DNA of 64,000 nt, taken from contig JAEOSK010000008.1 of the NCBI GenBank assembly GCA_016840405.1, positions 1 through 64,000 on the forward strand. Reading direction: 5' to 3'. Below are positions 1-64,000 of this stretch, piece by piece (the stretch's first letter is position 1; every line of letters starts with the position of its first letter). Position numbers and translations under genes: made by a program. The notes under the pieces were generated by a model, which did not search any database, was not told the DNA's origin, and saw nothing but the letters and a program-made list of their open reading frames with translations. The DNA is from Candidatus Hermodarchaeum yapensis. Lineage in GTDB: Archaea; Asgardarchaeota; Hermodarchaeia; Hermodarchaeales; Hermodarchaeaceae.

Positions 1-290
1 CCAATGAAACCTGCAATCAGAACTACTGACAGAAAAACTAAGATCCGCAGATCAAAAAATCCAGTAACAAATATTCCGGCTAAAACAAAAAGAACAAGGC
101 TTCCAACAGTTACACCAAGGAGTATACCAACTCCACCCATTTCAGCGACTTTTGGTTTATCCACCTTATGAACATCAACACCAACAATGTTGCGCTTCTT
201 CATCGCCTTAATGACATAAGGCATCACAATAAAAGTAACAATGAATGTCACCAGTAGCCCGAAAACTGCTACGAGTATAGTTGGTATCAC
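1..290 (-). CDS. MraY/WecA/GPT-family polyprenyl-phosphate GlcNAc-1-P transferase (AglH-like), 5' part; runs off the window
   Basis: Manual translation from GTG at 290: hydrophobic N-terminus, then IVGVDVHKVDKPKVAEMGGVGI, the typical GPT motif. Not in the ORF track. Confidence 0.85.
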   Translation of the reverse strand, partial: MIPTILVAVFGLLVTFIVTFIVMPYVIKAMKKRNIVGVDVHKVDKPKVAEMGGVGILLGVTVGSLVLFVLAGIFVTGFFDLRILVFLSVVLIAGFI

Positions 291-380
291 TGTTCTATGC
301 CCTCGTTTTCATTAAATGACAAACCCAGTGGAATTTCATTGTACCTTATAAAGTCATTTATCCACTTCTACGCAGGGGGG

Positions 381-1653
381 TGAAGGATAAAAAGACATTT
401 TGTTATTAAACGAGACGAGCTGCTCCGATGATTATCCAACGCGGATTTAAAACAGAACTTGAACTCAATAATAGGCAACGTACACTATACCGAAAACATG
501 CGGGGTGTGCACGATTCGCCTATAACTGGGGACTCCGTCGAAAAATTGAGACTTACAAATTAACGGGTAAGGCTCCAAATGCCATGGAATTGCATCGTGA
601 ACTGAATCAGCTTAAACTCGGTGAGTTTTCTTGGATGTATGAGGTATCAAAATGTGCACCTCAAGAATCTCTTCGCAACCTCGACAAAGCATTCGAACAT
701 TTTTACCGTAGATTAAAAAACGGTCAAAAACCTGGATTCCCGAAGTTCAAATCGAAGAAACAAGGCTTAGGTTCATTTAGATTAACGGGAAAAATTCGAG
801 TGTTTGAACATTTTATTCAACTTCCACGATTGGGGCGAATCAAACTAAAAGAGCAAGGATACTTGCCTTCCAAATCGAATAGAGTACATATCTTATCTGC
901 AACAATCTCTGAAAAGGCAGGACGCTGGTTTGTATCACTTCAAGTTCGAGAAGAAATTAGTGTACCTAAAAATGTTGGTCCTATAGTCGGAGTGGACTTG
1001 GGAATTAATCGACTTGCTACAATATCCGACGGTTCAGTTATAGAAAACCCAAAGGCATTGAAACGATATGGAAGAAAATTAAAACGCTTTCAAAGATATC
1101 TTGCTAGAAAACAGAAGGGTAGTCGTAACTGGGAGAAAGCTAAACGCCGATTACAAAGATTGCACGTTCAAGTAACGAATATTCGTCGAGACGTTCTTCA
1201 TAAAACTACTACGATGTTAGCGAAAACCAAGTCAATCATCGTTATTGAAGAACTCAATATGAGTGGTATGTTGAAAAATCACCGACTAGCAAGATCCTTA
1301 GCGGATGTGGCATTCTTCACTTTTCGAAGTCAACTTGAATATAAAACCAAATGGTATGGATCCCAATTAATCATCGCACCTCGATTTTATCCATCTTCTA
1401 GATGTTGTTCAAAGTGTGGAAATATCAAAGAAAAGTTTTCACTTTCAACTCGAATCTTTAGATGTGAAAAGTGTGGATTATTAATTGACAGGGGCATGAA
1501 TGCAAGTTACAATTTAGAAACTGTCACCACGAGTTCCATGGAGACAGAAAACGCCTGGTCCGAGACGGGAGGTAACAGCCTTCTGGCAGTGCCCGTCGAT
1601 GAGACAGGAACCGAACAGAGAATAATCCAATTCTCGTAGGTATCGGGGAACGG
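381..1653 (+). mobile_element. Non-autonomous IS607-like element (tnpB only)
   Basis: tnpB followed by an omegaRNA-like tail ending GGGGAACGG (1653), an IS607-type right end; G-run at 375-380 gives the left GG core; no tnpA. Left boundary is inferred. Confidence 0.6.
428..1639 (+). CDS. tnpB: TnpB RNA-guided endonuclease family, RuvC-III Asp replaced by Gly
   Basis: N-terminal HTH (GCARFAYNWGL), GVDLG, VIEEL, zinc finger CSKC...CEKC, DRGMNA in place of DRDxNA. Confidence 0.95.
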   Translation: MIIQRGFKTELELNNRQRTLYRKHAGCARFAYNWGLRRKIETYKLTGKAPNAMELHRELNQLKLGEFSWMYEVSKCAPQESLRNLDKAFEHFYRRLKNGQKPGFPKFKSKKQGLGSFRLTGKIRVFEHFIQLPRLGRIKLKEQGYLPSKSNRVHILSATISEKAGRWFVSLQVREEISVPKNVGPIVGVDLGINRLATISDGSVIENPKALKRYGRKLKRFQRYLARKQKGSRNWEKAKRRLQRLHVQVTNIRRDVLHKTTTMLAKTKSIIVIEELNMSGMLKNHRLARSLADVAFFTFRSQLEYKTKWYGSQLIIAPRFYPSSRCCSKCGNIKEKFSLSTRIFRCEKCGLLIDRGMNASYNLETVTTSSMETENAWSETGGNSLLAVPVDETGTEQRIIQFS

Positions 1654-1670
1654 TGAAGATTAAATAGCGG
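1520..1670 (+). ncRNA. Putative omegaRNA overlapping the tnpB 3' end, plus guide
   Basis: ACGCCTGG...GAGACAGGAACCGAAC scaffold pattern; guide would start at 1654 (TGAAGATTAAATAGCGG). Boundaries approximate. Confidence 0.6.
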
Positions 1671-1705
1671 TTCAAAAATGCACTGTTAGAACGGGAGGAA
1701 ACTAT

Positions 1706-3907
1706 TTGCCAGAGCTAGAACGATTGGACCAAATTCCAGGTGTAGGCCCCCGCCTTGTTGAAAAACTAATTGATGTGTTTGGCTCCGAACGTGCTGCCCT
1801 TGAAATTATTAATAATGCACAAGTGGCAACACTTGCAAGCATTCCTGGTGTAGGAAAGAAAAAAGCCCTCGACATTGTACAGGATGCATACACAATACGC
1901 GAAGGCATCAGCGCACTTGAAGTTCTAAAAACCGATGATATTCGAACGATTTACCAACGTATTCTGAGTATCATTCAGTCATACGCGAATAGCCTTTTTG
2001 CTAAAGATAAGTTGTCTCTCTACCATCCCCTTCCTTCGTCAAAAATCGATGTGATCACTCAACGTCTAGATTGGTTTCAGCAGGCCCTTGAACTGGTCAA
2101 CCAGTGCTCAATGGAACAACTAACGCACATGGGTAATTTGCTCTCAAACGCTCGTCCTCTTCGTCGAGGAGCAACGTCCTCATTGGCAACATGGCGGGTT
2201 ATACTCACCGACAATGATGAGGCACATAATCTTATGAAACAGTACAAAGCAGGACAAACCTCACGGCTCATCCGATTGAAACCAGGAGAAAGATTGGACG
2301 AATATCTCAAATCATACGATTACATCATTGCAGCTCTAGAAGTGGGAGGGATGAGTGGAGTCGCAGAACATGCAGGTAATCTAGATTTATTAAAAACTGA
2401 ATTTACTCAGGCTGAGGTCTCACCCGAATCGATAATTGCCTTTTATGCAACAAATCGTGAAACTATTCTAGCAATATGTGCTGCTGCAGAGGCGCTCACT
2501 AAACTTCCTCCAACCACTGCTCTTCAAAGCTTTACTGAAAAACTCGATCTACCTGCCCTTACTGAACTCGCGTCAATGACTACTAAGATCACTAGTTCAG
2601 GAGAGATTTCTGAAGGAGCTGATTCCGATTACGACCGCCTTCGATTGGCTACTCAAAAATTCGAAACTATTCTAAGTGAAACAGAAATCTGGGCAAATGA
2701 CAGGATTCGTAATGAGGTTTCAAGTAGTCAGGTGGTCCTTGAAGGCGATCAAATAATCAGCATTCTTGAAGCATCCACTGCTGAATCCATTGGTGCAGAA
2801 CAGCTTCGCCAATATTTACCTCCTCAGGTCTTTGAAATATTAGTTTCAGCCCTGCAAGATTCTGAGGATCATCTGGCTCGCTTATTGCAACTTGAACGAA
2901 ATGAACTCGAATGGGTTGATGGAATATTTTCACAAAGCCTTGCATTGCCAATTCAAGCCAACCGTCAACATGCAAGTAATCTACAAAATAACCTAAGACG
3001 CGCTATGCATGCTCGAGAACACCGGTTGAAAACCGAAGTAGCTTTCAAACTTGAGCATTTTGATAAAATAATCAAAGATGCGGTGCAGATATTATTAGAC
3101 TTCGACGTTTTTCAAGCAATTGGACAATTTGCGAGGGACTATAAACTGTCAGTTCCGAAAGTAAAGGAGAATGGAGTTGGGTTAGCATTTCAAAATGGTC
3201 GAAACCTCTTTCTCACACATGAAGCATTATCAGGTAAGCTCGAAGTCGTTCCAGTTTCTTATACAATCGGACAAAATCACTGGACACCAGAACTAACTGA
3301 CGGAGAACGTGTGGTGTTACTATCCGGGGCAAATAGTGGAGGAAAAAGCTGTTTACTCCAAAATGTGACACAGATTGCGATTCTGGCGCAAATGGGCATG
3401 TTAGTGCCTGCTTCTCAAGCAGAGGTTGGTATCTTTGACGAACTGTATTATTATGCAAAAGCGACTGGCATGCTTTCTGCTGGAGCTTTTGAATCCTCAT
3501 TGACTAATCTGGCGAATATTGTACTAAGTGACGCGTCCAAACTTGCCCTCTTCGATGAATGGGAGGCGAGTACTGAACCGGGTGCTGCAGCAAAAGTGGT
3601 TGCTGCAATTCTCGAACTGTTTTCAGAAAATCCGAATTCTTGTGTAATATTCGTCTCTCATTTAGCAGAAGATATTATTCAAATGGCCCGCGTACCCATC
3701 CGTGTGGATGGTATTGAGGCTACAGGTTTAGATTCTCAACTCAATCTAATGGTCAATCGCTCACCTGAATTTGGTAAAATCGCAAAATCCACTCCAGAGT
3801 TAATCGTTGAACGGCTTTATCGTTCATCGCAAGATCGGCGAAAAGGTATCTTTCAAAGAATTCTCGAAATTGTAGGACGAGCGGATACTAAAAAGAAAGC
3901 GACCTAA
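1706..3907 (+). CDS. Archaeal MutS-like ATPase with N-terminal tandem HhH motifs
   Basis: IPGVG HhH twice; Walker A SGANSGGKS; AGAFES and FDEWE motifs of MutS domain V. Confidence 0.85.
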   Translation: MPELERLDQIPGVGPRLVEKLIDVFGSERAALEIINNAQVATLASIPGVGKKKALDIVQDAYTIREGISALEVLKTDDIRTIYQRILSIIQSYANSLFAKDKLSLYHPLPSSKIDVITQRLDWFQQALELVNQCSMEQLTHMGNLLSNARPLRRGATSSLATWRVILTDNDEAHNLMKQYKAGQTSRLIRLKPGERLDEYLKSYDYIIAALEVGGMSGVAEHAGNLDLLKTEFTQAEVSPESIIAFYATNRETILAICAAAEALTKLPPTTALQSFTEKLDLPALTELASMTTKITSSGEISEGADSDYDRLRLATQKFETILSETEIWANDRIRNEVSSSQVVLEGDQIISILEASTAESIGAEQLRQYLPPQVFEILVSALQDSEDHLARLLQLERNELEWVDGIFSQSLALPIQANRQHASNLQNNLRRAMHAREHRLKTEVAFKLEHFDKIIKDAVQILLDFDVFQAIGQFARDYKLSVPKVKENGVGLAFQNGRNLFLTHEALSGKLEVVPVSYTIGQNHWTPELTDGERVVLLSGANSGGKSCLLQNVTQIAILAQMGMLVPASQAEVGIFDELYYYAKATGMLSAGAFESSLTNLANIVLSDASKLALFDEWEASTEPGAAAKVVAAILELFSENPNSCVIFVSHLAEDIIQMARVPIRVDGIEATGLDSQLNLMVNRSPEFGKIAKSTPELIVERLYRSSQDRRKGIFQRILEIVGRADTKKKAT

Positions 3908-4400
3908 CTCGTTGAACGCCATCGAATTGCTGGATTAATTTAAACACCGTTCGAGGGACCAAAGATTCCCAATCTTCTCCCTGAATAATCCGTCGCCTTA
4001 TTTCGGTACCAGAAAGTATCTTCTTTTCACGCAAAACAATCTCCTTAACTTGATGATTTTGCGCAGAAAATAATTGGTGGGTCGTTTCTGAGCCTGTGTA
4101 CACTATACCAAATGGTGGCACATATTGTTTTACGTGGTTCACCCACTTTCGATAATTATGGATATCAGGAATCGGAATAATCTGAAAATGCGAACATGGA
4201 ACCTCTAATTCTTCTAAGACACTTTTTAACATCAGGAGGCGTTCTCCAGTTGTAAACGGATTATCCGGCGTATAAGATGCCTGCGCACTTCCGATAACCA
4301 TAATAACTTGTTCTTCTTGCGCAAAAACGTCTTTCAAGGCGTGTACATGTCCATTGTGAAGTGGTTGAAATCTCCCAATGAACAAGCCTGGCCGCCGCAA
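3888..4400 (-). CDS. nadM: Nicotinamide-nucleotide adenylyltransferase
   Basis: GRFQPLHNGH, NPFT.GER, SGTEIR motifs. Confidence 0.93.
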   Translation of the reverse strand: MRRPGLFIGRFQPLHNGHVHALKDVFAQEEQVIMVIGSAQASYTPDNPFTTGERLLMLKSVLEELEVPCSHFQIIPIPDIHNYRKWVNHVKQYVPPFGIVYTGSETTHQLFSAQNHQVKEIVLREKKILSGTEIRRRIIQGEDWESLVPRTVFKLIQQFDGVQRVRSLSF

Positions 4401-4411
4401 AAGTCTCTCAC

Positions 4412-4993
4412 CTACTTTAGAATTGCCTTTCTTTGTACAGTTCCATTAGAATTGAAGGGCACTCCTTCTGCTTGTAAAATCCTTGCTTTCTCTTTAGTAC
4501 CGCTAGTAGTTCCTCCAAGTTTTCCGAGTGTTCCATTGGAGTGAATGACACGATGGCAGGGAATAGCCCACGGAACAGGGTTACTTCGCATCACAGATCC
4601 CACTCCACGAGGTGAAGATCTGCAGAGTGTTGCTAATCCTCCATAAGAGATGACGTTCCCTTTTTTTACCTGTAACAATTGTTTTGAGATCGCTAGACGT
4701 GCAGGGGACCAGTTTTTCTGGGAAATTTCTTCAAGGCTAAATGGGTGTCCTATCCCATATGAGAGCTGACCAAGCCTGTTTCCTATCTCATCCATTCGGG
4801 AAGATTTGAATGACTCATCCAACTCTTTTAATCGCTTTAGCCGTTGGAGGATTCCTTTAAGGCTATTTTCTGCTTCCTGCGCAGAATTCTGAGATGAGGT
4901 ACAGGCAACAAGTTTGTCACCTATTTGTTCAAGAGCCAATGCAAGCCATTTCTTTGAATGAACCTGCACCGTACTAATACCAATTCCTGTCAT
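4412..4993 (-). CDS. ogt: Methylated-DNA-protein-cysteine methyltransferase
   Basis: SYGGLA, NPVPWAIPCHRV active-site motif. Confidence 0.9.
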   Translation of the reverse strand: MTGIGISTVQVHSKKWLALALEQIGDKLVACTSSQNSAQEAENSLKGILQRLKRLKELDESFKSSRMDEIGNRLGQLSYGIGHPFSLEEISQKNWSPARLAISKQLLQVKKGNVISYGGLATLCRSSPRGVGSVMRSNPVPWAIPCHRVIHSNGTLGKLGGTTSGTKEKARILQAEGVPFNSNGTVQRKAILK

Positions 4994-5044
4994 TGCATAT
5001 GCACTTTAATTCAACCAGTATATAGCAATTTCAGTGACGGAAAA

Positions 5045-6130
5045 ATGGTTGTCGAAATAGATGGCTCGGTTCTCGAGGGAGGAGGGCAAATTCTCCGCTC
5101 AGCTGTTGCATTTGGGGCGGTTTTAGGGAAAACGGTGGTTGTCGAGAAAATCCGCGCTAAGAGGAAAACACCTGGACTCCGCCCTCAACATCTTCATGGA
5201 ATTTTAGCTGTCAAAGAACTAACGCGTGCTCAAGTAAAAGGAACGCACGTTGGTTCAAACCGAATCGAATTCATTCCCCAAAATCGCAAGGGAGGACAAG
5301 TTACAGTTGATATCGGCACTGCAGGGGCGATTACGCTTGTGTTGCAAGGTGTCATGATTGTTGCGCCCTATTGTGAACAACCTGTCCGTGCGCAACTTTC
5401 CGGGGGCACCAATGTCGCCTGGAGTCCTCCCATAGAATATCTACAACATGTATTACTTCCTCGTTTACAGCAAATGAACTATCAGGGTATGGTGGAAATA
5501 GAAAAACGAGGTTACTATCCACGAGGTGGAGGTCGCATCAACACCAATCTTCTCCCTGTAAGAAAATTAACCTCCTTATGCTTGAAGAAGGCTCAAGAAA
5601 CCCCTAAGATATTTGGCCTGTCTCACTGCGGATTTTTACCTCGTCATGTGGCCGAACGACAAGCCAACGCGGCCACAAATACTCTCTCGCAGGGAGGCTA
5701 TATGATCGAAACCATTGAAATCGAACACCGCTCAGATACTCTGTCTCCTGGCAGCGGCATCAGCCTATGGACTAGCAAGCAAAACAATCGCATAATAGGA
5801 GCAGATGCTCTCGGCCAGCGGAAGCTGAAGGCTGAAGTTGTTGGTGAACAAGCGGCTACATCATTAATTCAAGAGCTAAAAACATCTGCTCCGGTCGATG
5901 TTCACCAAGCTGATATGATCATCCCCTATATCGCGCTAGCAGAAGGTGAATCCTCACTTTTTGTTTCTGAACTTGCTATGCATACTCTAACAAACATTCA
6001 TGTTGTAGAAAAGTTCCTCAATATCAAATTCGATGTGAAAGGTGAAGTAGGCACTCCTGCACACATTTCAGTCAAAGGGATCGGCTTTGAAGGAGACGGA
6101 GTTTCTCCTGAACCTTCTCAGATTGATTAA
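5045..6130 (+). CDS. rtcA: RNA 3'-terminal phosphate cyclase
   Basis: IDGSVLEGGGQILR, RGYYPRGGG, VDVHQAD; start moved to ATG 5045. Confidence 0.93.
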   Translation: MVVEIDGSVLEGGGQILRSAVAFGAVLGKTVVVEKIRAKRKTPGLRPQHLHGILAVKELTRAQVKGTHVGSNRIEFIPQNRKGGQVTVDIGTAGAITLVLQGVMIVAPYCEQPVRAQLSGGTNVAWSPPIEYLQHVLLPRLQQMNYQGMVEIEKRGYYPRGGGRINTNLLPVRKLTSLCLKKAQETPKIFGLSHCGFLPRHVAERQANAATNTLSQGGYMIETIEIEHRSDTLSPGSGISLWTSKQNNRIIGADALGQRKLKAEVVGEQAATSLIQELKTSAPVDVHQADMIIPYIALAEGESSLFVSELAMHTLTNIHVVEKFLNIKFDVKGEVGTPAHISVKGIGFEGDGVSPEPSQID

Positions 6131-7109
6131 CAACCTTCTGAAAAGCCTGTTTCACTCCTTCCTTTGTCAATGTGCTAATAACTAGAAGATCATGCCTATC
6201 AATGGAATCGCGGGCAGTCATAATTTCAGTTTTTGAAGCAATATCACCTTTATTTAATATTGGAAATATGTCAAAATTAGGGAACGTACTGGTTATTTCG
6301 GCAAGTAATGCAATTTGACTGGAAAGTTCATAACCACAGTTCAAAGTTGGGTCAATGAGGAAAATTATGGTATCCGCTAAATATTGAATTGCTGCAATAG
6401 CTCTTTGTTCAATCGGATTTCTTTTCGCCATCGGTCGGTCTAAAAGTCCCGGAATATCGAGAATTTGTCCCTCTTCTGAATCCAAGGGAATATGACCTAC
6501 ACTAATTTTTTTAGTAGTGAAGGGATATTCAGCAATTTCAGGCGTTGCGGAGGAAAGTAGGGCAACAAGCGAGCTTTTGCCAACATTAGGATAACCCGCA
6601 ACAACAATAACCGGTAACTCCAGATTGATTGAGGGAAATCGACGATATTCTAAGGCAGCTTGTCGGATAACTGCGAGGCGGGGTTTTATGCGTTTTATTA
6701 CGGAAGAGATTCTCCCATAAGCCGCGGATCTCAACTTACGTGCTGCAGATGGCGATTCTGCTTTTCGTAATTTTCGAATGTTATCCTGAATTATTCCTCT
6801 AATGATTCGAGTGGCTGATGATACCGAGGCGAGAGCCTGTCGTATCTCATCAATTGTAACAACAGTATCAGCAAGATTACGATAAAAAGGATGAATTTCA
6901 TCAAAATTGGGAAATCGTGAGACAATGTCCTCAAGTCGAAAAGCCAGAACGTCATTAACTTTTTTTAGTTTAGCAATTTCTTTGTCTCTTGCCCGTACGT
7001 GGGCGGGTTTCTTTGACTTGGGCAATGTTAGTTTTGAAGCACGAGCAAAGGCTACGTCTAGCAGTTCTTTGCTACTTTGGATGTACTTCAATTTGGTGAA
7101 TGGGTTCAA
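6072..7109 (-). CDS. NOG1-family GTP-binding protein
   Basis: HPFY, GYPNVGKSS, YPFTT, DIPGLLDRP, NKGD; TTG start at 7109 assumed. Confidence 0.92.
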   Translation of the reverse strand: MNPFTKLKYIQSSKELLDVAFARASKLTLPKSKKPAHVRARDKEIAKLKKVNDVLAFRLEDIVSRFPNFDEIHPFYRNLADTVVTIDEIRQALASVSSATRIIRGIIQDNIRKLRKAESPSAARKLRSAAYGRISSVIKRIKPRLAVIRQAALEYRRFPSINLELPVIVVAGYPNVGKSSLVALLSSATPEIAEYPFTTKKISVGHIPLDSEEGQILDIPGLLDRPMAKRNPIEQRAIAAIQYLADTIIFLIDPTLNCGYELSSQIALLAEITSTFPNFDIFPILNKGDIASKTEIMTARDSIDRHDLLVISTLTKEGVKQAFQKVVNQSEKVQEKLRLLQSRSL

Positions 7110-7191
7110 GATATATTCCAGCCCAAATAAGAAGCAAGTCAAAAAGGTTTTTTAATTGCTTCCCTACGATAGCTGAGGCAGGTAATTAATC

Positions 7192-7806
7192 ATGAGTGGA
7201 CAAACAGATATCACCCCCTTCTTTGGTGCCGCAACCGTTGGAATAACCTTTGAAAACGGAGTTGTGATCGGAGCCGAAAAGCGAGTTCTATGGGGTTATA
7301 CCGTTGTCAGTAAAACAGGAAAGAAAGTCTTTCCGATAACCGATAACATCGTTGTCGGAAGTGCAGGTGTAAGTGGAGACTATCAAATGCTTTCGTCATT
7401 CTTAATGGCTGAATCCAATCTTTTTGAGCTTGAAAATCGAAGGGCGATTACAGTCAATGCGGCAGCACAATTGCTTTCCAACATTCTCTTCAGTCGCAAG
7501 TACATGCCATATCTTACTCAAACTTTGATTGGCGGTGTAGATTCTGATGGATCACATCTATACAGCCTTGATTTGGCTGGATCCCTTATCAAAGAAACTT
7601 ATGCAGCAGTTGGCACTGCTACATCTCTAGTGCTAGGTGTGTTGGAAGCGAATTATCGCGAAGACCTTACCAAAGAAGAAGCAGTTCAGCTTGCAGTTAA
7701 GGCAATCCGTTCAGCTACGCGACGAGATGCCATGTCAGGAGAAGGCATCGACCTTCTTATTGTAACGCCTGAAGGGATAGAATCAAAGCACTTCCCATTG
7801 GCTTAA
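7192..7806 (+). CDS. psmB: Proteasome beta subunit, probably non-catalytic
   Basis: Ntn-hydrolase beta signature (TVGITFENGVVIGAEKR, RDAMSG); G-AATVG in place of G-TTTVG. Confidence 0.92.
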   Translation: MSGQTDITPFFGAATVGITFENGVVIGAEKRVLWGYTVVSKTGKKVFPITDNIVVGSAGVSGDYQMLSSFLMAESNLFELENRRAITVNAAAQLLSNILFSRKYMPYLTQTLIGGVDSDGSHLYSLDLAGSLIKETYAAVGTATSLVLGVLEANYREDLTKEEAVQLAVKAIRSATRRDAMSGEGIDLLIVTPEGIESKHFPLA

Positions 7807-7819
7807 TGATAAGCAAACC

Positions 7820-8779
7820 TTAGGGACTTTTCGATAGTAGTACCACTCGACTAACGGTGTCTTCATTAGTAACCAAATAGCTAGTCTCCTTAGCGAGGTC
7901 TTCTGCAAATTCTCTAATTGACTTCATAGAAGGCATATTTTCACGGGATAATCGTTTCATGCTTCCACCAACATGCATGTATGATTTGCATTCAATGAAA
8001 TCGGGTTCTGCTTCAATTAGCATTTGCCCATATTGTGAAACTTTCTGCATATTACGTCCTGCAACTAGAGTCATTCGCACAACCGTTGGACAGGACAGTG
8101 TAGAGAACAAATCTAATGATTCTTGCAAACGCTCCCAAGCTCCTTTCACTAAAGGCCGACAGAGTTCTTGGTGAGTTTTCTTATCAGGTGCAACAAGAGA
8201 AATATACAGCTGCGTAGGCTCATCAATTTGCTTTAGAACTTGTGGGTTTGTACCATTGCTAACAAGATAACTCGTCCAACCGCGATGTTCAATTTCTTGA
8301 ATCAAATCAGAGAGGCGTTCATACAATGTTGGCTCTCCTACTAAACTAATAGCAACATGACGCGGATTTCGTGCTTCTTCATACATTTTCGGCGTTACCT
8401 TAGGATGGCATACTGGATTATATCCATCGAGAATTTTTCTTTGTGCAATCACGGCGTTATCCAAAATTTCAGCTGGTTCATCTGGAATCTCTCGCTCTTG
8501 GGTGATAGGAATTCCCTCATCACCGGGCATAGTCCGCCAACAGAAGAGGCAGGCTTGAGTACAATTAAAAGTTGGAGAAAGTTGCATACATCGATGAGTT
8601 GTAATCGTTCCATAGAAAGTTTGTTTATAACATGGACGTTGCTGAGTTAACGCTTTGTGAAGATGATAACACTTCTTCAGCACACTATTCTTGCCTATGA
8701 AGCGGTACCGTTGTTTTCGATAAACTTTCGCTAGTTCAGTTGAAACCACAAAATCGACCGGTTCTTCACTCAAAGCCAA
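7820..8779 (-). CDS. taw1: 4-demethylwyosine synthase (radical SAM, Taw1/TYW1)
   Basis: CYKQTFYG, CTQACLFCWR, AISLVGEPTLY, KSYMHVG. Confidence 0.92.
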   Translation of the reverse strand: MALSEEPVDFVVSTELAKVYRKQRYRFIGKNSVLKKCYHLHKALTQQRPCYKQTFYGTITTHRCMQLSPTFNCTQACLFCWRTMPGDEGIPITQEREIPDEPAEILDNAVIAQRKILDGYNPVCHPKVTPKMYEEARNPRHVAISLVGEPTLYERLSDLIQEIEHRGWTSYLVSNGTNPQVLKQIDEPTQLYISLVAPDKKTHQELCRPLVKGAWERLQESLDLFSTLSCPTVVRMTLVAGRNMQKVSQYGQMLIEAEPDFIECKSYMHVGGSMKRLSRENMPSMKSIREFAEDLAKETSYLVTNEDTVSRVVLLSKSP

Positions 8780-8846
8780 TCATTTAAATGATTGCTTTTC
8801 ACAGCAGCTTCCGGCGAAAAATTCACCTTAGAAGGAGCGATAAATT

Positions 8847-9476
8847 TTGAACCTCGAAGGAATTGGCAAGAATATCTATGCAAAACTTGCTAAACAAAAC
8901 GAAGCACGTGATCTTCTCATTAATGAAATGCACGAAGTTCTGAAAGTAACACGAGAAGCAATTTCAGCAATTCATCGTAATGAACTAAAGAAGGCTGAAA
9001 AATCCATTGAAAATGCCCAAACAAAGATGAAAGGCGCTCAAATTCATCTTGAAAAATTAAGTCAACTCCCCGTGATAGGTTTGGTTCATGATGCAGAAGG
9101 CGAAGTAGCTGAAGCCGCTCTTTTTTTGGCATTTCGCCAACAACAAACTCTACCACGACCGGAAGAGATAGGTGTCACTGAAGTGGGATATCTTCATGGA
9201 TTGGGAGATTTAGTTGGAGAACTACGAAGATACGCCTTAGACTCTTTAACAAATGATAATTTAGAAGAAGCCAAACGTGCTTTTTCAGTAATGGAGCTAA
9301 TTTATGCTACGTTACTTAACTTTGATTTTCCACGTGGTTTAACTAAAGGAGTACGAAGAAAAACAGATGTAGCTCGAGGATTAATTGAGAGAACCCGCGC
9401 AGATTTGAGTTCCGCGATTGAAAATCGTAGGTTACTTACTGGAATTTCATCGCTCCAAAAAACGCTCGGAGATTAA
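8847..9476 (+). CDS. Translin/Trax family protein
   Basis: EVAEA, YLHGLGDLVGELRR, RRKTD motifs. Confidence 0.88.
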   Translation: MNLEGIGKNIYAKLAKQNEARDLLINEMHEVLKVTREAISAIHRNELKKAEKSIENAQTKMKGAQIHLEKLSQLPVIGLVHDAEGEVAEAALFLAFRQQQTLPRPEEIGVTEVGYLHGLGDLVGELRRYALDSLTNDNLEEAKRAFSVMELIYATLLNFDFPRGLTKGVRRKTDVARGLIERTRADLSSAIENRRLLTGISSLQKTLGD

Positions 9477-9483
9477 ATGGGAT

Positions 9484-10158
9484 ATGGCGTCCCCATCACA
9501 GAAGTTCTCCACTAGTAGAGCCCGACAGGTTCAAGAGAGTTTGGTAAGCCGCATGATCGAGAAAGACGATCTTAAGGGTCCAATAAAAACGGTTTGTGGT
9601 CTAGATGTAGCTTACCTTCATCAAACAGCGATTGGTGCTGCGGTGCTTCTGAGTTTTCCTCAGCTAGAGGTGCTTGAACAAAAAATCGTGTATTCCCATG
9701 TAACTGTACCCTACATACCCACTTTTCTTTCTTTTCGGGAATTTTCCCCACTTTCCCTTGCATATGCCTCGCTCCAAAACCAATCAGACATATGCTTTGT
9801 TGATGCACATGGACGAGCACATCCACGGAAGTTAGGTGCTGCAAGTCATTTCGGTATCTTGAAAGACATCCCAACAATTGGTGTAGCAAAACGATTACTC
9901 TGTGGAGAAATTAATTCCACTTCACATCCATACGAAACAATAACACTAGACGATGAGGTGATTGGAGCAAGAATAAACTCCAAATCAGGATGTAACCCAA
10001 TTTATGTTAGTGTAGGTCACAGAATTTCCCTTGAAACGGCTGTGAAAATGACTTTGCAATGCGTTACAAAATATCGGCTTCCTGAGCCAACTCGGCATGC
10101 CCATCGATTAGCTACAAAAGCCCGACTGGAACTAAAACAAAAGGAGAAGATGGCTTGA
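9484..10158 (+). CDS. nfi: Endonuclease V
   Basis: GLDVAY, PYIPTFLSFRE, VDAHGRAHPR, IGVAK, YRLPEPTR. Confidence 0.93.
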   Translation: MASPSQKFSTSRARQVQESLVSRMIEKDDLKGPIKTVCGLDVAYLHQTAIGAAVLLSFPQLEVLEQKIVYSHVTVPYIPTFLSFREFSPLSLAYASLQNQSDICFVDAHGRAHPRKLGAASHFGILKDIPTIGVAKRLLCGEINSTSHPYETITLDDEVIGARINSKSGCNPIYVSVGHRISLETAVKMTLQCVTKYRLPEPTRHAHRLATKARLELKQKEKMA

Positions 10159-10844
10159 AGGATCAGTTGTGGTTTACTCTTCTAACACTGGCTCAACTTG
10201 GTGCAGTGAACAACAGTATCCGCACCTCAACCTCACGTCTAGCACATCTACTGAAAACCAGTCAACAAACTGCGTCACGGAGAATTGCTGCACTTGAACG
10301 CATGGGTTGGATTCGACGCACCCTGAATACTCGTGGGCAATTAATTCGCATAAGACAAAAAGGAGTTGAAGAATTAACACAGATACAATCCATCTTAGAA
10401 CTTGCGATGACAAAAAAACGGGTTTTGAGCTTTCAAGGGCGCGTTTTTACTGGTTTAGGCGAAGGAGCATACTATATCCAATTAGAAGGATATCGAAAAC
10501 AATTCAGAAAAAAATTAGGCTTCAATCCCTATCCTGGAACTCTCAATATCCAGCTGATTTCTAATTCGGATGTTAACGAGTTTCAGTTGCTTAGGGCAAC
10601 AATAGGAATCGAAATTCACGGTTTTGCTAGTGGAGATCGCACCTTTGGTCCAGTAACGTGTTATCCTGCAACAGTTAATGATCAACAAAAAGCAGCTATA
10701 CTCATAATTGAACGAACCCATCATCACCCTAATGTTGTAGAAATAATTGCACCGATAAATCTTCGCGAGAAACTTAGCGTATCAGATGAAGATATTATCA
10801 CTGTGAAATTCGATCTTTCCGATTCATATACGCTTTCTCAATAA
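10155..10844 (+). CDS. ribK: CTP-dependent riboflavin kinase with N-terminal wHTH (RbkR type)
   Basis: SQQTASR HTH; GLGEGAYY, PYPGTLN, EIIAP..LR. Confidence 0.92.
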   Translation: MKDQLWFTLLTLAQLGAVNNSIRTSTSRLAHLLKTSQQTASRRIAALERMGWIRRTLNTRGQLIRIRQKGVEELTQIQSILELAMTKKRVLSFQGRVFTGLGEGAYYIQLEGYRKQFRKKLGFNPYPGTLNIQLISNSDVNEFQLLRATIGIEIHGFASGDRTFGPVTCYPATVNDQQKAAILIIERTHHHPNVVEIIAPINLREKLSVSDEDIITVKFDLSDSYTLSQ

Positions 10845-11247
10845 TTCTCGTTGTGCTGCTTAACGGGTATTCAGTGAATAGCTGATCCAGCCGCATCACC
10901 TTGGTTTTCAGGCCGCGTTGGCGTAAACGGTCTTGCACCTCGTCAACTGACATTTGTTGATTAGGGCCTAGTAATAGTATGTCTGGGTTTAATTCCTCAA
11001 CAATGCTAAGGAAATCTGGTCCCGAATTACCAAGTATCGCCTTGCTAACTCCTTTCAGAGCCTGAACCATGAAGAGGCGTTGCTTTGCTGGAACAATCAC
11101 AGGATGACCTTTAGCACGAAGAACATTTTCATCCCGCGCAATAACCACGGTCACTTCACCAAGCTTTGCAGCTTCTGAAATCAGAAAAACATGTCCTGGG
11201 TGAAGAATATCAAAAGTTCCAGCAATTACAACTTGTTTTGCAGTCAT
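10798..11247 (-). CDS. ribL: FAD synthetase (archaeal cytidylyltransferase fold)
   Basis: AGTFDILHPGH, SSTTRI; adjacent to ribK. Confidence 0.85.
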   Translation of the reverse strand: MTAKQVVIAGTFDILHPGHVFLISEAAKLGEVTVVIARDENVLRAKGHPVIVPAKQRLFMVQALKGVSKAILGNSGPDFLSIVEELNPDILLLGPNQQMSVDEVQDRLRQRGLKTKVMRLDQLFTEYPLSSTTRIIEKAYMNRKDRISQ

Positions 11248-11304
11248 CCTATTTTGCCTTTGTAACACATGTAAGTATAAAATCCTACGGCTCAGCCATT
11301 CTTC

Positions 11305-11320
11305 AGAAAGCTTTAAAGTA
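11305..11320 (+). promoter_or_regulatory. BRE-TATA promoter of tRNA-Lys
   Basis: AGAAAGC-TTTAAAGT ending about 26 nt upstream of the tRNA 5' end. Confidence 0.6.
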
Positions 11321-11345
11321 AGTGCTAGAAAAACTGCACAAACAC

Positions 11346-11466
11346 GGGCTCGTAGCTTAGCCAGGCAGAGCGTCGGGCTCTTAAGCCGAATGTATCGGAG
11401 ACACCCGATTGTCGGGGGTTCGAATGATCGTGTACTACGATACCGAAAGTCCCCCCGAGCCCGCCA
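11346..11466 (+). tRNA. tRNA-Lys(CUU) with two introns (37/38 at 11384-11402; 59/60 at 11425-11449), CCA encoded
   Basis: Cloverleaf GGGCTCG/CGAGCCC; anticodon CTT 11380-82; both introns form bulge-helix-bulge (CTCT/GGAG, TTCG/CGAA). Confidence 0.92.
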
Positions 11467-11472
11467 TTTCTC

Positions 11473-12471
11473 TTATTCTAAAAAATGCTCATAACCTCTA
11501 GGCTCAATAGAAATTTCCTTACCATCCTTTAGTAACACCTTCTCAGGCGCTTCAACGATTTTTCCAATCGGAATTAGATTTCCACCCACCTTATTTACTA
11601 CTTGAAGTGCCTTCGACCATCGGTCGGGAGGGATGGTTACAACGAGTTCGAACTCTTCGCCGCCGTAAAGGGCGAAGTCAACCACATCTAAATCATGAGC
11701 CGCTGCGAATTTTGAGCAAATTGACGGTATTGGAAGGTTGTCAATATGAAAGCCTACGTGGCTTGCTGCTGCAATTTCATGCAATGACCAGGCTAAACCA
11801 TCACTGCTATCTATTGCAGCAGATGCTGCACTCGTTTTTGCTAGTGCATTACCTTCTGGAATGCGAGCCCGTGGATGGAGCGCTTTTTCTCGAATCTCCT
11901 CGACAACTTTCGCAGGCTTTTTTCGATCATTTAGAACCGATTCAAACAGGGCACCTGTATATCCAAAATCACCTGTTACAGCAATAATATCCTCAGGAGA
12001 GGCTCCCCTTCTTCTAATGAGCTTGTCCTGAGGAACCCTTCCGAAAGCTGTACAATCAATTACTAATTCCAAGCACTGATTTGTATCTCCACCAAGATAG
12101 TATGTTCCATGTTCTCGAATCACACAATTTAATCCACCCACAAGTGCTGCAGCAAAATTTGCCTCTGTATCTTTGGGAAGCCCCAGTGAAACAATCATTC
12201 CCAATGGTGTAGCTCCTTTTGCTGCTAAGTCACTTAATCCCATAACTCCTGCTTTCCACCCAATTTCAGCAGGAGTCATTCCCGGCAAAACGTCTGTTGA
12301 GGCAACAAGCATATCGCAATTCACAACAAGCGCATTACCATCCCACGGTATTGCAACTGCATCTTCCATTCCAGATAGTAATGCCTCATCAAATTGGGTG
12401 ATTAAATCCTGAAACCATCGAATCAAACCACGTTCACCAAGGTCACGGACGGTGTTAGCCTTATCTGTCAT
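11473..12471 (-). CDS. thiL: Thiamine-phosphate kinase
   Basis: EDAVA, SDLAAKGA, GGDT, DSSDGL, GGEEFEL. Confidence 0.92.
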   Translation of the reverse strand: MTDKANTVRDLGERGLIRWFQDLITQFDEALLSGMEDAVAIPWDGNALVVNCDMLVASTDVLPGMTPAEIGWKAGVMGLSDLAAKGATPLGMIVSLGLPKDTEANFAAALVGGLNCVIREHGTYYLGGDTNQCLELVIDCTAFGRVPQDKLIRRRGASPEDIIAVTGDFGYTGALFESVLNDRKKPAKVVEEIREKALHPRARIPEGNALAKTSAASAAIDSSDGLAWSLHEIAAASHVGFHIDNLPIPSICSKFAAAHDLDVVDFALYGGEEFELVVTIPPDRWSKALQVVNKVGGNLIPIGKIVEAPEKVLLKDGKEISIEPRGYEHFLE

Positions 12472-12547
12472 GAAAAATCCCTTCTTCTCTACTATACACT
12501 CCTATGACGAAATCTTTTTGGGTGTCCCCACTCAACCCACTATCAAC

Positions 12548-12644
12548 GCCTCGGTAGCTCAGTGGTAGAGCGACAGCCTCGTAAACAGTCATTGACTTTC
12601 GAGATAGCTGCTGGTCGCGGGTTCAATCCCCGCCCGAGGCTCCA
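12548..12644 (+). tRNA. tRNA-Thr(CGU) with 37/38 intron (12584-12605), CCA encoded
   Basis: GCCTCGG/CCGAGGC acceptor stem; anticodon CGT 12580-82; BHB helix CTCG/CGAG. Confidence 0.93.
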
Positions 12645-12659
12645 CTCCCCATTTTTCTT

Positions 12660-14246
12660 CTAATTAGGTTTAACTCGCGAATCGACGATTTCCTGGAATT
12701 TTAACCCGCCCGCCTGCTCTAAGAGCGATTCTAAATCCATGAAATGAATAACAGGAGTAATCTCTGTTTCAGTCTTCGTTATTTTTTGAATTGTTCTTTG
12801 CGTTTTGGTTTTATCTGATCCTGCCTTCAAGACCACATTCAACGAAAGGACATCCATCGAATACTGGTCACTAGGTTTCGCCTTACTCACAACAATTTGC
12901 ACTTCATCAGTTTCTTTCATAGCCAACAGTGATTCACGTAAAGCTGTCAGATTGACAGTTGCACCCTTAATTTTCTCCTCAGCAATTCCCATTACCTGCA
13001 TTTGAGCATCAATTTCAGATTCCCGAGAGATATTGAAGAAGCAAGGCATTTCTAGTCCACAATGTGGACACTTCCCAGTAATCACCTTATCAACATGGTC
13101 ACCCATGAGGTACCCTTCAAACATAGACGACCTACCATCCACATGAAAAATGGTGATATACCCGCCTTCTTCTGGGCTGGTAAATTCGTAATTTCCTGCG
13201 TCATCTGTGAATTTGACGAAACGGATGGCAAAGGCTAAAGGTGAGAGATTATGATAACCGCCCTTTTCCTGACACTGACACGCTACACCAATCTTAGTTT
13301 CACTTGCTGCCCAGCCACCAATTACTCGTGTTTCCGTCATTCCAGCCTCAGCAAAGTATTCTTTGATATCGTCAATCACTACATCGTAAATCCGTTCGCC
13401 AGCCAACAAAATGATTCCACGTTTCTCTAATTTCGGCTTCTGAACCAACATTTCACGACAAAAAATATTTCGTAAATAACCAGGCATTGCCGCAAATCCT
13501 GTCACCTTAAACAATTCAGCCAACTGAATTAGCTTATCTGTTGAAATCGCACCACCTGCAGTGGAACGGACAATAAAATCAGCCATTTGAAGCAATCCCC
13601 CGTCAACACCGAAGAAACCAAGGTGTGGTGCAGACGGAAAAAGATTCATGGCACGGAGTTCGAATCCCTCTTTGACAAAGGGGTCGATTGCCATTTTTCC
13701 CGATTTTGCCATGTTGTTAAGCATGAGTTCGTTATCGTAATGGGTTAAGAATACAGGTGAAGGGAGCCCAGAGGCACGTCCAGAGGAGAACCAGAAGAAA
13801 CGCGGGGAGTATTGGTGTTTGATGTGTTCTAAGAGCTCCTGTGTGGCTTTCTCTTTACCAATACGGAGTTTGACTTTGAGTCCTCGGTTGAATACATAGC
13901 TTCTCTCTTGTTTGTAACCTGCTTCTTTGTAATAATCGAGGAGGTTTCTGATGACTTCCGCCGGATCGCGATCCTTTCCTTCCACTTGTTGAGGGTTAAG
14001 GACAAATTCCCGAAGATTTTCCTTGTAATCAGATTTTTTAACAAGGGGAAGTCCGTATTTAGCCCAATCTGTCGGAGTCTGAAGATCAAAGGGATCGACA
14101 TTATGTTTTTTGAATAATCGTCGGTAGAAGGGATGATTTGGGTAGACCTGGTACCGGATAAACGCCCGGAATTTCCGGTTTTGCAGAGATTCTATTTCAT
14201 CATATTTCATTGTTTTTAAATCATCAAATGTCAGAAACCGCTTCAT
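12660..14246 (-). CDS. Phenylacetate-CoA ligase-like adenylate-forming enzyme
   Basis: HPFYR, LPLVKKSD, SSGRASG P-loop, AGE, WAASE, YLMGD, KIKGATV. Confidence 0.75.
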   Translation of the reverse strand: MKRFLTFDDLKTMKYDEIESLQNRKFRAFIRYQVYPNHPFYRRLFKKHNVDPFDLQTPTDWAKYGLPLVKKSDYKENLREFVLNPQQVEGKDRDPAEVIRNLLDYYKEAGYKQERSYVFNRGLKVKLRIGKEKATQELLEHIKHQYSPRFFWFSSGRASGLPSPVFLTHYDNELMLNNMAKSGKMAIDPFVKEGFELRAMNLFPSAPHLGFFGVDGGLLQMADFIVRSTAGGAISTDKLIQLAELFKVTGFAAMPGYLRNIFCREMLVQKPKLEKRGIILLAGERIYDVVIDDIKEYFAEAGMTETRVIGGWAASETKIGVACQCQEKGGYHNLSPLAFAIRFVKFTDDAGNYEFTSPEEGGYITIFHVDGRSSMFEGYLMGDHVDKVITGKCPHCGLEMPCFFNISRESEIDAQMQVMGIAEEKIKGATVNLTALRESLLAMKETDEVQIVVSKAKPSDQYSMDVLSLNVVLKAGSDKTKTQRTIQKITKTETEITPVIHFMDLESLLEQAGGLKFQEIVDSRVKPN

Positions 14247-14444
14247 TAGAGAGCACCCATTACAACCTGTTTTTTTTCAATTGTAATGCATAGCTTGTTC
14301 GTAAACCGCAAAAAGACTTTCGATGGGTTAAAATTCGGAGGCCGTTCGGTCGCCATATTCTATCCTTTTATCAATTTGAACGAACTATAGCTAAATTGGA
14401 ATGGTTTATCCTTCTAAGAAGAAAGAGAAGAAAAGCGGGGAATG

Positions 14445-14693
14445 TTAATCGACAAGGTCGATGAGTGCGACGTCTTCGAAAATCCCGGAGGGTAATTTTC
14501 GACGAATAGTGATAGGGAGTACTCGCTTTTCCAATTCTGCCTCTGCAATTCGTATAGGATCGTGAAAATCGGGACCAATGCGAGTTAGAATTGGTGCACC
14601 CATGGAAATTTGAAGGGCACGAGCTCCCACTACTCGGGATTTTTCATATCGGGTCATTCGTTTAGGACCGATTTCAGGTCCCTTCTTCGACAC
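14445..14693 (-). CDS. rpoK: RNA polymerase subunit Rpo6 (K)
   Basis: TRYEKSRVVGARALQISMGAP, LPITIRR. Confidence 0.96.
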   Translation of the reverse strand: MSKKGPEIGPKRMTRYEKSRVVGARALQISMGAPILTRIGPDFHDPIRIAEAELEKRVLPITIRRKLPSGIFEDVALIDLVD

Positions 14694-14720
14694 ATTCTCC
14701 GCCTCTTGTTGTTATGTTAT

Positions 14721-16346
14721 TTAATCTTCGAAATCTCCGCCACCTGGTGGGCCACCTGGTGGGCCACCAGCAGCCATACCCTTAGAAGCTATGACGTCAT
14801 CAATGCGAAGGAGCATTTGTGATACTTCACTTGCTGATTTGATGGCTTGACGTTTCACTACTAAAGGCTCCCAGACGTTAGCTTTTGCTAAGTCACCAAC
14901 TTTGCCTTTGATACCATCGACACCTGCACTGACTTCGTTCTTCTCATGGCGAGCTTTGAGATCGGCTAGAATATCAATAGGATCAAGACCCGCGTTCTCA
15001 GCAAGAGTCTTAGGGATGATTTCCATTGCCTCTGCAAATGCTATGACTGCCAATTGTTCACGTCCAGGAAGCTTTTCTGCGTAGTCATGTAATTGTTTCG
15101 CAACATGAACTTCCGGAGCGCCGCCACCTGCTACCACACGACCATCCTCAACCACGTTCCGAATAACGCAGAGAGCGTCGTGTAAAGCCCTTTCAGCTTC
15201 GTCTAAGACGAGATCGGTGCTTCCTCGAAGGAGAATACTAACTGCCTTGGGATTCTTAGCTCCTTCTACGAAGACCATCTTATCATCAGCAATTTTCCGT
15301 TCATCAAACAATTGAGCAGATCCTAGATCTTTCTTTGTAATATCATCAAGGTTTGAAATGAGCTTTCCACCTGTTGCACGGGCAAGCTTCTCCATATCGC
15401 TTTCCTTGATTCTACGAACTGCGACAATTCCTTCTTGTGCCATGAAGTGTTGTGCTACATCATCAATTCCTTTTTGACATAGAACGACATTAGCTCCAAC
15501 CTTTTTGACTTTTTCAACCATATCCCGAAGCATTCTCTCTTCTTCGTCAAGAAAAGCCTGCATCTGAGAGACCTCTCGAATGTCGATTTTAGCAGTAAAT
15601 TCAGTCTTCTCAACTTCAAAGGCGCTTTGGATGAGGGCAATTTTCGGATTCTTGACCCGCTTGGCCATTCCAGGATGAACTACTTCTTTGTCAAGGACTA
15701 TTCCTTCGATGAACATTGTGTCTCGAATGGTGCCGCCCTGCTTCTTTTCAACTTTCACGTTGTCAATATCAGCCTGGGTTGAACCATCGATAATATCGGT
15801 GATTCGCTGGATTGCAAGCACACCCAAATCAGCTAAAACTTTACGAAATTCAGAGACAACCTTTGATTGCATAGCCGTCATAGCGACCTTCTTTAACATT
15901 GTATCACTGGAATCTTCAACAGCAATTGAATCAAGTACGTTCAATGCCTTCTCCGTCGCTTTCCGAAATCCCTCAACAATCACTGTTGGGTGAATCTTCT
16001 GATCAATAAGCATTTCAGCTTGCTTTAGGAGCTCACCTGCCAACACAACTGCTGAAGTTGTTCCATCACCTACTTCATCATCTTGGGTTTTCGCGACTTC
16101 AACAATCATCTTCGCGGCAGGATGTTCCACATCGATTTCCTTCAGAATCGTGGCTCCATCATTAGTAATCGTAACATCTCCGAAGCTATCAACTAACATT
16201 TTATCTTGACCTTTCGGACCAAGTGCGGTTCTAATAGCCTCTGCAATTGCGACAGCCGCCATTATGTTATTACCTTGAGCATCGCGGCCTCGCTCACGTT
16301 TTGTACCTTCTTTCAATAATAATATTGGAGTTCCACCGAGTGACAT
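14721..16346 (-). CDS. ths: Thermosome (group II chaperonin) subunit
   Basis: [30 protein letters not shown]; start moved to ATG 16346. Confidence 0.97.
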
Positions 16347-16425
16347 ATGGTGTGTCACCTTCTTTGAGTAATATTGGTGCTGTTGCACCTTACACTGACA
16401 TATAAAAATTTCGCTGCTTCCTATC

Positions 16426-17547
16426 CTAAAGTCGAAGACGTCCGGCAAGTAAATGTAGATTTCCAATATGCGGAGGCTTACCCAGTTCTCTTTTTACAGC
16501 ATCATAACAACGCTGAACTTGATCTAATGGTGTTGCTGGTAAATCCTTCATGAGATGATGTGGATGAAAAATCAACAAACTGTATTCAATAGAAGGTTGG
16601 TTCAGTTCCTTCAGAAATTGAGCTATTTGTGTAACCTCATGTTCATCAACATAGTGAGGAACTAGAAGAGTTGTTGCCATCAAAGGAGGATAATCTCGCT
16701 CCCCAAAAGAGAGGAAATCAGCTAACATCTTGAAATTATTAAAACTTGGCTTTTTTGGTACACCAGAGAGTGCCTGATATATCGGTTCAGAGAAGGCTTT
16801 CAAATCAAATTTAATGATTCCACCTGCTTCTTCTACAAGTCTTCCCATCCTCTTCATTAAACTTGGATTCCCGTGACCATTCATCTCAAAGCATTGTCTT
16901 AATAAACGATCCTCAAAACGAGTTTGACACTTTTCCATGACCCGAATTGTAAATGGTAGCTGTGGCTCAGGTGACCCACCAAAATAGCAAATACATGAAA
17001 TCTTCTGATTTTGCTCAATTACATTCAAAAAATCTTCAATATCAACCAAGGATCCTTGTGCAATCCTTTTGTGTGAAACATTCTGACAGAATAGACAATC
17101 CAAACTACACCCATAAAAAAAGACGGCAAGATTCGAAAATCCATATTCGGCACTTGGCTTTTTTGCCCATTGTGGATAGCCTACACCCGTCCCAGCCGGA
17201 CAGAAATACGATCCGCAACAATTGGTCACGTGAGGGTCAAAGTAATAGTGCATCAACGCTTTCGTTGCCGAAACCTTAGCTTCTAAACGGCTTTCAACAT
17301 TGCTGCGCAATCCACAATAGCCCAAACCATCGGGAGGGATGATGCACTCATTTGCGCAGACCTTGCATTTCAAGCCTTTTTCTTCTTTGGGTACTGTTTC
17401 TGGTAGCTCAAAGAGATATTGGCGCCAACTGTGTGCATTCCAAACAAAGCTTTTTGATAATTCAGTATCTTTCCGAAGACAAGCAGAGCAAATTGGGAGA
17501 ACTTCTGAAAGATTGAATTCTTTGTGGCAAATTTCACAGCGAGTCAT
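16426..17547 (-). CDS. Radical SAM protein, PflA/AmmeMemoRadiSam-related, with N-terminal Cys clusters
   Basis: CKVCANEC...GYCG, GCSLDCLFCQN, GGSPEP, FDLKAF. Confidence 0.8.
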   Translation of the reverse strand: MTRCEICHKEFNLSEVLPICSACLRKDTELSKSFVWNAHSWRQYLFELPETVPKEEKGLKCKVCANECIIPPDGLGYCGLRSNVESRLEAKVSATKALMHYYFDPHVTNCCGSYFCPAGTGVGYPQWAKKPSAEYGFSNLAVFFYGCSLDCLFCQNVSHKRIAQGSLVDIEDFLNVIEQNQKISCICYFGGSPEPQLPFTIRVMEKCQTRFEDRLLRQCFEMNGHGNPSLMKRMGRLVEEAGGIIKFDLKAFSEPIYQALSGVPKKPSFNNFKMLADFLSFGERDYPPLMATTLLVPHYVDEHEVTQIAQFLKELNQPSIEYSLLIFHPHHLMKDLPATPLDQVQRCYDAVKRELGKPPHIGNLHLLAGRLRL

Positions 17548-17676
17548 AAATACGAACGTCACAGGACTTTTCTAGATTGAACTCCTACACACTGATGCAA
17601 AAGAATTCCGCTATTTCTGGCAATGTTCGAAATAGCTTTTTGTCCAATGATGTCAATTGAATAGTGGCGATAAATA

Positions 17677-19452
17677 GTGCAATATCGTGAGGTTTCCCAA
17701 TTTTATGATCGGTTAGAAAACACGACGAAACGACTTGAAATGATTGATATTCTCGCCGAATTATTCTCAAACTTGGTAGAAACATCTGATGCTGATACGA
17801 TGAATCGAGTCGTCTATCTGACCCAGGGCAAACTTTACCCGGACTGGACGGGTAAACCAGAAATTGGAATAGCGGAGAAAATGGCGATTAACGCAATTGC
17901 CATAGCGCTAGGAATTAATTCTAAACAAGTAACTAAAACAGTTAACACAACTGGTGATATTGGTATTGCTTGTGAACAGTTGTTAACCCAAAAGAGACAA
18001 ACTGCTCTTTTTCAGGTACCCCTTTCAGTTTTACAAGTGTATGAGTCGCTGGTCAAAATTGCTGCTGCACAGGGTACAGGAAGTGCAGACTTCAAAATTC
18101 GGACACTAGCAGGTCTAATCAACGCGGCTATTCCAATTGAAGCTAGATATTTACTCCGGACTGTGACAGGTGCATTGAGACTTGGTATAGCTGAAATGAC
18201 CGTACTCGATGCACTGGCTGTTGCCTTTGCTGGAGGCAAAGAAAATCGAGCAAAAATCGAACGAGCCTACAACATCACCAGCGATTTAGGATACATCGCT
18301 GGATTGATTTCCACAAAAGGGCTTCAGGCTATCGAGGATGTTCATGTATCTTTAGGGAAACCAATTCGAATGATGGCAGCCCAGAAATTATCCACTGCCC
18401 AGGAAATCATCGAAAAATTAGAAGGAAAACTCGCAGGTGAATGGAAACTAGATGGAGAGCGAATGCAAATCCATAAAAATGATCAAGAAATCACGATTTT
18501 TTCTCGCCGGCTTGAACAAATAACTGACATGTACCCTGACGTTGTACAATTAGCAAAAGAGCATTTCACATCTAAAACTTGTATTGTGGAAGGTGAAGCA
18601 GTGGCAGTTGATAAACAAGACACGGAAAAGCTGCTACCTTTTCAAGTGCTCATGCGACGTCGACGAAAATACAAAATTGATGAAATGGTCAAAGAGATAC
18701 CTGTTGCTATTTTCTTTTTTGATTGTCTTTACGTCGATGATATCGATCTCACACAGGAACCCTACTTGAAACGAAGAGCCCATCTCGAACAGATTGTCAA
18801 GAAGAGTAACTATACGCGTCTTGTACCCGCCAAAGAACTGGCTACTTCATCAGATGTAGAAGCTATGTTCCGTGATGCACTAGAACATGGTAGTGAAGGG
18901 CTAATCGTAAAATCTACTGGTTTGAATTCAATTTACCGTGCTGGGGCACGAAGCTGGCTGTGGGTAAAGCTCAAAGAATCTTACCAAGCTCAAGCCATAG
19001 GACCGGTCGATCTTGTTGTAGTAGGTGCGTTTTGGGGAAGAGGTCGACGAGCAAAAACCTATGGCGCTCTGCTTGCGGCGGTTCGTGATGAGGAAAGTGG
19101 TGAATTCAGAACGGTGTGCAAAGTTGGGACTGGCTTCAGTGACGAAGAACTTGAAAAACTTCCGGAACGCTTCAATTCTCTCATCCTTCCCCAGAAAGAT
19201 TCCTTAGTAGATTCTAAGATGAACGCCGATGTTTGGTTCCGCCCTGCCTTGGTCTTTCAAGTAGTGGGAGATGAGATAACTAGGAGCCCAGTTCATACCT
19301 GTGCATTCAATCAAGTGGCACCCAATGAAGGTCTTGCCATACGATTCCCACGATTTGATGGAACTTGGCGTTACGATAAATCACCTGAAGAAGCTACCTC
19401 AGTGAATGATATTATTACGGCATATAATGCCCAAACAAAAATCAGTAAGTAA
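17677..19452 (+). CDS. lig: ATP-dependent DNA ligase
   Basis: EWKLDGER adenylation motif, EGLIVK, WVKLK, IRFPRF. Confidence 0.96.
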   Translation: MQYREVSQFYDRLENTTKRLEMIDILAELFSNLVETSDADTMNRVVYLTQGKLYPDWTGKPEIGIAEKMAINAIAIALGINSKQVTKTVNTTGDIGIACEQLLTQKRQTALFQVPLSVLQVYESLVKIAAAQGTGSADFKIRTLAGLINAAIPIEARYLLRTVTGALRLGIAEMTVLDALAVAFAGGKENRAKIERAYNITSDLGYIAGLISTKGLQAIEDVHVSLGKPIRMMAAQKLSTAQEIIEKLEGKLAGEWKLDGERMQIHKNDQEITIFSRRLEQITDMYPDVVQLAKEHFTSKTCIVEGEAVAVDKQDTEKLLPFQVLMRRRRKYKIDEMVKEIPVAIFFFDCLYVDDIDLTQEPYLKRRAHLEQIVKKSNYTRLVPAKELATSSDVEAMFRDALEHGSEGLIVKSTGLNSIYRAGARSWLWVKLKESYQAQAIGPVDLVVVGAFWGRGRRAKTYGALLAAVRDEESGEFRTVCKVGTGFSDEELEKLPERFNSLILPQKDSLVDSKMNADVWFRPALVFQVVGDEITRSPVHTCAFNQVAPNEGLAIRFPRFDGTWRYDKSPEEATSVNDIITAYNAQTKISK

Positions 19453-19454
19453 CA

Positions 19455-19739
19455 TTATTTCTGCATCATTGCAAGCACTCTATCAGGCTCTAATCCTTCA
19501 ATCAGCAGGGTCTTTTTTTCCGACTTTCTGCCTGAAACAATACGCACATCTTCTATTGAAATTCCAAGGCGTTTCGCAATCACTTTAACAACCTCCGCGT
19601 TTGCCTGACCGCGAACTGGAGGCGCCTTGACGTACACTTGGCAATTTTTTCCCTCATTTAATTCGATGCCTTGCTTCTTTGATCGTGTTATTACTCGAAC
19701 AAAGAGTAAGGTTCCCTTATCGTGAGGCTCAATCATCAC
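19455..19739 (-). CDS. DUF167/YggU family protein
   Basis: APPVRGQAN, IVSGRKSEKK. Confidence 0.88.
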   Translation of the reverse strand: MMIEPHDKGTLLFVRVITRSKKQGIELNEGKNCQVYVKAPPVRGQANAEVVKVIAKRLGISIEDVRIVSGRKSEKKTLLIEGLEPDRVLAMMQK

Positions 19740-19823
19740 ATTCTGCCAGAACCTTTATCTGCCATATCAAAAATGTCTTACTAAACCAATTGTACTCCGG
19801 CAGTGAGAGGTGTAGGCACAAAA

Positions 19824-20195
19824 ATGTCAGATAATATTCAAGCCTGGGTCAACTATATGCAACAGGTTGATAGCACCATTATGGCTGTTTCCGTCATCCG
19901 AAATGATGGAACTGTAATGTTTACAACTCCAAATTGGACTATCGCTGGGGCTGAAATTCTTTCAGCAATTCAAAGCAAACCACCCAGTATCACAATTCAA
20001 GGAGTTAAATACAGCACAATTCAAGCAACTGATCATCATCTGGTTGCAACAAATGTTCGTGGTCAAGGTTCAATTGTTATCACTGCCGCGCGAGACAAAG
20101 GATATGTAATCGCCTACGTTTCTCCTCAAGGCGATGTGCAGGGCGCTTATGTCGAAATCGCCAAAGCGTCAGCTAACATTGGAGGCTTCATGTAA
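19824..20195 (+). CDS. Asgard-type profilin
   Basis: 123 aa; WVNY N-terminal helix, T.NW, ITIQGVKYS, LVATNV.GQGSIV pattern of Asgard profilins. Confidence 0.85.
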   Translation: MSDNIQAWVNYMQQVDSTIMAVSVIRNDGTVMFTTPNWTIAGAEILSAIQSKPPSITIQGVKYSTIQATDHHLVATNVRGQGSIVITAARDKGYVIAYVSPQGDVQGAYVEIAKASANIGGFM

Positions 20196-20221
20196 CTCAG
20201 TCCTGGCAATCACCATCGCAA

Positions 20222-20710
20222 TTGTTCCCTCTTACAATAATACCAAAAATTCACTCTCGGAGTGTGTCCCTCATCAACCCGTCTCCACGTTCAAATAAAC
20301 GGGCATCGGACTCGAAAAACCCTAATGATAAACAAGACGAGCAGTGGATGCTCGATCTTCGACGAAAACGTGACCTCCAAGTGACAGGAAAACCAAAACC
20401 CACCCAACAGCGTAACCTCGAACGATTAAAACACATTCTAAAATCAGAAGGCTTCAAAATTCGTGGAAATCGACTTTTAATTGAGCGTGAAGAGGCAACC
20501 TTTGAAGTTGATCTTAAAATGGGAAATGTTCAAGCCCTGCAAGAGGGAAAAGAACCCCTAATACTCTGCGTTACCCAAGATTCTACACCTTGGGCTAACA
20601 TTGAAGATTTAGCTGACTTCGACCTGTTTCTTCTCTCAATCATCTACCTTCTCGCCCGTGAATCGCTTCCAGAAAGCATCACAGAACAGCTTGAAAATCA
20701 GGAGAATTGA
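20222..20710 (+). CDS. Hypothetical protein; C-terminal half resembles the C-terminal module of DUF4132 proteins
   Basis: Pattern LLI..EATFEVDL..GNV...LCV...LLSIIYLLA...I..QL recognised by eye; true start uncertain. Confidence 0.4.
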   Translation: MFPLTIIPKIHSRSVSLINPSPRSNKRASDSKNPNDKQDEQWMLDLRRKRDLQVTGKPKPTQQRNLERLKHILKSEGFKIRGNRLLIEREEATFEVDLKMGNVQALQEGKEPLILCVTQDSTPWANIEDLADFDLFLLSIIYLLARESLPESITEQLENQEN

Positions 20711-20824
20711 GACGGTTTCGGGTTCTGAATTTCTATTCCACGTTCCATCAAATTCTGATGAAACGGGCGGAAACACTTATAGCTAAAAACTATTGAATCG
20801 TCAAGCCCCGTGGAGGAATACCTT

Positions 20825-21829
20825 ATGGCTGTAAAAGTTGCCATCAACGGACTTGGACGAATCGGACGGAATTTTCTCCGTGGCGTGATGAAGGCCAAAG
20901 ATCTAGAAATCGTTGCAGCAAACGACTTAGGCGATACCAATATTGTTGCACATCTACTGAAATATGACTCAATTTATGGACAATATCCTGGAACCATTGA
21001 AGCTGCCCACAATGAAATCATAATCGACAATCACCCTATCAAAATGTTCCGGGAACGAGACCCCGCTAATCTCCCATGGAAAAAACTGGACGTAGCTATC
21101 GCCATTGAAGCTACGGGTGTTTTTCGTGACCGCGACAAAGCTGCATTACACCAAAAGGCGGGTGCACAAAAGGTGATAATTTCTGCCCCTGGAAAAGGAG
21201 AAGATGCCATGTTTGTTCTCGGCGTCAATGACCACACATATGATCCCGACAAGCATAACATCATCTCGAATGCCTCATGCACCACCAACTGTTTTGCTCC
21301 TGTCATCAAAGTTCTAATGGAAACCTATGGAGTCAAACGGGGGTTCATGTCCACCATACACGGATACACACTCGACCAACGAATGCTCGATGCCATCCAC
21401 AAAGACTACCGACGCGCTCGTGCTGCACCCATCAACATCATCCCCACAACAACAGGGGCTGCAAAAGCCATCATCCGATTGTTTCCCCAGCTTGAAGGTA
21501 AACTTGCTGCTATGGCCTATCGCGTACCAGTTCCGGACGGATCAATCATCGATCTCAGCGTTGAACTTGAAAAAACCACAACAAAAGACGAAATTAACCA
21601 AACCTTCCGCAAGGCGGCTCAAACGAATCTCAAGGGAATCTTACAATACAATGAAGATCCCATCGTATCAACCGATATTATCGGTAATCCCCATTCATCC
21701 ATTTTTGACAGTCAACTCACCGAAGTTCTCAGCAACAACTTTGCTCACGTCGTATCATGGTATGATAATGAAGCAGGTTTTAGCACACGGTTAATTGAAC
21801 TTACTCAATTAGTCGCCTCAAAGATGTAA
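20825..21829 (+). CDS. gap: Glyceraldehyde-3-phosphate dehydrogenase, class I (bacterial/eukaryotic type)
   Basis: INGLGRIGR, SNASCTTNC, IIPTTTGAAKA, RVPVPDGS, WYDNE. Confidence 0.96.
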   Translation: MAVKVAINGLGRIGRNFLRGVMKAKDLEIVAANDLGDTNIVAHLLKYDSIYGQYPGTIEAAHNEIIIDNHPIKMFRERDPANLPWKKLDVAIAIEATGVFRDRDKAALHQKAGAQKVIISAPGKGEDAMFVLGVNDHTYDPDKHNIISNASCTTNCFAPVIKVLMETYGVKRGFMSTIHGYTLDQRMLDAIHKDYRRARAAPINIIPTTTGAAKAIIRLFPQLEGKLAAMAYRVPVPDGSIIDLSVELEKTTTKDEINQTFRKAAQTNLKGILQYNEDPIVSTDIIGNPHSSIFDSQLTEVLSNNFAHVVSWYDNEAGFSTRLIELTQLVASKM

Positions 21830-21894
21830 AAAAAGAAGGGACACGAGGACTATCTGCAAGAAATAATCCTCATAATCCTTCTCATGAGTATTGG

Positions 21895-22278
21895 TTACTC
21901 CAGTTTTGGTTCTGACAAGAGTTGAGCGAGAAGATGCCCGCCAAAGGTAAGACTTGCAGAGGTTCGCCGCCTACTCGCTGGTTTAGTTTCCAGTAATCCT
22001 GCCTCTTTGAGAACATTTAGGTTAAATTTTGTAGTACTTAGTGGCATACCTAATTTCTGCGAAAGACGATCTGCGAGCCCAGTGGGTGAAAGATCGGGAT
22101 AGTAACGTAGTGTTTGATTTGAAGCAAACAGTAACAGGCGTTGTTTTTCAGTTAATCGTGTTGACGCAAGCTGCGTGAATGCATTCGCTAGGTGTAGCAT
22201 AAAGCGTTCAAAAAGCGGAGTCGAACCCAAGTCATCGAAGAAGTAACCTTCGGTGGAGGATTTCGTAGCCAACCCCAT
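21895..22278 (-). CDS. Winged-HTH (ArsR-like) protein
   Basis: TGLADRLSQKLGMPLSTTKFNLNVLKEAGLL. Confidence 0.7.
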   Translation of the reverse strand: MGLATKSSTEGYFFDDLGSTPLFERFMLHLANAFTQLASTRLTEKQRLLLFASNQTLRYYPDLSPTGLADRLSQKLGMPLSTTKFNLNVLKEAGLLETKPASRRRTSASLTFGGHLLAQLLSEPKLE

Positions 22279-22467
22279 CAGGTTCAGTTGCCATGCATGA
22301 TACCTCCATAATTTATGAGACTTGAGTAAAAGGGCATTAGAAATAACAGTGTATTAACGTTTTGGTCAAGAATTCCTAGCCAGACTACTCACAAAAGCCT
22401 TGGGAATCTAACCGCTACACTAATTTTTTTACAAGGTTTTTTCAAGATTATATCAGGTGAAATGCTC

Positions 22468-22641
22468 TTGTCGAAAGTTGAATTTGAATATGTTTGCATA
22501 CAAGTTGACCATCACAAAACAATTGCTAAAGCAATTACCCAATACCTACAGGAGGGTTGGCGGCTTCACACTTACCAAGCTGTAGGCTCACCAACCATGG
22601 TAAACCATTATCTGCTCTTCGAAAGGGGCTTGGATTGGTAA
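22468..22641 (+). CDS. 57-aa DUF4177-like small protein, copy 1 (not in ORF track)
   Basis: AGGTGA RBS, TTG start, MSKVEFEYVCIQVDHH...QEGWRLHTYQ...HYLLFERGLDW; paralog at 26457. Confidence 0.8.
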   Translation: MSKVEFEYVCIQVDHHKTIAKAITQYLQEGWRLHTYQAVGSPTMVNHYLLFERGLDW

Positions 22642-23275
22642 ATCCGCGACAACGTTGGTGGCGTTTACTCAAAGGTCATTTACAATCAGGACTCTAGACA
22701 AGTCGATTTTTAGTCAAGACAATCTGATTTATTACAAAATTTATGAGAAAAGTACAAAATGACAGTTGATGATTCCTGACTTCTAAATTCAGCTCATTCT
22801 TTTCCCAAAGAGTAGTTTTATTTTACCTGCGGGTTTTTGCAGTTTTCATGTATTTTTTTATGGATCCAATTGCTGCAACACCAAACAAGATTAGCCATAA
22901 AATAAGAATGATTAGTGCATGAAGAATTAAATTCCAGAAAATACAATTGTAGTTCCATCTCTTACATTGCCTCTATATTTAAAACACGTAAGCTTTCTTT
23001 CACCGCCCAAAGTCAGGATTTTAGGCATTTGCCATCATATAAAATTCGCAAGAAGATTTCGAAATTTTTTCTTATTGGAGTTACCCTTGATTTTAAACAT
23101 GAAGTTCACCCACTCCTAAGATTAACACGTGAACAGACAAACTTCATACATTTTCAATGGATATCAATAACACATTATAAAAATTTCCGAGTATCTTAGT
23201 AAAATAAAATCTAAAACTAAGAAAAAGAGAAAAATTTATAACATTCTTGATGTCCTCTCCCTTCTGGTGAAGAGT

Positions 23276-24496
23276 ATGGAGGGCACTTTAGAGGCTTATG
23301 TGTCTCGTGAGATCATCCGAATATATAGAGATCACTCTCTCGTGGCGGTAAACGAGGTTTTACCGGGTCGAATGATTGTCGACTTCCATTTTAAGAAGAG
23401 CGACGACACCGACGTTTTCGTGGAAGTTACTGCTAAGAAGATAGGGCGCACTATGCTCGATTGGATAATCAATATTTACGCGGCGATCTCCAACATTGAA
23501 CCCACATTGATGAGATTCGAGCTGATAGTGGTTGGCCCGGAAGTAGAGGACTCTTTGAGAAAGGAGCTTGAAAAGATTCCAGTGAAGTTGCTGACCTTCG
23601 AGCAGATCGGGATAACAAGTGAAGATGTTCTAAAATTAAGAGAATTTGAGCTACAGAGAAAACGAGAAACTCGGCGTCTTTCACCGGATGAAGCTAAGCT
23701 GGTTGCCACCTGGGAGTCTGAAAACGAGACTATTATCCGTTCTTCTAACGTTCAGGAGGCTTTGGGTTGTTCGCCAGATTATGCATATCTGTTGCTACAC
23801 AGTCTCGAAGAAAAGAAGTGGATAGAGCGAGTTTCCCAAGGTCTATATCAGTTCATCCCTTTAAGCTATGGCTACCCAGACAGAATACCACCTACAAATC
23901 CCTACGTTATCGGTGCCTCTCTCATCGAGCCATACTATTTCAGTTACTACACATCCAACAGTCATTACGGACTCACTACACAGATTCCCTACATGGTATT
24001 CATTGCGACCACTAAGAAGAAGCCAGATTTCGAGTGGTCAGGTAGCAATTTTAAATTCATAACGTTGTCTAAGAACAAGTTCTTTGGTTACAGGAAAGAA
24101 GTAATTTTCGATACGTTAGTGAACATAGCCGAGCAGGAAAAATCACTGGTAGACTCATTCGATAAACCGAGATATGCAGGTGGGGTAGAGCAACTGGCGG
24201 GGATTATGTGGCGAGGGCTCTCCCGAGTCAATAAGGATAAGCTTGTCAAGTATGCGGTAAAGATGAACTCCCATTCCCTTATCCAAAGATTGGGCTTCAT
24301 CATCTCTTTTCTTGCTGAGGAAGATCTCGTGAAGCCACTATCAACCAAACTAGAGAATATGTTACTAGACCATATAGGAAGAACGGTAATATACCTAGAC
24401 TCAAAGAGGCCGAAGTCAGGTAAGATTTCCAAGAAGTGGAGAGTAATCAACAACGTCCCTAGATCTCAGCTGCTAAGCGAAATCGAAATAAGGTGA
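23276..24496 (+). CDS. AbiEi-like (COG5340) type IV antitoxin with an extra N-terminal restriction-endonuclease-like domain
   Basis: wHTH (L.EKKWIERVSQGLY), YFSYYTSNSHYGLTTQIP, EKSLVD; N-terminal VDF...FVEVT pattern; GGTGA RBS. Confidence 0.8.
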   Translation: MEGTLEAYVSREIIRIYRDHSLVAVNEVLPGRMIVDFHFKKSDDTDVFVEVTAKKIGRTMLDWIINIYAAISNIEPTLMRFELIVVGPEVEDSLRKELEKIPVKLLTFEQIGITSEDVLKLREFELQRKRETRRLSPDEAKLVATWESENETIIRSSNVQEALGCSPDYAYLLLHSLEEKKWIERVSQGLYQFIPLSYGYPDRIPPTNPYVIGASLIEPYYFSYYTSNSHYGLTTQIPYMVFIATTKKKPDFEWSGSNFKFITLSKNKFFGYRKEVIFDTLVNIAEQEKSLVDSFDKPRYAGGVEQLAGIMWRGLSRVNKDKLVKYAVKMNSHSLIQRLGFIISFLAEEDLVKPLSTKLENMLLDHIGRTVIYLDSKRPKSGKISKKWRVINNVPRSQLLSEIEIR

Positions 24497-24499
24497 GCA

Positions 24500-25384
24500 A
24501 TGGTGCTGGAGCAAAGACACGTAACCTTTTACGCCCGCTCAAGTGGGATACCAGAAAATAGGGCTGAGCGGGACATAGTTCTAACCTATGTCTTACGCAT
24601 CATGTCTAAAACCATGCTTTCAAGACTAGCTTTCAAAGGTGGAACCTCCCTAAAGAAGATATATTTTGGGAAGACAGGCAGGTTCTCAATGGACCTCGAC
24701 TTTACAAGCATCGATATAAGTCCTAAGGAGTTCCGCGAAGAAATCAAGGGTCTTTTGAACAAAAAGAGCTGGTATGGCATAGACTTCACGGTAGTTGAAG
24801 AAAACCAGACTTCAGAATCCTATCTAGCAGTGGTAAGATACACCCACGAATGGAATCCAGGAACCCTCTTCGAACTCTAGGTTAGCTACCGAGAAGAACC
24901 TATCGTTCCTCCTGTAGAACTTCTTCTCCAGAGTGAGATTTACTTCAAGTATTGCGAGTTCCAAAGATTTCCTGTACAATGTATGCAAAGGGATGAGGTT
25001 CTATCTGAAAAAATTAGAGCAGCTTTCCAAAGAGCCAATAGTAGAGATCTGTACGACCTATACTTATTCTCCGAACTCCCTCATAATAGAGAAACCATCA
25101 AGGCGCTAGTGGCTGTAAAATGTTGGAATGTAAGAGACCCATTCGATTCAAAATTATTCTTTGAGAAGGTGGAAAAAGGTGACTACGACTGGGAAGATCT
25201 CAGAAACCTCGTTCGTAAAGAAAGATTGCCCCTAGAAGAAGAAGTTATCACAAAAGTACTAGACGGATATGAGTATTTAGGAGACATGGATAAAGATCTA
25301 TCTAAAATTATTAGAGATTCAAAGGCGCATAAGGAGAAGAATCTTGTAGCAAAAATATTAGCCCATTTGAGAGACAAGTGCTAA
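24500..25384 (+). pseudogene. AbiEii/DUF1814 nucleotidyltransferase toxin interrupted by one in-frame TAG (24878-24880)
   Basis: FKGGTSLKK..RFSMDLDF before the stop, EKIRA...RDLYDL after it; the 34 intervening codons are open and in frame. Confidence 0.85.
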
Positions 25385-25511
25385 TCCTAAAAAATTGCTA
25401 ATCAGTCTTTTTAGATATTCTCACTATATACATAAGGCTTTAACCGACCGATTCAAGTTTTTAAGAACCTTTGAGTGAAAAATTCTTCCGGAGAGCTGTT
25501 CGAGGAAGAAT

Positions 25512-25979
25512 AGGAACTAATATTTTTTGGATGAGTTTTATTTTACACAGCGATTCAGATAAGGGTGTGTGAATTTCCCTAGGAATAAAAAAATCAGTGT
25601 CTGAGATGTGTTGCTACAAAAATTAGATTCGATTATAAAGAGAAAGAATGACCTCATTGAGAAAAATCTCACAGAAGAAGTATCTGAACAATACAATGAG
25701 CTTCTGGCTAGGCAAGTCAGCCTTGAAGAAAACCTCAAGAAGCACGACGATGAGTATATGAAGAAAGAAAGGGCGTTTGATCGAAGCAAGTGTCCAATAT
25801 CTACTCCCTTCAATGAGGAATGGAGTTCCTTTAAGCCCTCCCTCAAAGATTCCGGCGATTTTCTTGAGCCTTAAAAACATGAAGATTGCCTCGATGATTC
25901 TAACAGCCCGGGTAATAAAGAGCTCAGAAGAAACTGTTTATAGAAACTTAGGGTAAATTAACGAAGAATATTAGTTCCT
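25512..25979. mobile_element. 468-bp MITE-like or deleted IS with terminal inverted repeats
   Basis: AGGAACTAATATTTTTTG (25512-29) vs CGAAGAATATTAGTTCCT (25962-79), 16/18 complementary; encloses an 88-aa ORF fragment; no clear target duplication. Confidence 0.5.
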
Positions 25980-25998
25980 CTGCTAAACTTTTGCTAAC

Positions 25999-26025
25999 TG
26001 ACAGTTTACTGATCCTAAACTGTCA
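25999..26025. repeat. Perfect 10-bp inverted repeat with 7-nt spacer
   Basis: TGACAGTTTA-CTGATCC-TAAACTGTCA. Confidence 0.8.
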
Positions 26026-26388
26026 TAATACCTTTTTCCAGACAATAAAGAGCAATGAGATTATTAGTCCAAATCCCAAAGAGCCAACCTAAATCATAAT
26101 GGTCAATAGCCAAGCTTGTTTTGTTAAAGGTGGACTCCGCCTAACTAAAAAAATTCCGCTAGTAGCGAAACCTGCTGCGACATATAACCAAATGCAAAAC
26201 AAGAAACCTAGAAAAAGCAAAACTACCTGCATTAGGGCACTGTATAGTTGCTCTGGTTGAAGTTGAGTAAGAAACAAGGTTATGCTTGTGAAAACAAAAC
26301 CGGCCATGAGAGAAGCCAAACTTACAATGGTTCCCGAGTGTTTTAGATAATCCGAATAGTCTGTACCCGATTCCGTCACTTCCTCCAC
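26023..26388 (-). pseudogene. Small membrane protein with in-frame TAG at 26089-26091
   Basis: Two hydrophobic helices, TAG, then in-frame VGSLGFGLIISLLFIVWKKVL before TGA. Confidence 0.5.
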
Positions 26389-26456
26389 CTAGTAACTCAA
26401 TGAGCTGCTAATCCTTTTATCCCTATTCTTGTTGTGTTATCATAGGTGAAAGCCAT

Positions 26457-26630
26457 TTGAAGGAAATTGATTTTGAGTATGTTTGTGTACAAGTTAACCA
26501 TCATAAGAACATCGCCAAGGTCATTACCGAATATCAACAAGAAGGCTGGCGACTTCATACCTATCAGGCAACCGGAGATCCCAACTGGGTCAATCATTAT
26601 CTGCTCTTTCAACGAGAAATCACATGGTAA
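26457..26630 (+). CDS. 57-aa DUF4177-like small protein, copy 2 (not in ORF track)
   Basis: AGGTGA RBS, TTG start, MKEIDFEYVCVQVNHH...; 39/57 aa identical to copy 1. Confidence 0.8.
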   Translation: MKEIDFEYVCVQVNHHKNIAKVITEYQQEGWRLHTYQATGDPNWVNHYLLFQREITW

Positions 26631-26711
26631 GCAATTTAATTCTTATTTTTGTTTATCTAAAAAGGGGATTTTTTATATTATTTTCAAAATACTGAATGAA
26701 TGGAATAATTC

Positions 26712-26909
26712 ATGTTTGAGAATGAACCTCTGAAACTAAATTTCTGGCAACCTGAACCTGTTAATGAAAGAATGATACAGTTAAAGAAAAAAGGAACATC
26801 AAACGGCGCTATAATCGAACACATATTTGACGAATTTCAAATCTCACTTTCTAGAGGCAGGCTAAAAAATTGGCCGAAAGCTTTGCAAGCATTTTCAACA
26901 AAACATTAA
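26712..26909 (+). pseudogene. HTH fragment similar to the C-terminus of the 28552-29088 ORF
   Basis: MIQLKKKGTSNGAIIEHIFDEFQISLS aligns by eye with MMKQHQDGISYGEIAVQIFEELGVSYS. Confidence 0.45.
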
Positions 26910-26964
26910 ATATTGGATGAATGATTACAAACTCGTTGCTTTGAACAACAGAGGAAGCGATCCA

Positions 26965-28149
26965 ATGGTGTATTTAGTTGGAGAAGCACTCATAGGTAAG
27001 GGACCAGAAATTGCTCACGTGGATATGATTATTGGAGATAAGTCTGGCCCGGTTGGAACCGCCTTTGCACACGGCATGACGAATGTTTCACATGGTCATT
27101 CCCCGTTATTGGCGGTGATTCGACCGAATCTTCCACCGAAACCGCATACGCTCATTATACCAAAAGTTACGGTTAAAGACATGGGTGATGCTGAGAAAAT
27201 CTTCGGCCCAGCTCAAGCTGCAGTAGCAAAGGCAGTCGCTGATGCCCTAGAAGAAGGAATTATCCCTAAAGGGAAGGCGGATGAATGGGTTGTTATCTGT
27301 AGTGTTTTTATTCATCCAGATGCGAAAGATTACCGGCGAATCTATCATTACAATTATGCAGCGACAAAGCTTTCGATTCAACGGGCTCTCTCTAACTATC
27401 CTCCTGTGGATAAAATTATGTACGATAAAGATCGGGCAACGCATCCAATCATGGGCTTTCGGGTACCACGACTGTGGCGTCCACCCTATCTCCAAATAGC
27501 ACTAGATGTTCCGGACCTTGAAAAAACAAAGAAAATAATTGCTGCACTACCACGAAGCGATAATTTAATTCTGGAAGCCGGAACTCCTCTCATCAAACGG
27601 TACGGTACTGCTGTCCTTAGTGATTTAAGAGAAGTTTCGAAGGACAAATTCTTGGTTGCTGATCTGAAAACGCTTGATGTAGGGAAGGTCGAAGTTGACT
27701 TAGCTTTTGACGAATCCGCAGATGCTGTAGTTGTATCTGGGCTAGCATCTCTAGAAACAATTGATCAATTCATCTATGAAACAAACCGGTTGGGCATATA
27801 CTCCTTTGTTGATATGATGAATGTGGAAGATCCTGTTGCAAAACTTCAAAGTCTGAAGATGCCACCAAATGTTGTAATTATGCATCGTGGTATCGACACC
27901 GAAGGTCGTGCAGAGCACAAATGGGATATTGTAAAGGCTGTGAAAACAGCCTTCAAGGGCAAACGCCTCCTCGTTTCGGTAGCTGGTGGCATCCGACCGG
28001 ATAATATTAGCGCTGCGCTCAAAGCCAAAGCCGATATCATCGTAGTTGGACGATATATTACGCAATCTCGCGATGTCGAAAGGTCAACTCGAGAATTCCT
28101 CACCCAAATGCAGGGTGATATTGATCTATTCCGAGTCCACACCGAATAA
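26965..28149 (+). CDS. fae-hps: Bifunctional formaldehyde-activating enzyme / 3-hexulose-6-phosphate synthase
   Basis: [27 protein letters not shown], then [26 protein letters not shown]. Confidence 0.94.
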
Positions 28150-28273
28150 TCACAATACTACGAGCTCTTTCCAAGGTGCACAATACTAAATGCGCTTAGG
28201 ATGAGTGCACTTATGTTGAGTTCTTTAACTTAGTTCTGAATGAAAAATTAGTTACAAGCACGGAGATTAACAA

Positions 28274-29088
28274 TTGGCGCGTCCTCCGCAAACAACAAAG
28301 AACCGCACAGCAATCCACATATGGCGCCCCATTATTAAAGGCGTCCAAATCACATCAAAAGAACAAATCCAAGAGATAATTAACACTGAATACCCTGGAC
28401 TCAAACGTAACCCTGATTTCTCAAATCTTCACCACGACGCCGAAATTCGCCTTGACCTCATTACTAAACTTGAAGGAAAAGCATATCTTGAAATCGAAAC
28501 CCGTAATTTGTTAATCGACGAATTTGGCATTAGCTATCGGAAAATGACCACTTGGGCTCAAGCAGCTCGCCAACCTCGTTTATACTACCTCATCAAAAAC
28601 AGTACTTCCAAAAAGGAAGCCTGAAGGCTCCAAAGAAAATTCGTCTGAAATTCCTTCAAGGTCTTAATGATGGTGATGGAAGCGCCTGTGCTAAGAATAT
28701 GAGACTAAGTATTGCTTGTGGAGTTAATCATAACTTCGTACAGAACCTTCTAAACACGTTCAACGTTGAATCGAACTTTTTGACCGAAGGTCGAGGTGTA
28801 AGGATCGACAAAGTTGAAAGCATTATTCGGGCATCAAAACTCCCCTTCTTCCTGCATGCCACAGGACGACAAGATACTGCTGAAACAATGGTTGAGATGA
28901 TTATTGCACGAAGAGTACATATGCACACACCTATCTCTGAAGAATTAATGGAATACATGATGAAACAACATCAAGATGGAATATCGTATGGAGAAATTGC
29001 TGTTCAGATTTTCGAAGAATTAGGAGTTTCATACTCTAAGGAAAGAGTGCGTATAAACATCAAAAAAAGAAGAATATTGAACATGTAA
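28274..29088 (+). pseudogene. Disrupted LAGLIDADG + HTH protein (two overlapping frames)
   Basis: FLQGLNDGDGS LAGLIDADG motif, C-terminal HTH; frame break near 28620. Confidence 0.6.
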
Positions 29089-29168
29089 TTACAAAATGGG
29101 GCAATGGATAGATTCAAAAAAACAATAGATAGAAAAGAGAGATACAATCTTCTTAATAGGAGAATTCT

Positions 29169-29468
29169 ATGCCTTCAGGTATTAAAAGACTCGTTCTCGA
29201 TGTCCTCAAGCCTCACGTCCCGAACCTTGTTGATATAGCAACGTTGGTAGGAAAGGTTGAGGGTGTTGTTGGTGTCAACGTCGCCCTTGTTGAAGTCGAC
29301 TCTCATACAGAGTCTATTAAGGTAACAGTTGAAGGTGATAATCTCGAATTTGAAGAGGTTAAAGCCGCACTCGAAGCCTGTGGAGCTTCTGTTCACTCAA
29401 TCGATCAAGTTGTTGCTGGACGCACTGTTGTAGAAGAAGTAAAAACCCATATGGAAAACGGTGGCTAA
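29169..29468 (+). CDS. DUF211 family protein
   Basis: IKRLVLDVLKPH, SVHSIDQVVAG. Confidence 0.9.
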   Translation: MPSGIKRLVLDVLKPHVPNLVDIATLVGKVEGVVGVNVALVEVDSHTESIKVTVEGDNLEFEEVKAALEACGASVHSIDQVVAGRTVVEEVKTHMENGG

Positions 29469-30130
29469 ACGCCGATTGCCCATTTTGAATTTTCAATCAA
29501 TGCTTCTACATGAGGTGCTAAATGTTCGTATAGCGAGTTGTAAAAGACCTTTGGAAGCAATTGCAATACTGAAAAAATACGATTCAACAATCCGCTTATT
29601 ACGGGTTCAAGAAGCTCACGACGATTAGCAATGTGCGAAGTTAAAACAGCATCAATCGCCGTTTCTTCTGCTAACGCATCAATTAGCCGATATATTGGTC
29701 CCATTTTTTCAAGAAAATAGGGGAGCCCTCTTTCATCGTATAGAATGATTATCCCTAGCTTTTCGACAATTCGTTTAGTATACCAATCGATACTCGAATC
29801 TTTTGCGGCGAATGCATCTTGAAATAAAGGATCCGCGGGTTGTCGTTTTGTCCCCTCTGAAGTGTCAGATGAAAAATAGCTTCGCGGAACCAGATTCGGG
29901 TAGGTGTTAGGGTGTCGAAAAGCAATGTAAAGTGCTGCTGCAAACAGGGCCTCAGGTTCTCTTCCAAGGTCTTGGGTTCCTAAAAGGCTGGCAAGTATTC
30001 GTAGTGACGGAAGCATCAAATCCTGGCGAACTTGCTTAGACTGGTAAAGGCGATACGCATCTTTTAGATGAATGATAGGTGCTTTAACGTCCGACCTTGC
30101 TGCACCATTCACTCCAGTCTTCGACACCAA
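29465..30130 (-). CDS. Hypothetical protein with a TFB/cyclin-fold-like repeat
   Basis: LGREPEALFAAALYIAFR resembles the TFIIB repeat signature; no zinc ribbon. Confidence 0.5.
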   Translation of the reverse strand: MVSKTGVNGAARSDVKAPIIHLKDAYRLYQSKQVRQDLMLPSLRILASLLGTQDLGREPEALFAAALYIAFRHPNTYPNLVPRSYFSSDTSEGTKRQPADPLFQDAFAAKDSSIDWYTKRIVEKLGIIILYDERGLPYFLEKMGPIYRLIDALAEETAIDAVLTSHIANRRELLEPVISGLLNRIFSVLQLLPKVFYNSLYEHLAPHVEALIENSKWAIGV

Positions 30131-30315
30131 TTGTACTAAGCTCCGTAGAGAATAACTCTCTCATTTAAGATAAGTAGTCCTAAATATACTTTAGGCGAGT
30201 CTAGTTAGTTTCTATGGCATTCGCTTGAACGACCAAGCTAACATTTCTTTAATTCGCTGGAAATGTGTTTTCGTTCAGTAATTTTCTATCAAGAGCCCAT
30301 ATTAAACCAATTTTC

Positions 30316-30693
30316 TTAGGTCATATGACCCGAATCTTCTAAGAATTGCAATGATTCAGGTGAAAGTTCATTCTGAATGAATTCAGCTCCTTTTTCAGTA
30401 AGCGCGATTTGTGTTGCGAATTGGTGTTCTCCATAGATGACTACAAACCCTTTATCTTTCAATCGTTGGAGAGACGAAAATACAATCTGATTAAGTTCTT
30501 CGTCAGTAACATTGGGCTGTCCATCGGGTCGTTGGAACTCAGGAGTATGTTTGAGGACATGACGCAAAGATGCCATAGATCGGCGCCGTGTCTCATGAGG
30601 ATTCGAGTAGAGCCATAACAATAGGATGAAATCTATAAGCTCTCCAGAAAGATGACGTTGCATTTGGCGCGCAATATAATAGACGGCTGGCAA
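30316..30693 (-). CDS. Winged-helix domain protein
   Basis: SLQRLKDKGFV...IALTEKG. Confidence 0.6.
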   Translation of the reverse strand: MPAVYYIARQMQRHLSGELIDFILLLWLYSNPHETRRRSMASLRHVLKHTPEFQRPDGQPNVTDEELNQIVFSSLQRLKDKGFVVIYGEHQFATQIALTEKGAEFIQNELSPESLQFLEDSGHMT

Positions 30694-30753
30694 TCTCTTC
30701 GCTCCATCTAATTGAGAATAGTTGTTTAAAACTTATCAATAGTTGCTCTCCGA

Positions 30754-31509
30754 TTAATCGCCAGTCCATTGGTAATTTCCTTTAGGTGTTTTAATCACAT
30801 ATCCTTGACTTCGAAGTAACGTAAGAGCTTCTTCACTATCCACTTCTGAAATTGATTCGTTCTCAAGTTGTTCAATTAGCTGAGTGTGATTAATCAGCGT
30901 GGACGATTTTCGGATGATATCAGCAATCTTACGGGCTAGCTTAGTAGGGCTCATTCTCGGTGTTGCCACTTCGTCAGTTTTGGCTTCATCTCCTACTAGA
31001 CATATTTGCCAAGGTTTGGGAGATATGAGATGACCTGAACGGATGAGTCCTTCGATTTGTCGCACCGTCCAATCCCAGGGAATCCCTGCCTTTTGACACT
31101 CCTGCTCTAGGTTCTGTAAATCAAGTGTTTTTGTCCGTGCATGTTGGTAAAGTATTTTTTCCAGTTCACGGCGTCTGGTTGAGACCGGTTGGTGAGGCGC
31201 TTCTTTTTCTTGAATTTGGTTCAAATCTACTTGCTCTTGGGGAATTAGCGGCTTAATATGTGCTCGTGCTTTCTCTACAGCAGCCATGAATTCCTGATGG
31301 TGTTTTCCGGTTTGATATAATTTAACACGAGTTCTAGCTGTTTTGGCGTCCTCGACAAAAATAGCATTTAGCGGATTTATTTTGAAGATACGTTGGCAGT
31401 AGACACAAAGTCGCGTTTTTTGGCTCGTTGGTGCATAAGTATATCGTCCACATTTTGGACATCGGATGATATAAAATCCGGATCGAGGCATCAGCACATT
31501 CACTGCCAC
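30754..31509 (-). CDS. DUF1922-like zinc ribbon plus winged-helix domains
   Basis: CPKC...CVYC; two C-terminal L...G.I..P wHTH motifs. Confidence 0.6.
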   Translation of the reverse strand: MAVNVLMPRSGFYIIRCPKCGRYTYAPTSQKTRLCVYCQRIFKINPLNAIFVEDAKTARTRVKLYQTGKHHQEFMAAVEKARAHIKPLIPQEQVDLNQIQEKEAPHQPVSTRRRELEKILYQHARTKTLDLQNLEQECQKAGIPWDWTVRQIEGLIRSGHLISPKPWQICLVGDEAKTDEVATPRMSPTKLARKIADIIRKSSTLINHTQLIEQLENESISEVDSEEALTLLRSQGYVIKTPKGNYQWTGD

Positions 31510-31558
31510 AAGCCTAATTAGCCTTTCCTGTTTAAAGTCCTCAGTTGGGAATCACCAA

Positions 31559-31870
31559 ATGACCTTTGGATTAGATCGGTTTTTCCAGAAGGAAAAAGAA
31601 AAGAAAAAACCCGAAGAAAAAAAGGACGCACCAGAAGTGGAGATTAAGGAAGTGGAAACCGCTGAATCTCGTGATTGGCACTCAATCTTAGAAGAAACCG
31701 TCAAATCCATGGTTCTTTATCCTCACTTGTTGGATTATACGCGAACCAACATTCTCCCCAAACGGCCCTCCATTACACCTGAAGAATTAGCAGTTCAACT
31801 TCGGGTCCCCCTAGGCGTTGCCATGATCCTTCTTGATAAGCTTCAGAGTGAGACAAAAGAAACAAAATAA
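31559..31870 (+). CDS. Hypothetical protein with C-terminal HTH
   Basis: ATG start, charged linker, ITPEELAVQLRVPLGVA. Confidence 0.55.
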   Translation: MTFGLDRFFQKEKEKKKPEEKKDAPEVEIKEVETAESRDWHSILEETVKSMVLYPHLLDYTRTNILPKRPSITPEELAVQLRVPLGVAMILLDKLQSETKETK

Positions 31871-31882
31871 CATATCAGAAAA

Positions 31883-32647
31883 TCATGTTAGGGGCTGTGC
31901 TGAATTATAGAGATATAAAAAGTAAATTTTTGCTAGTTCCACCAGTTCTGTATGGCTTGACCAAATTGCTAGCGGTTCAGCAGGTTCAGATGTCAACATG
32001 ATGACGGCTTGTTTATCATCAATAATTGCTCCCCCGCCATAGATCTCTTTCCTTTTACGACCTTCACCTACAGCTAGAATAAGACGATTCACTTTATCTG
32101 TCAATGTCTGTTCAGACGCAAGAATCTGGATTTTCACCCCCCGGTCCCGGAGATGTAACAAAGTGGGGCTAATGAAGTCAATATCGCTTTTACTCACAAT
32201 TCCCCAGGAAAGCAAGACATGCCGTTCTGCCTGACCTAATGCAATATTCAACTTAGCGCGAACGTTATTTGATCCGTGGAGAATATGAACTTCAGGCGCA
32301 GAAATCCGAGTCTTATCATCAAAAGAAGGTTGTAGGTCATCGACGACACGTTGTTCCCATTCAGTTAGACGTTCTTGGGCGTTAAGCACAGCCGCTTTTG
32401 ATGTTTCGCGGGGACTTTTCGGTACATATCGCTTTGGGCGTCCTTGTTCAATAGTTATCCAGCCTCCTCGCTCCAAAGCTGCTAAAACATCGTATACTCT
32501 GCTAAAGGGAATTCTTGACTGAGAACTAACTTCACTCGCAGTTAGTGCTCCACTTCGGACCAAGGTGACATAGACTCGCGCTTCATAACTACTCAGGCCA
32601 AGGTTTCTGAGAGCCCGCATAGTTCTTTCGTCCATTCGTTCGCTCAT
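31883..32647 (-). CDS. TrmB-family transcriptional regulator
   Basis: LGLSSYEARVY, IPFSRVYDVL, RPKRY, PLD-like C-terminal domain. Confidence 0.9.
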   Translation of the reverse strand: MSERMDERTMRALRNLGLSSYEARVYVTLVRSGALTASEVSSQSRIPFSRVYDVLAALERGGWITIEQGRPKRYVPKSPRETSKAAVLNAQERLTEWEQRVVDDLQPSFDDKTRISAPEVHILHGSNNVRAKLNIALGQAERHVLLSWGIVSKSDIDFISPTLLHLRDRGVKIQILASEQTLTDKVNRLILAVGEGRKRKEIYGGGAIIDDKQAVIMLTSEPAEPLAIWSSHTELVELAKIYFLYLYNSAQPLT

Positions 32648-32726
32648 ATCAACACCACTTCGAACGCTCATAGCACTCGGAAAAATCTTTTTGGTTACCA
32701 TGTGAATGTAATAACGGTGTGACATT

Positions 32727-33650
32727 ATGGGAAATGTCCGACAACCTTCAGCCTTTGGGTTCTATCCACCTGATAAAACTTCGCTAGAAAACGCAATCAA
32801 GGACGCTTTTTCCGATACACATGGTGCTGGCGATATCCCAACGGTGAGTTCAGAAAGATCTGAAAAAATCGTCGCTGGCATATCACCCCATGCCGGCTTC
32901 GTATATTCAGGTCCGATAGCCTCACATCTCTACAACGCTATCGCACAAGATGGGTTTCCTGAAACTTTCGTTCTTATTGGTCCAAAGCACGGTTACATGC
33001 GGTTTCAAGGTGCAGCTCTAATGGTAGAAGGAATGTGGGAAACACCACTTGGAAAGGTTCCCATTGATAATTCACTTGCGAAATCTCTACTCAAGGAAAG
33101 TGAAGAATCCAAAACCAACTGTATGATGGCTAGTTCCGAAGCTCATCTAGATGAACACTCATTAGAAGTCCAGTTACCATTTCTACAATTCTTGGCTGGG
33201 AAGCGACCATTTCAAATCGTACCCCTGGTTATCTCCTCACCCAATTATGCGATCTGCGAAAAAATTGGTAACATAATCGCGAACTCTATTCAAAAAAACA
33301 AACGTGATGTAATCATAATTGCGAGTACAGACTTTACACATTATGGCAAATATTTCTACAATTACGCACCCGTAGGAAGCGGACCCGTTGAAAAAGTGGT
33401 AAAATGGGTTCATGAAACCGATGGAGATCTTATTCACAAGATTGAACAATTGGATGGTAATGCACTTTTGGGTACTGTTGTGAATGAGCGCCGAACGATG
33501 TGTGGTGCAAGTGCAGTTGCTTCGTCTATTGTAGCTGCACAACGACTTGGGGCTGAAAAAGGCCAATTGCTCAAGTATGCAACAAGTTATGATGTTCGAG
33601 GTAGCTCAGAAGCAATAGTAGGATATGCATCGATTGCTCTTCAACGCTAA
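32727..33650 (+). CDS. MEMO1 family protein (AmmeMemoRadiSam B)
   Basis: PHAGFVYSG, EHSLEVQLPFLQ, ASTDFTHY, TMCG, VGYAS. Confidence 0.93.
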   Translation: MGNVRQPSAFGFYPPDKTSLENAIKDAFSDTHGAGDIPTVSSERSEKIVAGISPHAGFVYSGPIASHLYNAIAQDGFPETFVLIGPKHGYMRFQGAALMVEGMWETPLGKVPIDNSLAKSLLKESEESKTNCMMASSEAHLDEHSLEVQLPFLQFLAGKRPFQIVPLVISSPNYAICEKIGNIIANSIQKNKRDVIIIASTDFTHYGKYFYNYAPVGSGPVEKVVKWVHETDGDLIHKIEQLDGNALLGTVVNERRTMCGASAVASSIVAAQRLGAEKGQLLKYATSYDVRGSSEAIVGYASIALQR

Positions 33651-34249
33651 TCTGTTATTATCATTTTTTGAACTGTCATTCCCTTTTTGAAGGCTGTGAT
33701 ATTCATCTCATGGTAGCGAGCTGGTAATACGTCCTTAATTGCTTCAATAATTGAGCTCTCCTTCATAGGGATAAGGTCTAAATCGAATGCCGCACCAACC
33801 AACACGGTATTCATAGTCATTATTCCTCCAGCTTGTCGGGCCATACGTTCAGCATTAAACGTGATGACTCTTGCGAATTTACTCAATTCGTCAAAAATCT
33901 CATCTACAGTCGGATATTCGGATCGACCTAACATCACTGCTGTCGGTGTAATCTTATATTCACCAACGATTATCGTCCCGTTTGGCGAAATGAGATTGGC
34001 TTGTCGAAGGGCTTCAACGGGTTCAATGCTTAAGAGTAAATCAGCTTCTCCAATTGGGATAATCGGACCATAAACGGATTCTCCAATTCGAATCGCACAG
34101 TTCACAATTCCCCCACGTTGTGCCATTCCATGAATTTCTCCCATCCTGACTTTTTGTCCCTCAATAAGGGCTGCGGTTGCTAATACTCGAGCTGCAGTTA
34201 AGACACCGGATCCGCCGACACCGGTGAACATGATATTATGCGCTTTCAT
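33647..34249 (-). CDS. iorB: Indolepyruvate:ferredoxin oxidoreductase beta subunit
   Basis: GVGGSG, EIHGMAQRGG, EPVEALR. Confidence 0.92.
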   Translation of the reverse strand: MKAHNIMFTGVGGSGVLTAARVLATAALIEGQKVRMGEIHGMAQRGGIVNCAIRIGESVYGPIIPIGEADLLLSIEPVEALRQANLISPNGTIIVGEYKITPTAVMLGRSEYPTVDEIFDELSKFARVITFNAERMARQAGGIMTMNTVLVGAAFDLDLIPMKESSIIEAIKDVLPARYHEMNITAFKKGMTVQKMIITD

Positions 34250-36128
34250 TGGGCTCTACCTCTCGAATAGCTTTGTAAGGGCAAATTTGTGCACAAACTC
34301 CACATCCTGAGCAAAGGGCTAAATCAATTGATGCATGCTCTCCTTCCCAAATGGTTGCTGCACAGCCCAATTTATCTGTACAAACCCTGCAACCTTGGCA
34401 TACCTCAGGATCTACCTGATAAGGAACAAGGGGCTCCTTTTCACGCCGTTTTCTAGCTCTTTCTATCAGAGCACATGGACTTTTTGAAATCACGACTGCA
34501 GGACCATCAAAAGCTACAGCTTCCCGGATTGTTCGGATTGATTCTTTGACCTGAAGAGGATCAATAGTTTTGATAAAAGGAACACCAATACCTCGAGCTA
34601 CTTCCTCAATGCTTATGGGTTTCCCTTCAACACCCATTCCAGTAATTCCAGTTCCTGGGTGTGGTTGGTGCCCTGTCATTGCGGTGGTTTCATTATCGAC
34701 TACAATGATTTTGACAGGGTGTTTATTGTAGACTGCATTCACTAAACCGGTTATTCCTGAGTGAAAGAATGTGGAATCTCCAATGGCTCCAATGATTGGT
34801 TTATCAAGAATTGCTGTTAGCCCGCAAGCTGTCCCAATACTTGATCCCATGCAAAGTAACAAATCTGCTAATTCGAGGGGAGGTTGAATTGCCAAAGTAT
34901 AACAACCAATGTCTGTTGGGTAAATTCCCTTTCGACCGGTAGCAGTTGCAACTTCGTAAAACGTTGCTCGATGTGGGCATCCAGAACAAAGGATTGGAGG
35001 GCGGGGTGGTAATTCGGACATTGGTTCGGATAGTTTCTCATTGATTTCAGTAAGATGTACAGGTATTTCTCTATCTAAGGCTCGGGCTATTCCCTCAGTA
35101 ACTTTGTGTGGGGTTAGTTCACCAATTTCTGAGAAAAATTCCTGACTTTTTCCTAAAATCGGTGTAACGATTCCTGCTTCTTGAGCGTAAGCTCTGGCAT
35201 GATATTCAAGGTAGGGCTTTAACTCTTCAACGATGACGACTTTTTCTTTTTGTGCAATGAACTTTTGAATTTTCTTCTTTGGAAGAGGATAACTCATACC
35301 GATCTTTAAGACCGCTGCCTTTACTTTCAGTGCCCTGATTACCTCTATTACATAGTTAAAACTAACACCAGATGTTATGATACCGATTTTCCCTTTTCCA
35401 TGAATCTGGTTCCATTCACTTTTTTCTGATATTGCAGTGGCTTGTTTAATTTTTTCAACTAAAATAGGGTGGCGTTTTCGTGCTACTGCTGGAATAGTAA
35501 CAAATCGAAAAGGATCTCTCTCAAAATTCGGGTTATTTCGGGGTGGTCGGATGGGACCAAGTTCAACATCAGCACGAGTATGACTTACTCGGGTTGTCAC
35601 ACGCAGTAAAATTGGCTGTTCAAGTTTCTCTGAAAGCTCAAAGGCTGCTACGGTCATATCCTTGGCTTCTTGAGGGTCTGCGGGCTCAAGCATAATTGTA
35701 TCACCAAGTAAAGCAAATATCCGGTTATCTTGCTCGTTTTGAGAACTCCAACAACCTGGATCATCTGCTGTCACAATGATCATACCGCCACGTACACCAA
35801 TGTAATTTAGAGTCATGAATGCATCTGAGGCTACATTAAGTCCAACATGCTTCATAGCAACAAGAGATCTTGCGTTTGCTATAGCTGCCGCACCAGCCAC
35901 TTCCATTGCCACTTTCTCATTTGTGCAATATTCGAAGTAGAACTTACCAACCTTAGCAGCTTGAAATAAACTATCACCAATCTCAGATGCTGGTGTGCCT
36001 GGATAAGTTGAAGCTAATTCTAATCCTGCTTCGATTGCTCCACGAGCTATCGCTTCATTTCCGAGAAGAAGGTAGCGCTTGCCCGGGGCCTCTTTTGTGA
36101 GAATCTCAGCGATATCCATTGAACTCAC
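34236..36128 (-). CDS. iorA: Indolepyruvate:ferredoxin oxidoreductase alpha subunit
   Basis: GNEAIARG, YPGTP, KHVGLNVA, SSQNEQD, CSGCPH, GDSTFFH, C-terminal ferredoxin. Confidence 0.95.
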   Translation of the reverse strand: MSSMDIAEILTKEAPGKRYLLLGNEAIARGAIEAGLELASTYPGTPASEIGDSLFQAAKVGKFYFEYCTNEKVAMEVAGAAAIANARSLVAMKHVGLNVASDAFMTLNYIGVRGGMIIVTADDPGCWSSQNEQDNRIFALLGDTIMLEPADPQEAKDMTVAAFELSEKLEQPILLRVTTRVSHTRADVELGPIRPPRNNPNFERDPFRFVTIPAVARKRHPILVEKIKQATAISEKSEWNQIHGKGKIGIITSGVSFNYVIEVIRALKVKAAVLKIGMSYPLPKKKIQKFIAQKEKVVIVEELKPYLEYHARAYAQEAGIVTPILGKSQEFFSEIGELTPHKVTEGIARALDREIPVHLTEINEKLSEPMSELPPRPPILCSGCPHRATFYEVATATGRKGIYPTDIGCYTLAIQPPLELADLLLCMGSSIGTACGLTAILDKPIIGAIGDSTFFHSGITGLVNAVYNKHPVKIIVVDNETTAMTGHQPHPGTGITGMGVEGKPISIEEVARGIGVPFIKTIDPLQVKESIRTIREAVAFDGPAVVISKSPCALIERARKRREKEPLVPYQVDPEVCQGCRVCTDKLGCAATIWEGEHASIDLALCSGCGVCAQICPYKAIREVEPNESA

Positions 36129-36194
36129 CGTATTTCCAAACGGTTTAAACGGAGTTACAATACACTATTTTACAGTTTGTAATTTTTAGAAAAG

Positions 36195-36584
36195 GTGAAA
36201 CCAGTGGGTGAGTGGCGACTTACGATCAAAGCCTCAGAGCGAGTTCTAACTGACGTTCTCGATAAAACTGGGGCATTAATGATTCGACCAAGGTACATCA
36301 ACCAATTGAAGGATATTTCACAAACACAGAAGGTCAAATTTAAGGTAAAATCTCCTGAGGGTGTGAATAAACTCCCTTCCAGTTTTGTCGTCGTTGAGAT
36401 GGATTATACTGATAATCAAGTGAAACAAGTGACTGGTTTATTTGAATATGCATACGGGGCAATACGGTTAGTAGCCGTAGATAATGAAAAACTGGCTGAA
36501 GGAAGTGGAGACGAATTAGTTGCTTTTTTTGAGGCTCCATTACAAAAGAGGACTGGAACCAATATTCGTGTCTATGAGTCATGA
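36195..36584 (+). CDS. Hypothetical protein
   Basis: Open frame with GGTGA RBS filling the intergenic gap; no motif recognised. Confidence 0.55.
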   Translation: MKPVGEWRLTIKASERVLTDVLDKTGALMIRPRYINQLKDISQTQKVKFKVKSPEGVNKLPSSFVVVEMDYTDNQVKQVTGLFEYAYGAIRLVAVDNEKLAEGSGDELVAFFEAPLQKRTGTNIRVYES

Positions 36585-36609
36585 CCAAATATTTTTAACT
36601 CCATTTCAT

Positions 36610-38031
36610 TTACGGAATGAAGGGCTGAACTGCTTTCTTTAGAATCCACAGTGCTTGTTTTCCAATTAATGTACTTCCTTGGTTTGAAACACTAATTGGT
36701 GTTAGTTTTGGTGAAAGCGTATTATTCGCTAGAAAGTGTTGAATAGCATTGCCCACATTTTTGAATCTCCGTTGGATTTCAACATGGTATCGACCATTTC
36801 GCAAGTAAGCGTTAGGGTGCTTTTTGGTAAATTTATCAACCTCATCAGGAAAATCAGATGGAGGACCTATTCGTGTGTAGGATTTGCTAATCTCATTTTT
36901 TTCTACATTAAGTGCTATAACAAATACGGGTGCTTCAAATACTTCTTCAAACACAATAGACCCAAATCGGGGTTCACCTGTGGCTTCCCGGCTCAAGAAT
37001 TTTTGTAACTTAGTAAAATATCGATAGAGTTTATCACGAGTCTTGGTATAATGCCACCCTGTCTCATCCTGAAACTCGATGACAAAATAATTATCACTCT
37101 CTATTTTGAGTTCATCTAAAGCTAAAACCGGAATTTGTGCCATTTTAAAAAACGCAAGTGAGGGCTCTCGCAATAACTGACATGCATTATGTTGAGCGAA
37201 ACGATAAGCACGTTCGGAGATACTTGATGCGATATTCCGATTAGGATCAGTGGGATCGGTAATAATCAGTTCTTCTCTTCGAAATTTTTGTAGGAGTTCA
37301 TCTGAGGGGCGAGAAAAATAATCAAGTGGTTTGGGTGGGGCCTGAGAAAGAAATTCAAAAACAGAATCTAGGCTCTGATTGTGATAAACTATCATTTCTG
37401 TGCTAAAGCCTGTGAATCCACTTCGGCCAACAGGGCTGGTATCTCCATATACATATACCGAATGAAAGAATGCTTTCAAAAGACGGACATCATCTCGTTG
37501 ATTTTTTGACAACTGAGAATCAACAAATTGACTGTGATGCGGGGTACGATCAACCGCCGTTATTGGCCCGGTTTTGAAAATATACTCCGGAGATAGGTCA
37601 AATCCAAAAACGATGTCAACTTTATAATTATCAAGTGTAGCTGAAGCATAGGGGTGTTCAGCATATTTTACTTGCCAAGAAGAGCACCCTGCTTCTTTAA
37701 TCGCTTCAACTGCGATTTCTTCTACCAATTGTTTGAAGAGTTTACGAAGTTTCGGTTTCGATGGTTTTTCTTTGTCAATTGGTTTTGGTAGTATCGACGT
37801 AGGCAACCCTATGAATATGTCCAACTCTCGCCAATTTCGTAGCTGAGTTTGTTTTCGTCCCGATGACCCTTCAAGGTTAATGAACGAGACTTCTACATTC
37901 TTCATCTCGGAAATGTGCAGGATTGCCCGTTTGATGCGGTTAAAGATCTGGAAACCTTCTTCAATTTCGGTTCGAGTTGGACGAATCTGATTGAGAATAG
38001 TACTCCGAATTTTACGTAACGTAGACATCAT
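36610..38031 (-). CDS. cca: CCA-adding enzyme, archaeal class I
   Basis: GS...ELDIF, YAEHPY, VDIV, TAVDRTPHH, VRLLK, DPTDPNRN. Confidence 0.88.
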   Translation of the reverse strand: MMSTLRKIRSTILNQIRPTRTEIEEGFQIFNRIKRAILHISEMKNVEVSFINLEGSSGRKQTQLRNWRELDIFIGLPTSILPKPIDKEKPSKPKLRKLFKQLVEEIAVEAIKEAGCSSWQVKYAEHPYASATLDNYKVDIVFGFDLSPEYIFKTGPITAVDRTPHHSQFVDSQLSKNQRDDVRLLKAFFHSVYVYGDTSPVGRSGFTGFSTEMIVYHNQSLDSVFEFLSQAPPKPLDYFSRPSDELLQKFRREELIITDPTDPNRNIASSISERAYRFAQHNACQLLREPSLAFFKMAQIPVLALDELKIESDNYFVIEFQDETGWHYTKTRDKLYRYFTKLQKFLSREATGEPRFGSIVFEEVFEAPVFVIALNVEKNEISKSYTRIGPPSDFPDEVDKFTKKHPNAYLRNGRYHVEIQRRFKNVGNAIQHFLANNTLSPKLTPISVSNQGSTLIGKQALWILKKAVQPFIP

Positions 38032-38100
38032 CTGATTTCTGGGCGACTATGCTTTTAAGTCATAAAGCCTAAGCCCTAGTTTGAGGGAGCCCGAACTCCT

Positions 38101-38556
38101 ATGTTGGATGAAGTAGATTTACAAATACTCCAAGTCTTGCAATCAAATTCTCGAATCTCATTTTCTGAGCTTGGTCGAAGTGTTGGGCTAAGCGCGACCG
38201 CCGCTCGAAATCGCATCAATAATCTAGTCTCTCGTGGGATTGTAACAAAACTTGGAGCTGAATTAGATTGGGAAAAAATTGGTTGGTCGATTCAATCACT
38301 ACTTCTAATTCGTACAGAGCATGGAAAAACAGAGGCGGTCACAAAGCAACTACATAAGCTACCACAAATTTTGTCAATCACGAAAACGGCTGGAACTGTG
38401 GATTTGGTTGTTCGCCTTATTGCAAGTGACGTCGCTGATTTCACAAACCTCCTTCATAAATCCTTATCCAAAATTCCGGGCATAACTAGCATGAACACAC
38501 TTATGGTACTTGACGAGGTCAATAATACGCCGCCCCTCTCTTCAAGTATGAAATGA
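38101..38556 (+). CDS. Lrp/AsnC-family regulator
   Basis: LDEVDLQIL..LQ.NSRISFSELG HTH plus RAM domain. Confidence 0.9.
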   Translation: MLDEVDLQILQVLQSNSRISFSELGRSVGLSATAARNRINNLVSRGIVTKLGAELDWEKIGWSIQSLLLIRTEHGKTEAVTKQLHKLPQILSITKTAGTVDLVVRLIASDVADFTNLLHKSLSKIPGITSMNTLMVLDEVNNTPPLSSSMK

Positions 38557-38558
38557 AA

Positions 38559-39209
38559 CTAGAAGATTCGCTCAATAATTTCTCCATTAACGCTAGTCTC
38601 TGAAAATATCTGAGCTTGGAATTTGTAGATTCTAACTTCTGATTTTAAGTAACTATCTGGAGGCAACCCTGCCTTTTGACAACATCCTTGTAGGAACTGC
38701 TCGGCATTCCAGCCTTGTTCTGGGGCTACTTGTGGAAGAAGAAGTCCTCGATGCCATCCTCGGCCTTCAATAATTAGTCCATCTTTTCCGACGGTAATGT
38801 GTTTTGCAAGTTTCTTCCGGTCCTGAACCTCAAGCTCTTCGGGAACCGTCAAAACACTGACTTCAACAAGGATTAATTCCAGCTCCTCTTCCTGAACAGG
38901 CGGGAATCTAGGGTCATCTAGGGCTGAACTCAAAGCGGCTTGACGTGTTGCTTCGAGAAGTGGAACAGGTTCAGCACGACTGATAGGACCTGGCGGTAAT
39001 CGACCAATACAGCCACGAAGCATCCACTTGTCTGCCTCCTCTCCTTGGCGTTTTTTCAGAGTTACAAATACTCCCCGGTTTTCATGCAGTGATTCAGAGT
39101 TAGTAGTTGGAATATCTAGTTGCTGTTTGTTTCGAATATACGTTTCAATAGTTTGCCGGGCGAATTTTGTTAACATGACCCCCTCTTCAAGTGTAAGCAA
39201 CCTAGACAT
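38559..39209 (-). CDS. AMMECR1 family protein (AmmeMemoRadiSam A)
   Basis: GVFVTL, LRGCIG, DPRF, EVSVLT, GLLLPQV. Confidence 0.92.
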   Translation of the reverse strand: MSRLLTLEEGVMLTKFARQTIETYIRNKQQLDIPTTNSESLHENRGVFVTLKKRQGEEADKWMLRGCIGRLPPGPISRAEPVPLLEATRQAALSSALDDPRFPPVQEEELELILVEVSVLTVPEELEVQDRKKLAKHITVGKDGLIIEGRGWHRGLLLPQVAPEQGWNAEQFLQGCCQKAGLPPDSYLKSEVRIYKFQAQIFSETSVNGEIIERIF

Positions 39210-39227
39210 GGCTAAATCACCCTAATT

Positions 39228-40061
39228 TCAATCAGCTTTTTTATTTACTTTGAATCGGTTCGCGACCAAATCTACCAAATTACGCCTTATCAGAATATTT
39301 TCCATGATCTCTTTTTTCATAACTGGTAAGAGGTGTTGGCGTGGACGAAGAAGTAGCTCCGCGGCTTCGGCAACCGTTGAGTCTGGTGTAACCGTTAATT
39401 CAGTACTCGTCATAATATTCATTACAAGAAAATCTCGTAATCGTGTGCTTTGATATTTTGCTGGGATTTCTCGACGAAACGCGGCGAAACCCAAAGCTAA
39501 ACGTTTCTTTGTCACTAAACCAATGACTTTTCTTTCCTCAAAGACAGGAAGCCCGGGCATATCTTCTGCTAGCATCAACTGACGGGCATGTACAACCCGA
39601 TCTGTGGGGCTTAAACTAATTGGCTCTTCCAATCTGAGATCACGAACAGAGAGATTATCAATATCTGTGCATTGCTTAACAAAATGAGTATTTGTGACAA
39701 TCCCCACAATCTCATCATTGTCCACAACAGGTAACGCGCGTTCTTTCCGCTTGTAGAGTAAATTTGCAGCTTCGAACATATCGGTTGACGGTGTAATAGT
39801 CTTGGGATTCAACTCCATTACTGAACTGACATAGATGCTTGCAGGTGTTAGCTTCCCCGCTCGAGCTGATCCTAACTTATCAAAAATATCGACTTCGGTT
39901 ATCAGGCCAATCAGCTTTTTTCCTTCTGTAACTGGAATCGCTGAGATTCCAAGTTTATCCATTATATCAAGCGCAACGGAGACAACTTGGTCTTTATCAA
40001 TGGTCTTTACTGGGCTTGCCATGATTTTTTCAACATGCACCAACCTCACCTCGTCACACAA
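39228..40061 (-). CDS. Tandem CBS-domain protein
   Basis: Four CBS-like repeats (IPV/LPV...GIVT). Confidence 0.88.
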   Translation of the reverse strand: MCDEVRLVHVEKIMASPVKTIDKDQVVSVALDIMDKLGISAIPVTEGKKLIGLITEVDIFDKLGSARAGKLTPASIYVSSVMELNPKTITPSTDMFEAANLLYKRKERALPVVDNDEIVGIVTNTHFVKQCTDIDNLSVRDLRLEEPISLSPTDRVVHARQLMLAEDMPGLPVFEERKVIGLVTKKRLALGFAAFRREIPAKYQSTRLRDFLVMNIMTSTELTVTPDSTVAEAAELLLRPRQHLLPVMKKEIMENILIRRNLVDLVANRFKVNKKAD

Positions 40062-40127
40062 CTGTTACCTCCAGGCTTCAAAATCCTTTGGCTCTTCCAC
40101 TTCGACCCTAATCAGCTTAAGCAAAAG

Positions 40128-42137
40128 TCATTCGAGTAACAAATCAACTGGTCCTGGTGGTAATACAGCAATAATCTCGTCGATAGTTAGTGTCTTAACC
40201 ATATCCTGTAACTCAGGTGACACGTTTTTTGCAAAATATGCACGTAATTGTTTTGCAGCATCAGAGACTTTCATTGTTCCAGGGATAATAGCTACCCAGC
40301 TCTGGGCTTTTTGTTGAACTACTGATTCTGGTCCTGCAAAAACCAAAGGAAATTCATCTTCTAACAATAAACCAATTGCTAAACGGACTGGGGCGTTTCG
40401 AAGATAGTTTCTCTCACCTCTAACCATTACAGAACCCTTAGGCAGAAACTCTCCAGAAGGTGCACTTAAAGAAACTTGGTCGCTCGATACCCAATATGCA
40501 TCTGCCGCAGGTCTTCCTGCTTTCCATGCTCGTGAATAACTCACAGCGAAAATGGCTATCTCTTCCAGCTCTTTTTCTGAAACTTCTCGTCCTTCAGTTT
40601 TTACCACAACAACTGGAGCCCCAGCGAAATCAGCGTGGAAAAATAAATCTGGGTCTTCTAGGTATTTCCGAATTAATTGTTGATTACTCCCAGCATCTCG
40701 TCCACCTATAACCATTAGATCTTGGGATGTTCTAAACCATCGAAATTTCTCATACCAACGCTTCTTTCGGCGAGGCATAAGTCTATCCGACTCAGCTTTT
40801 ACAAGAGCATCTTCATGTTTCTCTTCCAATTGGGTTATCTTTTGAAGAGTATCCTCGATGGCGATAGTTGCTCCTTTGACTTTCTTTTCAAGTTGCTTAC
40901 TTCGTTGAAACATTTGGTTCGCGTTATCTGTAGCTCCCAATCGCACATCAAGCGATATGGATAGCTCATTCAAAATGATTTGAATTCTTCCCGCCTGAGG
41001 GTTGATACTTTCCAGAATCATGGCTGCCGGGATCTGCTGTTTCTTTCCCTCCTCCAGGCGTTGAGAAATATCCTTCCAGGACACGCTTTGTTTCCTGGCA
41101 TTTTGGATTGTGAACAGCAACTCTTCAACGATATCCAAGTGTTGGTAAATCGCATTAGCTGCTGTTCGACTTTGTTCAGCGCGTGATTGCATTGTTTCAA
41201 GATGTTCTTGTTGCTGTCCTTGTAATCGTCGAAGTTTTGCCAATTCACGTTGATACTTCTCGTCAATTTCCTCTGTAGCAGTCTCCTCTCGAGATGTTGA
41301 ATAGAAGGTATCGAGAGCCTCATTGAAAGTTGAAAACTCACTTACCTTCACGTTCTGATATCGAACACTATTTGCAGGAAGTACTTGAATCGGTTCACCA
41401 TTCTCATCCATTATAATCTGAGGTTTAAGCTGCCCTTCAGCAAGAGTATCAAAATATGAAATCAGTGTTTGGTGCAAGGTTTTTCTCTGCTTCGAAGTCA
41501 GCTTCTTGGCTAAAATAGTTGAATCAATTTCTACTTTGGAAAGAACCTCTTCGGCTGTAGTGCCACTCATGTTCAAACTGCGGACTAGCGTTCGAACAAG
41601 ATCATGTTCAGAGCTATCAAGAATTGAATTCAAATCTTTCAGAGTAATCTCTCTCGGATCAGTTGCTCTTAAGGGTGGAAACTGAAAAGGAGCACCTCGG
41701 ACAATATCACGGTCCCTCATTCGACGATATGTCATTGCTGACACGATTCGATCCTTTGGATCGAGGAGAATTGCATTTCCGCCTCCAAACAACTCGATCA
41801 CAATGGTAAATCGTTTTTCTGGCGGGCCCGCTCGTAAGTAGACGACACGATCAAAATCATGTTGTTCAAGGTCAGTAATTTTGTGATCACGAAGATGTTT
41901 TCGAAGAGCTTTACAAAAGGCACGGAGTTTTGCTTCTCGTTCATAAGTAAGTGATGTAAGGTGCATGTGTTTTCCTGGTTCAATTAGAAGCCAAACCTTA
42001 TTCGGCGTATCACTACTAATTTTAAAAAGCAGCGTACCGTTAAGTTGATAAATATTCAGAATCCATCTCCCGACTACAACGTCCTTTATCTCTCGTAGCA
42101 TAACGAAAATCTCGGACGCTGTCATACTCCTATTCAC
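40128..42137 (-). CDS. rqcH: RqcH/NEMF (Rqc2) ribosome quality-control factor
   Basis: FDRVV, ELFGGGN, WYEKFRWF, GGRDA..N, FHAD..GAP, SGEFL.KGS. Confidence 0.92.
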   Translation of the reverse strand: MNRSMTASEIFVMLREIKDVVVGRWILNIYQLNGTLLFKISSDTPNKVWLLIEPGKHMHLTSLTYEREAKLRAFCKALRKHLRDHKITDLEQHDFDRVVYLRAGPPEKRFTIVIELFGGGNAILLDPKDRIVSAMTYRRMRDRDIVRGAPFQFPPLRATDPREITLKDLNSILDSSEHDLVRTLVRSLNMSGTTAEEVLSKVEIDSTILAKKLTSKQRKTLHQTLISYFDTLAEGQLKPQIIMDENGEPIQVLPANSVRYQNVKVSEFSTFNEALDTFYSTSREETATEEIDEKYQRELAKLRRLQGQQQEHLETMQSRAEQSRTAANAIYQHLDIVEELLFTIQNARKQSVSWKDISQRLEEGKKQQIPAAMILESINPQAGRIQIILNELSISLDVRLGATDNANQMFQRSKQLEKKVKGATIAIEDTLQKITQLEEKHEDALVKAESDRLMPRRKKRWYEKFRWFRTSQDLMVIGGRDAGSNQQLIRKYLEDPDLFFHADFAGAPVVVVKTEGREVSEKELEEIAIFAVSYSRAWKAGRPAADAYWVSSDQVSLSAPSGEFLPKGSVMVRGERNYLRNAPVRLAIGLLLEDEFPLVFAGPESVVQQKAQSWVAIIPGTMKVSDAAKQLRAYFAKNVSPELQDMVKTLTIDEIIAVLPPGPVDLLLE

Positions 42138-42149
42138 GGGTGTTCACCA

Positions 42150-42479
42150 TTGTCAGATGAAACGAAATCTTGGTTTAATCGGCTCTCTCCTGAGGATTTG
42201 ATTTATTATACGCGCCTAATCTTCGCTCTTATTGCTGCAGCTATTGCCCTAGGTTTAAACCTTTCTGGTCCACTTGGCATATTCGGTTTTGTCATAGGGA
42301 TAACGTTAGTAGTTATTTCTTACTTCATCGCTCTGTTCCTTTTTCGCATTTCTCCTGACCAGGTTGGCGGTCACCTGAGAGGGTTGATGAAGGGTTTGGG
42401 TACAGGCGTTCTCCTGTTTTTGGTTATCTGGCTGCTGGTGTATAACTTCATTTATTGGGCTACATTATCGATTCCCTAA
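42150..42479 (+). CDS. EMC6/Rab5-interacting-protein-like membrane protein
   Basis: 109 aa, three TM helices, IYY.R...A, L.L.G..G..GF, terminal F...W.L.YN. Confidence 0.6.
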   Translation: MSDETKSWFNRLSPEDLIYYTRLIFALIAAAIALGLNLSGPLGIFGFVIGITLVVISYFIALFLFRISPDQVGGHLRGLMKGLGTGVLLFLVIWLLVYNFIYWATLSIP

Positions 42480-42581
42480 CAGGATTGAAGAATCCTTTTA
42501 ATAGCTGGGCGTTCTTTGAGAAAACCTTAATAGGGGACCTCTTCTAAAGTTGTTTTAGGATTTTTTCGTCGAGGGAGTTTA

Positions 42582-43109
42582 GTGAAACTTGATGACAAGG
42601 ATATGCGTATCCTCTCTTTACTTCAAAAGGATGGGCGTGCAAAGTACACACAAATCGCACGAACGTTATCGAAAGCTATGAATCAGAATATTCCAGATAC
42701 AACCATTCTGTTTCGTATTCGGAAACTTCAGCAAGCTGGAGTTATCAAACGGTTTACAGTCAGCATTGATCAAGAGATGTTAGGGTACACTGTGTATGGC
42801 GTGTTGGTTGTTGAAATTGGTGGGCATATCCTTCGCGATATCACAGTAGAGCATACCCAAAAAATTAAGGCAGATCTTGAAAGCCGGGCGAATGTCATTT
42901 TTCTTGCATTGAATGAGAATGAAACCGGCATATTTGCGATAATTCTCGGTAAACAGCCATCAGACCTTGAAGAGATTTTTAACACGCTTAAAGACAACCC
43001 AGATGTTGTTGACGCAAAATTATGGTTCCTTAAGCAACCGACGAAAGGTGACGGTCTTATTGGAACAGGCTTGCCAATCATTGAAATGGAGGAAATCGAA
43101 GATGTCTGA
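42582..43109 (+). CDS. Lrp/AsnC-family regulator
   Basis: LDDKD..IL..LQ.DGR, RIRKL...GVIKRF. Confidence 0.88.
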   Translation: MKLDDKDMRILSLLQKDGRAKYTQIARTLSKAMNQNIPDTTILFRIRKLQQAGVIKRFTVSIDQEMLGYTVYGVLVVEIGGHILRDITVEHTQKIKADLESRANVIFLALNENETGIFAIILGKQPSDLEEIFNTLKDNPDVVDAKLWFLKQPTKGDGLIGTGLPIIEMEEIEDV

Positions 43110-43839
43110 AACATCAGAACGCGTGAAAACAGGAATTCCAGGATTAGATGGAATCCTTCACGGAGGGTTTATTCCTGGTAGTAATGTGCTCGTCTCCGGC
43201 GGGGCAGGTACAGGGAAGACCATTTTTTGTATGCAGTTTCTTCAATCTGGAGCAATGAAATTTGGAGATAACGGGGTCTTTGTTACGTTAGAAGAACGGC
43301 CAAAAGAGTTGCGACGCGAAGCCGAAAGGTTTGGGTGGAATTTTGAGAAGCTGCAAGAAGAAGAAAAGCTCATTATCGTGGATGCAGCTTCCAGTAAAGC
43401 AGGATTACCAACCACCGAACCACATGCAATTCGCACAGGTTTGGATATTAATGCTCTTGCACAAGAAATCTATCGGGTCACCAAACGAATTAATGCACGA
43501 CGCATTGTCATTGACTCTGTATCCGGTCTTGGTATTCGTTTCGAAGGAATAGCCGCGGTCAGGAACGCAATCTTCAAACTTTCAAGCCTTCTCCGAGAAC
43601 TTGGCGCTACTTCGATTATGACCTCGGAAGTTGCAGAGGGGTCAACGGGTTTTAGCCGATATGGAGTAGAGGAATTTATTGCCCAAGGGTTAATCATCCT
43701 CTCACTTACTGAGCAGGATAGAGAACTCCGACGAAGTCTAGTTGTTCGGAAAATGCGTCAAACTGGTCATAGCTTGAAACGATTTCCCTTTGAAATCAGT
43801 AGTTCCGGGCTTGTAGTCATGCCAGGTGGCGAACTATAG
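43102..43839 (+). CDS. KaiC/RecA-superfamily ATPase (single domain)
   Basis: TGIPGLD, GGAGTGKT, TLEE, VIDS, KMRQTGH; overlaps the Lrp stop. Confidence 0.9.
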   Translation: MSETSERVKTGIPGLDGILHGGFIPGSNVLVSGGAGTGKTIFCMQFLQSGAMKFGDNGVFVTLEERPKELRREAERFGWNFEKLQEEEKLIIVDAASSKAGLPTTEPHAIRTGLDINALAQEIYRVTKRINARRIVIDSVSGLGIRFEGIAAVRNAIFKLSSLLRELGATSIMTSEVAEGSTGFSRYGVEEFIAQGLIILSLTEQDRELRRSLVVRKMRQTGHSLKRFPFEISSSGLVVMPGGEL

Positions 43840-43840
43840 T

Positions 43841-44440
43841 TTAGCTTGGGATAAATATTGGTCCGCTTACTAAAATTAACAAGACTAGATAAGATACAAA
43901 AAAATACAAAATCAATGGAACGACAACAGGTTTCCACGCAATAAAATCTGGTGTGGTTGGCTTTCTCTCTAGTCGCCTTGTAACCCAGAACACCTTCTTC
44001 TCCGATTTAATGGCATCAATATGGTTAGGAGCAATATGCTTCCAAGTAATGAGATTCTGAATTAAGACAACTAGGCTATGTACTCCAACCAAGAGAAAAC
44101 CTCCTAACAAAATGAAAAACGGGACTAATAACAGCCAAACAATGTCAAGGATGATCCAAGGGTAGGTCAGAGAGATTATTAGGATGGCCTTACCATCGGC
44201 TCCGCCAATTATTCCGATTCGAAATCCAACAATTACTAGGATGAAAATCAACAATGTTTGCAATACGTAGGGGAGAAGAAAACCAGTAACAATCATTCGG
44301 AAACTGGCGATGGGTATCCCAAACAATCCAATAATCCATACCCAGTTTGTGACGATGTTAGTTTGAACATCTTTTATTGACGCAAATAGAAGTACAAAGA
44401 AAATTAAAATTACAGTAATAAAACCGAGAATGATCTCCAA
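43841..44440 (-). CDS. A24 prepilin/preflagellin peptidase (PibD/FlaK-like)
   Basis: First Asp in SIKD, GGADGK, terminal VPL..YF; multi-TM. Confidence 0.8.
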   Translation of the reverse strand: MEIILGFITVILIFFVLLFASIKDVQTNIVTNWVWIIGLFGIPIASFRMIVTGFLLPYVLQTLLIFILVIVGFRIGIIGGADGKAILIISLTYPWIILDIVWLLLVPFFILLGGFLLVGVHSLVVLIQNLITWKHIAPNHIDAIKSEKKVFWVTRRLERKPTTPDFIAWKPVVVPLILYFFVSYLVLLILVSGPIFIPS

Positions 44441-44510
44441 TAGCTACCCTCAAGTTAACCTGACATAACAGAATATTTTACGTAAATATCGAATCTGTTC
44501 ACAAGTTGCT

Positions 44511-44540
44511 AAGAGAACTAGTACATAAAGTTAACAAAGA
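44511..44540 (-). repeat. Motif B (30 bp), copy of 57149-57178; contains BRE-TATA-like GTTAAC-TTTATGTA
   Basis: AAGAGAACTAGTACATAAAGTTAACAAAGA; 29/30 identical to the reverse complement of 57149-57178. Confidence 0.9.
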
Positions 44541-44658
44541 GTTGCTATCCCCTTTAAGCTCCTACATATGTTATCAAACCACTTATCGCCCTCTCTCCTC
44601 TGCCCATAATCCCCTTTATTACAAATAACTAATGGAAATCTCTAAACGAGGTATCCTA

Positions 44659-44779
44659 TCGATCACTTGACCCAAAGTGGTCGAAAAGCAGTCCCGGAAG
44701 CCTTCGCAGTGGACGGGATAGAGGGTGTGGGGTTACACCCAGATTCGGTGACCGTTTGATGCAAATCGGTGATAGAATC
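44659..44779 (+). ncRNA. Orphan structured RNA, IS110 bridge/seek-RNA-like
   Basis: Four consecutive stems in a GC-rich patch: 44659-68/44675-84, 44691-96/44714-19, 44723-28/44735-40, 44742-46/44775-79 with an inner stem. The family assignment is from recalled sequence pattern only. Confidence 0.55.
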
Positions 44780-44799
44780 AAATGAAAATTGTAGATTTA

Positions 44800-44819
44800 C
44801 ACTATTCTCGATAACCTAA
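44800..44819 (-). repeat. Motif A (20 bp), copy of 57119-57138
   Basis: CACTATTCTCGATAACCTAA; exact reverse complement of 57119-57138. Confidence 0.9.
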
Positions 44820-44842
44820 AGGTCCTAGAAAGTATCTGAGCA

Positions 44843-45103
44843 TTAGGTGTCAGCTACATTTCTTTGTCGAAGAAATCGGAAGTAGGCATAAAGGCCTATA
44901 ATTAATAGGCCGATGACTTCGACGCTGACACCGATTATGAGCAATAGCCATGTTGGTCCAATTTGTCCTGTGATTGTTCCCACGAAAATAACACCTACGC
45001 CACTAAATAGCAGGATGAAAATCAGTAGTGCTTCAAGGAAAGTTCCTAAACGGCTAACTATTGATCGAATACGGGTTCTTCCTGTTGACATAGTGGTCAC
45101 CAC
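44843..45103 (-). CDS. Small two-TM membrane protein
   Basis: Two hydrophobic helices flanked by basic residues. Confidence 0.6.
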   Translation of the reverse strand: MVTTMSTGRTRIRSIVSRLGTFLEALLIFILLFSGVGVIFVGTITGQIGPTWLLLIIGVSVEVIGLLIIGLYAYFRFLRQRNVADT

Positions 45104-45237
45104 ATATGATTATCAGGTTAAGTTTTCGGGTTGGAAAAGAGCAGTATAAAGAATGGCATATAAATGTACTTTTAGGGCTAGGACTTGTTTTTTTCTTGGC
45201 ATGACTTGTTAGTAACAAATACGGTGAACGAATTATA

Positions 45238-45534
45238 TTATATGGCTTTAATTATGACTTGTTTAACAGCCAGCTCGCAAACCTTTCTGACACCATGCTC
45301 GCCTGGTTCATAGTGACTTTTAAGAAGACCTGCCTGTTCAAGGATTTTAACCTGAGCGCTAATATTCGCCTCCGTTTGTTTTAACGCTTCAGCAATTCGG
45401 CTAACATCCATACTCTTATCCCGAAGAAGAGAAATGATGCGCCATCTTGTTTGACTTGAAAGCGCTTTAGCCACACGAGGAACTTCTTCATCTGGAACTT
45501 CAAATCGTTCTTTCAAATTAACAGAACCTGCCAC
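45238..45534 (-). CDS. ArsR-family HTH regulator
   Basis: KALSSQTRWRII, ISAQVKILEQAGLL, G.RKVC. Confidence 0.85.
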   Translation of the reverse strand: MAGSVNLKERFEVPDEEVPRVAKALSSQTRWRIISLLRDKSMDVSRIAEALKQTEANISAQVKILEQAGLLKSHYEPGEHGVRKVCELAVKQVIIKAI

Positions 45535-45702
45535 AATAAATCAATTAGATAGCCCTTCTCATAGGCTCTCCTTAATATACGTTTCCCAGTGAAATAGTTC
45601 ACTAAGGTTTTTACCAATAATTTGGCTTTTTATTCAAAAAGGGGTTGACTCAATTGGCGACTTACTCCCAATAGGTTTTTGTCGGCATAACACAGATTTC
45701 AC

Positions 45703-46611
45703 ATGATTGATTTGCATCGACTAGCAAAAATTCTAAGGGAGCTCAAGCCGGATGAAGTATCAGTTCTTCAAACCATTGAAGCATTAGTACATCGGTTTGA
45801 ATATGTTCCAATTGAAGAACTTGAAAAGAAGATAGATCTTGAAGCGGATGACATATTGTTTCTTCTCGGGCAACTTAACAAAGTGCGTTTGGTGAAACGT
45901 CAAAAGGAACATTACTTGGGATACAGCATAACTCAGGCGGGATATGATGCTTTAGTTCTTTATGATTTAGCGATAAAAGATGTCATCGTTTCTTTAGGAC
46001 AACCTTACGGTGTTGGCAAGGAATCAACAGTATATCGTGCTCTTGATCCTAAAGAAACAGAAGTTGCCGTGAAATTTCTACGGTGGGGACGTTCAAGTTT
46101 TAAAAAAGTACGTCGACTTCGACGGCTTAAGGATGATACCATCTCTTCGTGGATGAATGTCAGTAAACAAGCGGCTGAACGAGAATTCAAAGCTTTGCGA
46201 GTTATGCACCGTTTAGGAGGTCTAGTGCCAGAACCAATAGCAATTAATCGGCATGTAATTGTGATGTCTCAGATGACTGGTGATCTCCTGCTTGATATGA
46301 TTGAATTAGAGCGCCCAGGAGTTATATTAGATCAGATATTATCCCAAGTTCAGCTAGCATACCATAAAGCAGAGCTAGTCCATGGAGATCTCAGTGAATA
46401 CAATATCTTTGTTGAAGAAAACGAACAGATCATAATTTTTGATTGGCCGCAGTGGCAACCAATTACTCATCCTAATGCTCATTGGTTACTCAAACGTGAT
46501 ATCACAAATATTCTTACATTTTTCAAACGCCGATTCAGAATTACTTATGATGTTGATGAAACACTAGAAAAATTAACGGCTGGGACGGATAGGAAGAACA
46601 AGAATGAATGA
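45703..46611 (+). CDS. rio2: RIO2 atypical serine/threonine kinase
   Basis: N-terminal wHTH, GYDAL, GVGKES, HGDLSEYNI, IFDWPQ. Confidence 0.92.
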   Translation: MIDLHRLAKILRELKPDEVSVLQTIEALVHRFEYVPIEELEKKIDLEADDILFLLGQLNKVRLVKRQKEHYLGYSITQAGYDALVLYDLAIKDVIVSLGQPYGVGKESTVYRALDPKETEVAVKFLRWGRSSFKKVRRLRRLKDDTISSWMNVSKQAAEREFKALRVMHRLGGLVPEPIAINRHVIVMSQMTGDLLLDMIELERPGVILDQILSQVQLAYHKAELVHGDLSEYNIFVEENEQIIIFDWPQWQPITHPNAHWLLKRDITNILTFFKRRFRITYDVDETLEKLTAGTDRKNKNE

Positions 46612-48676
46612 AACCCCTTTACTACGAATCATTGGTTTTGATATTCTACCTCAAAGTTCTCCTTCCTCTAAGAAATCCCCTCGATATGCTTCGGTACTAA
46701 TGGAAGGAGAACTCCTTGAAACTAACAGTTCGATTCGACGAAGTGAATTATTAAAGATGGTTCGTAGAGTTGAACCTGATATTATTGCAACCGATAATTT
46801 ATTTGAGCTATCTGCCACCGAGAAGGGCGTTATTGAATTTTTATCTAGAATCCCATCAAAAACACGCGTGATCCAAGTCACGGGTTCCCCTGTTCACGGA
46901 ATGACATCTCTCACAAAACTGGCACGAAGGCATGGCTTTCCTGTGAAGAAACATCCAATTCCAGTTGAGACAGCTATTCTGATCTCCCAACTAGCTTCAT
47001 TAGGTGTGGGTACTGAAATATCGGTTTTAGCCCGTGAAACTCGAATTGTTGTTTCCAGAGCCCGTAATGTCGGACCTGGTGGCTTTTCGCAAGCACGATT
47101 TCAACGACGAATGCATGGTTCAATTCAACAAACGGCTCGTAACATATTAGACAAATTGACCAAGGCTGAAATCGATTACGATCAGTATGAAACCCGAACC
47201 CAACATGGTTGGTCACGGTGTATGATTCATGTGTACGAATCCTATGACACTGTTTGCACTGTTGTCCAATCGGAAGTTAACCGAATCGCTGGCGTAGCCG
47301 TTAGAATAGCTCCTGTAAAACATCGATCAATTCTTTATCTTCCCCGGGATGACAAAAAAGAAGAAATCGGTCAACGACGATTACTGGTTGTAGGGATTGA
47401 CGCAGGAACTACAATAGGGATTGCAATAACAGATATTTCCGGAAACCTAGTAGCTCTTCGAAGTAGTCGAGGATTATCTCGTGGTGATGTTATCCGATAT
47501 ATCGTCGAGTTTGGGAAACCAATTCTACTCGCATCAGATGTATTTCCAGCACCCAGTTTTATCGAAAAACTAAGCACTACACTTCAAACACAGCTTTTTA
47601 CTCCAGACAAATTGATGGCCGTCGTTGAAAAAAGGAAATTGGCAAAATCCTTTACGGCAGACTCGCAATTTCGTTCAAGTAATGCTCATCAACGAGATGC
47701 CCTTGCGGCCGTTGCTAAGGTCTTCCAAGTTTATAGTAAGAAGCTTGAATTACTTAACAAGCGTTTGCAAGAAAGTGAACAACGCCATTCGGTTTCTGAA
47801 GCTACCGTCTTAGTCTTACAAGGCGGTTCAGTACATGATGCTCTTAGTCAATCTATAATACCTACAGAAATTGAAAAATTTCCATCGAAGCCCAGCAAAC
47901 CCATTGAACCGACTGAAAAACCCCGAACCCCGCAGGAACTTCAACAAATCGTTGATCGTTTAACACGCCAAGTTGAATCACTTCAACGTCAACTGGAATC
48001 TGAACGAAATCAACACCAACAGAGTGTAGAACACCAGAAAAAGCTTGAAAAGGAAATTCAGCAAATCCAGCGTCAATTGAATCGTTCGTTAAGCGCAGAA
48101 CAACGAGAACACCGTCGCGATGAACGAATTCTCCGGAAGGAAGCAGAGATTCACCGTCTTGAAAAGAAAATACGTACGCAAAGTTTTGAACTTGAACGAA
48201 TTAAACGCAATATAACAAATCTCAAATTAATGCGTCGACTGGAAATGCTCGGAGAAGTACAACCGGTAATCGTACTCTCACATTTTTCGCAAGAAGAAAT
48301 TCGACAGTTGGGTGAAAGGTATCCTCAGGATAAAAAACGCAAAGTCGTGTTCATTCAGGATCCTAGTGGGGGTGGAAGCTCAACCGCAAACCAACTTGTA
48401 CAGTTTGGTGTTCAAATTGTAATTACTCAAGGGACGATGTCCCATTTAGCGCTCCAGAAATTCAGTGCTGCACATATTCCAGTACTAGACGCAAAATCTC
48501 TGCGAATCACTATTGTTGATGAATTTGCAGTTGTCGATGTTGAACAATTGAGTTTAGAAATCACAAAATGGCAAGAACGTCATCAGGTTTCTGAACGTGA
48601 GGCCGCCGCCGACAATCTAGAACGCCTAATTGAAGAATATCGACAAGAGCGACGGAATAAAACCTCGGATAAATGA
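46604..48676 (+). CDS. DUF460 domain coiled-coil protein
   Basis: ATDNLFEL, GGFSQ.R, VGIDAGTT, HQRDALAA, long coiled coil. Confidence 0.88.
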   Translation: MNETPLLRIIGFDILPQSSPSSKKSPRYASVLMEGELLETNSSIRRSELLKMVRRVEPDIIATDNLFELSATEKGVIEFLSRIPSKTRVIQVTGSPVHGMTSLTKLARRHGFPVKKHPIPVETAILISQLASLGVGTEISVLARETRIVVSRARNVGPGGFSQARFQRRMHGSIQQTARNILDKLTKAEIDYDQYETRTQHGWSRCMIHVYESYDTVCTVVQSEVNRIAGVAVRIAPVKHRSILYLPRDDKKEEIGQRRLLVVGIDAGTTIGIAITDISGNLVALRSSRGLSRGDVIRYIVEFGKPILLASDVFPAPSFIEKLSTTLQTQLFTPDKLMAVVEKRKLAKSFTADSQFRSSNAHQRDALAAVAKVFQVYSKKLELLNKRLQESEQRHSVSEATVLVLQGGSVHDALSQSIIPTEIEKFPSKPSKPIEPTEKPRTPQELQQIVDRLTRQVESLQRQLESERNQHQQSVEHQKKLEKEIQQIQRQLNRSLSAEQREHRRDERILRKEAEIHRLEKKIRTQSFELERIKRNITNLKLMRRLEMLGEVQPVIVLSHFSQEEIRQLGERYPQDKKRKVVFIQDPSGGGSSTANQLVQFGVQIVITQGTMSHLALQKFSAAHIPVLDAKSLRITIVDEFAVVDVEQLSLEITKWQERHQVSEREAAADNLERLIEEYRQERRNKTSDK

Positions 48677-48715
48677 TATATTCCTTCTAAAGGGCATTTT
48701 CCCTGAAATTTTGTA

Positions 48716-48967
48716 CTATTCTTTATTATCCCAAATAATCTGGGTTAAATCCGGTTTTATGTACAAGATGTTGTTACCCCGAATTAAGACTTCACCGAAC
48801 TTTGCTGTGGGGTTACCCTCCATCAGTTCTTCGGCCCCCTCTAACACAAGGTTCATGTACACATCAATTTCTTTAAGGCGACCTCGGTATTCCTTACCAT
48901 CCTTGAGCTTAATCAACACTAAGTTGCTTGTAGCCTTTTGAAGAATTTTTATAGGCTGATTTTCCAC
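48716..48967 (-). CDS. Sm-like (Lsm) protein
   Basis: Sm1 (G.L..ID.YMNLVL..AEE) and Sm2 (IRGNNI) motifs; GTG start with GAGGT RBS. Confidence 0.93.
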   Translation of the reverse strand: MENQPIKILQKATSNLVLIKLKDGKEYRGRLKEIDVYMNLVLEGAEELMEGNPTAKFGEVLIRGNNILYIKPDLTQIIWDNKE

Positions 48968-49053
48968 GATATTCGACCTCGGGGGTACACCTGCTAACAA
49001 TGAAATGCCACTTAAAGATAACGGTCAAAGGGATAGCTAAGGGGAAAAACGAA

Positions 49054-49593
49054 TTACTCTTTCAAGACTTTGATGATTAGTCCGTTATCTTCGTTGGCAA
49101 GATTGTGAAAACGAGTCAGGATGGCAAACTCCAGGTGAAGCATTTCTTCAATTTCTTGGAGTGAAAGGGTTTTTGCCAAGGTGGTTACTGCCAGTATTCC
49201 ATCAGCTTGAATGGCTCGTTCTAGTTCTTGAATGCCCTGTGAAATATCAGTCAAGTTTTGTAATACTGTAATACTAACAACGGTTGGAAACACATGATTT
49301 CGAAATGGTAACATTTCCGCTGAAGCAACTACTAACATAATTGATTCATCTCTGGGTTTGAAGTCTTTGATTAGTTCTAAAGCGATTCGCAGCATCTCAA
49401 CGGACCCATCAACACCAATTACCGGGCGAAAATCGAATAACGCTGACAGACCAATACCTGTTCCAATCCCTACATCCAAAACTGGGCTCTCAATTAGGTA
49501 GGTCACTATCGCTTGGTATTTTGTTTGCTGGATTTGTAGATATCGATTATGGTAACTTTTCGCTGATTCATCATACAGGCGAATTTTTTTCAC
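49054..49593 (-). CDS. Class I SAM-dependent methyltransferase
   Basis: VLDVGIGTG, GVDGS.EML, AEMLPF. Confidence 0.87.
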   Translation of the reverse strand: MKKIRLYDESAKSYHNRYLQIQQTKYQAIVTYLIESPVLDVGIGTGIGLSALFDFRPVIGVDGSVEMLRIALELIKDFKPRDESIMLVVASAEMLPFRNHVFPTVVSITVLQNLTDISQGIQELERAIQADGILAVTTLAKTLSLQEIEEMLHLEFAILTRFHNLANEDNGLIIKVLKE

Positions 49594-49655
49594 AATTCCA
49601 TACTACGAGTAAATACTTATTTAGAATTACGGGCTGACTTCGAAGGGAATCTAAG

Positions 49656-50459
49656 TTGTCATCTAGCAAATTCTCAGCCAGAAAAAAAATTTGGCTGCTC
49701 CAATCCCCAACCTTTGAACAAGCCCTTCAGCTGCTAGATAAAGCAATTTCCCAAAAACGACTTATCCAGATGCTTGGAAGCTGCTATGTTGAATATCACG
49801 GACGGGCACGATCAGTACTAACAGAGGGAGAACGGCTCATCATCATGAAACGGGATGGCGCCATTCTTGTTCACAAAGAAAGCGGCGTAGAACCTGTCAA
49901 TTGGCAACCACCCGGCGCAACCCTAAAAGTTACACAAGAAAATGATAAACTCGTTCTTTCCGCTAATCGTGCGAAACCGCGTGAAACTGTCCGCATTGAT
50001 TTTTCTGCCATTACCATGATCAGTGCAAGCCTTATTGATGACACTGGCGAGCTTAGCATGTACTTAACAGAAGATGAAATGCAACGTGTTCTAAGTGCAA
50101 ATCCTGACCTCATCGAGCTTGGTCTCCGAACCATACGGCGAGAACGTCATGTTGCTCCCGGGTTCATCGACATCTTTGCTCGCGACACCCAAGGACGGCT
50201 CGTTATTATCGAAGTCAAACGACGCCGGGCTGATAATGAAGCAGCCCAACAACTCCATCGTTACATTAAGAGTCTGCAAGGTGATGAAACCGCTGATCTC
50301 CGAGGAATATTAGTTGCTCCCAGCCTTACAAAGGGCACTCATGCGCTCCTTCAACAGTTGGGCTTAGAATACCGGAAAATTGAACCCCAACAATGTGCTA
50401 TTTATCTACAAGAATCGGATTCGCGAAAACTTACTGATTATTTTCCCGAATCACAATAA
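49656..50459 (+). CDS. nucs: Endonuclease NucS/EndoMS
   Basis: Y.GRA.S.L, PVNWQPP, GFIDI, IIEVKR, QL.RY, RGILVAP. Confidence 0.93.
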   Translation: MSSSKFSARKKIWLLQSPTFEQALQLLDKAISQKRLIQMLGSCYVEYHGRARSVLTEGERLIIMKRDGAILVHKESGVEPVNWQPPGATLKVTQENDKLVLSANRAKPRETVRIDFSAITMISASLIDDTGELSMYLTEDEMQRVLSANPDLIELGLRTIRRERHVAPGFIDIFARDTQGRLVIIEVKRRRADNEAAQQLHRYIKSLQGDETADLRGILVAPSLTKGTHALLQQLGLEYRKIEPQQCAIYLQESDSRKLTDYFPESQ

Positions 50460-50467
50460 TAAGACAA

Positions 50468-50983
50468 CTAGCCGATGCAAGACCAAGCTATTTGACGAAA
50501 TCCTTCTGTAACGCCTTGGCCTTCTTTTGCGCTAGTCTCAAAATATCCCCAGCCCAGCTGTTGTGCATATCTCATTGCATCCTCTGATGAAACTTGACGT
50601 TGATCCACTAAATCGACCTTATTTGCTATCAACACTGATGGAATCGCACCAGTTACTTGAGCAACTTCGTCATACCATCCTGGAATATTATCAAAGGTAT
50701 GACGTCTTGTCACATCAAAAACTAAGATAATCCCTGCGGCTCCTCGATAAAAGACAGGACGTACCGAACTAAAATGCGGTTGACCTGCTAAGTCCCAAAG
50801 TTGTAATCGGACTAATGTATCACCAAAATTCAGTTCTTTCACCGCAAACGAAGTACCAACAGTCATGATGTATGATTCGCGGAAATGCCCCTCAGTGTAA
50901 CGGATAATGAGACTAGTTTTGCCGACGGCACCATCGCCAACGACGCAGACTTTGAGAACATACTGGCGTTGCGGTGTACTCAT
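50468..50983 (-). CDS. Rab/Ras-like small GTPase
   Basis: G1 GDGAVGKT, G2 T, G3 WDLAGQ, FYRGA, G4 NKVD, G5 ETSAK; start ATG 50983 assumed. Confidence 0.93.
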   Translation of the reverse strand: MSTPQRQYVLKVCVVGDGAVGKTSLIIRYTEGHFRESYIMTVGTSFAVKELNFGDTLVRLQLWDLAGQPHFSSVRPVFYRGAAGIILVFDVTRRHTFDNIPGWYDEVAQVTGAIPSVLIANKVDLVDQRQVSSEDAMRYAQQLGWGYFETSAKEGQGVTEGFRQIAWSCIG

Positions 50984-51132
50984 GTAGCCTTTCTCCTCGA
51001 GGGTTCGGTTTGTCTGACTTACGTTTGTGGCAATATATTGGTTTCGTTCATCCATGGGTTTTCTTTCAGTTAATTAATTTCGCCCAATGATTTTTATGGA
51101 CTTGAAGGATGTTAGGGGCAAGCTAGTCTAAC

Positions 51133-54123
51133 ATGGAGTGCGAATACGCAATGACGGTAACAGAGCTACCGAAGCAGTTCGATTTACCTTCTTTAGAAGA
51201 GGAAGTGCTACTCTTCTGGAAAAAGAATAAAGTGTATGAAAAGGTAACAGAACAGCTTTCGGGTCAACCAGTATTCAGGTTCTTAGATGGGCCCCCATAC
51301 ACTACCGGTGCAATCCACCTGGGAACGGCGTGGAACAAAATTCTGAAAGACATGGTATTACGTTTTCGTCGGATGCAGGGGTTCCGCGTTTTGGACACAC
51401 CTGGTTTTGATATGCACGGACTACCAATTGAAGTGCACGTAGAAAAAGCTCTGGGCATTAAATCGAAATTAGATATTGAAAGCAAGATTGGTGTTGATAA
51501 ATTCATAAAACAATGCCAGGATTTCGCCCTTTCTAACTTAGACCAGATGACAGAACAGTTCAAACGCACAGGAGTGTGGATGAACTGGAATCGCCCATAT
51601 CGCACGATTGATAATCCCTACATTGAAGGCACTTGGCACTTGATGAAACGAGCCTCTGAACGGGGATTGCTCTATCGCGGGTTACGATCAATAGATTGCT
51701 GCGTACGCTGTGAGACTGCAATTGCCAAACGAGAGCATGAATACAGAACAGTTGAGGATTATTCGATTTGGGTAAAGTTTCCAATAATCGGGAAAACTAA
51801 CGAGTATGTTGTGATTTGGACTACAACGCCATGGACACTTCCTGCTAATATGGCAGTGATGGTCAATCCCGAATTTGAATACCTTCGCGTGAAGGTTGAT
51901 AAGGAAGTGTGGATTCTAGCCAAAGGGCTAGCCAATATCATATTACAAGGGCTACTCAACAAACAATACGAAGTGGTTGAAGAGGTCAAAGGCACAAAGC
52001 TTCTGGGAATCCGTTATGAACATCCGTTGCTAGATGAGGTGCCCCGACAGGCAAAATTCCATGATGCTTCTGAGAAAGTTCATTCCGTCGTCTTAAGTGA
52101 GGAGCATGTGACCTTAGAGCAAGGAACAGGTCTGGTACATATGGCTCCTGGTCATGGTCCTCAGGACTTCGAGGTGGGTGAGCGTGAGGAAATTCCCATT
52201 TTTTGCCCAGTTACGCTTTCTGGCTCATTCTCGGAAGAGGGTGGAAAATATGCAGGAATGAAAGTTCAAGATGCAAATGAAGTTATTCTACAAGACTTAC
52301 GCCGAAAGAAGCTCCTAGTTCATCAAGATACAATTGAACATGAATATGCTCACTGTTGGCGGTGTGGTAGTCCTCTTGTATACCTTGCTACTGATCAGTG
52401 GTTCCTTCGCGTTAGCGAAATTCGAGAAGAAATTATTAAAAAGAACGAAGATGTCTACTGGGTACCTGATTGGGCGGGTCATACTTGGTTCCGCAATTGG
52501 GTACAAAATCTTCGGGATTGGTGTATTTCCAGGCAACGCTATTGGGGTGCTCCTCTACCAATCTGGAAATGTGAAAAATGTGAGGAAATTGAAGTCATAG
52601 GAAGCATAAACGAACTAAAAAAGAAATCAGGAAAAATCCCTGAGAACCTTCATCGACCCTGGATTGACGAACTCTCATGGCCCTGTTCGAAATGCAAAGA
52701 CACAATGAAACGGGTCTCTGATGTGTTAGATGTCTGGCTAGATAGCGGCGTAGCTCCATGGGCAAGTCGCTGGGCAACTTATGGCACAACAGACTTTGAT
52801 AATTGGGAAACAGCTGACTTCGTAATGGAAGGCAAAGATCAGATTAGCAGCTGGTTCAACACCCTCTTTAACTCAACAATGCTTGCAGATAACCGAGAAC
52901 CTTACAAAAGTGTCTATATGCATGGATTTACAGCTGATGAGCAAGGTCGACCAATGTCAAAATCAAAAGGCATTGGTGTCTTTCCCGAAGAGGTGGTGGA
53001 GAAATTTGGTGCTGAGACACTACGAATGTATTGTATCAAAAGCACCGGGCCCGGTGAAGATATGCATTTTCTCTGGAAAGATGTCGAAGATACCCGCCGT
53101 TCACTTTCAATTCTCTGGAACGTCTACGTCTTTGCAACAACTTTCATGAAAGCCGCGGGATATGATCCACAGGCTCATAAATTAAAACCTCAATCCTTAC
53201 AAAATGAAGATCGATGGATTCTCTCCCAGTTGCATCTATTAATCAAACAAGTTGGCGAGCGTCTTGAAAAATACGAACTACCATTTATACCACGGTTGAT
53301 GGAGTCCTTCATCGTCAAAGATTTGAGTCGTTGGTATATCAAGCTGATAAGACCACGAACTTGGGTGAGCTCTCAAGACGAAACAAAAACACAGGCATTT
53401 ACAACGCTTTACTACGTCTTACGAACCCTCTTAGCGGTACTAGCTCCCGTTCTACCTTTTCAGACAGAAAAAATGTATAAAGCCCTCGTTCGTTCTGCTG
53501 AGCCTGATGCCCCATTAAGCGTTCACATGCTTCCATGGCCCAAGGTCAACGAAAAGCTAATTGATCCTGAGCGGAGCCAAGAAATGGAATGGGTTTCTGA
53601 TATAGTAGAAGCAACTCAATTCATTCGCCAAGAGGAAGGTTTGAAGCTGCGTTGGCCCTGTCAACGTTTAGTCATTGTACCTTCAAAGAAAGAGTTCCAA
53701 CTTGAACATTTCAGCGACGTTGTAGCAAGTCAGACCAATGTAAAAACAGTTGAAATCCAAAAGAAAGCTAAAGGTGATTTACTCAAAAACAAAGAATTAC
53801 CTTTTGCTACGATATACCTCGACATCAGTGAAACTCCTGAAATTCGTGCTGAACGCCTTTCACGCGATCTTATTCGACAAATACAAGCAACCCGAAAGAA
53901 ACAAGGACTTCATGTTACGCAACGCATCAAACTGTATGTGGCGGCTAAATCATTGGAACTACGAAAAGCCGTAGAAATGACTCGAGATAGCATTGCTTCA
54001 AAAGTTGGTGCTATAACACTCGAAGTAGAGGAGAAAATACCTACCGTAAAGGGGCTTGCGGTTGGAAAACTCACATTTGCCAATAAGGAAGTTCAATTCG
54101 GCTTTATCGTCCAAGAGAAATAG
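51133..54123 (+). CDS. ileS: Isoleucine-tRNA ligase
   Basis: DGPPY..G.IHLG, WTTTPWT, GTG.VH.AP.HG, DWCISRQRYWG, EGKDQ, PMSKS. Confidence 0.95.
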   Translation: MECEYAMTVTELPKQFDLPSLEEEVLLFWKKNKVYEKVTEQLSGQPVFRFLDGPPYTTGAIHLGTAWNKILKDMVLRFRRMQGFRVLDTPGFDMHGLPIEVHVEKALGIKSKLDIESKIGVDKFIKQCQDFALSNLDQMTEQFKRTGVWMNWNRPYRTIDNPYIEGTWHLMKRASERGLLYRGLRSIDCCVRCETAIAKREHEYRTVEDYSIWVKFPIIGKTNEYVVIWTTTPWTLPANMAVMVNPEFEYLRVKVDKEVWILAKGLANIILQGLLNKQYEVVEEVKGTKLLGIRYEHPLLDEVPRQAKFHDASEKVHSVVLSEEHVTLEQGTGLVHMAPGHGPQDFEVGEREEIPIFCPVTLSGSFSEEGGKYAGMKVQDANEVILQDLRRKKLLVHQDTIEHEYAHCWRCGSPLVYLATDQWFLRVSEIREEIIKKNEDVYWVPDWAGHTWFRNWVQNLRDWCISRQRYWGAPLPIWKCEKCEEIEVIGSINELKKKSGKIPENLHRPWIDELSWPCSKCKDTMKRVSDVLDVWLDSGVAPWASRWATYGTTDFDNWETADFVMEGKDQISSWFNTLFNSTMLADNREPYKSVYMHGFTADEQGRPMSKSKGIGVFPEEVVEKFGAETLRMYCIKSTGPGEDMHFLWKDVEDTRRSLSILWNVYVFATTFMKAAGYDPQAHKLKPQSLQNEDRWILSQLHLLIKQVGERLEKYELPFIPRLMESFIVKDLSRWYIKLIRPRTWVSSQDETKTQAFTTLYYVLRTLLAVLAPVLPFQTEKMYKALVRSAEPDAPLSVHMLPWPKVNEKLIDPERSQEMEWVSDIVEATQFIRQEEGLKLRWPCQRLVIVPSKKEFQLEHFSDVVASQTNVKTVEIQKKAKGDLLKNKELPFATIYLDISETPEIRAERLSRDLIRQIQATRKKQGLHVTQRIKLYVAAKSLELRKAVEMTRDSIASKVGAITLEVEEKIPTVKGLAVGKLTFANKEVQFGFIVQEK

Positions 54124-54170
54124 ACGCCCCAACACATTTAAGCCGCAGTAAAACATCACAAAATTCACAA

Positions 54171-54316
54171 GGGCACGTGGCTTAGCCTGATGGAGCGCCG
54201 AACTTCTGCGTCCTTGGCGCAGAGTGTGTATGCCTTATATGGTGTCGCTCCGAACATTCGATTGCGAAGCCTAGGTAAGCCGGAGGTCGCGGGTTTGAAT
54301 CCCGCCGTGCCCACCA
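54171..54316 (+). tRNA. tRNA-Ile(UAU) with two introns (29/30 at 54201-54231; 37/38 at 54240-54277), CCA encoded
   Basis: Removing two BHB-bounded introns gives the arm CCGGC-CT-TAT-AA-GCCGG; acceptor GGGCACG/CGTGCCC, discriminator A73. Confidence 0.82.
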
Positions 54317-54327
54317 CTCTTCTACGG

Positions 54328-55854
54328 CTATTTCGATTGCCTTTTGTCATCAAATTTCTTTGCGGCAGTTTCGAAATCTATCCCAAATCCCGTTTCTTTT
54401 GTTAATCGAGTTCGTACCTGCATAAATACTGGAAACCGCGTAGCCTGACCGACAACAAGAGCTTCGCCTACAGTTAGACTTGAGATTGAAGTAAGAGTTG
54501 CCTTAGTAATTTTTTCTGACGTAGCTCGGATATGATCTAAATCATAAGGATTTGTGATTCGAAGGAAGATATTCGTACCGCATTGAGACAGAACAGTTGT
54601 TGACAGACGAACAGGGCGCTGCGAAATAATACAAAGTGACAAATTGTACTTACGCCCTTCACGTGCTACTGTTTCAAGAACTCCTTTAGAAAACGCAAGC
54701 GTGCGGCGTGCCTGAGGGCAGAATTGGTGGGCCTCTTCAAGAAACACAATGGTGGGAGGAATCGTTCCGTCTCTTCGCAGATCAAATAGATAGCGAAGAA
54801 CTGCATCAACAATAATCTGTTTCTTTTGTAAACTCACCGTTTCACTCATATCAAGAATGACCGCTTGTCCGGGTTTCATCAGTTTTGACCAATCAGGTGT
54901 AGGTGTTTTTCCAAAAAGTCGAAGACTTTGAAGATTATCTAACCAACCTAGAAGGGCATCGCGGGTCCTCACATTAATTGAAGGGTCTTGTTCGAGAGCA
55001 GTGATTAAATCCCCGATATCGTATGGCTGTCCTTTTCGCGTGCTTCGAAGGGTGCGGATTACCCGAGTAAGCTCTCGAACCTGAATGGTGCCCATATCTG
55101 GGGCATACGTTGCAAATGCTTTTGCACTCATTCGAGGTGTAGCAATTTCAACTAGTGGACTTTGGATGACAGTTATTTGGTCTTCGAAACTTTTTCCCTT
55201 GGCTCCACGCGATTCTGCTAGCCCCGTATATTCACCATGCACATCAATCACAAGTAACGCCGGACGACCTTGACTGGATTTTCGTGCAAGAAGCTCTTCC
55301 AACATTACAGATGCAGCGTAACTTTTTCCTGCCCCACTCATCGCAAGAAGCGCCACATGCTTTTGATACATTTTCGTCAAATTAAAGGTTGCAGGAATAT
55401 TATGGAATAATAACTGTCCGAGATGAACCCCATCTTTAGTAAAACCCAGAAATTCACCTAGAACCTTTGTATCTGGGGCCTTTACCTGAGTGCCAGGTGA
55501 AGGAGGGTAGGTAATCCTTCGAACATGGCCGTTTTCGAATATACCAAGGGGCTTAGCCTCAGCTAGCACATATTCCCATCGATCTATAGGAAAAATGGCG
55601 TTGAAAGCTTTCCCTGAGCGTGTAAACTCATGCACCGCATCAATTTGCGAAAAATACCGATTTGTCTTGTAAACTTGTTCAACATGAGCAAACACTGTCC
55701 CTTCCTCGGTCTCCATAGAGACATATTGTCCAACATGAATTGGGACTTGTTTATCCGATGGGGTATCATTGCGTTTTCCAATGACAAAGGAAACATTTTC
55801 CGTTGATGGACCATTTTCTGTGCAAACGACGGTTCCAATAGTTTCTGCTTTCAT
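54328..55854 (-). CDS. herA: HerA helicase/ATPase
   Basis: HAS barrel, HVALLAMSGAGKS, DVHGEY, EEAH, REGRKY, SQRP. Confidence 0.92.
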   Translation of the reverse strand: MKAETIGTVVCTENGPSTENVSFVIGKRNDTPSDKQVPIHVGQYVSMETEEGTVFAHVEQVYKTNRYFSQIDAVHEFTRSGKAFNAIFPIDRWEYVLAEAKPLGIFENGHVRRITYPPSPGTQVKAPDTKVLGEFLGFTKDGVHLGQLLFHNIPATFNLTKMYQKHVALLAMSGAGKSYAASVMLEELLARKSSQGRPALLVIDVHGEYTGLAESRGAKGKSFEDQITVIQSPLVEIATPRMSAKAFATYAPDMGTIQVRELTRVIRTLRSTRKGQPYDIGDLITALEQDPSINVRTRDALLGWLDNLQSLRLFGKTPTPDWSKLMKPGQAVILDMSETVSLQKKQIIVDAVLRYLFDLRRDGTIPPTIVFLEEAHQFCPQARRTLAFSKGVLETVAREGRKYNLSLCIISQRPVRLSTTVLSQCGTNIFLRITNPYDLDHIRATSEKITKATLTSISSLTVGEALVVGQATRFPVFMQVRTRLTKETGFGIDFETAAKKFDDKRQSK

Positions 55855-55883
55855 TCAAGTTTCATCCTACAATCAAATCATTT

Positions 55884-57062
55884 CTACTGAAATGGCATTC
55901 TTTCACGGCGTAATTTCAATACACTCTCCGGATAACCAATCCGGCTCGTCAGTTGGTTCAAGAGGAATTCTAGATCACGCTCGATTAACCGAGCTTGTGA
56001 ATCTGCATCAATTAATACAGAAGGAAGGGCAAATTCCTCGTTATCAGAAGACATAGGAAGCAACATTGCCCCAATTTTTTCAATTATACTCTTTGGGTCA
56101 TAAGATCCTGTAAATACCTCAACACGGAGCGGATAATCATATTCTGCCGTTCGTAAGTAAAAACAAACAAGCCCATTTTCTTGTTGGTTGGGCCCTTCAC
56201 CTTCAAGTGTATTTTCGATATTAGAATTATCTAGTCGCAGTATGGGTGATCGCTCACCTACATCGAGAATTCGGAAAAAGAAGTCTGAATCATAACTAAG
56301 CTGCAACACAGAGCGATAATCCAAATGAAGCATTGGTTCCAACTCAGGATGTCGAGTAATCAGATGTGGAAGTATCTCACCGAGAATGTGAATAAACCGT
56401 TGACTTCTGCTGTCTTTCACAACACCTGCTAGGAGCGTCCCTGTTTCCTCGCTCTTCGTGTACAGTTTTTCGAATAATTCGATAATTTCACCGTACTTTC
56501 TTGAGAATATGGATTGTTGTGATGGTCGATCATTAAGATGGGGCCTTAGCGAGCCATCCAATAACAACAACTCAGCAGGGTGATGATCTTGTACTCGGAT
56601 AGCCAATTCCAATTCGCCTTTCAATCGTTCAAGTGATGCATTAAGCTCTGCTTCTCGTCGAGATATTGGAGTTAGTTCTGCTTTCACAGTTGGCAGCGTT
56701 GTTTTTTCAGGAAAATAAATTGCAGAAACCCGATTAGAAGGTGTATATTCAAAAATGGTAGCATTAGCCCGAGTTATAACTAATTCCACACCGCGCAATG
56801 TATTTTTCAACAGTCCACCATCAACACCACACACGCGGAGACCGCTTAATTCCGTAGGAGTAACTTGACGGGCTAAATGATTATCAACAATGTATCGCTG
56901 AGCAAGCGGTAAGTCCGTTAAGAGATCAATCTTGTGGCGTTCACTTCGAAGAATAGAAGCAAAGGAATTTCTTTTCTCTTCTAACATTTGGATTTGTTGG
57001 ACAATTTTTTCTAATGCCTCATCCAACGCCCATAACTCGCGAATAGTCTTCATTCCTATCAT
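55884..57062 (-). CDS. nurA: NurA nuclease
   Basis: GVDGG, LLDGSL, GVVKDS, RVE, P.VL..AD..AR. Confidence 0.88.
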   Translation of the reverse strand: MIGMKTIRELWALDEALEKIVQQIQMLEEKRNSFASILRSERHKIDLLTDLPLAQRYIVDNHLARQVTPTELSGLRVCGVDGGLLKNTLRGVELVITRANATIFEYTPSNRVSAIYFPEKTTLPTVKAELTPISRREAELNASLERLKGELELAIRVQDHHPAELLLLDGSLRPHLNDRPSQQSIFSRKYGEIIELFEKLYTKSEETGTLLAGVVKDSRSQRFIHILGEILPHLITRHPELEPMLHLDYRSVLQLSYDSDFFFRILDVGERSPILRLDNSNIENTLEGEGPNQQENGLVCFYLRTAEYDYPLRVEVFTGSYDPKSIIEKIGAMLLPMSSDNEEFALPSVLIDADSQARLIERDLEFLLNQLTSRIGYPESVLKLRRERMPFQ

Positions 57063-57118
57063 CCAAACTGAGCTTTTCTAAGCTAGTTCCAAGCTTGGAA
57101 TTAAAACTTGGTATAACG

Positions 57119-57178
57119 TTAGGTTATCGAGAATAGTGAAGGCATCCTTCTTTGTTACCTTTATGTACTAGTTCTCTT
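57119..57178 (+). repeat. 60-bp element: motif A + 10-bp spacer + motif B
   Basis: TTAGGTTATCGAGAATAGTG-AAGGCATCCT-TCTTTGTTACCTTTATGTACTAGTTCTCTT; both motifs recur at 44.5-44.8 kb. Confidence 0.85.
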
Positions 57179-57225
57179 CGAAAATATCGAATACTACCAA
57201 TATTTCAAGACTATAAAAGATACCA

Positions 57226-57792
57226 ATGCCGGAAATCAAACTTTCTCTCAAACAGGCGCATATCTTTCTGAAACAACACATCCACGAGTCCAACATAATA
57301 AGACACAGTGAGGCCACGAAGCAAAAGGCTGTGCAAATCGCTCACCTCATTGCTCCAAAAGAATCTGTGAACATACAACTGATTGAACTTGGGGCTTTAC
57401 TCCACGATATTGGCCGAACACGAACACATGATATTACACATGGGTATGTTGGAGGGCAACTACTGCATCAAAATGGTTATCCATCAAGTGTAGTGAAAAT
57501 CGTTGAACGACACGTTCTTGGTGGGTTCACACCACAAGAAGCTCCTTTAGTCGGGCTTCCTAAACGAGATTTTGTTCCTCACTCTTGGGAAGAGATCATT
57601 GTATGTGTAGCTGACAAATTGGGGTCCTATGAATGGAACGGTATCAATCAGCCACAAAAATGGTTATCCAAAATGGATGCTCGTTTCGCACAACTTAAGA
57701 AACGGTATGACATTAGTGCACCATATCGGGCATCTATGCAACGTGCTAGGAACTTCGTCCGAATATTAGTCAATCTTGCTTCACACGACTAA
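57226..57792 (+). CDS. HD-domain (HDIG) phosphohydrolase
   Basis: RHS, LLHDIG, HG..G, VERH, VADK. Confidence 0.88.
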   Translation: MPEIKLSLKQAHIFLKQHIHESNIIRHSEATKQKAVQIAHLIAPKESVNIQLIELGALLHDIGRTRTHDITHGYVGGQLLHQNGYPSSVVKIVERHVLGGFTPQEAPLVGLPKRDFVPHSWEEIIVCVADKLGSYEWNGINQPQKWLSKMDARFAQLKKRYDISAPYRASMQRARNFVRILVNLASHD

Positions 57793-57798
57793 CGTCTG

Positions 57799-58584
57799 TT
57801 ATGGCGTTAGTATTATTGCAAGCATTGCCGGGTAGATAACCATTGCTGACAAGAAGATAATCAATGTAGTTAGAAGCGGGACAGTGAGATTATCAAACCC
57901 CGAGGGACTTATTGCTTCGATTAATGTGGCGCTTATAGCACAAATCACACTAAGGATTGCGATTTGTGTTGCATTAAAGACAGACGTTCCAGCAGTCGCA
58001 AACACGTCCAGGAAAAGCCAACAAACCCATGCACCCAGCAGTGAACTGATGAATACACTTATCGACCCCTCGAGGCTTCGAGTTGCGTTGCGAATGGTAT
58101 ACTTGTGTTTACCATATTTTGTCCCAATGATTGGGGCAATCCCATCACCCAAATACATCGCAGTCAAACCAAGAGCTGGGATGACAAAGAACGGTATGAG
58201 GTTTGGGAAGAAGGTAAATGTTGCGACTAATAAGTTAATAGAAATTGCATAAAGAAATGGACCCCAAATGTGACCCGACAGATAGTCTTCTTCTCTAGCC
58301 ATAACACCAAACATAGTTCTGAGACTTTTTACTGGGCTTCTTGGTGATGCTAAGAATATCAGAATTAACATCGGGAAGGATACTAGAAGGGCTATCCACG
58401 CTTGTGAGTAAAACGGGACTGTAAAAATGGAAAATCCTGCAAATAGATGAATGATTTTTCGTGTGACGGTGGTTGGAAGGTTCTGCCATCGACGTAGTAG
58501 TTCGCCCGTTACGATTACTCCAAATACCCATGCGTAAGCTATTGCAAGAATGATGAAATCTTGAAGAGTAAGAATGAACTGCAA
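57799..58584 (-). CDS. Dolichol/phytol kinase-like (SEC59/VTE5) membrane protein
   Basis: RKIIH, GDGIA..IG..YG, RSLEGS, DNLTVP. Confidence 0.87.
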   Translation of the reverse strand: MQFILTLQDFIILAIAYAWVFGVIVTGELLRRWQNLPTTVTRKIIHLFAGFSIFTVPFYSQAWIALLVSFPMLILIFLASPRSPVKSLRTMFGVMAREEDYLSGHIWGPFLYAISINLLVATFTFFPNLIPFFVIPALGLTAMYLGDGIAPIIGTKYGKHKYTIRNATRSLEGSISVFISSLLGAWVCWLFLDVFATAGTSVFNATQIAILSVICAISATLIEAISPSGFDNLTVPLLTTLIIFLSAMVIYPAMLAIILTP

Positions 58585-58644
58585 TCTGTATTCACCCGAG
58601 TTTGTACTCGACGCTTTGTCTTATCATCTATTTATCTTAATCCA

Positions 58645-58858
58645 CGAGAAGACCCTACCCTTCAGGAAGATGAGGACTTGTCGAGTTTAAATACATTCCC
58701 GGCCTGCTAAGGAGTGAGTTCCTAGTCCGCGATCCGAGAACCAAGGAAACCCGCGACTGGGCAACATCGCTGGAACGGCGAGTAGAGCCTGTGAACCAGT
58801 CGACATTGGTCGATGGGGTGAACCAGGAAACTCCCTCACTCAGGACGGGGTAGTTCAC
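58645..58858 (+). mobile_element. Transposase-less IS200/IS605 cassette encoding an omegaRNA-like RNA
   Basis: Left end CGAGAAGACCC..CCTTCAGG..GATGA; TATA TTTAAATA (58686); stems; GCCTGTG...GAACCAGGAA; right-end hairpin ending GGGGTAGTTCAC. Confidence 0.75.
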
Positions 58859-58917
58859 ACTCGGTGGGTTATTCATCAAAGAGTCTTTAAGGAGTGGTTT
58901 AACTCTTTATTGCTACA

Positions 58918-59655
58918 ATGGATCAAACCGCTCGGGAAAATTTGCTCAGAAGTATCGCTGGAGAAATCACTCTTGCAGAGACTCCTGGTCGAGTGATGCG
59001 AAAATGGCGTGAGCAATTTGGGGTAGCACAACATGATCTTGCTAAACAGCTTGACATCTCTCCGTCTGTAATTAGTGATTATGAAAGTGGAAGACGGAAA
59101 TCGCCACGGGTTGAGACGATACGAAAGTTTGCTGAAAGTCTCATCGTTATTGACGAAAGCCGTGGGGGACAAATAGTCAACGCGTTTATTCGCCTTTTAG
59201 GACAAGAAATTCCGTCTGATATTCTTCTGGATATTCGTGAGTTTCCTGCTTCTATTCCCGCAAAATTGTTGACAGATCATTTGGAGTGCAAAACAATTGT
59301 TGACGATGTTATTCCGGATAGGGAGATTTTCGGGTACACAACAATCGATAGCCTGAGAGTAATTCTTCAGCTGTCACCAGAACAAATGCTCAAACTATAT
59401 GGCGCTACACCAAATCGAGCTGCAATTTTTACTCATATCAGTACAGGGCGGTCGCCCATGGTAGCAATTCGAACATCTCAAATGGGCTTAGGTCCTGCTG
59501 TACGACCATCTGTTGTTATTTTACATGGTCCAAAAAAGGTTGATTCAGTCGCATGTAAAATTGCTGAAGTTGAAAAGATTCCACTTTATCTATCGATGGT
59601 AAAGGAAACTGAAGCCTTGATTCGTAAGCTTCGAAATTTCAAACCTGAGGTGTAA
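58918..59655 (+). CDS. XRE-HTH transcriptional regulator (COG1709-like)
   Basis: IAGEI, SVISDYESGRRKSP, GYT.IDS, STGRSPMVAIR. Confidence 0.88.
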   Translation: MDQTARENLLRSIAGEITLAETPGRVMRKWREQFGVAQHDLAKQLDISPSVISDYESGRRKSPRVETIRKFAESLIVIDESRGGQIVNAFIRLLGQEIPSDILLDIREFPASIPAKLLTDHLECKTIVDDVIPDREIFGYTTIDSLRVILQLSPEQMLKLYGATPNRAAIFTHISTGRSPMVAIRTSQMGLGPAVRPSVVILHGPKKVDSVACKIAEVEKIPLYLSMVKETEALIRKLRNFKPEV

Positions 59656-59663
59656 AGTTCACG

Positions 59664-60431
59664 GTGCATACCCTCTACTTTGTTGGTACTGCTGGCTCTG
59701 GTAAATCAACACTCACCCATGCTTTTGCCAGTTGGTTAAAGAATGCTAACATCAGCGTGGGAACAGTAAATCTAGATCCTGGGGTTTTGCATCTTCCATA
59801 TGGGCCAGATATCGATGTTCGAGATTTTGTCTCTTTACAAGGAATTATGGAAAAGTATAATCTCGGTCCCAATGGAGGATTAATAGCGGCTATAGATTTG
59901 ATTAGCACACATCTTGAAACGTTACAAGAAGAAATCACTGACTTGGGCGTTGATTTTCTTCTTATGGATACTCCAGGTCAAATTGAATTATTTGCCTTTA
60001 GAGAAACCGGACCTTTAATCGTGTCTAGTCTTGGGGGAGAAAGCAGTATGTTAATCTATCTTGTAGATGCAGCCCTGGGAAAAACTCCCGCAGGATTAGT
60101 TTCTTCGCTTCTCCTTTCAGCTTCAGTGCTAGTCCGCTTTCATCTTTCTCAAGTCAATGTGCTATCAAGAGTCGATTTGCTGAGTGAGGAAGAATTAGAA
60201 AAAGTGAATAGTTGGCTGGATGATCCGATTCAACTGCTTCATGATCTCCAAGAGTCACGAAATGAATTACAGATTGAACTTTCAGGTGAGCTGTTCAATG
60301 CGATTCAGAACCTATTTTCAGGACTAGATCTTGTTCCTCTCTCTGCCGCGCGCCTGGAAACTCTTGAGTTACTATTTTCACATGTTTCGAATACACTGAC
60401 AGGTGGTGAGGGGTTCGAAACCTTTCGATAA
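59664..60431 (+). CDS. GPN-loop GTPase
   Basis: GTAGSGKS, NLDPG, LGPNGG, DTPGQIE. Confidence 0.93.
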   Translation: MHTLYFVGTAGSGKSTLTHAFASWLKNANISVGTVNLDPGVLHLPYGPDIDVRDFVSLQGIMEKYNLGPNGGLIAAIDLISTHLETLQEEITDLGVDFLLMDTPGQIELFAFRETGPLIVSSLGGESSMLIYLVDAALGKTPAGLVSSLLLSASVLVRFHLSQVNVLSRVDLLSEEELEKVNSWLDDPIQLLHDLQESRNELQIELSGELFNAIQNLFSGLDLVPLSAARLETLELLFSHVSNTLTGGEGFETFR

Positions 60432-60494
60432 CCTTGTTTTACTAAAAGGTTTTAATTCAGACCTTCTTGTTGTATGACTCATTAGGTGAATTGA

Positions 60495-61199
60495 ATGCCC
60501 AAGGTCGATGATATAATAGCAACAGCCTGTTCCGAAAAACGAACCTATCTTTTGGAAAATGAATCCAAAACAATAATGCAGACCTATGAGATACCAGTAA
60601 CCAAATTCACGGTAGCTGAGACAGAGGATGCTGCTGTCAAAGCCGCAGAGAAAATTGGCTATCCCGTTGTCCTAAAGATTTTGAGCCCTGATGTGATTCA
60701 TAAAAGCGATGTCGGGGGAGTGCTAATCAACATTAATACTCCCGACGAAGTTCGAAAAGGGTATCAGTCAATCATTAACAATGTTCAAAAACACAAAACT
60801 AATGCGAGGATAAAGGGCATTTTCGTTGAGGAATTTGCACCCAAGGGAATAGAAGTAATCATTGGAGCATTAAAGGATCCACAATTCGGACCAGCGCTGA
60901 TGTTCGGATTGGGCGGAATTTTCGTAGAAGTGTTAAAAGACGTCAGCTTTCGAGTTGCTCCGATAACCAAATTCGATGCTAAGGAAATGATTCAAGAAAT
61001 CAAGGGTTACCCAATTCTCACTGGGATTCGTGGTCAAAAAGCATCAGATGTCACAGCACTAGAAAACATCCTTCTTCAAGTATCAAAATTAGTAATGGAT
61101 TATCCGGTCATCAATCAGCTCGATCTTAATCCAGTTTTCTCCTATCCTAAGGGAGCAAAATGTGTTGATGCACGTATTATTTTGGAAGAAAAATCATAG
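60495..61199 (+). CDS. ADP-forming acyl-CoA synthetase beta subunit (ATP-grasp)
   Basis: GYPVVLKI, HKSDVGGV, DPQFGP..MFGLGG, DLNP. Confidence 0.9.
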   Translation: MPKVDDIIATACSEKRTYLLENESKTIMQTYEIPVTKFTVAETEDAAVKAAEKIGYPVVLKILSPDVIHKSDVGGVLININTPDEVRKGYQSIINNVQKHKTNARIKGIFVEEFAPKGIEVIIGALKDPQFGPALMFGLGGIFVEVLKDVSFRVAPITKFDAKEMIQEIKGYPILTGIRGQKASDVTALENILLQVSKLVMDYPVINQLDLNPVFSYPKGAKCVDARIILEEKS

Positions 61200-61326
61200 A
61201 TTCTCTAACTTTAGTATGTTTTTTTCTTCAAGGAGGGTAAAGGTCCGTTAGTTTTAAAAATCCCTCTTCTATACACCTTTTTACTCCCGAAACCGCAATA
61301 GACGTTTTCTAGAATAAGGTGGTATA

Positions 61327-62196
61327 GTGGCCGAGGAATCAGTTCTCAGGCTTGCGGAAACAAGCCGACTTACTTCAACGTTACGAGAGAAACGGGACGA
61401 GCTTAATACTGAAGCCCAACAGCTAGTCAAAGAAAGGGACAGTCTTAATGCCCAAGTAGCCGAATGGCTCTCTAAAGCTCGAGATCATCGTGAAAAACGT
61501 GATGAGTACAACCAAAAAGTATCTGAATTCAAGGCTGAACGAGATGAAATCTATTCTAAACTCAAGGGGAGAGTTGAGGATCATCAAGACACTGAGGGCG
61601 AAGCTGAAGAAATTCAGAAAAAAACTTCTGCTCCCTCTCATGTTCTTCGTCGAAAAGTTCGGGAGCTTGATTGGTCACTGCAAACTCAAGTGCTGGACTT
61701 AAAACGCGAGCGAGAGATCATTGAACAAATTGCAGAACTAGAAGAAGAGCTCAAGATAGCAGAAGACGCAGCTGCAATGCGAAAAGAAAGTGCAAAAGCG
61801 CGGTCTGAAATTGAAGACCTTCGGCTTCTCATGAATGCTCATCATAATTCAGTTCTTGAATTTGCTCGCCTCTCTCAAGAGGAAAATCAGCTTATGATTG
61901 AAGCCTATGCAGAAGTTGACACTCTGCGAAAACGAGCAGATGAAGCCCATCGCCGGTATCTCGAAACACGTCGTGAAGCCGACGAAACCCATCGTCGATT
62001 CATAGAAGCTAAGCAAGAGAATAGCCGTTTAAGGAAGGAATTAGGAGAAATCCGCGTAAGAAGACGTGTAGAAAAACTTCAGGAATTAGAGGATCGCCTT
62101 GAAGAAAAGGTTGCAATAGCACTGGAAAAGTTCAAACGTGGCGAACGTCTTACCATGGAAGAATTTTCACTGTTAATGAAACGCGGGTTATTGTAA
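61327..62196 (+). CDS. Archaeal coiled-coil protein (COG1340-like)
   Basis: R..RDELN repeats, QT..L...ERE, terminal KF.RGE.LT.EE. Confidence 0.8.
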   Translation: MAEESVLRLAETSRLTSTLREKRDELNTEAQQLVKERDSLNAQVAEWLSKARDHREKRDEYNQKVSEFKAERDEIYSKLKGRVEDHQDTEGEAEEIQKKTSAPSHVLRRKVRELDWSLQTQVLDLKREREIIEQIAELEEELKIAEDAAAMRKESAKARSEIEDLRLLMNAHHNSVLEFARLSQEENQLMIEAYAEVDTLRKRADEAHRRYLETRREADETHRRFIEAKQENSRLRKELGEIRVRRRVEKLQELEDRLEEKVAIALEKFKRGERLTMEEFSLLMKRGLL

Positions 62197-62202
62197 AGAA
62201 TA

Positions 62203-62622
62203 TTACAAGCTCATTGGCAGAACAATATCTGCCGCATTTTGGAGTCCTCGATTAACATAATTTGCAGAGTGCAACAAAATGACTTCTTTTCCAATCTCTC
62301 TTGCTCGACTAAAAAGTGGTAATAATTTCTCATTTTCGGTGGCAAGAGCTAAGATTTCAATTTTCTCATTATAAATCAGTTCCATGGCTTCGAGGGCAAA
62401 TTGAATATCAAGGTCATTATGAACAATCACAGGAATGAATCCTTCTTGATTGATGTTGTTCGAATGTTCCAGTGCCTCTTGTTGTAGTAACACAATTTTA
62501 GCGACCTTAATGTCGCCTATCTCTTCCAGCAAAGGTCGAATTCGGATTAGAATATCGGGAAGAGGAGTCGAAGTGCTACTATCAATTAACAATGCAATTG
62601 CCTTACTCTTTTTTCTTCGTAT
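62203..62622 (-). CDS. Degenerate NYN/DUF88-like protein, possible ATA start
   Basis: AIALLID, IGDIKVAK, DLD...A.EA, ARE.GK.V, L.NAAD; AGGAGG 8 nt before ATA at 62622. Confidence 0.65.
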   Translation of the reverse strand: MRRKKSKAIALLIDSSTSTPLPDILIRIRPLLEEIGDIKVAKIVLLQQEALEHSNNINQEGFIPVIVHNDLDIQFALEAMELIYNEKIEILALATENEKLLPLFSRAREIGKEVILLHSANYVNRGLQNAADIVLPMSL

Positions 62623-62634
62623 TGTTGTTTCCTC

Positions 62635-63402
62635 CTAATTCCCAAATCGCCGTTCTCTTCGCTGAAATGTACGGAGTGCACGCCAGAAATCAATCTTTCG
62701 AATCTCAGGCCAATATACATCTGCAAAATAGAGTTCAGAATATGCTGATTGCCATAATAAAAATCCGGACAAGCGTTCTTCTCCGGATGTTCGAATAATG
62801 AGCTCCGGATCTGCAATGCCTGCGGTGTATAAATGCTGTTCGATTATTTCATCAGAAATTGCCATTGGATTAATATCGCCGGTTTGAACTTTTTCTGCAA
62901 TACGTTTTACAGCATCTACAATTTCAGTTCGCCCGCCATAACCGATGGCTACATTCAACTGAAATTTGTCATATCCCGCGGTTACCTCTTCTGCTTCACT
63001 TATAGCAGCTAATAATTTGGGTGGTAGTAATGATAGTTGACCAATCGCCCGAACCCTGACTTGGTGACGATGAACAACCTCTGACCGTGCAACGGTTTCA
63101 AACCTATCTTGGGCTATTTCCATGATGTGTTGAACTTCTTCCTTTTTTCGAGAAAAATTCTCGGTCGAAAAAGCATAGATTGTAACGACGTTTATCCCAG
63201 CATCAAAACACCAATCGAGAACTTCATCGATACGTTCTGCACCCATTGTGTGCCCAAAATCTGCTTCTTGACTGCGTTGCTTGGCATAGCGGCGGTTCCC
63301 ATCTAGAATAATTCCTACGTGATTTGGCATAGAATTATCTTTGATTTGGCGCCAAAGATACCAGGAATATAGGTGGTAGATGGGTCCCATCATGTTTGCC
63401 AC
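62635..63402 (-). CDS. uppS: cis-prenyltransferase (UppS family)
   Basis: HVGIILDGNRR, YAFSTENF, YGGR.EI, IRTSGE.RLSGFLLWQ, RRFG. Confidence 0.95.
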   Translation of the reverse strand: MANMMGPIYHLYSWYLWRQIKDNSMPNHVGIILDGNRRYAKQRSQEADFGHTMGAERIDEVLDWCFDAGINVVTIYAFSTENFSRKKEEVQHIMEIAQDRFETVARSEVVHRHQVRVRAIGQLSLLPPKLLAAISEAEEVTAGYDKFQLNVAIGYGGRTEIVDAVKRIAEKVQTGDINPMAISDEIIEQHLYTAGIADPELIIRTSGEERLSGFLLWQSAYSELYFADVYWPEIRKIDFWRALRTFQRRERRFGN

Positions 63403-63480
63403 AGTCTAGTCCCCGGGTAGAGCCAAAAGGCAGCGATATTTAACCTTTCGTTTTACGAAGTATCTATTTAATTATGTTTG

Positions 63481-63772
63481 CGAGAAGTCCCTTGTCTTCG
63501 GGTAGAGAATGCCTCGTGGTGTTTATAAGACCTCTTGTATCAACTCTAGTATGCCCGACTGGAGCACTGTACACCAGGCATTACGTGGCAGGGCGGCATC
63601 TACGCAGATGAAGCCCCCTCCGGCATGTGCAAGAAATTCCCCTGCCTAAGGGGCCGGTGTGGGGCGGAACAACGTCAGAACCTAGCAAGTTACGGGCCAA
63701 ACGCGCCTCGGCGACGAGCGTAACCCGAAGGAACAGTCCGAAACCCCTTCCTTCAGGGAGGGGAGGATGTCA
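63481..63772 (+). mobile_element. Second transposase-less IS200/IS605 cassette encoding a roughly 220-nt structured RNA
   Basis: Left end CGAGAAGTCCC..CTTCGGG; TATA TTTATAAG (63522); GC-rich multi-stem region; right end GAAACCCCTTCCTTCAGGGAGGGGAGGATGTCA. Confidence 0.75.
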
Positions 63773-63801
63773 TGCTCTCTCATCATTCCTAAAAGATTTG
63801 G

Positions 63802-64000
63802 TTAGAACACTTGGCGGGCAAATTGTAACGACAGTTGTATTTCTCGTTGACCACCTTTTAATGCAATACCCATGTGTCCGGGTAACAGCATTTCTACCGG
63901 CAGCTCTGCTAGTCTGGCAATTGATTGGGTCAGCTGCTTCCCATTACCTGTAGGTAAATCGGCACGACCAAAGGAGCCATGTCGAAATACTACATCACCC
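63802..64000 (-). CDS. Metallo-beta-lactamase-fold hydrolase, 3' part
   Basis: Manual translation GDVVF..GSFGRADLPTG...LLPGHM; not in ORF track. Confidence 0.85.
   Translation of the reverse strand, partial: GDVVFRHGSFGRADLPTGNGKQLTQSIARLAELPVEMLLPGHMGIALKGGQREIQLSLQFARQVF

What the first reader, a model, noticed from the sequence alone, without database searches (positions are those of the whole stretch)
54171..54316. Cryptic two-intron tRNA-Ile with UAU anticodon and compensatory A19-U56, directly after ileS
Seen: the anticodon sits on an 8-nt mini-exon (GCCTTATA, 54232-39) between a 31-nt and a 38-nt intron, both with BHB motifs (GCGC/GTGT and CTTA/TAGG). The near-universal G19 and C56 are both changed (A at 54190, T at 54296), preserving the tertiary pair and arguing for function. 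The gene starts 47 bp after the ileS stop. Established: most archaea read AUA with agmatidine-modified tRNA-Ile(CAU) made by TiaS, whereas eukaryotes use an intron-containing tRNA-Ile(UAU); UAU is rare in archaea. Inference: eukaryote-like AUA decoding in this lineage.
Basis: partly seen in the sequence, partly recalled or inferred. Interest (0 to 1): 0.7.

Follow-up and report, generated by a model that had tools for sequence, protein, structure and literature searches.

The report
Self-marking intron in Asgard tRNA-Ile
This is a real two-intron isoleucine tRNA that reads the AUA codon without the usual archaeal enzyme (a strategy already known from a few archaea), and its second intron folds back on the tRNA to imitate an enzyme-binding signal that probably gets the first anticodon base modified so that methionine codons are not misread.

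Summary
Confirmed: a 77-nt tRNA-Ile(UAU) with bulge-helix-bulge introns at 29/30 and 37/38 and A19/U56, 47 bp after ileS, in a Hermodarchaeia-type Asgard archaeon. Exons are invariant in 14 genus genomes while introns vary; one relative lacks the 29/30 intron at the predicted junction. Neither TiaS (0/19 family genomes) nor tRNA-Ile(CAU) was found. UAU instead of TiaS is published for Nanoarchaeum, Korarchaeum and ARMAN; here it also covers Loki-, Hel-, Odin-, Borr- and Atabey-type Asgards. Heimdallarchaeia keep TiaS and a different IleRS, so 'eukaryote-like' is analogy, not shown descent. A19-U56 is one family-level change and weak evidence alone.

The new part: 73 of 75 Asgard UAU introns carry G-(12 nt)-ACA (2 of 54 control introns). 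The intron pairs with exon 21-32 (106/108 pairs, compensatory changes), making a T-arm/acceptor-stem mimic with U34 where U55 sits and ACA where CCA sits. Most likely Cbf5 makes pseudouridine-34 before splicing, pre-empting Elp3 and AUG misreading. The fold is supported; the modification is inferred (about 50%). I found no paper on it. This scan noted both the tRNA and the self-guiding idea before on other genomes; I reached them before reading those notes.

The parts
51133..54123 (+). ileS, isoleucine-tRNA ligase (996 aa), the only one in the assembly; belongs to an IleRS subgroup shared by UAU-using Asgards
   Evidence: TIGR00392 906 bits; single copy by tblastn; trees
54137..54141 (+). TATA-like TTTAA box 34 nt upstream of the tRNA; probable own promoter (inferred)
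   Evidence: Same box at -33 to -35 in 14/14 genus genomes while the rest of the spacer varies
54171..54200 (+). Exon 1, tRNA positions 1-29; A19 at 54190, G21 at 54192; 54192-54197 (positions 21-26) is the partner strand of the intron-2 fold-back
54201..54231 (+). Intron 1 at non-canonical position 29/30, 31 nt hairpin; BHB central helix 54195-54198 with 54226-54229
   Evidence: absent in G018 with exact junction; same position in Atabey-type G029
54232..54239 (+). Exon 2, 8 nt, positions 30-37; anticodon UAU at 54236-54238; U34 (54236) is the predicted pseudouridylation target
   Evidence: target inferred from geometry
54240..54277 (+). Intron 2 at canonical position 37/38, 38 nt; BHB central helix 54234-54237 with 54272-54275
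54241..54256 (+). Fold-back element in intron 2: 54241-54243 pairs exon 30-32, 54246-54252 pairs exon 20-26, 54253 unpaired, ACA at 54254-54256
   Evidence: 73/75 Asgard UAU introns versus 2/54 controls; pairing probability 0.6 in the two-intron precursor
54278..54316 (+). Exon 3, positions 38-76; U56 at 54296; A73; encoded CCA

Best explanation
The gene is this organism's only reader of AUA. SHOWN by sequence and comparison: it splices at two BHB motifs to a normal tRNA-Ile(UAU); TiaS and tRNA-Ile(CAU) are not found; the gene lies just behind ileS of a distinct subgroup; intron 2 can refold with exon 20-32 into a long hairpin whose loop holds U33-U34-A35-U36-A37, followed by one unpaired base and ACA. 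Counted like a tRNA T-arm plus acceptor stem, U34 falls at the place of U55, the intron's 12 nt at 61-72 and ACA at CCA; counted like an H/ACA guide, U34 is 14 nt from the ACA. INFERRED: the precursor adopts this fold first; Cbf5 (with Gar1 and Nop10) binds the ACA through its PUA domain and converts U34, perhaps also U36, to pseudouridine with no separate guide RNA; the RNA then refolds to the BHB forms, the two-subunit endonuclease removes both introns, and the adjacent IleRS charges it. Pseudouridine at 34 has no free C5 for Elp3, so the wobble-promoting modification that makes archaeal U34 tRNA-Ile misread AUG cannot form. Confidence by step: functional AUA reader 0.95; fold-back under selection 0.85; it directs pseudouridine-34 0.55; Cbf5 rather than Pus10 0.75 of that.
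For: Motif G-(12 nt)-ACA in 73/75 UAU introns from nine families, intron lengths 29-62 nt, spacing kept even when displaced 24-32 nt into the intron in Helarchaeales. Other anticodon introns of the same genomes: 2/54 with the motif anywhere, 1 at the same place, 0 with the exon hairpin. Exon 21-26 pairing: 106/108 cells in register against 31-64% in slid registers, with double changes at 21 (G-C/A-U), 23 (A-U/G-C), 25 (C-G/U-A), 29 and 31. Loki-type families rebuild the same 7-bp helix from an intron-internal strand (6-7 of 7 pairs in all 44 genes). Where the 29/30 intron is absent (G018, G041) the pair at G29 is restored. The exon hairpin is the predicted minimum-energy fold in N. equitans, Nanopusillus, Helarchaeales G101 and Loki-type G128. 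Cbf5 found in 18/18 UAU genomes; Pus10 not found in N. equitans or Woesearchaeota G322; Elp3 in 17/18; Cbf5, Pus10, Elp3, TruD, two EndA subunits and a weak Gar1 hit in this genome. Literature: an acceptor plus T stem-loop 'semi-tRNA' suffices for guide-free Cbf5, which binds ACA better than CCA (PMC2018633); guide-free Cbf5 acts in vivo on a T-loop-like rRNA site (PMC6138745); 15 +/- 1 spacing and double modification of unpaired UNUN (PMC7075261); haloarchaeal U34 tRNA-Ile becomes cnm5U and binds AUG (PMC3895270).
Against: No modification or RNA data. The element has no upper stem or K-turn, which H. volcanii needs in vivo for guided activity, and both pocket sides are required in vivo (PMC7075261). 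The most 5' unpaired U of a run is the one modified, which could be U33, since the base facing U33 is usually U or C. The loop has A where C56 would be and is 6-8 nt. In this genome the stem next to the loop is only 2-3 pairs; after intron 1 is removed the fold drops to probability 0.14, and in MK-D1 and B-35 it lies 2.6-3.7 kcal/mol above the minimum. Nanoarchaeal introns have AGA, which is also forced by their BHB end, and N. equitans keeps the hairpin without Elp3. Genomes are related, so counts overstate independence.
Confidence: 0.5

Rival explanations
1. Same fold, different enzyme: Pus10 (U54/U55 synthase) or another enzyme that measures from a CCA-like end modifies U33/U34.
For: The geometry is a T-arm/acceptor mimic; full-length Pus10 in 15/18 UAU genomes and in this one; Pus10 makes both Psi54 and Psi55 (PMC9602550).
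Against: The triplet is ACA, never CCA, and ACA is the Cbf5 preference. Pus10 not found in the complete N. equitans genome, which keeps the hairpin.
Confidence: 0.15
2. The fold-back is a protective or timing structure: it shields U34 from Elp3 or orders folding and splicing, and U34 stays unmodified, with the ribosome rejecting AUG as in Mycoplasma mobile.
For: The fold competes with the D stem and both BHB motifs for the same bases. Unmodified UAU decoding exists in bacteria (PMC3575796 listed; detail from own knowledge).
Against: Does not explain a fixed-distance unpaired ACA kept when the helix partner switches or the element moves. Protection would end at splicing while Elp3 is present.
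Confidence: 0.2
3. The motif is a relic: an ancestral short intron, formed by inverted duplication of the exon and ending in the BHB strand, later extended; ACA is the decayed old end.
For: In Nanopusillus the 18-nt intron shares nt 7-12 with this one and has AGA at 15-17 as its BHB end.
Against: A dead relic should drift. It shows compensatory change with the exon and 97% retention across nine families while neighbouring intron sequence is unalignable. It may explain the origin but not the upkeep.
Confidence: 0.1
4. The tRNA is the direct forerunner of the eukaryotic intron-containing tRNA-Ile(UAU) (strong form of the first reader's inference).
For: Same anticodon and 37/38 intron; yeast Psi34/Psi36 is intron-dependent (PMC9602550); widespread in Asgards.
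Against: Heimdallarchaeia keep TiaS; eukaryotic IleRS resembles the TiaS-type enzyme; yeast uses Pus1, a different enzyme family.
Confidence: 0.12
5. Pseudogene, or a splice product with another anticodon.
For: A19, G21 and U56 depart from consensus; relaxed ARAGORN offered a Met(cat) parse.
Against: Unique best splice solution, invariant exons, natural intron loss at the same junction, no other AUA reader.
Confidence: 0.02

Closest known systems
tRNA-Ile3(UAU) of Nanoarchaeum equitans, Ca. Korarchaeum cryptofilum and ARMAN-2/-4/-5 (PMC8450103, PMC6000648, PMC3239211)
   Same: UAU anticodon, 37/38 intron, no tRNA-Ile2(CAU) and no TiaS. The N. equitans gene (G347) has the same anticodon arm and the same exon fold-back.
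   Different: Extra 29/30 intron, A19-U56, conserved link to ileS, Asgard host. The cited papers describe no intron element and no U34 modification.
Guide-independent Cbf5 activity on tRNA U55 and 23S rRNA U2603/2607 (PMC2018633, PMC6138745)
   Same: Stacked T-like stem and acceptor-like helix ending in CCA/ACA bound by the PUA domain; no guide RNA.
   Different: Here the substrate is built transiently by an intron around the anticodon; loop size and sequence differ from a T loop; activity untested.
Archaeal box H/ACA guide RNAs, including sR-h45 acting on unpaired UNUN (PMC7075261)
   Same: 3' guide pairing upstream of the target, lower stem, ACA 14 nt from U34 and 16 nt from U36.
   Different: Acts in cis; no 5' guide strand, no upper stem with K-turn; the partner strand is the tRNA's own D-stem strand or lies 3' of the ACA.
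Box C/D guide nested in the archaeal pre-tRNA-Trp intron (own knowledge, not read here)
   Same: An intron carries the information for modifying position 34 of its own tRNA.
   Different: That system methylates ribose through C/D boxes and fibrillarin; this one has no C/D boxes and points to pseudouridine.
Eukaryotic tRNA-Ile(Psi-A-Psi), intron-dependent Pus1 modification (PMC9602550)
   Same: UAU anticodon, 37/38 intron, predicted pseudouridine in the anticodon.
   Different: Stand-alone Pus1 enzyme; no evidence here of common descent.
Heavily interrupted Asgard tRNA genes (bioRxiv 10.64898/2026.10.13.758758)
   Same: Several BHB introns per gene, non-canonical sites, missed by standard finders, two EndA subunits.
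   Different: The preprint never mentions Ile, UAU, TiaS or Hermodarchaeia and treats introns as passive.

Membership tests
Archaeal tRNA-Ile3(UAU) | Cloverleaf with UAU anticodon, A37/A38, A73, C4-G69 | tested here: met
   determinants from PMC9976931
Archaeal tRNA-Ile3(UAU) | No TiaS in the genome or lineage | tested here: met
   PF08489 not found in G000 (86% complete) nor 18 family genomes; controls ring
Archaeal tRNA-Ile3(UAU) | No tRNA-Ile2(CAU) | tested here: met
   Only initiator and elongator Met CAU genes found; Ile2 pattern gives real hits only in TiaS-bearing families. Incomplete assemblies and intron-split genes limit this.
Archaeal tRNA-Ile3(UAU) | Spliced, charged with Ile, reads AUA but not AUG | not testable with these tools
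BHB tRNA introns | 4-bp central helix between two 3-nt bulges at each junction | tested here: met
   4/4 pairs in both helices, outer helices present, helix strand conserved in 14/14
BHB tRNA introns | Splicing endonuclease able to cut non-canonical sites | tested here: met
   Two PF01974 paralogues of 188 and 202 aa open frames, consistent with the two-subunit type; activity not tested
Box H/ACA guide RNA | ACA 15 +/- 1 nt from the target U, after a lower stem | tested here: met
   14 nt for U34, 16 for U36; helix of 6-7 pairs (rule)
Box H/ACA guide RNA | Bipartite pocket with 5' and 3' guide strands | tested here: not met
   Only the 3'-side pairing exists; the loop runs straight into the intron
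Box H/ACA guide RNA | Upper stem with K-turn or K-loop | tested here: not met
   No upper stem here; an upper hairpin only in Helarchaeales, no K-turn seen by eye. So it may work like, but is not, an H/ACA RNA.
Guide-free Cbf5 substrate (T-arm/acceptor mimic) | About 12 nt of stacked helix, one unpaired base, then CCA/ACA | tested here: met
   73/75 genes; semi-tRNA requirement in PMC2018633
Guide-free Cbf5 substrate (T-arm/acceptor mimic) | T-loop-like 7-nt loop with target at 55 | tested here: inconclusive
   U-U at 54/55 and A at 58 equivalents, but loop 6-8 nt and A at the 56 equivalent
Guide-free Cbf5 substrate (T-arm/acceptor mimic) | Pseudouridine formed at U34 by Cbf5 | not testable with these tools
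   Needs an in vitro assay or modification mapping
Eukaryotic tRNA-Ile(Psi-A-Psi) lineage | Shared descent with the eukaryotic gene and synthetase | tested here: inconclusive
   Indirect tests lean against; eukaryotic tRNA genes were not available

The most novel reading that the evidence does not exclude
Archaeal tRNA-Ile(UAU) introns, from Nanoarchaeota to about half of Asgard species, encode a cis-acting tRNA-minihelix/ACA mimic that recruits Cbf5 without a guide RNA to make a pseudouridylated anticodon, and this tRNA travels with its own IleRS subgroup as a module that replaces TiaS. That would be a third, RNA-encoded archaeal solution to AUA/AUG discrimination and a natural intermediate between tRNA-like and H/ACA-guided Cbf5 substrates.
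Probability: 0.45. Interest if true: 0.88.

Novelty: new variant of a known kind. Interest (0 to 1): 0.72.

Why it matters
How archaea with a UAU tRNA avoid reading AUG is open: the one archaeal experiment shows that U34 tRNA-Ile gets modified and misreads AUG (PMC3895270). The intron element gives a specific, testable answer and a reason why every archaeal UAU gene seen here keeps a 37/38 intron. It can be tested now, because the cultured Asgards P. syntrophicum MK-D1 and Ca. L. ossiferum carry the gene and the motif and lack TiaS, and guide-free Cbf5 assays are established. It would also show a tRNA intron doing work rather than being tolerated, and it splits Asgards into two decoding systems, which bears on what the host of eukaryogenesis used.

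Tried and rejected
TIGR03280 was the wrong accession for TiaS; PF08489 was used instead. Relaxed ARAGORN on the genome gave mostly noise, including a false Met(cat) parse. A first reading that Atabey-type genes have A19 with C56 was dropped once two D-loop introns were parsed: they have G19-C56. An alternative numbering U18-G19-A20 was rejected because the longer D loop of genus g2 would then exceed the normal size. Origin from tRNA-Arg(UCU) was considered (identical anticodon stem) but not resolved. A trans-acting circular-intron H/ACA guide was considered; no convincing 5' guide strand was found. The sigma-70 promoter scan does not apply to archaea. No Korarchaeum gene could be identified; L334 (ileS beside a UAU tRNA with ACA at intron nt 15) stayed unnamed. 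The Suzuki and Numata review was not held. Paper searches for Asgard with agmatidine, TiaS or tRNA-Ile/AUA found nothing relevant; subscription journals are mostly not searched. The IleRS trees are quick trees without eukaryotes; the careful search did not finish. No complex prediction was run.

Full report
Observation. Removing 54201-54231 and 54240-54277 from 54171-54316 gives a 77-nt tRNA that ARAGORN calls Ile(tat). The intact gene is missed by ARAGORN but matches Rfam tRNA. Among 135 two-intron splice products with a plausible anticodon arm, this is the only one with a full stem and four pairs in both BHB central helices. A19 (54190) and U56 (54296) are real and unique among the tRNAs found in this genome. 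The gene starts 47 bp after ileS and ends 11 bp before the stop of a convergent herA.

Host and conservation. The nearest ileS relatives come from records named Hermodarchaeota or Promethearchaeota, so the host is a Hermodarchaeia-type Asgard archaeon (86% complete). The gene was found in 17 of 19 family genomes. In 14 genus genomes the exons are identical, while intron 1 has 14 versions and intron 2 has 9. G018 has no 29/30 intron and shows the predicted junction; four genes add a T-loop intron and G018 a D-loop intron. A TTTAA box sits 33-35 nt upstream in all 14, so the tRNA probably has its own promoter.

It replaces the TiaS route. TiaS was not found here or in 18 relatives; the only CAU tRNAs found are initiator and elongator Met; AUA makes up 11 per 1000 codons. 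Across 268 Asgard species genomes TiaS is in 122 and missing from whole families. Those families carry tRNA-Ile(UAU): 91 of 106 genomes of the largest Loki-type family match the pattern, and genes were read out for P. syntrophicum MK-D1, Ca. L. ossiferum, Helarchaeales, Odinarchaeum, Borrarchaeum and a family I take from genome size to be Atabeyarchaeia. The 12 UAU-pattern hits examined in TiaS-bearing families were not tRNAs, and real Ile2(CAU) hits occur only in TiaS-bearing families. The patterns miss genes with introns in the searched stretch. UAU without TiaS is published for N. equitans, K. cryptofilum and ARMAN; I found no paper on it in Asgards.

The ileS link. ileS lies beside the tRNA in all 17 family members and in Atabey-type, Odin, Borr and one Helarchaeales family, but not in the Loki-type loci checked. 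IleRS from UAU lineages forms one group (13 rows, SH-aLRT 99), next to two Nanoarchaeota proteins and apart from most TiaS-bearing Asgards; one Helarchaeales enzyme is the exception, and a single clade of all Asgard IleRS is rejected (p-AU 1e-07; quick trees). Eukaryotic cytosolic IleRS scores 750 and 738 bits against H. aukensis and Freyarchaeum but 524 and 534 against this enzyme and Odinarchaeum's. With TiaS kept in Heimdallarchaeia, this makes 'eukaryote-like' an analogy rather than shown descent.

A19-U56. All 17 family genes have it; other UAU lineages keep G19-C56. It is one change on the family stem, consistent with a kept elbow pair but weak evidence alone. Other lineages show different T-loop departures in this tRNA (A54 in several Loki- and Hel-type genes, C55 in Odinarchaeum).

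The element in intron 2. All 75 Asgard UAU genes read have an intron at or next to 37/38. In 73 a G is followed after 12 nt by ACA, although the introns run from 29 to 62 nt and the element sits 24-32 nt further in for Helarchaeales. Among 54 control introns of other tRNAs (two are false calls), 2 have the motif anywhere and none pairs with the exon this way. The G pairs with C32 and the next bases with 31-29. The following 6-7 bases pair with exon 26-20 in non-Loki families: 106 of 108 cells against 31-64% for slid registers, with double changes at 21, 23, 25, 29 and 31. This explains the unusual G21. Loki-type families build the same helix from a strand inside the intron. Nanoarchaeal introns of 16-19 nt form the same exon hairpin, with AGA. 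The fold has probability 0.6 in this gene's two-intron precursor and 0.14 after intron 1 is removed; it is the minimum in N. equitans, Nanopusillus, G101 and G128, and 2.6-3.7 kcal/mol above it in MK-D1 and B-35.

How it most likely works. The element has the dimensions of a tRNA T stem plus acceptor stem, discriminator and CCA, with U34 at the place of U55; equally, U34 is 14 nt from the ACA, inside the H/ACA rule. Archaeal Cbf5 modifies such a half-tRNA without a guide, anchors on CCA through its PUA domain and binds ACA more tightly; it does so in vivo on a T-loop-like rRNA site with Gar1. Cbf5 was found in 18 of 18 UAU genomes, while Pus10 was not found in N. equitans or G322. The need is clear: an intronless U34 tRNA-Ile in haloarchaea becomes cnm5U34 and binds AUG, and Elp3 is present here and in 17 of 18 genomes. 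I infer that Cbf5 makes pseudouridine-34 on the refolded precursor before EndA splices it. The fold is supported by covariation; enzyme, target and product are inferred.

Against. The element fails two H/ACA membership features (no 5' guide, no K-turn stem), and haloarchaeal guides need both in vivo. U33 could be the target if it stays unpaired. The stem beside the loop is short in this family. N. equitans keeps the hairpin without Elp3. Related genomes inflate all counts; the independent evidence is about nine families plus Nanoarchaeota.

Earlier notes. After recording this reading I looked up the scan's index. It holds about 50 notes on Asgard tRNA-Ile(UAU) in other genomes, four of which propose the same self-guiding intron. 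They are not independent evidence and did not change the score.

Verdict. The gene is real. As a tRNA-Ile(UAU) it is a new member of a known kind. The intron element makes it a new variant with a testable mechanism. Interest 0.72.

Noticed in passing
G000:C30:47428-50110, minus strand (outside the window; L392): The cbf5 gene itself has a 42-nt stop-containing insert with a perfect BHB helix between D and K of GIINLD-KPPGP, and an intein with a homing-endonuclease-like domain. Cbf5 expression may depend on the same endonuclease. Position relative to the crenarchaeal cbf5 intron not checked.
   Followed up: partly
G000:C73:59310-59386: tRNA-Arg(UCU) has C33 instead of the near-universal U33; the same in G011 and in Atabey-type G029 and G039.
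   Followed up: no
L081-L097, L187-L191, L212-L231 (Loki-type family f9): The UAU intron fits a BHB better at 38/39 than at 37/38; the boundary is ambiguous in a run of A (read by eye).
   Followed up: partly
L352 (G103:C3:627450-631850): A dense tRNA array, possibly mobile; its odd tRNA-Ile(GAU) has an intron with G at 2 and ACA at 15, the only control intron with the motif in place.
   Followed up: partly
L334 (metagenome contig): Unidentified archaeon with tRNA-Ile(UAU), ACA at intron nt 15 and a divergently adjacent ileS that falls inside the UAU IleRS group.
   Followed up: partly
L235-L347 (metagenome hits): Many intronless tRNA-Ile(UAU) genes, apparently bacterial or phage, share the same anticodon arm; the search pattern selected for this.
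   Followed up: no
window 50468-51055: Small Ras-family GTPase on the minus strand, divergent from ileS; the ORF list printed it as plus.
   Followed up: partly
window 54328-57062, minus strand: nurA-herA pair convergent with the tRNA; nucS, a Rio2 kinase and a DUF460 protein lie upstream of ileS.
   Followed up: no
window 11346-11466 and 12548-12644: tRNA-Lys(CUU) with 37/38 and T-loop introns and tRNA-Thr(CGU) with one intron; neither reported by the window-wide ARAGORN run.
   Followed up: no
L447 (G101, Helarchaeales f24): Has the UAU tRNA with the best-formed element but an IleRS of the other type, not beside the tRNA; possible gene replacement.
   Followed up: no
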